From: Candidatus Nanoarchaeia archaeon | GTDB lineage: Archaea > Nanobdellota > Nanobdellia > SCGC-AAA011-G17 > VGLX01 | Direction of reading: 5' to 3' | Assembly (NCBI GenBank): GCA_038884815.1 | Contig: JAWABC010000009.1 | Span: forward strand, 8,925 to 19,741 | DNA: 10,817 bases | Shown here: piece by piece, positions 1 through 10,817 of the stretch | Position numbering within the stretch: the first letter of the stretch is position 1 | Layout of the letters: every line of letters begins with the position of its first letter | Notes under the pieces: generated by a model | Database searches by the model: none | The model's input: only the letters and a program-made list of their open reading frames with translations | Told to the model about the DNA's origin: nothing | Position numbers and translations under genes: made by a program

Positions 1-1705
1 CAATAATGCTGATAATCAAAGCCAACACTACAAAAGTAACAAAAGAAAAAATAAGCATAGAATGAACAAATCCCAAAATCAAAGCCTCTCTAACCTCAAC
101 TACCACGAACCAAGAAGTGCTGGGAACAGCCTTACACTTTCCCAAAACCCTCATCCCAGCATAATTTTTGTAGAACTTACTTACAGACTCAGCATTAACA
201 CATTTGGAATAAAAAAGCTCTTCAGAAAGAGGTTTGACCTTAAGGAGGGAGTCATTGACATAAGCAAGGTTGGTGATTGCATAACCTTCCTCGTTCAACA
301 AGTAAGACTCTAATGCGGCATCGTTAAGATGCGTCACGTAATCTACCTCACTCAGATTCGCATAAGCAACCAGAACACCCAAAAGAATTCCTCCATCATC
401 AAATATGGGGGTTGAAAAAACCACGTGCTTATTACCAGTAAATTCTGAAATGCGAACCGTCACGTAATCCTTTTTCTTAGCATTCACAAAGTAATCAAAG
501 TTGGAAGAGTCATCACTTATAGAATCGTTACCGGCAGAAAGGAGCAGCCTGCCATGCTCATCCAAAATAAACAAAGCATCAAAAGGCAGTCCGTCACCAA
601 CATAGGGGTCAAACATCAGCTTAGTTTGTGGCGAATTGAAGAAAAAGCTTTTATTTTGCTTACGAGAGATTAAAAAATTTTTAGCCATGGAAGATGAGAT
701 CATATTAAGACTTTGCTTCGTCTCTTCCAAATACATAGAAATGTGCTCAGCCTCAAGATCAGTCAATTCCTGAATGTTATTCTCAAAAATATTTGATAAC
801 ACTTTCTTGTTGTTAAAGTAATAAGCGTAATTGCCAACTGCTGTGAAAAAAACTGCAATCGTGATGAAAGACAAAACAAAAATTGTGCTCAGCTTCACAT
901 GACCTACGATGGGTTCATGAACTTCTCTTTTATGATGCTGAGGAACCATCTTCTCAACAAAGGATTTATTGATAGCCTTACGCTTTCTAAGACTTGCCAA
1001 CAAGAAACAAAAACCTAAACACATACATGCATAATAAAGAGTGAAAAAGGTGTCAAAAATGACACCCAAAACTCCATACACGCCATGCCACAAATAAACA
1101 GGATAAATTACATCACCTACAAAAACAAAAATGCCTGCGAGTGCGAAAAAAAGAAGGGGCCATGCAAAAAAACTGAAACGCCTCAAAAAGATGAAAATGG
1201 AAAGGGTGTTGAAAAAGATCAAACTACTCATCATAGGATAAAAATAACCCAAAAACAATGACAAAAAGGATTCCTCAGCATAAACACTGAATATATACTT
1301 ATTTATGAAAAAGTAAACCATTATAACCAAAATTGTGCTGCTTGTCAAATTCAAAAACAAACCAAGCCCTAACTTTTTTTCCAATTTGTAAATAGAAATG
1401 GAAAAATAAAAAAATGCAAAAACAAGCAAGCAAGAATCAATCACGTAAAAAAGGTTAGGTAAACCAAACTCAGCTTCACTGCCATAAACCCACTCAATGA
1501 TGTCCCAAGAAAACTCTGCAATGGCAGCAGACATGGCGGCCAAAGCCAACAAGACAAAAACTCTGACAAGCCATCTGTTCTGCTTAAAAAAAGGTAAAGA
1601 AGTTTTACGAATCTTAAAAAAAACCAGTAAGGCGAAGACTGCACTCATCAAAGCAAAGAAGTCCATAAACGGGTAAATGAAATACTGGAAGCCTTCGAGA
1701 CTCAT
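1..1705 (-). CDS. Membrane sensor protein, 3'-partial (C-terminus lies beyond the window start). Order of parts: seven N-terminal TM helices, a basic cytoplasmic linker, TM8, a ~245-aa extracytoplasmic double-Cache-like domain, then TM9. The output domain is not visible.
   Basis: I translated the minus strand by hand from ATG 1705-1703 (MSLEGFQYFIYPFMDFF...) down to position 2. That is 568 codons with no stop. The supplied track lists only short off-frame ORFs here, presumably because this ORF is open-ended. A GAGGT Shine-Dalgarno lies 6 nt upstream of the ATG. Cache-like segments include DPYVGDGLPFDALFILDEHGRLLLSAG, HVVFSTPIFDDGGILLGVLVAYANLSEV and YKNYAGMRVLGKCKAVPSTSWFVVVEV. They are flanked by the hydrophobic helices LSTIFVLSFITIAVFFTAV and ALILGFVHSMLIFSFVTFVVLALIISII. 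Confidence 0.8.
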   Translation of the reverse strand, partial: MSLEGFQYFIYPFMDFFALMSAVFALLVFFKIRKTSLPFFKQNRWLVRVFVLLALAAMSAAIAEFSWDIIEWVYGSEAEFGLPNLFYVIDSCLLVFAFFYFSISIYKLEKKLGLGLFLNLTSSTILVIMVYFFINKYIFSVYAEESFLSLFLGYFYPMMSSLIFFNTLSIFIFLRRFSFFAWPLLFFALAGIFVFVGDVIYPVYLWHGVYGVLGVIFDTFFTLYYACMCLGFCFLLASLRKRKAINKSFVEKMVPQHHKREVHEPIVGHVKLSTIFVLSFITIAVFFTAVGNYAYYFNNKKVLSNIFENNIQELTDLEAEHISMYLEETKQSLNMISSSMAKNFLISRKQNKSFFFNSPQTKLMFDPYVGDGLPFDALFILDEHGRLLLSAGNDSISDDSSNFDYFVNAKKKDYVTVRISEFTGNKHVVFSTPIFDDGGILLGVLVAYANLSEVDYVTHLNDAALESYLLNEEGYAITNLAYVNDSLLKVKPLSEELFYSKCVNAESVSKFYKNYAGMRVLGKCKAVPSTSWFVVVEVREALILGFVHSMLIFSFVTFVVLALIISII

Positions 1706-1711
1706 AAACAA

Positions 1712-1717
1712 ACCTCT
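1712..1717 (-). promoter_or_regulatory. Shine-Dalgarno-like site (AGAGGT) for the sensor gene
   Basis: The minus strand reads aaaAGAGGTttgtttATG. GAGGT matches the complement of the conserved 16S rRNA 3' end, and the spacing to ATG 1705 is 6 nt. Confidence 0.45.
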
Positions 1718-1760
1718 TTTTAAGTAATCTTTCTAATTTTTTTCTTAATAAACTTTACTA

Positions 1761-2591
1761 CTAAAATACAGTTTCTTCAGGAAACACAACGATACCCTTA
1801 TCCGTAATCTTCATTGGAAAAATCCTAGTGGAATGCTCAACACCCTTCAACTTCAAAACCTCAATGGCACGCTCCCTCATGTCACCCTTCCTTATGTTGT
1901 AAAGAAGTATTATACCATCAACATCAAACTCAACTGTTTTTGGGTGATGCCTGTCAACGTTCTGCTCCTCCTCAGCAACAAGGATAGCAGTACAACCCCA
2001 CCTCTTGATAAGCTTAAACAAATCAAGAAAGGCTTCCATCCTGGTCAATTCATCCTTGAAAAGAAATGCAAAAGCAGTTAGGGAATCAATAACTATGCGC
2101 TTGGCCTTTATCTTCTCAACAGCGACATCAACCTCACCACCACCTTCAGACAGCAGCTTCTTAACCTGCTCAGGGGTGTACTCTATAACGACAAGCTTGT
2201 GCTCATCCTGATACTTTTTCAAATCCCAACCAAACTTAGACATATGCTTTAACACATCCTCCTCTCTTTCCTCAAATGTTATGTAAACACCTGGCTCGTT
2301 AAACTTCTCTATCCCATTAACAAGGAACTGAATTGAGAAAATGGTCTTGCCAGAACCAGGACCGCCAGCAATTATGTTAACAGAGTTTTCTTCAAACCCA
2401 CCACCCATCACCTTGTCCAAACCCTCGATTCCTGTCTTAACAGGCCTCTCCTCAGTAACAACTGTAACCGGTCTTACAACAGGAAACTCCGCTCTAGTAA
2501 TCTGAACCTTACCATCCTTAAGAGAGATGTTATGACTCACAGCCTCACTGGGAGAATGAGCTTCCTCCCTCTCACCATTTTTTGAGTTCAT
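1761..2591 (-). CDS. Single-domain KaiC/RecA-superfamily ATPase (COG0467/RAD55-like; positional analogue of FlaH/ArlH)
   Basis: The sequence TGIEGLDKVMGGGFEENSVNIIAGGPGSGKTIFSIQFLVNG contains the Walker A motif GPGSGKT. RIVIDSLTAF is Walker B-like. The C-terminal part DGIILLYNIRKGDMRERAIEVLKLKGVEHSTRIFPMKITDKGIVV is typical of KaiC/RadA-like domains. The track starts the ORF at TTG 2594, but ATG at 2591 (MNSKNG...) is the more likely start. Confidence 0.85.
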   Translation of the reverse strand: MNSKNGEREEAHSPSEAVSHNISLKDGKVQITRAEFPVVRPVTVVTEERPVKTGIEGLDKVMGGGFEENSVNIIAGGPGSGKTIFSIQFLVNGIEKFNEPGVYITFEEREEDVLKHMSKFGWDLKKYQDEHKLVVIEYTPEQVKKLLSEGGGEVDVAVEKIKAKRIVIDSLTAFAFLFKDELTRMEAFLDLFKLIKRWGCTAILVAEEEQNVDRHHPKTVEFDVDGIILLYNIRKGDMRERAIEVLKLKGVEHSTRIFPMKITDKGIVVFPEETVF

Positions 2592-2632
2592 CAAAAAAAG
2601 GAATGAAAAACAGGTTTATAAATTTTTGTTTA
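2592..2632 (-). promoter_or_regulatory. Short spacer with a TATA-box-like TTTATAAA (2615-2622) about 27 nt upstream of ATG 2591, plus T5 and T7 runs. It may be an internal, near-leaderless promoter and/or an oligo-T pause or terminator.
   Basis: The minus strand reads tgaTAAACAAAAATTTATAAAcctgtttttcattcctttttttgATG. The TATA-to-ATG distance fits the usual archaeal TATA-to-TSS spacing if the mRNA is leaderless. No Shine-Dalgarno is present. Confidence 0.35.
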
Positions 2633-3619
2633 TCAAAAAGTGAACAGCCCGCCAAGAACGTTAGAAACTACAAAGCGGACAAGGAAGAACAAGCCGATGC
2701 TTATGCACAAAACAAAAGGTATAAGCTTAAAGCCATACTTCTCCTCTCCATGTAGGATCAAACCCATCATCAACCCACCAAGGATAGAAGTTATGGAAAT
2801 GGAAGTTATGATATAAGTTATGACAAAGCCGGGAGTTACAGAAACTTTCGTTATTGTAATAGGAAGATTCATGGCTAAACTTTCTTTAGGAATCTCAACC
2901 TCAGAAAGTATACTGGTCATAACCTCAACAAGAAAAGAACTCAAACCATAAAGAAGAGGAGCGCCAATGCATATTGCAGCAAAAATAAAAATTACGTACA
3001 TCCTAATGTTAGCGCGAACCTTCTGATTGATGAATTCCTGGTTACGAAGATTACGAGCCGTCTGGTCAAGCAAAGAAGCCAACTCGCCACCAGCCCTCAA
3101 ACCAGAAACTATAAGCATCATAGTCTTCTTAAACTTGTCAGAGTTAATCCTGCTAGCCATACCCAAAAGACAATCATCGATGTTTTTACCAACAGTAATT
3201 TCCTTACCCACCCTCATTATCTCCTCAGTAAGCGGACCGAACTCAGGCCTTGCTGAAAGCAGAAGAGCACGCTCAGGAGTGAAGCCAGCCCTCATGTTAC
3301 TTGACATGAGTTGCAAGGCATCAGGCAAAACCTTTTCAATAAACTTAGCCTTGGCATCAACGCTAAGCAAGAGCCAAACGTAAACAGTCACCTCAAAAGC
3401 AACAAACGTTATAATGAAAGTAAGCCAGAGATTCCACTGAAACATGTAGCCAAGACCAAAGGCAAGCACCCAAGCAAAGCCAAAACCAAAAGAAAGTATA
3501 AAACCAGTAAACTTATATGGGTCGATCCTTATGTGGGCAAAGTCAAGAAGCTTCTTGTAAGACTCAAAAACCCTTCTTGGGAAAAGTTTGGATATAAGCC
3601 TGTAAAACATCTTACTCAC
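2633..3619 (-). CDS. Type IV filament platform protein with one T2SS-F domain (TadC/EpdK-like; equivalent to the C-terminal half of FlaJ/PilC)
   Basis: The cytoplasmic T2SS-F-like segment is LPDALQLMSSNMRAGFTPERALLLSA...FGPLTEEIMRVGKEITVGKNIDDCLLGMASRINSDKFKKTMMLIVSGLRAGGELASLLDQTARNLRNQ. It sits between N-terminal and C-terminal TM helices. The track start at 3619 is a GTG that overlaps the upstream gene by 8 nt. An ATG at 3610 (MFYRLISK...), 1 nt after the upstream TAA, is an equally plausible start. Confidence 0.85.
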   Translation of the reverse strand: MSKMFYRLISKLFPRRVFESYKKLLDFAHIRIDPYKFTGFILSFGFGFAWVLAFGLGYMFQWNLWLTFIITFVAFEVTVYVWLLLSVDAKAKFIEKVLPDALQLMSSNMRAGFTPERALLLSARPEFGPLTEEIMRVGKEITVGKNIDDCLLGMASRINSDKFKKTMMLIVSGLRAGGELASLLDQTARNLRNQEFINQKVRANIRMYVIFIFAAICIGAPLLYGLSSFLVEVMTSILSEVEIPKESLAMNLPITITKVSVTPGFVITYIITSISITSILGGLMMGLILHGEEKYGFKLIPFVLCISIGLFFLVRFVVSNVLGGLFTF

Positions 3620-4520
3620 TCAACAGGTGAGGCCTCCTAGATTTTATCATACCCAAAAATATTATCTGCAGGAAAATTATGAAAACAAGCAAACCCCACA
3701 AAGCCATCTTTGTAGCGTTCTCAGAAAGGGCAATGAAAGAAGAAATTATTATGATGAATGTTATGCTCAGAGAAGGGGCTATAACAGCTACAAGCATGTA
3801 AAACATAGCAAGAGGGTTAAGCTGGCTGCCATAATTCTGAATCTGAACAAGCTGCTCCTCAGACAAGTCATTAATTATGTCATTTATTACAGTGGCTAAG
3901 TCACTACCTGCCTTCATGCTGTTGACTATCTGCCAAACAGCACGCCTGAACAAAGGGGAAGGGTTCTCAGAAGCTAATTCTTCCAAAGCCTCAACTTGAG
4001 GCCTTCCTGTATTAATCTGCTTGACAGCCTTGCTAAACTCTTTAGACAAATCACCATAGTCACCCTTAGAAATGTTAACAAGTATGTTAAAAAGAGGAAC
4101 CCCAGAATTAAGCTGAATCAGTATGTTCTGCAAGGCAGGAAGAAGGTTCTTCTCCAAACCACGAATCTTACGGTTGGAATAAATCCTTGGGTACATGATC
4201 TGCTGAGCAAAAACAAACAAAGAGAAAACAGCAGATACGATGAATCCCACACCAAGAGGAGCCTCAAAACCTATCAAAGAGATTACAGTGGGAGTGGAAA
4301 AAACAAAAGTGAGTATGAAACCTAAGATTACAAAGAAAAAAAGAGTTGAAGAAATGCACAAAGCAATGTACTCCTTAGCATCAACGTCCATGCCTGACTG
4401 CTTAAGGTTCAAGTCCAACAAAGGAAAAACAGGTTTTACAGCCTGGCCTAAACCGATGAATGCCTTCGCGAACCTCCTAAGAACCTTTGGAGGTAAAAAG
4501 TTGTATGGAATTCTTATCAT
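3612..4520 (-). CDS. Type IV filament platform protein with one T2SS-F domain (TadB/EpdJ-like; equivalent to the N-terminal half of FlaJ/PilC)
   Basis: The T2SS-F-like segment is LLPALQNILIQLNSGVPLFNILVNISKGDYGDLSKEFSKAVKQINTGRPQVEALEELASENPSPLFRRAVWQIVNSMKAGSDLATVINDIINDL, flanked by TM helices. ATG 4520 lies 6 nt after the ATPase TGA stop (4527-4529). Confidence 0.85.
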   Translation of the reverse strand: MIRIPYNFLPPKVLRRFAKAFIGLGQAVKPVFPLLDLNLKQSGMDVDAKEYIALCISSTLFFFVILGFILTFVFSTPTVISLIGFEAPLGVGFIVSAVFSLFVFAQQIMYPRIYSNRKIRGLEKNLLPALQNILIQLNSGVPLFNILVNISKGDYGDLSKEFSKAVKQINTGRPQVEALEELASENPSPLFRRAVWQIVNSMKAGSDLATVINDIINDLSEEQLVQIQNYGSQLNPLAMFYMLVAVIAPSLSITFIIIISSFIALSENATKMALWGLLVFIIFLQIIFLGMIKSRRPHLLSE

Positions 4521-4526
4521 TATGAA

Positions 4527-6029
4527 TCATTTAAACAGCTCATCAACATTACCCTTCTCAACAATCTTTAGGAAAGACTCTGGATCAACGTAATAAGCGT
4601 TCATTATCTTACCAACTTGGTCTATGCTCCTAAAGTTATTCTTAACCATCCAATCAAGGATGAACTTCTTGGTGGCAAGGTCCTTATCAATCTCCTTCTG
4701 ACTCATACCAGTATGCCTACTCAAGTCTTCGAACAACTTCTGAGCCTTGCCATGCACCACGATCTTGTCACTGTCAGGCCTCCACCTATAAAGTATGTTA
4801 GGCTTAACAGACGTCCTGCCCTCTTCTTCCTCAGAAGTTATGAACTCACCTATCTGGAAGGTACGCCTAATACCCTTACGCCTATCCCTAAACATGACAA
4901 TGTCCAAGTTAACCGCACTCAAAAGGTTGGGAGGAACTTTAAGAGGAGGATTCGTAAGCCTCCTAATCGTATCAGCAATAGTATCAGCATGAACAGTAGC
5001 GTAAACAGAGTGACCTGTGTGCATGGCCTCGAAAAGAACCTCTGCCTGGTCCTTCTTACGCATCTCACCAAGGATGATACGGTCAGGCCTCATCCTAAGA
5101 GAGTTGACAAGCAAGTCAAACATAGAAACCTTACCCTTCCCCTCTGGGTTGGGCTGCCTAGTTATGAGAGGACACCAGTACAAGTGTTCAGCAAGCTGCA
5201 ACTCACGAGTATCCTCAATACTCAAAATCCTCTGATTCGGGGGGATAAAGGCCATGAGGACATTAAGCATAGAGGTCTTACCAGAAGCAGTGCCCCCACT
5301 CACCAGGATGTTCATCTCATACTGAACAGCCAACCAGACGAGAGCAAAAACACTGGAATCACAAGTGTTGTTTTTTATGAAGTCAGTAACGGTCCAAGGA
5401 TCACGCGCAAATTTCCTTATAGTTATGGTGTTACCTTTGGTAGCAATAGGGTAAAGAACAGCGTTAGCACGGTCACCGGTAACAAGGTGAGCGTCAAGCA
5501 AAGGATTAAGTGTTGTAACTTGACGACCAACACGACGCGCAATTATGCTAGCATAGTTATGAATCTGATCCTCTGTCCTCACAAAAATGTTGGTGTCAAG
5601 CCAGCCGTACTTCTTATGGAAAACCCTGATAGGTTCTTTGGAAGAGGTTAGAACAATTTCTTCAAGATTTGAATCGTTCATCAAAAACTCCACATCTCCA
5701 AGACCAAGCATTTCATGAAGTAAAGTGTTAACAAGATAAGTCTTAACATCAGGCTCAAGGTTCGGAAGGAGCTTATCAAGCAAGGCATCAGCCCTAACAC
5801 TAAACCTCTGTTTAAGAGCATCTATTATTTGCGGGTTCAATATTTCAGACGTGCTTATTGTAGTTTCAACAACAAGCTGATTCCTTATCTCATCAAGAAG
5901 GGCAGCTGTAGCAACAGAAAGTTCTGGAATCACCAATTCGTAACGCAAATTCCTACCCACAGTCCTCATTATCTTAACTGTAATCTCAATCATGTCAGAC
6001 TGAACTTTGTATGACTCTACTTCTTGCAT
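4527..6029 (-). CDS. Type II/IV secretion-family hexameric ATPase (FlaI/ArlI, TadA, VirB11, archaeal PilB clade)
   Basis: This is a 500-aa ORF. Walker A is VSGGTASGKTSMLN, the Asp box is RILSIEDTRELQL, Walker B is RPDRIILGEMR and the His box is HTGHSVYATVHAD. ATG 6029 overlaps the upstream gene's stop by 13 nt. Confidence 0.92.
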   Translation of the reverse strand: MQEVESYKVQSDMIEITVKIMRTVGRNLRYELVIPELSVATAALLDEIRNQLVVETTISTSEILNPQIIDALKQRFSVRADALLDKLLPNLEPDVKTYLVNTLLHEMLGLGDVEFLMNDSNLEEIVLTSSKEPIRVFHKKYGWLDTNIFVRTEDQIHNYASIIARRVGRQVTTLNPLLDAHLVTGDRANAVLYPIATKGNTITIRKFARDPWTVTDFIKNNTCDSSVFALVWLAVQYEMNILVSGGTASGKTSMLNVLMAFIPPNQRILSIEDTRELQLAEHLYWCPLITRQPNPEGKGKVSMFDLLVNSLRMRPDRIILGEMRKKDQAEVLFEAMHTGHSVYATVHADTIADTIRRLTNPPLKVPPNLLSAVNLDIVMFRDRRKGIRRTFQIGEFITSEEEEGRTSVKPNILYRWRPDSDKIVVHGKAQKLFEDLSRHTGMSQKEIDKDLATKKFILDWMVKNNFRSIDQVGKIMNAYYVDPESFLKIVEKGNVDELFK

Positions 6030-7138
6030 AACTCAGCCTCCCCCAACGGAGGATAATTAATCCTGATAAGGCCGTGCTCCTCAAGGATCTTGCCCCATTG
6101 CTCAGCAAGCTCCTTTGAGATGCCAAAACCAGCGGCAATCTCACTTACCGTTACCTTACCACGCTTCTCCACAAGCTCATAAACCTTATCGATATTGGTT
6201 TTGTATTTACTTGCCCTTGCAATAACGCTCTCCTTTATTGCTTTTAAAGTTTCAATCTTGCTTTCCCTCTCCTGCTGCCTTCTCTTTCTAATATTCCTAT
6301 ATATCTTCAAAAAAACGAAACCAGTAAAAAGCCCTGCCAAGACAGCAAGAGTTATCCACGCGTACCAATTAAGGAATGGTATTTTGGCTTTCCTGTTGAT
6401 AATAAGCAGAGCGACAAGTATAAAAACAGAAATACAGTAAGAAATTATTGTTACGTGCTTGTAAATTTTTGGATAATGATGAGGTTGAATAATAGGCTTC
6501 TTCTCTTTCTTTCCTTCTTTTTTCTCCTTCTCCTGCACCTTCTCCTCGGTTTTCTTAGCAGCCTTCTTGCTGAACAAACCAACAAACCTTATTTTTATAT
6601 CTTTGACGTTAAAAACAATCCTTTCCTTTACCTCTGTAAAAAAGCCTCTACCTCTGGGCTTTTCCTTCTTAGGCTCCTTAACCTCTTTCTTAACAACCTT
6701 CTCCTTTGTGAGTTTAGGTTTTTCCTTAACATGAAGACCTCTTGCCTTAGCAAAAATGAACAAAACAATAGCACCAAAAGTTAATCCAGCAAGGATAAAA
6801 ACCCAAAGAGTAAGATTTAATGGCGAGGATATGAGGTCGTAATACTGCTTTGTAATCTGGTAAGTCCTAGCATACAAGAAATAAATCACTATAGCTATAG
6901 TTATGAAGCCGAGAAGTATCCTGTAAACCATCTTCTCCTTGTTCTGCATGATAAGACTTGTGAAAGTGTCAGCATGAGTAAGCTTAACCCCCTCGGCAAT
7001 GAAACCTATGAGCATGAGAATAAAACCAAGAACAACAGTTATGACAAACCAGCGGTCATAGAAAAAAGAGGCTAAAATAGCAGCCAAACCCAGCCAGAAA
7101 AAAACTCCAAAAATCTTGTAAATCCTCTGATCCAACAT
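6017..7138 (-). CDS. Polytopic membrane protein (about 6 TM) with a ~95-aa Lys/Glu-rich loop and a C-terminal cytoplasmic winged-helix (wHTH)-like domain
   Basis: ATG is at 7138. There are four TM helices in aa 8-130 and a K/E-rich segment in aa 131-226 (KEKPKLTKEKVVKKEVKEPKKEKPRGRG...KKTEEKVQEKEKKEGKKEKK). Two more TM helices lie in aa 229-279, followed by the basic stretch RNIRKRRQQERESK. The wHTH-like tail is DKVYELVEKRGKVTVSEIAAGFGISKELAEQWGKILEEHGLIRINYP. The CDS call is solid; the domain call is by eye only. Confidence 0.8.
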   Translation of the reverse strand: MLDQRIYKIFGVFFWLGLAAILASFFYDRWFVITVVLGFILMLIGFIAEGVKLTHADTFTSLIMQNKEKMVYRILLGFITIAIVIYFLYARTYQITKQYYDLISSPLNLTLWVFILAGLTFGAIVLFIFAKARGLHVKEKPKLTKEKVVKKEVKEPKKEKPRGRGFFTEVKERIVFNVKDIKIRFVGLFSKKAAKKTEEKVQEKEKKEGKKEKKPIIQPHHYPKIYKHVTIISYCISVFILVALLIINRKAKIPFLNWYAWITLAVLAGLFTGFVFLKIYRNIRKRRQQERESKIETLKAIKESVIARASKYKTNIDKVYELVEKRGKVTVSEIAAGFGISKELAEQWGKILEEHGLIRINYPPLGEAELCKK

Positions 7139-7223
7139 CTAACTCAAAATCCCCCCTTTTTCTTACTTCTAATATGAACCATATTTCATTTATTAAATGT
7201 TTGTTTTACTTATTTAATAGTAA
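7139..7223 (-). promoter_or_regulatory. 85-bp spacer between the pilin block and the machinery block, with A/T-rich TATA-like boxes and a purine-rich RBS-like G6 run
   Basis: The minus strand reads tagTTACTATTAAATAAGtaaaacaaacaTTTAATAAatgaaatatggttcatattagaagtaagaaaaaGGGGGGATtttgagttagATG. TTTAATAA lies at 7190-7197 and the G-run at 7151-7156, 12 nt from ATG 7138. This is the only sizeable non-coding gap inside the locus. Confidence 0.35.
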
Positions 7224-8069
7224 CTATGCAATCCTCGCTGTGCTAAACTTAGTAAGATTAGATTCAGGAAAAGTTATGTTGTAAAGGTTTTGAGGGTAAG
7301 TGACTATGATCCTTTCATCTTGAGGAATGTTCATTGTTATGTTGGTAGAGAAAATAACATCATGGTTATCTTTGGTTGATAAGTTCATCATAGCAGGATT
7401 ATTTATGTCTATGTCAATCCTCCAAGTTGAAGGGTAAGACAAAAGAACGTAAGCACTGCTGTAAGCTGCAGGGTTAACGTTCACAGTAGAAGACAAAGAG
7501 CCTGAGGAATGCTCCACTTTTATTGTGAAAGGCATTGAACCGGAAGAAACGTAGTTCCAGGTTATCGTAGCGCTCTGAGCAGTAGAAGTTATTGTAATCA
7601 CATAACTCTTAACATCGTCAACGCTTTGCGGACTTACCATTATCTCCTCATCGCCAAAAGCGTCATGGGTATAAACAATACCTTTAGGCTCGACGTTCAG
7701 AGTCAACTTATTTTTAACGCTGCTGTAAACAGAGCTGTCAAAAACAACTTTGGGAGAAACGTTATAGTTATCCTCTACATAGGACTTGAACTGATCCATA
7801 ACGTTACCGAAATTGCTGCTTCTGGGAAGGGTTTCTGTGAAAACAACAGACTCATTATAAACGTCAACAGCAAGGCCTGACCTGTAATCAAAAATCCTTC
7901 TCAAACCCATACCTATTGAAGAGTCAAGCTCGTAAAGCCTGTCAAAAAGAGCAAGCTCACCAAAGCGATCGTTCAAAGACTTCGTGTTGTGAAACATCAA
8001 AATACCCAAAGAAAAAACAACGCTGGCTAGGAAAAACATACCAAGAGTAATCATAACACCTTTTTTCAT
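7224..8069 (-). CDS. Pilin-like or pilus-associated secreted protein with a class III-type signal (MKKG|VMITLGMFFLASVVFSLGILMF) and a ~250-aa Ser/Thr/Asn-rich beta-rich ectodomain
   Basis: ATG 8069 forms an ATGA overlap with the upstream TGA (8066-8069). The track's start at 8084 is a TTG five codons further upstream. A [KR]G pair precedes a 22-residue hydrophobic helix. Several N-x-S/T sequons are present (NES, NVS, NLS, NIT x2, NLT). I recognised no known domain. Confidence 0.75.
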   Translation of the reverse strand: MKKGVMITLGMFFLASVVFSLGILMFHNTKSLNDRFGELALFDRLYELDSSIGMGLRRIFDYRSGLAVDVYNESVVFTETLPRSSNFGNVMDQFKSYVEDNYNVSPKVVFDSSVYSSVKNKLTLNVEPKGIVYTHDAFGDEEIMVSPQSVDDVKSYVITITSTAQSATITWNYVSSGSMPFTIKVEHSSGSLSSTVNVNPAAYSSAYVLLSYPSTWRIDIDINNPAMMNLSTKDNHDVIFSTNITMNIPQDERIIVTYPQNLYNITFPESNLTKFSTARIA

Positions 8070-8521
8070 CTCAACCACATCCAATAATGTGCAGTAGCGA
8101 AATACTCAACTGTTGCCTCACCAGATGTCTCATTAGGAATCACAAAGTTACGACTGCCACCAACAATAAGCTGCTCGCCAGGAGGCTCTGTAGTGCTCTC
8201 CACAGTAAGTATGCCAGGAAGGAATGTCCCATTAATCTGAACCCTCATATGATAAGTAGCAGGCAAAAGAGTTTTTACTTGTGCAGAAACATCACTCTGA
8301 TTCAAACCAACCAAATCACCTTCATGATCCATAACAGCCAACAAGTCATAACCAGTACGGGTCATCTGCAGCTTAGACAAAGGCTCATCATTAGCACGGC
8401 CAACGTAAAAAGAAGCAACAACCAAGAAAATGAAGACTACAAAAACTGCAACGGCAGCATCCAAAGATAGGATGAAGCCCTTACTTCCAAACCGTGAACT
8501 CGAACAAAGCCCTCTGCCCAT
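8066..8521 (-). CDS. Pilin-like protein with a class III-type signal (MGRGLCSSSRFGSKG|FILSLDAAVAVFVVFIFLVVASF)
   Basis: ATG 8521 is the only canonical start in this frame before the hydrophobic helix. It overlaps the upstream gene by 41 nt. A KG pair precedes a ~23-aa hydrophobic helix, and the ~110-aa ectodomain carries the sequons NQS, NGT and NET. Confidence 0.75.
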   Translation of the reverse strand: MGRGLCSSSRFGSKGFILSLDAAVAVFVVFIFLVVASFYVGRANDEPLSKLQMTRTGYDLLAVMDHEGDLVGLNQSDVSAQVKTLLPATYHMRVQINGTFLPGILTVESTTEPPGEQLIVGGSRNFVIPNETSGEATVEYFATAHYWMWLR

Positions 8522-8963
8522 TGAAAATCACATACCTGTAAAGGTTAACCCTCTTCGTATCTTGAGATGTGTAGTTAAGACCCAACTCTTTTAATGTCAC
8601 ACCGCCAAAAGTCTTAACCTTCAAAGAATAATCATAAGGATGGATGTCAAACAAATCTTTTGTTGTTTCATAACTTAAATTAGCCATGGCATCTATCTTC
8701 TCAGCAGACAAAACCCTGTCATCAGAAGCCAAGCCAAGAACGGTAACGTTTTGAGGACTAACTTCCCACCTTGAAGGAACGCCAGGAGTCTTAACCAGCA
8801 TATCTGTAATGTGAAAAGCATGAAGCTGCATCTCCTCGTCTTCCAAGTCATCAGCCAACCTCGAGTTGTAAACGTTCCAAACAACGAGAAGTATGACAGT
8901 TAGAAGTATGAAAACAAGGAATGATATTATCAGGTCAACGCTTTCTATTTGCCCTTTAGACGT
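8481..8963 (-). CDS. Pilin-like protein whose class III-type signal (..TSKG|QIESVDLIISFLVFILLTVILLVVW) lies upstream of the first canonical start codon. The true start is unresolved.
   Basis: The track ORF 8481..8858 begins at a TTG. The same frame stays open upstream as far as a TGA at 8970-8972. That upstream stretch encodes CTTSKGQIESVDLIISFLVFILLTVILLVVWNVYNSR, a KGQ motif plus a hydrophobic helix like those of the neighbouring genes. It contains no in-frame ATG, GTG or TTG. The left (stop) coordinate is firm and the right coordinate is a guess (the ACG codon at 8961-8963). Confidence 0.6.
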   Translation of the reverse strand, partial: TSKGQIESVDLIISFLVFILLTVILLVVWNVYNSRLADDLEDEEMQLHAFHITDMLVKTPGVPSRWEVSPQNVTVLGLASDDRVLSAEKIDAMANLSYETTKDLFDIHPYDYSLKVKTFGGVTLKELGLNYTSQDTKRVNLYRYVIFNGQRALFEFTVWK

Positions 8964-9348
8964 TGTACATCACCACCGTGCCGTTTATGTTTTCAGCAAT
9001 GACATAACCTTCGTAAAGGTCAAAGGAAGAATTGCCATCAGGAGAACCTACCATGGTGTGGGAAAACTTGCAAATGTAACCCTCACCAGCAGTTTCAACA
9101 ACACCAGAAGAGCCATCTACATTAACATTCTTTGTAAGCTTAAAAGTTATGTTCGTTTTAGGGCCGCTAACATACAAACCAGTAATCATGTTGGAGACCT
9201 TCATGCACTCAGACTTCTCAGTAACAAAGTCCTCAATCTGGAACAAATCACTCCTCCTATCAAAAGTCAGAAACACAAGTATGAGAAACATGAAAGTCAT
9301 TAAAGCGATTGCAACCAAGATTTCAAAACTACCTTGCGCCCTTTTCAT
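8956..9348 (-). CDS. Type IV pilin-like protein with a class III signal peptide (MKRA|QGSFEILVAIALMTFMFLILVFLTF)
   Basis: ATG 9348 directly abuts the upstream TAA (TAAATG). Residues Q-G-S-F-E fit the archaeal Class_IIIsignal QxSxE motif, with R and A at positions -2 and -1. The protein is 130 aa, which is pilin-sized, and carries the sequons NIT, NSS and NGT. Confidence 0.85.
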   Translation of the reverse strand: MKRAQGSFEILVAIALMTFMFLILVFLTFDRRSDLFQIEDFVTEKSECMKVSNMITGLYVSGPKTNITFKLTKNVNVDGSSGVVETAGEGYICKFSHTMVGSPDGNSSFDLYEGYVIAENINGTVVMYNV

Positions 9349-10599
9349 TTAACCACCTATAGGCACGCAACAACAATAGTCACCTGTAGGACCGGTCTGA
9401 CAATATGCATCTCCCACAGGTAAATATATCTCATTGTTAATGTTACACTGAGCAATGTTCTGCCTACAGTTACCGTACCAGTAACCATTATATCCACACT
9501 GACCGGCACAGCTGTTGAGGAAAGAATCAAAAATGGTCTTGTTCATCCTGAAAGACCAAATTTCTGACTGCCCTGTGTTAAGGTTGCTGCTGTTGTCTGT
9601 GCAGTTAACGTACCACGTGTAATTACCCAAGTCGATAATCTGGGAAGCGTTAACTGTAACATTCTGTGGGATATTAATCTTGTAAGTTGTGTAGTGGGCT
9701 TCAACACCGTCATCAAGAACTCCGTCAGCCTGTATTATACAATAAAGTACTGAGTTGTTGGTATCGCTAACATTCCAATAAAAGTCCACAAAAGACCAGT
9801 TAAGGAAACTGTTGTTCATAGGACTTATTAGATGTACTTCAGGCGGGCCAACATCATCACTCCAGTTAATAGTATAATTACCAGTGCCTGGTGCACCACA
9901 TGGCATGCTTGTCTGGAAGAAAATCATGCTTGAAGATGTCATCTTGTTGCCAAAAGTGTCCATACATCTGGTGTAGTAAGTGTAGTTTCTTTCAGGGTCT
10001 GTGTAAATCTCAACTGTATGAGTAAGGGCACGGCCATCAAAAATGTTAGCCATGCTGTCATAATCGGTATCGATAGTATCATATTTACAAGTTGCGGGCT
10101 CATCAGTGTCAGCACCAACAATGGTAAAGCCAGGACAGACAAACTGGTCTGGAAGTGTGTAAGGGTAAACCCTCAAAATTATCGGAGGTGTTGTGTCATT
10201 GTATTCCTCTCCAATCCTGACAACACCTGCTTCAAGGGCCTCAACAGACATCCTATAAGTGTTCTTATCAGTAGGAATAGAACCGACAAGTGCAGCCTTG
10301 CTAGAACGATGAACTTCTGTTGAACCACCGAAAATGCTTAACTGGATTAACAACTCTGAACCGTTAACAGAGGTATAGGTAACACCGCTGGGGATAGAAA
10401 TCCAGACGTACTTCCTAGAGCCAGGGCCAAGAGAATAAACAGTGTCAGCAGCGTTAGCCAAAGTGCTAACAGCATCATCAGCCTGGTTAATCCTTACGTT
10501 GTTGTTTGCCTCACTTATACCATAAAAAAACAGGGGCACTGTTATCAGGATTATTATGCCAACAAGAAAGATGTACTCTATACTAACTTGCGCCCTCAT
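9349..10599 (-). CDS. Large pilin-like protein (416 aa) with a class III signal peptide (MRA|QVSIEYIFLVGIIILITVPLFF), two beta-sandwich-like modules and a Cys-rich C-terminal knob. It is a candidate tip adhesin.
   Basis: QVSIEYIFL matches the QxSxExxxL class III motif exactly. ATG 10599 is the likely start. The track's GTG at 10626 would add MFLYLYFEK and would run through the TATA-like element. There are 15 N-x-S/T sequons and 8 Cys residues in aa 364-411. Confidence 0.85.
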   Translation of the reverse strand: MRAQVSIEYIFLVGIIILITVPLFFYGISEANNNVRINQADDAVSTLANAADTVYSLGPGSRKYVWISIPSGVTYTSVNGSELLIQLSIFGGSTEVHRSSKAALVGSIPTDKNTYRMSVEALEAGVVRIGEEYNDTTPPIILRVYPYTLPDQFVCPGFTIVGADTDEPATCKYDTIDTDYDSMANIFDGRALTHTVEIYTDPERNYTYYTRCMDTFGNKMTSSSMIFFQTSMPCGAPGTGNYTINWSDDVGPPEVHLISPMNNSFLNWSFVDFYWNVSDTNNSVLYCIIQADGVLDDGVEAHYTTYKINIPQNVTVNASQIIDLGNYTWYVNCTDNSSNLNTGQSEIWSFRMNKTIFDSFLNSCAGQCGYNGYWYGNCRQNIAQCNINNEIYLPVGDAYCQTGPTGDYCCCVPIGG

Positions 10600-10742
10600 T
10601 TTTTCAAAATATAGGTATAAAAACACATTTTTTATTACTTCTTATTCATTATAGAGTGGTATAATAAGGTTTATATACGGGATAATCATTAAATTATCCT
10701 AACTTAGAGATACTAAAAATTAAAAAAAAGGAGGCGAATAAA
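10600..10742. promoter_or_regulatory. Divergent intergenic control region containing a TATA box TTTATATA (10670-10677, near-palindromic), further A/T boxes near 10616-10640, and AGGAGG (10729-10734) serving the plus-strand pilin gene
   Basis: The plus strand reads ggTTTATATAcgg ... aaaaAGGAGGcgaataaaGTG. The Shine-Dalgarno lies 8 nt from GTG 10743. The TATA box lies about 70 nt upstream of that start, which implies a leader of roughly 40 nt. The minus strand reads gtgTTTTTATAcctatattttgaaaaaATG with no Shine-Dalgarno, suggesting a leaderless or very short-leader mRNA. Confidence 0.45.
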
Positions 10743-10817
10743 GTGAAAAGAGGACAAGCAGCCATGGAGTTTTTGATGACTTATGGTTGGGCTATTCTAG
10801 TAGTTTTAGTTGCAATC
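10743..10817 (+). CDS. Type IV pilin-like protein, 5' fragment only (25 codons), with a class III signal peptide V(M)KRG|QAAMEFLMTYGWAILVVLVAI. It is a candidate major pilin.
   Basis: The GTG start has a perfect AGGAGG 8 nt upstream. A KRGQ cleavage-type motif is followed by E at +5 and a hydrophobic helix. The ORF runs off the right edge, so it is absent from the ORF track. Confidence 0.8.
   Translation, partial: MKRGQAAMEFLMTYGWAILVVLVAI

Follow-up and report, generated by a model that had tools for sequence, protein, structure and literature searches.

The DNA analyzed here, a 10,817-nucleotide stretch referred to below as the window, carries a genuine type IV pilus gene cluster that is widely conserved among the DPANN archaea, which are tiny symbionts, and most of its parts were known beforehand. 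We propose that its genes, on balance probably, form the operon for assembling a type IV pilus of the adhesion type, without rotation, that lies within or beside clade 2 (the AfGspE/PilB3 type). The element of the locus that looks new is a membrane protein with a C-terminal winged helix (TM-wHTH), a putative partner of the motor ATPase. The original prediction had described a self-contained filament locus matching no characterized system and so overstated its novelty: the exact part list indeed occurs in no experimentally characterized system, but split tadC genes and KaiC-family ATPases had already been published for clade 2.

Gene content and conservation of the locus

The window comes from a Nanoarchaeia/Woesearchaeota-type DPANN metagenome-assembled genome (MAG). 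Open reading frame (ORF) and profile searches recovered every gene that had been predicted, all on the minus strand: five genes for pilin-like proteins with class III signals, then those for the six-TM winged-helix protein, a T2SSE-family ATPase, two T2SSF proteins, and a KaiC-type ATPase. The string does not end at position 1761 as first described, since a twelfth co-directional ORF (1 to 1705) comes after the KaiC gene. This gene order is shared with about 80 genomes, a recurrence far beyond chance.

All five minus-strand pilin-like proteins have a single N-terminal TM helix (arrows mark the cleavage site). The first (9349 to 10626, 425 aa, RA↓QVSIEY) scores 22.7 bits (9e-5) with the Pfam Class_IIIsignal model, slightly under the cutoff of 23.7, and its likely start is the ATG yielding MRAQVSIEY. 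It contains 15 N-x-S/T sequons and 14 Cys, has a Cys-rich C-terminal domain whose terminal motif, SCAGxCG...CCC(V/I)P, is kept in at least eight relatives, and has homologues in 56 related loci; this large, glycosylation-rich protein is the candidate tip or adhesin subunit. The second (8956 to 9348, 130 aa, RA↓QGSFE within MKRA↓QGSFEILVAIAL), recognized as an ORF with an N-terminal TM helix, has syntenic homologues in related loci. No in-frame ATG, GTG, or TTG precedes the signal peptide of the third (8481 to 8966, about 161 aa, KG↓QIESVD within SKG↓QIESVDLIISFLV) in the window sequence, and an independent assembly (L085), in which the frame differs only synonymously, likewise has no canonical start; homologues are found in 39–52 related loci. 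The fourth (8066 to 8521, 151 aa, KG↓FILSLD within SKG↓FILSLDAAVAV) is the short counterpart of vWA-like class III proteins of 625–1633 aa in relatives, and the N-terminus KKG↓xFFSLDALIA of the relatives' neighbour family 8 is common to it. The fifth (7224 to 8084, 286 aa, KG↓VMITLG within MKKG↓VMITLGMFFLA) lacks an acidic residue after the cleavage site and has its counterparts in the relatives' neighbour families 9 and 11.

The sixth prepilin gene is divergent, as had been predicted. It begins on the plus strand with a GTG at 10743, behind a GGAGG at 10730–10734, and is cut by the window end after 25 codons (10743 to 10817, translation VKRGQAAMEFLMTYGWAILVVLVAI). Its N-terminus (KKGQAAMEFLMTYGWAILVVLVAIGALAYFGVL) heads a protein family of about 150 aa with 46 copies in 37 related loci, and we consider it the probable major pilin. 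Between it and the minus-strand string lies an AT-rich intergenic region (10627 to 10742) that, as read from the sequence, presumably holds promoters for both directions. Gln occupies position +1 in four of the six signal peptides, like in the substrates of EppA in the Epd system. The five-pilin string is co-directional in 20 and divergent in 25 of 50 related loci, and the pilin set is not unusually large, as had been thought, given that clade 1 loci already have at least five minor pilins each. Profile searches matched none of the window ORFs to a prepilin peptidase family, in agreement with the original prediction; with the peptidase missing and only 25 codons of the probable major pilin gene inside the window, the locus is not self-contained.

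The assembly ATPase and its platform

The assembly ATPase (4527 to 6029, minus strand, 500 aa, T2SSE 7e-35) belongs to the secretion-ATPase superfamily and is AfGspE/PilB3-like, with homologues by the thousands at 57–80% identity. Its best solved relative is AfGspE (PDB 2OAP), a clade 2 protein (arCOG01817), at 255 bits over residues 40–493, a nearly full-length match that takes in the C-terminal domain; the scores to FlaI and CpaF are 197 and 161 bits. The PilB3_C domain occurs in 22 of 32 members of the ATPase family. The FlaI equivalog is the best NCBIfam match, but its 283 bits fall under the cutoff of 550. The two platform proteins, also on the minus strand, carry one T2SSF domain each (302 aa, 3612 to 4520, 3.2e-16; and 328 aa, 2633 to 3619, 6.3e-18). 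They correspond to the N- and C-terminal halves of a fused platform protein (UpsF model positions 30–242 and 266–437, respectively), are 26% identical to each other, and are encoded after the ATPase gene in 71 of 74 related loci.

The TM-wHTH protein and the KaiC-type ATPase

The TM-wHTH gene (6017 to 7138, minus strand, 373 aa) encodes six hydrophobic/TM segments, a K/E-rich cytoplasmic loop, and the C-terminal winged helix (at about nt 6020–6211). Pfam HTH models match the latter below threshold and the family has no Pfam model of its own, while an AlphaFold2 model of the domain (pLDDT 90.3, topology H-b-H-H-b-b) retrieves only wHTH proteins with Foldseek, ESCRT-II being the top hit (E 2e-3). 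Clustered at 50% identity, the family numbers at least 1,216 clusters (E<=1e-10); it appears to be hitherto undescribed and has the conserved 62-aa winged-helix domain in 79 of 82 loci. The wHTH and KaiC genes were expected to be conserved neighbours of the pilus genes, and they are, the wHTH gene the more strictly. In the 81 related genome loci surveyed it lies directly upstream of the ATPase gene in 72 of 73 cases. In the window it runs 13 nt into the start of the ATPase gene, and in at least 32 of 77 loci the two ORFs likewise overlap or directly adjoin, the other pairs being accounted for by K-rich N-terminal extensions of the ATPases; the 150 best family members included no wHTH–ATPase fusion.

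DNA binding is the default expectation for a winged helix, and the TM-wHTH protein could be read as an ArnR/ToxR-type transcription factor, anchored in the membrane, that senses the state of the envelope or pilus and regulates the promoters of the pilin and machinery genes, with KaiC and the sensor forming a separate signalling module nearby. Its weak matches to MarR, DeoR, TrmB, and IclR, the position of its gene beside the divergent promoter region in type B loci, and the presence of membrane-bound regulators (ArnR, arCOG00381) in archaeal type IV pilus and archaellum loci are in keeping with such a role. We nevertheless regard it as unlikely. Among 60 members the net charge is zero or negative for the recognition helix in 95% and for the wing in 90% (domain pI about 6.4), T, D, W, L, E, Y, P, and G are the residues that never vary, PCI is matched by 18 of the 60, and the top Foldseek hit, from ESCRT-II, is a winged-helix domain that binds protein. 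An acidic "recognition" helix is more suggestive of an adaptor that tethers the ATPase than of DNA binding, and near-universal adjacency to the ATPase gene together with ORF overlap is more in keeping with a stoichiometric partner than with a regulator. We infer that the winged helix binds the ATPase or the platform and not DNA.

The KaiC-type protein (1761 to 2594, minus strand, probable start ATG at 2591) is a single-domain RecA-superfamily ATPase (PF06745, 213.9 bits, 2.7e-63). Its scores to KaiC (241 bits) and PH0284 (141 bits) exceed that to FlaH (33 bits) among PDB proteins, and it reaches 168 bits with the KaiC_arch_3 model vs 54 bits with the ArlH model (cutoff 215), so that it is not an ArlH/FlaH orthologue. 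The gene stands immediately behind the second platform gene in 26 of 62 related loci, lies within about 10 kb in 44, and is missing from the examined flanks of 18. With so variable a position, the protein may not be a part of the machine but serve as a general signalling hub, a role that has been proposed for KaiC-like ATPases, and the variable position also accords with a separate KaiC module.

Comparison with known systems

Clade 2 (system 2) pili include Haloferax PilB3-PilC3/PilA, Archaeoglobus AfGspE (AF0659), and the FlaI-TadC-TadC locus of Aciduliprofundum boonei (PMC4858521 table). In many clade 2 loci tadC is present as two genes, clade 2 operons show a strong association with KaiC-family ATPases, and the euryarchaeal clade 2 takes in the Nanoarchaeota, the Nanoarchaeum and Nst1 ATPases being placed there (Makarova, Koonin, and Albers, 2016; PMC4858521). 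The locus resembles these systems in its ATPase architecture with an AfGspE/PilB3-type C-terminal domain, in two tadC genes directly behind the ATPase gene as in A. boonei, in a KaiC-family ATPase inside or near the operon, and in Ig-like minor pilins upstream with the peptidase encoded elsewhere. It differs in the syntenic coupling of TM-wHTH and ATPase genes, of which there is no mention for clade 2, in its five-gene minor-pilin cassette, in having no MinD/FleN nearby, and in pilins with Q at +1 (QxSxE), unlike the haloarchaeal PilA-type signal. The resemblance of the ATPase to a single solved clade 2 protein, together with the common C-terminal domain, suggests that the system belongs to, or stands next to, clade 2. 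Besides the Gln at +1, a 2026 survey counts against this placement: it gives system 2 a single platform gene where the locus has two, and its "system 1" or "4A" is where DPANN loci with a pair of platform genes are put.

System 1 has been reported from some DPANN, and the Epd pili of Methanococcus/Thermococcus (clade 1, system 1) share with the locus two platform genes, a set of five or more minor pilins, Gln at +1 in several prepilins, and, as seen in relatives of the locus, large class III proteins resembling adhesins. The EppA/EpdA peptidase, FleN/MinD, and the DUF2341 protein are missing from the locus, however, its candidate major pilin of about 150 aa has a C-terminal domain in contrast to the 70-aa Flp-like pilin, its ATPase is AfGspE/PilB3-like, and KaiC and TM-wHTH are outside the Epd set. 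Bacterial Tad/Flp systems (TadA/CpaF, TadB, TadC, TadZ) likewise have two single-domain platform proteins behind the ATPase and no retraction ATPase, but the locus ATPase is nearer to archaeal ATPases than to CpaF, and the locus has an archaeal class III signal system and no TadZ, secretin, or Flp pilin. In the archaellum core (ArlH-ArlI-ArlJ, ArlX), too, a hexameric secretion ATPase is accompanied by a protein of the RecA/KaiC fold and by a membrane protein whose helical element extends into the cytoplasm, and KaiC and TM-wHTH may work in an analogous way. The archaellum platform is fused while that of the locus is split, and TM-wHTH has no detectable sequence similarity to ArlX. Profiles for archaellin, ArlF/G (the stator), ArlX, and ArlCDE matched no window ORF, as had been foreseen, and the rotation that had also been suggested is unsupported because these archaellum-specific parts are absent.

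DPANN cells depend on outside sources of nucleotides and lipids. Such an auxotrophic cell would be served by a short pseudopilus or uptake device that takes in DNA or nutrients, or secretes proteins, in the manner of competence pili, the T2SS, or the bindosome; five minor-pilin-like genes recall the T2SS and competence systems, and archaeal TFF systems functionalized with substrate-binding proteins have been proposed. We judge this quite improbable, as profile searches found no ComEC-like channel, nuclease, or class III-signal substrate-binding protein in the window or its frequent neighbour families, a conserved 150-aa major-pilin family with paralogues exists, and relatives bear giant vWA-type pilins typical for adhesion. 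The categorically distinct and possibly rotating machine first envisaged, with an archaellum FlaH+FlaI pair on a Tad/Epd split platform outside the described clades, is very improbable: its combination of KaiC-like protein, ATPase, two T2SSF proteins, and TM-wHTH is real, conserved, and absent from experimentally studied pili, and a FlaI model does top the NCBIfam matches, but the KaiC-like protein is not FlaH, the ATPase is nearer to AfGspE, the archaellum parts are unmatched, and split tadC and KaiC association are on record for clade 2.

Proposed mechanism of pilus assembly

For the adhesion-type pilus that we favor, the hypothetical mechanism begins with the entry of the prepilins into the membrane, where a class III signal peptidase encoded elsewhere would cleave them behind the K/R-G/A motif. 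The products of the five co-transcribed pilin-like genes would form a priming or tip complex, with the Cys-rich, glycosylated first protein as its likely adhesin, and the divergently encoded, small conserved QAAMEFLMTYGW pilin would be the main filament subunit. The hexameric ATPase would drive a platform heterodimer of the two half-size T2SSF proteins, thereby lifting pilins from the membrane into the fibre. The TM-wHTH protein, presumably made together with the ATPase because their genes overlap, would hold its winged helix in the cytoplasm on a long helical stalk under the membrane and act as a membrane tether or scaffold for the ATPase or platform, analogous to ArlX, GspL, or PilM/N. By analogy, the pilus may serve in attachment to a host or surface; pili-like filaments have been observed on DPANN cells.

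KaiC-like proteins (ArlH, CirA) regulate archaellum ATPases and motility, and the KaiC-type ATPase may be an accessory nucleotide- or phosphorylation-dependent switch on the assembly ATPase, an analogue of ArlH. Its input in this genome may come from the membrane sensor-like protein encoded downstream (1 to 1705, minus strand, at least 568 aa), whose gene continues past the window. The encoded part has about 8 TM helices, a dCache-like extracytoplasmic domain (dCache_1 1.5e-8, 34.9 bits, under the cutoff of 45), and a further TM helix, and the gene is lineage-specific, being found among the related loci in L001 only.

Gene content of the locus

The gene string lies on the minus strand and is compact, with genes that overlap or are spaced by less than 90 nt, and the original prediction described it accurately, as judged by the ORF listing, the six-frame translation and the domain calls from Pfam and NCBIfam. 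Five pilin-like genes encode proteins of 425 aa (pilin 1, 9349–10626), 130 aa (pilin 2, 8956–9348), 161 aa (pilin 3, about 8481–8966), 151 aa (pilin 4, 8066–8521) and 286 aa (pilin 5, 7224–8084). After a gap of 85 nt come the machinery genes, which encode a 373-aa protein that has six hydrophobic segments and ends in an HTH-like tail (6017–7138; hereafter TM-wHTH), a T2SSE ATPase (4527–6029; Pfam, 7.1e-35), two platform proteins with one Pfam T2SSF domain per gene (3612–4520 and 2633–3619) and a KaiC-domain protein (1761–2594; Pfam PF06745). On the plus strand, a divergent sixth prepilin gene (VKRGQAAMEFLMTYGWAILVVLVAI) starts with GTG at 10743, after a GGAGG, and runs for 25 codons up to the end of the window. 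Scans of the window for tRNA genes and Rfam families found nothing.

A twelfth ORF, co-directional with the string (1–1705, minus), begins 55 nt past the KaiC stop and runs off the window. Its product combines about eight TM helices with a following dCache_1-like domain (34.9 bits, short of the 45-bit cutoff) and one more TM helix, and is probably a sensor kinase or a cyclase-type receptor. We rejected this gene as a conserved part of the system because it is confined to the source genome among the 82 loci examined. Profile searches of the ORFs against Pfam and NCBIfam detected no class III signal (prepilin) peptidase in the window, and none was noticed among the frequent neighbor families of related loci, as inspected without a peptidase profile. 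As the peptidase is absent and the probable major pilin gene is cut to 25 codons, the locus is not self-contained, contrary to the original prediction.

Conservation across DPANN genomes

The ATPase of the window has a 100% identical counterpart in another “Candidatus Nanoarchaeia archaeon” MAG (GCA_038884535.1), and its homologs at 57–80% identity number in the thousands and are labeled Woesearchaeota, Pacearchaeota or Nanoarchaeota. We assessed synteny in a sample of 80 species-representative genome loci, whose ORFs were searched with the window proteins and then counted. The TM-wHTH gene lies immediately 5′ of the ATPase gene in 72 of the 73 loci with room for it, so the conserved winged-helix neighbor on which the original prediction depended is borne out, and both platform genes are downstream of the ATPase in 71/74. 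The KaiC gene, the second neighbor expected to be conserved, is present within the fetched flanks of 44 loci out of 62 and follows the second platform gene directly in 26 of the 62. The closest long relative (L083, ATPase identity 80%) shares the pilin-wHTH-ATPase-TadC-TadC order of the window, and has KaiC genes 3.4 kb downstream and also, as a pair with DUF7504 genes, upstream; the association with KaiC is therefore persistent and its position fluid. The five-pilin string is co-directional as in the window in 20 of 50 loci, and divergent instead in 25. Among the pilus machines of Woesearchaeota and Pacearchaeota, this locus is the dominant one and is highly conserved.

The TM-wHTH protein

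Conservation of the TM-wHTH protein is restricted to its last ~62 residues (consensus KKYETDLDKLYELLKEKKKLKLSEIAKIFKISKEKAEEWAKILEEHELIEIHYPAFGEPEL), and the region before them ranges from two TM helices, in proteins of ~170 aa, to the six TM helices and K/E-rich loop of the window protein. The AlphaFold2 model of residues 231–373 (pLDDT 90.3) has two TM helices, of which the second runs on into a long helix, followed by a canonical H-b-H-H-b-b winged helix (H85–96, E98–100, H101–108, H112–124, E128–131 and E139–142 in model numbering, for H1-b1-H2-H3-b2-b3). A search with the full-length protein by word index gave only three matches, probably because of the K/E-rich low-complexity loop, and a profile of 60 wHTH domains gave only eight short proteins; family size was therefore taken from an exhaustive HMMER search, which recovered 2,873 clusters (50% identity) at E≤1e-3 and 1,216 at E≤1e-10, with the conserved wHTH domain almost always C-terminal.

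We infer that TM-wHTH is a membrane-tethered protein-binding module and a partner of the ATPase. A membrane-bound transcription factor is a serious alternative. No Pfam family matches the domain above its cutoff, the weak matches being to MarR, DeoR, TrmB and PCI, and Foldseek returned winged-helix proteins only, headed by ESCRT-II (E 2e-3, 36% identity across 59 columns) with many MarR-type regulators next. The putative recognition helix has a net charge of zero or below in 95% of 60 members and the wing in 90%, which, with a domain pI of about 6.4, is unusual among DNA-binding winged helices. In the window, the end of the TM-wHTH gene overlaps the ATPase start by 13 nt, and among 77 relatives the two ORFs overlap or abut in 32 or more. 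A wHTH-ATPase fusion, sought as a sign of physical coupling, was not seen among the family members examined: the extra length of longer ATPases (528–584 aa) consists only of K-rich N-terminal tails, long TM-wHTH family members contain no T2SSE domain, and one top match in this search (P0147) is an unrelated multi-HTH protein. Low-complexity segments rich in Lys and Glu are a recurrent feature around the wHTH-ATPase junction: in the window they form an internal loop (6470–6750, TM-wHTH residues about 131–225), and in relatives (P0018, P0051 and P0064) they form tails, at the C-terminus of the wHTH protein in some and at the N-terminus of the ATPase (30–85 aa) in others.

The ATPase, platform and KaiC-type proteins

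The Walker A and B motifs and the Asp and His boxes of the ATPase are visible in translation (GGTASGKTS, DRIILGEMR and HTGHSVYATVHA). Its best solved relative is AfGspE of Archaeoglobus (2OAP; 255 bits over residues 40–493, including the C-terminal domain), ahead of Sulfolobus FlaI (197 bits, the alignment ending at residue 431) and Caulobacter CpaF (161 bits), and with the NCBIfam FlaI equivalog model the ATPase reaches 283 bits, short of the 550 required. Pfam PilB3_C is matched in 22 of 32 members of the ATPase family, the window ATPase itself reaching only E 0.053. AfGspE is placed in clade 2 (arCOG01817) with a “typical domain organization” (Makarova et al., 2016; PMC4858521). From these PDB, NCBIfam and Pfam scores and the published tables, the ATPase probably belongs to clade 2 (AfGspE/PilB3 type). 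The two platform proteins are paralogs (26% identical) and, by sequence, are the halves of the protein that is fused in Ups, Aap and the archaellum; a sequence search found no relative of solved structure for the platform protein.

The KaiC-type protein matches PF06745 end to end (213.9 bits, model positions 1–230 of 231) and carries GPGSGKT (Walker A) and FEE (catalytic EE) motifs. It scores up to 241 bits against bona fide KaiC structures and 141 bits against the single-domain archaeal PH0284, compared with only 33 bits against FlaH (4YDS) and 54 bits, against a cutoff of 215, with the NCBIfam ArlH model. These scores identify it as a single-domain KaiC-family ATPase and not an ArlH ortholog.

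The pilins

Translation and TM prediction reveal six N-termini with K/R-G/A followed by a hydrophobic helix, that is, class III signal peptides, and their motifs are conserved in homologs of the window prepilins. One of these signals has a Pfam match (22.7 bits, cutoff 23.7), and the pilins have no match above cutoff in Pfam or NCBIfam. The 425-aa pilin has 15 N-x-S/T sequons and ends in a Cys-rich module (window 9349–9570; SCAGxCGxxG...C...KC...CCC(V/I)P, 8–10 Cys per 75 aa) that is conserved in at least eight related loci and has no family match. The divergent gene (from 10743) has as its counterpart a ~150-aa pilin family with a near-invariant N-terminus (KKGQAAMEFLMTYGWAILVVLVAIGALAYFGVL), found in 37 related loci and often multicopy; this family is the leading candidate for the major pilin. 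In divergent-type loci, the 151-aa pilin is represented by a class III protein of 625–1633 aa (for example, L002 4536–7235, L011 1774–6675, L014 2884–6942 and L074 4407–6995), and the representative inspected, from L074, has a vWA-like DxSxS motif. The long protein is probably an adhesin, of which the window has a short form.

Relation to known systems and proposed function

Most of the part list, which the original prediction had taken to match no characterized system, is already covered, since its parts have been published at the level of comparative genomics. Clade 2 includes some Nanoarchaea, with the ATPases of Nanoarchaeum equitans and Nst1 tabulated there; many of its loci have two tadC genes, and the A. 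boonei locus is tabulated as pilin-FlaI-TadC-TadC (Makarova et al., 2016; PMC4858521). DPANN islands with FlaI, TadB/TadC and unrecognizable pilins have also been described (Makarova et al., 2019), and a 2026 preprint (10.64898/2026.04.22.720090) reports from some DPANN both the Epd-like system 1, which has two platform genes, and subsystem 4A with its two platform proteins; in its description, system 2 has extended ATPases and one platform gene. The locus shares with clade 2 and system 2 pili a KaiC-family ATPase in or near the operon, a frequent but non-obligatory feature, and with the Epd pilus and system 1 the two platform genes. Clade 1 (Epd) loci have at least five minor pilins each. Unlike Epd loci, the window has neither a dedicated EppA/EpdA peptidase nor a FleN/MinD ATPase by Pfam and NCBIfam, and the unassigned families among the ten most frequent neighbor families carry no P-loop or peptidase annotation; the Epd major pilin is ~70 aa without a globular domain, whereas the candidate here has a median of ~150 aa and a C-terminal domain. 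Across the archaeal T4P and DPANN literature compared (Makarova et al., 2016, 2019; the 2026 preprint) there is no mention of a TM-wHTH partner of the ATPase, the “protein with C-terminal wHTH” (arCOG07863) tabulated in the Caldivirga 4G locus (PMC4858521) being unrelated. What is new is the TM-wHTH component, together with the particular architecture shared across DPANN.

We propose that the locus most likely encodes a non-rotary adhesion pilus. Its five minor or tip pilins would include a candidate adhesin, the Cys-rich 425-aa protein with its many sequons, the major pilin would be encoded separately, and a hexameric ATPase would work on a heterodimeric split platform, with TM-wHTH as its putative tether and the KaiC-type ATPase as a possible switch, in the manner of ArlH or CirA on the archaellum. 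An archaellum was rejected because its defining parts are absent: its ArlH and ArlI orthologs and fused ArlJ contrast with the sub-cutoff ArlH and FlaI models and split platform found here, and none of the 11 window proteins matches archaellins, the ArlF/ArlG stator, ArlX or ArlCDE in Pfam or NCBIfam, which also leaves the suggestion of rotation unsupported. A bindosome was rejected because no substrate-binding proteins with a class III signal were seen in the window or among the frequent neighbor families.

We regard as unlikely, and put forward only as speculation, a reading in which a DPANN-wide pilus motor would have TM-wHTH and the KaiC-type ATPase among its structural parts, and the ATPase would be clamped by a membrane-tethered wHTH ring (ArlX-like) and a hexamer of KaiC (ArlH-like), giving an independent or ancestral-grade archaellum cytoplasmic scaffold on a non-rotary pilus and a new archaeal T4P subtype for DPANN-host attachment. 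ArlH of the archaellum has been described as “recruited from an unknown source”, and such a clamp, if real, would show the origin of recruited ArlH-type partners.

The locus does not overturn the current classification. Its importance is mainly the defined functional context gained by TM-wHTH, a large unannotated family of 1,216 or more clusters (50% identity), and also a tractable system of KaiC-ATPase control in the attachment machinery of DPANN archaea. These are obligate or likely symbionts, and pili-like filaments have been observed on them. The ATPase, the KaiC-type ATPase and the wHTH domain form a simple, biochemically tractable trio for studying KaiC-like control of type IV filament ATPases.

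Additional observations

The reading frame of the class III signal of pilin 3 (TTSKGQIESVDLIISFLV, window 8935–8975, minus) contains no ATG, GTG or TTG from the upstream TGA to the TM helix, and the same is true of its equivalent in an independent assembly (GCA_900174595.1; L085 2050–2100). All four nucleotide differences between the two in KGQIES are synonymous, and the signal stretch is therefore translated. In L083, which is more distantly related, an ordinary ATG is present. Initiation of pilin 3 could involve either a start codon outside the canonical set or coupling with the pilin gene upstream of it.

In the KaiC region, the NCBI contig with the identical ATPase (L001 3556–4374) differs from the window (1761–2594) by a 12-nt indel, giving a KaiC protein of 272 aa compared with 276 aa in the window, from the ATG at 2591; the window is therefore from an assembly or strain that differs slightly from that contig. 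Near the pilus locus, 12–15 genomes have a module that combines a tandem pair of KaiC genes with one or two genes for DUF7504 (KaiC-like) proteins and a gene for a ~150-aa protein with four TM helices (for example, L002 13387–15951 and L083 861–4868).

Follow-up and report, generated by a model that had tools for sequence, protein, structure and literature searches.

The gene examined here encodes a membrane protein with a C-terminal winged helix and lies beside a secretion ATPase gene in a window of 10,817 nucleotides, by which we mean the whole stretch of DNA that was analyzed. The features that frame it, from upstream to downstream, are as follows:

7224 to 8084, minus strand: class-III-signal pilin-like protein (P0007), read from its translation; the usual upstream neighbor of the winged-helix gene
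7139 to 7223, minus strand: AT-rich spacer of 85 nt upstream of the winged-helix gene, read from the sequence
6017 to 7138, minus strand: winged-helix membrane protein gene (P0001), an open frame with an ATG start, 373 amino acids (ORF and translation)
6017 to 6029, minus strand: overlap of 13 nt between the TAG stop of the winged-helix gene and the ATPase ATG, read from the sequence
4527 to 6029, minus strand: FlaI/TadA-type secretion ATPase (P0002, 500 amino acids; PF00437 T2SSE, E=7e-35)
3612 to 4520, minus strand: platform protein, first half (T2SSF, P0003; PF00482, E=3e-16), whose position after the ATPase is conserved
2633 to 3619, minus strand: platform protein, second half (T2SSF, P0004; PF00482, E=6e-18), position conserved
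1761 to 2594, minus strand: single-domain KaiC/ArlH-like ATPase (P0005; PF06745, E=3e-63)

The P0002 ATPase, the constant downstream neighbor of the winged-helix gene, matched the NCBIfam FlaI model at E=4.6e-84 with a score below the cut-off. The matches of P0005 to the ArlH/FlaH models were also below the cut-off, and the Class_IIIsignal match in the locus reached 22.7 bits against a cut-off of 23.7. Among 45 loci, matches to P0007 (tblastn) lay on the same strand upstream of the winged-helix gene in 27, not always adjacent to it, and a KaiC-like gene lay downstream in about 19, being absent from many that keep the pair of winged-helix and ATPase genes. Because PF00437, two PF00482 domains, and class-III-signal genes are present and the gene order is conserved in relatives, the stretch can be classed, on sequence grounds, as a 'system 1'-like type IV filament locus with a split platform.

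The 85-nt spacer holds a TATA-like element (TTTAATAA) about 51 nt before the ATG, a G-rich SD-like element (GGGGGGAT) 13 nt before the ATG, and a palindrome (TATTAAAT-N13-ATTTAATA) at 7191 to 7219, and it may serve as a promoter. No operator common to this spacer and the pilin promoter region was found; the spacer's one AT-rich palindrome does not occur there. The earlier note had taken the spacer for the only one of the locus, which is wrong, as there are other gaps of 97 nt at 8859 to 8955 (possibly coding), about 38 nt at 2595 to 2632, and 49 nt at 1712 to 1760.

The N terminus of P0001 is identical in its homologue P0012 (84% identity), and four further full-length homologues (P0015 to P0018) were 49 to 36% identical. 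At the end of the winged-helix gene, the minus strand reads GAG TTA TGC AAG AAG TAG with the ATPase ATG inside it (ttATGcaagaagTAG), so that the TAG does lie 13 nt inside the ATPase frame as first described. Overlap was found in 46 of 73 such gene pairs in relatives, with -13 nt the commonest spacing (17 of 73), where all spacings rest on start codons picked by a heuristic.

Next, we examined the parts of the protein. A Kyte-Doolittle scan of P0001 found six hydrophobic segments (residues 9 to 27, 30 to 48, 70 to 88, 111 to 129, 229 to 247, and 261 to 279), and the full-length AlphaFold2 model placed transmembrane (TM) helices at 2 to 24, 31 to 49, 67 to 89, 107 to 132, 225 to 251, and 258 to about 280. 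These divide the gene as follows:

6743 to 7138, minus strand: N-terminal four-helix membrane bundle, residues 1 to 132 (Kyte-Doolittle scan and the first four AlphaFold2 helices)
6467 to 6742, minus strand: disordered Lys/Glu-rich cytoplasmic loop, residues 133 to 224, 92 amino acids (composition and AlphaFold2)
6299 to 6466, minus strand: TM5 and TM6, residues 225 to 280 (Kyte-Doolittle scan; AlphaFold2 helices 225 to 251 and 258 onward)
6206 to 6298, minus strand: basic juxtamembrane stretch and helical stalk continuing TM6, residues 281 to 311 (AlphaFold2)
6020 to 6205, minus strand: winged-helix domain, residues 312 to 373 (AlphaFold2, Foldseek, profile search, and column statistics)

The scan and the model together bear out the order of parts given in the earlier note, namely, four TM helices, a Lys/Glu loop, two TM helices, a basic stretch, and a tail resembling a winged helix. 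The four-helix bundle was modeled with a pLDDT of about 75 to 92 and had no fold match in the PDB, since a fold search with the full-length model matched the winged helix only. The loop (34 K+R and 14 D+E over residues 130 to 228) had a pLDDT of 43 to 61, falling below 50 over residues 161 to 222, and a single short helix at 179 to 193. TM6 and the stalk form one continuous helix from 258 to 307. With the tail inside, about 60 K/R would be cytoplasmic and about 6 outside (counted from the scan and the model), an orientation that accords with the positive-inside rule. In 94% of 113 members of the winged-helix family, the stretch of 20 amino acids after the final TM helix has a net positive charge, which places the winged helix in the cytoplasm on the same side as the ATPase. 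The cytoplasmic tail proposed at the outset thus agrees with the scan, the AlphaFold2 helices, and the basic stretch.

The tail is a winged helix, as had been suspected. AlphaFold2 gave it the topology H1-b1-H2-H3-b2-wing-b3, a three-helix core with a C-terminal beta hairpin, at a pLDDT of 92 to 98 (H1, 315 to 326; b1, 328 to 330; H2, 331 to 338; H3, 342 to 354; b2, 358 to 361; b3, 369 to 372). Foldseek matched it with a probability of 1.0 to dozens of winged-helix structures, including the ESCRT-II Vps22 winged helix, eS25, and MarR, and many MarR/ArsR structures were among the matches. The closest solved structure by fold was a winged helix that binds protein, ESCRT-II Vps22 (3cuq_A; probability 1.0, 33% identity over 63 columns), which speaks for a protein-binding role. 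A profile search of the PDB, for which we used an alignment of the winged helix only because the full-length alignment gave TM and low-complexity noise (Piezo, GPCRs), matched IclR at E=1.3e-5 and, weakly, the CdvB winged helix (2xvc; E=0.2). At the sequence level, the domain resembles the DNA-binding HTH families IclR, MarR, DeoR, TrmB, Lrp, and MntR. No named regulator family model in Pfam or NCBIfam scored above its curated cut-off with full-length P0001 or the isolated 78-amino-acid tail; the best Pfam scores for the full-length protein were 16.2 bits for HTH_DeoR (cut-off, 21) and 16.3 bits for HTH_28 (cut-off, 25).

The conserved motif of the domain is Y-E-T-D..LY..V...G.i..SE.A..F.IsK..AEEW.KILEEH.L...YP..GE.EL, in which T314 and D317 are invariant and E346, W348, Y362, P363, and G366 are shared by at least 90% of members. 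The elements that canonically touch DNA, H3 and the wing, are conserved yet acidic. Column statistics show E346, E347, E353, and E354 of H3 to be conserved; its mean net charge is -2.0, with an acidic residue at 346 (E) in 98%, at 347 in 90%, and at 353 (E) in 85% of members. The wing has a mean charge of -0.8 and is nearly free of basic residues (K/R occurs just at position 367, in 6% of members), and the median net charge of the entire winged-helix stretch is -1. Judged by sequence, the domain appears to lack the net-positive DNA-binding face expected of MarR/IclR/ArsR-type regulators.

The winged helix, about 65 amino acids long, is the sole conserved unit across a family of 911 cluster representatives (counted at E<=1e-3). 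Its carriers have 0 to 10 TM helices and lengths of 75 to 612 amino acids, and the domain occurs at either terminus; in other orders, it forms the N terminus of soluble proteins with coiled coils or TPRs (390 to 1043 amino acids) or is joined to Yip1. A stand-alone soluble form has 77 amino acids, and membrane tethering is therefore not obligatory. The 6-TM anchor and the Lys/Glu loop are thus lineage specific, and the essence of the component is the winged helix: the architecture in the earlier note is present in P0001, but its anchor and loop do not define the component. No Pfam or NCBIfam model for the family was found, and its members are named in databases as 'hypothetical protein' or, for one name, by the automatic label 'DtxR family transcriptional regulator.' We found no description of the component in the literature and supplements searched, in keeping with the initial view that no component of this architecture had been characterized. 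A small paralogous branch adjoins AMP phosphorylase and R15P isomerase genes, not the ATPase, and one 1122-amino-acid fusion of an alpha/beta-hydrolase and a winged helix has no ATPase nearby. No natural fusion of the winged helix to the ATPase was seen in the open frames listed from 301 genomes; the long frames inspected were TPR, coiled-coil, or hydrolase fusions.

The family is linked to the ATPase both by position and by co-occurrence. The winged-helix gene lies directly upstream of the ATPase in every one of the 20 relatives that match strongly (E<=1e-17), in two that match more weakly, in 42 of 45 Woesearchaeota/Nanoarchaeota loci (metagenomic and named), and in 13 of 15 class-level loci. 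One search, with a narrow pattern from an 8-sequence alignment, gave 37 loci and under-samples the family. The synteny that the earlier note had made a test of its idea is therefore there. Among 40 relatives, the winged helix was present in genomes with an orthologous ATPase (at least 47% identity), with one exception (G005), whose ATPase is cut at a contig end; genomes without the orthologue had just a 31 to 37% paralogue. A second, paralogous ATPase-platform pair in the same genome is without a winged-helix gene, and two loci that keep the winged-helix and ATPase pair (L032 and L033) lack a platform gene immediately downstream of the ATPase. Matches were found in 174 of 301 sampled genomes, including a few paralogues away from the ATPase. 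By its motif and its place directly before a FlaI-like ATPase gene, P0001 fits this family as an ATPase-linked accessory component. By analogy with GspE-GspL, the N-terminal domain of the ATPase would be a natural docking site. The N-terminal 100 residues of the ATPase are its least conserved part (36 to 43% identity versus 71% for the core), and we rejected them as a specially conserved docking domain for that reason.

On balance, we lean toward a winged helix of P0001 that is cytoplasmic, does not bind DNA, and docks or scaffolds the ATPase in an ArlX- or GspL-like manner without homology to either. P0001 would then be an accessory subunit of the split-platform type IV filament machine of the Woesearchaeota/Nanoarchaeia (DPANN), with the C-terminal winged helix, held in the cytoplasm on the helical stalk that continues TM6, as its working part. 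The acidic conserved face (H3, AEEW.KILEEH; wing, YP..GE.EL) would bind a conserved protein partner instead of DNA, the likeliest partner being the FlaI-like ATPase hexamer from the overlapping downstream gene. In this way, P0001 may hold the motor to the membrane beside the platform proteins, as a tether or a scaffold, and its 6-TM anchor with the disordered loop would be one lineage-specific carrier among many. We observed the fold, the topology bias, the family, its synteny and co-occurrence, and the acidic conserved face; we infer that the domain does not bind DNA, which protein it contacts, and that it acts as a scaffold. P0001 is probably a so far undescribed motor-docking part of a pilus machine and not a gene regulator.

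The earlier note had left two roles open, a tethered regulator and ATPase docking. The proposed docking role is now favored because H3 and the wing are acidic and conserved, because the family co-occurs with one ATPase clade, and because the domain is fused to coiled coils, TPRs, and Yip1. The sequence resemblance of the winged helix to DNA-binding HTH families counts against docking, as do the poorly conserved ATPase N terminus, the lack of a winged helix-ATPase fusion, the paralogues linked to AMP phosphorylase, and the soluble 77-amino-acid form. It also counts against docking that regulators are often encoded beside their target operons and that overlapping genes are frequent in the compact genomes of DPANN archaea. 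We regard it as unlikely that P0001 is a one-component transcription regulator tethered to the membrane (elsewhere to a scaffold). In that role, it would resemble ArnR- or arCOG00381-type proteins: its winged helix would bind an operator of the pilin promoters or the ATPase promoter, and signals from the membrane or envelope would thereby govern the expression of the filament genes. Such a role fits the profile matches to regulators that bind DNA (IclR at E=1.3e-5, Lrp, MarR, MntR, and TrmB), the many MarR/ArsR structures among the Foldseek matches, and the position of the gene, with pilin genes on one side and motor genes on the other; however, both H3 and the wing have a net negative charge and scarcely a basic residue, and the domain as a whole is at about -1. 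The TATA-like element and AT-rich palindrome of the upstream spacer would suit a regulator as well, but the palindrome is absent from the pilin promoter and could be chance in AT-rich DNA. The one 'DtxR' database name also points to a regulator but is an automatic label. Membrane-bound regulators have already been predicted in T4P loci (PMC4858521); nevertheless, the gene here is coupled to the ATPase and not to the pilin genes, it co-occurs with one ATPase clade, and fusion to Yip1 or to coiled-coil/TPR carriers of 400 to 1000 amino acids would be unusual for a simple operator-binding factor.

The conserved acidic face and the locus linkage would apply equally to a protein-binding module with another partner (the KaiC/ArlH-like ATPase, the split platform through its cytoplasmic domains, or a client such as a prepilin) or to a switch that modulates ATPase activity (assembly/disassembly or a checkpoint) and is not a static anchor. 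ArlH binds ArlI in the archaellum, and about 19 of 45 loci have a KaiC-like gene downstream; but the KaiC-like gene is missing from many loci with the winged-helix and ATPase pair, and L032 and L033 keep that pair without a platform gene directly after the ATPase. The poorly conserved N-terminal domain of the ATPase also favors such a role, and a soluble stand-alone winged helix would suit an activity regulator better than an anchor, whereas adjacency and overlap are specific to the ATPase. We judge this quite improbable. That the linkage is mere operon habit, with a generic small-genome membrane protein whose winged helix is functionless or serves an unrelated process, would accommodate the branch beside AMP phosphorylase and R15P isomerase and the 1122-amino-acid hydrolase fusion away from any ATPase; with a winged helix strongly conserved across the whole class, surface residues included (T314 and D317 invariant), and so tightly co-occurring with one ATPase clade, we give it very little credence. 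Returning to docking, a broader form of it, to which we assign not quite an even chance, is that the type IV filament motor of the Woesearchaeota/Nanoarchaeia almost always needs the acidic winged helix as a hitherto unrecognized core adaptor, a portable ATPase-docking module set on interchangeable scaffolds (TM bundles, Yip1, coiled coils, and TPR arrays).

DPANN archaea are ultrasmall, mostly uncultivated, and thought to be host dependent, and their type IV filaments are leading candidates for the structures that touch the host. Across a large part of the phylum, a compact conserved module brings together the pilin genes, the winged-helix protein, the ATPase, and both halves of the platform, often with a KaiC-like ATPase as well. 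What is new here is the winged helix as the conserved unit of a large family that has no Pfam or NCBIfam model or functional annotation. If it docks the ATPase, it provides a marker with which to find and classify such machines, a concrete and testable protein-protein interface, and another winged helix that serves protein binding and not DNA binding. If the core-adaptor reading is true, it would represent a new class of T4F motor scaffold in which a fold known for DNA binding has been put to use for binding protein, and this in a lineage thought to attach to its hosts by means of pili. If it is a regulator instead, DPANN archaea would have a new and widespread family of transcription factors that are tethered.

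Accessory proteins encoded in an operon with FlaI-type and KaiC-like ATPases are known from the archaellum as ArlX/FlaX and ArlCDE. ArlX, the motor scaffold of the crenarchaeal archaellum, is membrane anchored and ArlCDE soluble; they have coiled-coil or disordered cytoplasmic parts and are believed to keep the ATPase in place at the platform. In style, the winged-helix carriers of the sister orders that have coiled coils are ArlX-like. However, no sequence or fold similarity between ArlX/FlaX and P0001 was detected. ArlX, whose gene belongs to an arl operon with arlB/F/G/H/I/J, has a single TM helix at its N terminus, a coiled coil that forms rings, and no winged helix, whereas P0001 has six TM helices and a winged helix. 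The locus ORFs scanned with Pfam and NCBIfam matched neither the archaellum accessory models nor ArlF/ArlG, and the locus is pilus type with a split platform and not an archaellum. We therefore rejected P0001 as an ArlX/FlaX protein, given its different architecture and the lack of a model match, and keep the analogy as functional only. GspL and PilM-PilN, the inner-membrane adaptors of the T2SS and T4aP assembly ATPases, are likewise membrane anchored, encoded in the operon of their machine, and dock the secretion ATPase by a cytoplasmic domain, as is proposed for P0001. In contrast, they are bacterial and bitopic with an actin-like (ASKHA) cytoplasmic domain that binds the N-terminal domain of the ATPase, P0001 had no T2SS-L or PilM match in Pfam that would indicate homology, and it was rejected as such an adaptor because its cytoplasmic domain is a winged helix.

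ArnR/ArnR1 of Sulfolobus and arCOG00381 proteins share with P0001 an HTH-type domain, TM helices, and a place in or near archaeal type IV filament loci. Lassak et al. are said to have described ArnR in 2013 as having an N-terminal HTH and C-terminal TM helices and as binding the archaellin promoter. Regulators of the ArnR type carry a sensor/HAMP-like part after the HTH. In P0001, this order is reversed with the winged helix C-terminal, the DNA-contact face is acidic, and the gene is coupled to the ATPase. Compared by description, P0001 was rejected as an ArnR-type regulator for its reversed domain order and for having no family similarity in Pfam or NCBIfam. The arCOG00381 proteins are membrane-bound regulators predicted in haloarchaeal T4P loci (PMC4858521). 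ESCRT-II Vps22/Vps25/Vps36 and the C-terminal winged helix of archaeal CdvB use the fold as a protein-docking module at a membrane-associated machine; they belong to a membrane scission pathway without orthology to P0001, and the likeness is that of the generic fold.

The locus as a whole resembles the archaeal T4F 'system 1' or clade 1 (Epd-type), in which the ATPase gene is likewise followed by a platform split into two genes and several proteins with class-III signals are encoded. The 2016 census of archaeal type IV filaments did not include Woesearchaeota. In the papers searched, the accessory parts given for system 1 are a FleN/MinD ATPase, EppA, DUF2341 adhesins, and two unnamed membrane proteins, with no winged-helix protein among them. 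A 2026 census found system 1 to be present in Nanobdellati (DPANN), described DPANN loci as 'unordered' or scattered, and left most DPANN systems without assignment (PMC13705601). In contrast to the unordered loci of that census, the locus described here is compact and ordered.

The gene at 6017-7138 (minus strand) encodes a 373-residue protein, P0001, whose N-terminus is the same in an 84%-identical homologue (P0012). A hydropathy scan gave six TM segments, and the loop at residues 130 to 228 contains 34 K+R and 14 D+E. A full-length AlphaFold2 model (80-sequence alignment, mean pLDDT 76) placed TM helices at residues 2-24, 31-49, 67-89, 107-132, 225-251 and from 258, the last of which runs on as a single helix to 307. 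The loop was modeled as disordered (pLDDT <50 over 161-222), and residues 312-373 formed a compact domain (pLDDT 92-98). A cytoplasmic tail would put about 60 K/R residues inside and about 6 outside. Of 113 family members that combine a TM helix with a C-terminal winged helix (WH), 94% have a net positive charge over the 20 residues that follow their last TM helix. Because of this K/R distribution and the basic stretch, the predicted topology is the one proposed in an earlier note, which had also placed the TAG stop 13 nt inside the ATPase ORF, as the sequence confirms (ttATGcaagaagTAG), and had described a wHTH-like tail.

That description of the tail held up as well. A tail-only model (150-sequence alignment) had the order H1-b1-H2-H3-b2-wing-b3 with pLDDT >90, and Foldseek matched it to many WH structures in the PDB with a probability of 1.0. 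The top match was the ESCRT-II Vps22 WH (33% identity over 63 columns), with further matches to eS25, MarR-family proteins, AF2008 and SSV1 F-112. A domain-only profile matched IclR (E=1.3e-5) and, less strongly, eS25, ST1889 and LrpA, and no Pfam or NCBIfam model scored above its cut-off with either the full protein or the isolated tail. As modeled, the tail domain is a WH of an uncatalogued family. The public protein collection holds P0001 solely as a 326-residue form (P0013) that ends at residue 326 (…VYELVEKR). Since this form lacks the greater part of the WH, the domain would be overlooked if the gene were annotated automatically.

Using phmmer against 1.84 billion cluster representatives, we retrieved 911 proteins at E<=1e-3, which have just ~65 to 75 residues in common (consensus YETDiDxLYxLvxxxGxixlSEvAkxFxIsKxxAEEWgKILEEHxLixihYPxxGEpEL). 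T314 and D317 are invariant, and F338, E346, W348, I351, L352, Y362, P363 and G366 are kept in at least 90% of members. Among 150 matches, a simple hydropathy rule counted no hydrophobic segments in 30, 1 to 2 in 50, 3 to 4 in 47, 5 to 6 in 22 and 10 in one; lengths ranged from 75 to 612 aa, and the WH was not C-terminal in 7. The whole 6-TM architecture was found in family-level relatives only (P0012 and P0015 to P0018). Other orders of the class carry the WH at the N-terminus of soluble, coiled-coil or TPR-like proteins of 390 to 1043 aa. It precedes a Yip1 membrane domain at L086:3296-4837 (-), is fused to TPR repeats at L077:2095-4347 (-) and to a 330-aa coiled coil at L073:3113-4282 (-), each directly upstream of the ATPase gene. 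Databases name the members "hypothetical protein" or, automatically, "DtxR family regulator." The named relatives retrieved by the WH motif, in a narrow pattern search that is the sole basis for these names, were all Woesearchaeota, Nanoarchaeota or unclassified archaeon MAGs, which makes the archaeon studied here a member of DPANN. When the phylum was sampled evenly, a WH match turned up in 174 of 301 genomes, a few of them with paralogues away from the ATPase gene.

The genome containing the window (contig C9, 8925-19741) is 0.93 Mb and 90% complete. Except for a divergent pilin start near 10743 (plus strand), the window genes lie on the minus strand in this order:

10626 down to 7224, minus strand: class-III-signal pilin-like proteins
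7139-7223: 85-nt spacer between the pilin-like genes and the WH gene
6017-7138, minus strand: WH gene, directly before the ATPase gene
4527-6029, minus strand: FlaI/TadA-type T2SSE ATPase (P0002)
3612-4520 and 2633-3619, minus strand: two single-domain T2SSF platform genes
1761-2594, minus strand: single-domain KaiC/ArlH-like ATPase
after the KaiC/ArlH-like gene, minus strand: Cache-domain membrane protein (dCache_1 match under the Pfam cut-off)

The divergent class-III-signal pilin (10743-10817, …KRGQAA MEFLMTYGWAILVVLVAI…) continues beyond the window and is a candidate for the main pilin encoded here. The spacer at 7139-7223 had been called the only real one, which is too strong, as other locus gaps measure 97, ~38 and 49 nt. 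It contains, 5' of the WH gene, a perfect AT-rich palindrome (7191-7219, TATTAAAT-N13-ATTTAATA) that overlaps a TATA-like element; no second copy was found in the pilin promoter region, and the palindrome may be a chance occurrence.

Linkage to the ATPase gene, which the earlier note had proposed as a check, is kept in relatives. In 20 of 20 relatives whose WH match is strong (E<=1e-17), the gene for a FlaI-like ATPase has the same orientation as the WH gene and begins where that gene ends or shortly afterward, and two weaker-match relatives share this arrangement. Six diverse metagenome members (a 2-TM form, a 77-aa stand-alone form, a 10-TM form, a 450-aa soluble form, a 585-aa soluble form with a second weak N-terminal WH-like match, and an N-terminal WH with C-terminal TM helices) showed the same linkage, with a T2SSE gene coming directly after the WH gene in each. 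If the contig extends far enough, two T2SSF genes usually follow (exceptions, L032 and L033). The ATPase gene adjoins the WH gene in 42 of 45 metagenome and named loci, usually in the order pilin-like gene(s), WH, ATPase, platform half 1, half 2 and often KaiC-like, and in 13 of 15 class-level loci with N-terminal WH or other carriers. With start codons picked by a heuristic, 46 of 73 WH-ATPase pairs overlap, most commonly by 13 nt (17 pairs), and the others are mostly no more than 40 nt apart. The adjacency exceptions were L053 (at a contig end), L084 (running off one), L080:4692-8057 (-), a 1122-aa protein with a DUF676/alpha-beta-hydrolase region and a C-terminal WH, and a paralogous branch of ~200 aa (L068:2457-3059 and L072:5584-6180). 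This branch has the same C-terminal WH and, in two unrelated MAGs, adjoins genes for AMP phosphorylase and ribose-1,5-bisphosphate isomerase (IF-2B family).

Among 40 relatives, which are not independent samples, the WH is present in genomes with the orthologous ATPase (47 to 74% identity), the sole exception being G005, where the ATPase is cut at a contig end; WH-free genomes carry just a paralogue (31 to 37% identity). The genome under study also has this paralogue, as part of a second type IV filament pair (L088, G000:C6:11500-16500) in which a T2SSE ATPase of 542 aa, with 34% identity to P0002, lies next to a fused T2SSF platform of 456 aa. No WH gene accompanies it; the upstream gene is metallo-beta-lactamase-fold. 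ATPase orthologues of several Woesearchaeota carry in-frame inteins (L036:6159-10280 (+), L049, L052, L055 and G033:C27:56500-59511, a 1008-aa frame). One of the two in L036 directly follows GGTASGK (Walker A), the other interrupts the SIED|TREL Asp box, and both end in HN, followed by T.

In sequence, the canonical DNA-contact elements of the WH are highly conserved yet acidic. The net charge of H3 averages -2.0, with acidic residues at E346 (98% of members), 347 (90%), E353 (85%) and E354 (65%) and with W348 and H355 likewise conserved. The wing averages -0.8, with E367 acidic in 88% and basic residues almost absent, and the whole WH stretch has a median charge of -1. Because exposed WH residues are strongly conserved across the whole class, a conserved macromolecular partner is suggested, and the acidic face argues against that partner being DNA. 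A protein partner fits the coupling of the WH gene to the ATPase gene, co-occurrence with one ATPase clade, a cytoplasmic WH and the use of interchangeable scaffolds as carriers (TM bundle, Yip1, coiled coil, TPR).

The most economical reading is that the WH would dock the ATPase, or an ATPase/KaiC-like motor complex, onto a membrane scaffold; we infer that docking occurs, which partner is bound and that DNA is not. Four observations count against docking. Conservation within the ATPase is lowest over its first 100 residues, the open frames listed for the 301 genomes sampled included no WH-ATPase fusion, the WH sequence resembles regulator HTH domains, and the 77-aa soluble forms show that anchoring is dispensable. 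We consider it unlikely that the protein is instead a regulator. A variant with the KaiC-like ATPase or the platform as the binding partner of the WH, or with the WH as a switch of activity, seems to us slightly less probable again than a regulator.

Docking to the membrane scaffold would have parallels in known machines. In the archaellum, ArlX or ArlCDE docks the motor ATPase to the scaffold, and GspL or PilM-PilN has the same role in bacteria. The WH protein is likened to these by analogy, and Pfam, NCBIfam and fold searches detected homology to none of these proteins. A winged helix that binds protein is known from ESCRT-II and from archaeal CdvB, whose WHs are nearest or recurring structural matches of the P0001 tail.

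A 2016 census of archaeal T4P recorded regulators, some of them membrane-bound, along with many unknown accessory proteins; Woesearchaeota were outside its coverage, and it described no such WH protein (PMC4858521), nor was a description of this component found in the literature searched. According to a 2026 census, the T4F genes of DPANN archaea seldom form ordered loci and for the most part resemble those of system 1, a system with two platform genes (PMC13705601). In contrast to that picture, the locus in the window and its relatives are compact and ordered. We regard the WH proteins as a new family of accessory subunits that uses a known fold in a machine already known.

Follow-up and report, generated by a model that had tools for sequence, protein, structure and literature searches.

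Where does translation begin in the third pilin-like gene of this locus, whose reading frame encodes a prepilin leader with no canonical start codon ahead of it? The window, which is the whole 10,817-nt stretch of DNA analysed, comes from an uncultured archaeon with a metagenome-assembled, 90%-complete genome of 0.93 Mb in 116 contigs. The gene lies on the minus strand and is the third of five in a pilin block that forms part of a type IV pilus operon. An in-frame TGA (8970..8972) sets the upstream limit of its open frame, and the minus strand then reads TGT ACA ACG TCT AAA GGG CAA ATA GAA AGC GTT GAC CTG ..., or CTTSKGQIESVDLIISFLVFILLTVILLVVWNVYNSR. On that strand, no ATG, GTG or TTG occurs in frame between TGA 8972 and TTG 8858. 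The public annotation (P0003, NCBI records) starts at this TTG (8856..8858) and reports a 125-aa product without a signal peptide.

An earlier note on this DNA had described a start-less frame encoding xTSKG/QIESVDL (slashes in protein motifs mark the predicted cleavage) followed by a hydrophobic helix. This is borne out on the minus strand, as are its positions for the ACG (8963-8961), the ATA (8948-8946), the CTG (8933-8931) and the upstream TAA (8958-8956). An out-of-frame ATG that it had put at 8967-8969 lies at 8968..8970, overlapping the TGA as TGATG. This ATG is one base out of frame, sits inside the Shine-Dalgarno-like site described below, and supplies the Met codon of the upstream gene's C-terminus (...VVMYNV-stop); it is absent from the matching position in L097, L023 and L027. 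Reading TGA 8972-8970 as a sense codon is of no help, since a second closure of the same frame, TAA 8987-8985, would still stand with no start codon between the two.

The sequence upstream of the annotated start belongs to a widespread protein N-terminus. From residue 4 onward, the extension aligns with orthologue N-termini from 90 further genomes of its order, and also with 1087 proteins in a library of 1.84 billion. We read an N-terminal open frame in 86 of the orthologues from these 90 genomes. Nearly all 86 start with M-x-K-[GA]-Q or a slightly longer leader, with ATG, TTG or GTG as the first codon, and the M-x-K-[GA]-Q N-terminus is found in about 85 orthologues.

Selection on the extension can be read against L030 (FWPV01033295.1), a metagenome contig of a different species that is 84.5% identical over 5.3 kb. 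Across the 32 codons of the extension (8954-8859) we counted 13 synonymous differences and one conservative non-synonymous difference (dN/dS 0.014), against a dN/dS of 0.049 for the rest of the gene; the other two frames of the extension contain stops and give dN/dS above 3. The seven codons upstream of CTG 8933, encoding GQIESVD, carry four synonymous and no non-synonymous differences, which indicates that translation begins further 5′ than this CTG (8931..8933). By this measure, the frame is translated and subject to selection from G 8954 at the latest. The suspicion that the extension codes beyond what chance would give is thus supported by both the orthologue alignments and strong purifying selection.

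The extension has the design of a pilin N-terminus. Archaeal type IV pilins and other class III signal peptide proteins (Pfam PF04021) are substrates of PibD, FlaK or EppA, and the third pilin protein resembles them in its short basic leader ending K-G, followed by Q and ~20 hydrophobic residues. Its leader codons, (M/T)-S-K-G, occupy 8952..8963, with a predicted prepilin-peptidase cut between G (8954-8952) and Q (8951-8949). (M)SKG/QIESVDLIISFLVFILLTVILLVVW thus has the short positive leader ending [KR]-[GA] and the hydrophobic helix of ~20 residues that are expected of a type IV pilin. The [KR]-[GA]/Q motif is kept in about 85 orthologues, and Q and the D at +6 are over 90% conserved. In an AlphaFold2 model (pLDDT 96.8), the mature N-terminus and hydrophobic pilin helix (8877..8951) form part of a continuous helix over residues 2-58 that leads into a four-stranded sheet, a generic architecture of long N-terminal helix and beta-sheet head.

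The surroundings fit as well. Similar genes adjoin the third pilin gene, and the same co-directional gene string contains one T2SSE match (PilB/FlaI-type ATPase; E 7e-35) and two T2SSF matches (PilC/TadC-type platform proteins). An A24 prepilin peptidase is encoded elsewhere in the genome (PF01478 match at G000:C30:3980-4315, 48.7 bits, above cut-off). The signal-peptide reading therefore gains support from the pilus machinery and from the orthologues, all of which carry the leader and the helix. Unlike known archaeal pilins, the protein matches no Pfam or NCBIfam model, and a Foldseek search of the PDB gave no significant fold match for the head domain (best E 0.028, TM below 0.3). Its family, of about 1100 proteins, is undescribed.

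Within the extension, one codon is well placed to serve as a start. Between the in-frame TGA and the conserved KGQ, ACG 8961..8963 is the sole codon one base away from ATG, and its position is exactly where the M-x-K-[GA]-Q orthologues have ATG or TTG; the ATG of L097, L002, L034 and others aligns with it. With the ACG as start, the proposed CDS would span 8481..8963, an open frame of 160 codons plus TAA that is colinear with orthologues of 155-170 aa. Upstream lies a Shine-Dalgarno-like GGTGGTGAT (8969..8977), in which 8 of 9 bases match GGAGGTGAT, the complement of the 16S 3′ end (GGATCACCTCC, located on contig C12). The spacer to the ACG is 9 nt when measured from G 8973, which aligns with the final G of the GGAGG core; the mode in this genome is 7 and the range 6-10. 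The ACG is thus preceded by a predicted ribosome-binding site at a functional spacing.

The ACG also lies inside a gene overlap. The upstream pilin-like gene (8956..9348; 130 aa, MKRAQG/SFE...; dN/dS 0.156 against L030) stops at TAA 8956..8958, within the codons TCT-AAA of the third pilin gene, which creates an 8-nt start/stop overlap, ACGTCTAA. An equal 8-nt overlap, as ATGCGTAA, occurs in L002, L034 and L097. The fold predicted for the RNA around the junction (9010-8920) is no better than that of shuffled sequences (z -0.36). A 136-aa antisense ORF lies opposite the 130-aa upstream gene.

Comparison with L097, the closest ATG-bearing orthologue (56% identical, same five-gene synteny), shows what changed. 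L097 shares the GGTGAT and the 9-nt spacing ahead of its ATG, reading GGTGAT-AAGAA-ATGCGTAAGGGTCAA where the window reads GGTGAT-GTACA-ACGTCTAAAGGGCAA, with no indel between them; written as GGTGAT-N5-ATGCGTAA and GGTGAT-N5-ACGTCTAA, the two are colinear. From this colinearity it follows that ACG 8963-8961 stands where the ancestral ATG stood and retains the ancestral Shine-Dalgarno site and its spacing. The earlier note had suggested looking among orthologues for a 1-nt difference that would restore an ATG; the difference is a T-to-C substitution, with no base missing. In the overlapping upstream gene the same change is synonymous (AAT to AAC).

The arrangement has lasted. The junction is identical base for base in L031 (GCA_038884535.1; 99.9% identical, 5 mismatches in 4658 nt) and in the different species represented by L030, with the ACG itself unchanged in both. 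Between the window and L030, the identical run extends over 47 nt (8953..8999) and takes in the upstream gene's last 14 codons, the Shine-Dalgarno site, the ACG and the overlap. In the 5.3 kb only two identical runs exceed it in length, and the other long runs fall at intergenic regions or gene junctions. These comparisons indicate that the start-less arrangement has outlasted about 0.8 synonymous substitutions per site of divergence.

The gene also departs from a canonical start in relatives. In three same-genus species and one distant genus, the homologous gene likewise lacks a canonical start and has ATA or ATC after a Shine-Dalgarno site: TAA/ATA with GGGGGTG 8 nt upstream in G002, ATC with GGAGG 8 nt upstream in G001, ATA at the same place in G003, and TAA/ATA with GGTGGTG 8 nt upstream in the distant G228. 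G001-G003 retain their ATA or ATC across dS of 0.8-1.1 at a dN/dS of 0.2. As a control, 2 of 166 neighbouring ORFs with class III signals in the same loci had no canonical start, and these were a dubious antisense ORF and the third pilin gene of G001 itself, which our filter had missed. ACG was found in only two diverged lineages, a distribution that fits tolerance of ACG as well as selection for ACG itself. The L016 orthologue has an in-frame GTG inside its Shine-Dalgarno site, leaving its start ambiguous. P0151, a shortened relative, was rejected as a further start-less case, as it is cut by a contig end.

Accepted archaeal start codons are ATG, GTG and TTG, plus the rare ATH and CTG of translation table 11; ACG is absent from that table's start list and is not an accepted start in archaea or bacteria. 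Genome-wide, a Shine-Dalgarno site followed by ACG is not enriched in 5′ extensions (3/232 against a 1.7% background), and the third pilin gene is the only credible case, so ACG is no habit of this genome. A cruder test, biased by construction, showed no excess of downstream frames staying open through long intergenic gaps; its simple gene caller mis-called the pilin locus itself, because the 136-aa antisense ORF outcompetes the 130-aa gene. Loss of aIF1, the factor that rejects near-cognate codons, was also rejected as an explanation: SUI1 is present, which counts against ACG initiation. Unusual tRNAs offer no explanation either: tRNA-Thr(CGU) is a normal elongator, and nothing like an odd initiator turned up; the search of this incomplete genome did not recover the initiator tRNA itself. 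Precedents come from E. coli, where ACG initiates with Met at a low level (bioRxiv 10.1101/063800), and from Haloferax volcanii, where about 30% of the alternative initiation sites mapped with harringtonine are near-cognate codons (PMC7261190).

Taken together, we favor a reading in which translation of a minor pilin is initiated at a near-cognate ACG, probably in coupling with translation of the upstream gene, and put its probability at roughly 70%. Initiator Met-tRNA would pair with the ACG through a mismatch at the middle base, with the small subunit held in place by the 8-of-9 Shine-Dalgarno duplex 9 nt upstream. Alternatively, or in addition, translation of the upstream pilin-like gene (8956..9348) would bring ribosomes to ACG 8963-8961, where those that had just terminated at the TAA 5 nt downstream of the ACG could restart; such termination-reinitiation at the overlapping stop is plausible. 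The product would be M-S-K-G/QIESVDL..., from which prepilin peptidase would remove the four-residue leader. Because the leader is cleaved off, the mature protein would be the same as with ATG and only its amount lowered, leaving the start codon free to drift. The earlier note's proposal of near-cognate initiation, perhaps by reinitiation, thus survives at the ACG; its other candidates, ATA 8946-8948 and CTG 8931-8933, are unlikely, lying 3′ of codons on which selection is demonstrable.

The best of the competing explanations, still an improbable one, is a programmed +1 frameshift within ATG TAC AAC GTC TAA that would continue as KGQIESVDL... and fuse two pilins. The downstream frame is indeed +1 relative to the upstream gene, a shift could occur only within 8969-8956, a segment closed by a stop codon, which is a known type of site for +1 shifts, and the 47-nt conserved run could carry a signal. 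However, the P-site codon GTC is unable to re-pair in the +1 frame (TCT), leaving no slippery codon, and the Shine-Dalgarno-like site lies 11 nt from GTC, compared with roughly 3 nt in prfB. The flat fold prediction offers no stimulatory RNA structure, and G001, G002 and G228 have no slippery motif in common. Every orthologue is a separate gene that has its own start at the corresponding position, and a fusion would probably place the second helix in the wrong membrane orientation. The +1 shift raised by the earlier note accordingly finds no support.

C-to-U editing of ACG to AUG in the mRNA, giving canonical initiation at the RNA level, is a still slimmer prospect. It would account for the persistence of the ACG; to our knowledge, however, C-to-U editing of mRNA has not been described in archaea, and it would leave the ATA and ATC starts of the relatives unexplained. 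Chloroplasts and plant mitochondria are well-known cases of editing that turns ACG start codons into AUG (PMC9845219, PMC12548569). No DYW-type deaminase (PF14432) was found in the 90%-complete genome, a search in which control genomes also gave no match.

It is equally hard to credit a start further downstream, at CTG 8933 (a TTG in L030) or at TTG 8858, with the KGQ leader never made. Public annotations do use such starts, giving 150 aa from the TTG of L030 and 125 aa here, and CTG is a listed start in table 11. Yet the substitutions in the seven codons before the CTG are all synonymous, and the leader and cleavage motif are kept across the whole family; the dN/dS of 0.014 for the extension likewise rejects the suggestion that the protein starts at TTG 8858 without a signal peptide. 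An assembly error or a recently inactivated pseudogene is very doubtful too: the genome is fragmented and a gene on contig C50, whose ATG is out of frame across a G6 run, shows that errors or real frameshifts do occur, but three assemblies from two species agree base for base, the site has no homopolymer and no indel relative to L097 (results that together reject the single-base indel once proposed), and the frame stayed open under strong purifying selection after the two ACG-bearing lineages split.

Near-cognate ACG initiation has partial parallels elsewhere. Eukaryotic and viral ACG initiation, as in Sendai virus C′ and mammalian ACG starts (references cited within PMC9845219), shares with the start proposed here an ACG at the start position, use of initiator tRNA, a yield below that of AUG, and a conserved natural start. 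The setting differs, in that the third pilin gene belongs to a polycistronic archaeal mRNA, has a Shine-Dalgarno site and overlaps the stop of the gene before it, with neither scanning nor a Kozak context. Another parallel lies in the conserved weak starts of bacterial infC and pcnB (both AUU), where a Shine-Dalgarno-led gene keeps a non-canonical start that lowers or regulates output, although nothing here suggests autoregulation of the infC kind. Initiation from all 64 codons has been measured in E. coli (bioRxiv 10.1101/063800), and the ATA and ATC starts of the same-genus species fall exactly in the E. coli class IIA, which comprises AUU, AUC, AUA, CUG and ACG. The junction also resembles termination-reinitiation pairs: it has an 8-nt overlap, its Shine-Dalgarno site falls within the upstream gene, and overlaps continue from gene to gene through the pilin block. 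Coupling by termination-reinitiation is reported to have been shown by Huber et al. in 2019 for overlapping genes of Haloferax volcanii and E. coli; the pairs studied use canonical restart codons, whereas the candidate restart codon here is ACG. We know of no natural ACG start established in bacteria or archaea, and the literature searched yielded none.

An ACG start, not previously established for archaea, is thus most likely used by the third pilin gene. If so, the accepted archaeal set of ATG, GTG, TTG and the rare ATH and CTG would be incomplete. Gene callers systematically shorten such genes, and because the public records of 125 or 150 aa have no signal peptide, pilin identity is hidden. 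The locus is also a clean natural test, with one T/C difference setting it apart from an ATG orthologue that is colinear in other respects.

That three same-genus species and a distant genus have ATA or ATC here suggests that a weak start is tolerated for a low-copy, minor pilin, and may even be favored. Repeated weakening of the start in other lineages points to start strength and the start/stop overlap as possible settings of the ratio of minor to major pilus subunits. A stronger version, which we hold only tentatively and consider less probable than its absence, is that selection favors a weak near-cognate start in the minor-pilin gene: in small-genome archaea, AUG would have given way to ACG, AUA or AUC on at least three independent occasions, each time 8-9 nt beyond a Shine-Dalgarno site and shortly before the stop of the preceding gene, with output held by termination-reinitiation to a small fixed fraction of the upstream pilin. 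If this is true, ACG would count as an archaeal start codon in its own right, kept by selection, and the junction would serve to set stoichiometry.

The gene examined here ranks third among the pilin-like genes of an archaeal type IV pilus operon. On the minus strand of the window, five genes encode class III (prepilin-type) signal peptides and are followed by genes for a 373-aa membrane protein, a T2SSE ATPase (E 7e-35), two T2SSF platform proteins and a KaiC-like ATPase. The genome (0.93 Mb, 116 contigs, 90% complete) has its Peptidase_A24 prepilin peptidase gene away from the locus, on contig C30. Relatives' genomes range from 0.5 to 1.8 Mb, and the genome size suggests a DPANN-type archaeon. 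We assigned the operon on this combination of signal peptides, T2SSE/T2SSF genes and genomic Peptidase_A24. The third protein has 1087 relatives at E <0.001, nearly all 155–170 aa long and beginning at the signal peptide, which bears out the hydrophobic N-terminal extension proposed in the earlier note. G61 and W66 are invariant in the family, and Q5, D10, P63 and R143 nearly so. An AlphaFold2 model (80 sequences, pLDDT 96.8) predicts a single continuous helix (residues 2–58) ahead of two short helices and a sheet of four strands, which is broadly how type IV pilins are built. Pfam and NCBIfam models gave no match to the protein and Foldseek against the PDB returned nothing significant (best E 0.028, TM <0.3), so we class it with the pilin-like class III signal proteins, in an undescribed family of about 1100 members, and not in a named pilin family.

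Reading the minus strand in frame confirmed that this gene lacks a canonical start before TTG 8858. The frame of ORF 8481..8858 runs TGA TGT ACA ACG TCT AAA GGG CAA ATA GAA AGC GTT GAC CTG ... and translates as CTTSKGQIESVDLIISFLVFILLTVILLVVWNVYNSR, followed by 125 residues from TTG 8858; no ATG, GTG or TTG was found in frame between TGA 8972-8970 and TTG 8858-8856. Reading TGA as a sense codon does not help, as the frame is closed by TAA 8987-8985 with no start codon between. The upstream pilin-like gene (8956..9348, minus strand) ends ...GGC ACG GTG GTG ATG TAC AAC GTC TAA. All coordinates given earlier hold except those of the out-of-frame ATG, which lies at 8970-8968, not 8967-8969, and is the Met codon in the C-terminus (VVMYNV-stop) of the upstream protein. 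Public annotation starts the third pilin at TTG 8858 (P0003, 125 aa) and its counterpart on the related locus L030 (2085-2537) at a TTG for the Leu of VDL (P0004, 150 aa), both without the signal peptide. Opposite the upstream gene (130 aa), an antisense ORF at 8893-9303 (plus strand) reaches 136 aa and exceeds the real pilin gene it overlaps, a trap for longest-ORF gene calling.

To place the start, we searched 240 genomes of the same order. Leaving aside the genome of the window, 90 had an orthologue whose alignment began at residue 4 and ran to the end, and the N-terminal open frame was read in 86 of these. Almost all have an ATG lying a few codons ahead of [KR]-[GA]-Q; in a few, TTG or GTG takes its place. 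In the closest orthologues (M-x-K-[GA]-Q) the start codon stands four codons before Q, a position occupied in the window by ACG 8963-8961. The closest ATG orthologue in a 1.84-billion-protein library, P0005 on locus L097 (GCA_053533135.1), is 56% identical and sits in the same five-gene order. Its junction, TTTGGTGATAAGAAATGCGTAAGGGTCAAGTTGAATCAGTGGAC, is colinear base for base with that of the window, GGTGGTGATGTACAACGTCTAAAGGGCAAATAGAAAGCGTTGAC: GGTGAT, five bases, ATG versus ACG, two bases, the upstream TAA, then K-G-Q-[VI]-E-S-V-D, with an 8-nt start/stop overlap in both. The in-frame ATG sought in orthologues is thus present in almost all of those read, while the single-base indel proposed with it is absent against L097, and removing one base is not the repair. 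What differs is a T-to-C transition at 8962, which leaves the Asn encoded there by the overlapping upstream gene unchanged (AAT to AAC). Among the in-frame codons from TGA to the lysine (TGT, ACA, ACG, TCT), only ACG is one base off ATG.

The ACG is also preceded by a putative ribosome-binding site. The 3′ end of the 16S rRNA reads ...GGATCACCTCC, and the SD-like GGTGGTGAT (8977-8969) matches the complement of this tail, GGAGGTGAT, at 8 of 9 positions. When the count runs from the position aligned to the final G of the GGAGG core (window position G 8973) up to the start codon's first base, the spacer is 9 nt, as it is before the L097 ATG; SD-led starts in this genome have spacers of 6–10 nt, with a mode of 7. 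L030 matches the window without a difference over 8999-8953, a segment that takes in the 14 codons ending the upstream gene as well as the SD, the ACG and the overlap; only two identical runs in the 5.3 kb compared, at 84.5% identity overall, are longer. This identity fits a constrained initiation region, and could also reflect a short recombination tract. The remaining long runs fall between genes or at a different gene overlap. The two longest, one of 88 nt (10714-10801) ahead of the first pilin gene and one of 66 nt (7185-7250) separating the pilin block from the 373-aa gene, probably represent promoter, terminator or leader elements. A 41-nt run (8525-8485), likewise identical in L030, spans the start of the fourth pilin gene at ATG 8521. 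That gene's unusually long 15-residue leader, MGRGLCSSSRFGSKG|FILSLD, is coded wholly inside the final 41 nt of the third gene, in a different frame (8481-8525), with the upstream TAA inside the x-K-G codons (AGT AAG GGC), as at 8958-8956.

The gene is also present in two further public sequences. Locus L031 (GCA_038884535.1, JAWABS010000007.1) differs from the window by 5 mismatches in 4658 nt (99.9% identity). L030 (metagenome contig FWPV01033295.1) agrees with it at only 84.5% of positions over 5.3 kb and therefore comes from a different species. Both carry GGTGGTGATGTACAACGTCTAAAGG exactly as in the window, and there is no homopolymer at the site. Across the 32 extension codons free of upstream-gene overlap (8954-8859), window and L030 differ by 14 substitutions, 13 synonymous and one Ile to Val, giving a dN/dS of 0.014, versus 0.049 for the rest of the gene and 0.07–0.16 for neighbouring genes; the remaining two frames contain stops and give dN/dS >3. 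Since both lineages share the ACG, these substitutions arose only once the canonical start had gone. Such a pattern would not be seen in a dead gene; with the shared junction, it leads us to reject an assembly error or pseudogene. Because selection on 8954-8859 acted after the ACG arose, translation must, on this evidence, begin at or upstream of G 8954, which excludes a true start at TTG 8858. A start at the CTG (TTG in L030) was likewise rejected: the seven codons upstream of it, GQIESVD, show 4 synonymous and 0 non-synonymous changes, a result expected by chance about once in 800 given that 12 of their 63 possible single-base changes are synonymous. Near-cognate initiation, specifically at ACG 8963-8961, is the best-supported reading, with a probability of roughly 70%, given the base-for-base match to the L097 ATG and the SD at 9 nt.

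A programmed +1 shift out of the upstream gene would account for the downstream frame, which is indeed +1 relative to that gene, but is unlikely. The only codons available are ATG TAC AAC GTC TAA, on which re-pairing is impossible; the SD lies 11 nt from GTC, versus ~3 nt at the prfB frameshift site; shuffled sequence folds about as well as the RNA itself (z -0.36); no motif is common to the relatives that lack a canonical start; and the orthologues are all stand-alone genes. Editing of ACG to AUG in the RNA is also unlikely: to our knowledge it occurs only in plant organelles, a DYW deaminase search of the genome, run without a positive control, gave none, and it would leave the ATA and ATC cases described below unexplained. 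Neither a special tRNA (tRNA-Thr(CGU) is an ordinary elongator) nor loss of fidelity factors (aIF1 is present) applies. Among in-frame codons in 5′ extensions of long open frames, SD-preceded ACG is not enriched (3 of 232 versus a 1.7% background) and the third pilin gene is the only credible SD-plus-ACG case, in a test blind to leaderless ACG starts in a genome where most genes lack an SD. Separately, contig C50 (242-1981, minus strand) encodes a 579-aa thioredoxin-like (WGDGCPHC) and CcdA/DsbD-like membrane protein whose signal peptide and first CxxC motif lie upstream of any canonical start. Its ATG is one base out of frame across a six-G run (ATGAAAGGGGGGACTG; one G fewer gives MKGGLNIRFYILVAF...), a configuration that might stem from misassembly of the homopolymer, from a genuine frameshift or from slippage.

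Three other species of the genus carry a homologous third pilin gene, 27–31% identical, in the same operon place. In G002 (L023 1495.., minus strand; ...CAGGGGGTGTGCTAA|ATA TCA ACC AAT AAG AAA GCA CAA), ATA opens the frame directly after a stop, and no further canonical codon occurs until within the helix. G001 (L027 1471..; ...CAG GAG GAG TCA TCT ATC TCA CCC ACT AAA AAA GCA CAA) has no canonical codon ahead of the helix. G003 (L025 1477..) has ATA at the same place; the TTG that stands two codons further upstream is not far enough from the SD. In all three, an SD (GGGGGTG or GGAGG) precedes ATA/ATC by 8 nt, the upstream gene's stop follows a few bases downstream, and the AUH codon is kept at dS 0.8–1.1 and dN/dS about 0.2. 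In G228, from another family of the order, ATA again follows the SD by 8 nt (L090 373.., minus strand; GGTGGTG-TGTTAA|ATA AAA AAT ... AAA AAA AGT CAG). Gene callers would truncate these four genes too. In G060 (L016 1458.., minus strand) the start is ambiguous: ahead of the leader the frame offers a single canonical codon, a GTG inside the SD GGGAGGTGG, and the codon at normal SD spacing is TTC. The canonical start has been lost in 4–5 of ~87 orthologues, in three lineages, versus 2 of 166 other class-III-signal ORFs of the same loci, one a dubious antisense ORF and the other the G001 third-pilin gene itself. As the lineages are related and the numbers small, this pattern is no more than suggestive of loss concentrated in the third pilin gene.

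For ACG initiation, the initiator tRNA would pair with the ACG with its middle base mismatched, helped by the long SD duplex and probably also by the restarting of ribosomes that have finished the upstream gene at TAA 8958-8956, five bases downstream. In E. coli, ACG gives ~0.1–1% of AUG output and Met is incorporated (10.1101/063800); near-cognate codons make up about 30% of the alternative initiation sites mapped in Haloferax volcanii (PMC7261190). The literature searched yielded no paper in which ACG serves naturally as a start codon in archaea or bacteria. The yield here would be a small fraction of that from ATG. Prepilin peptidase would cut off the four-residue leader, and the mature protein would therefore be unaffected.
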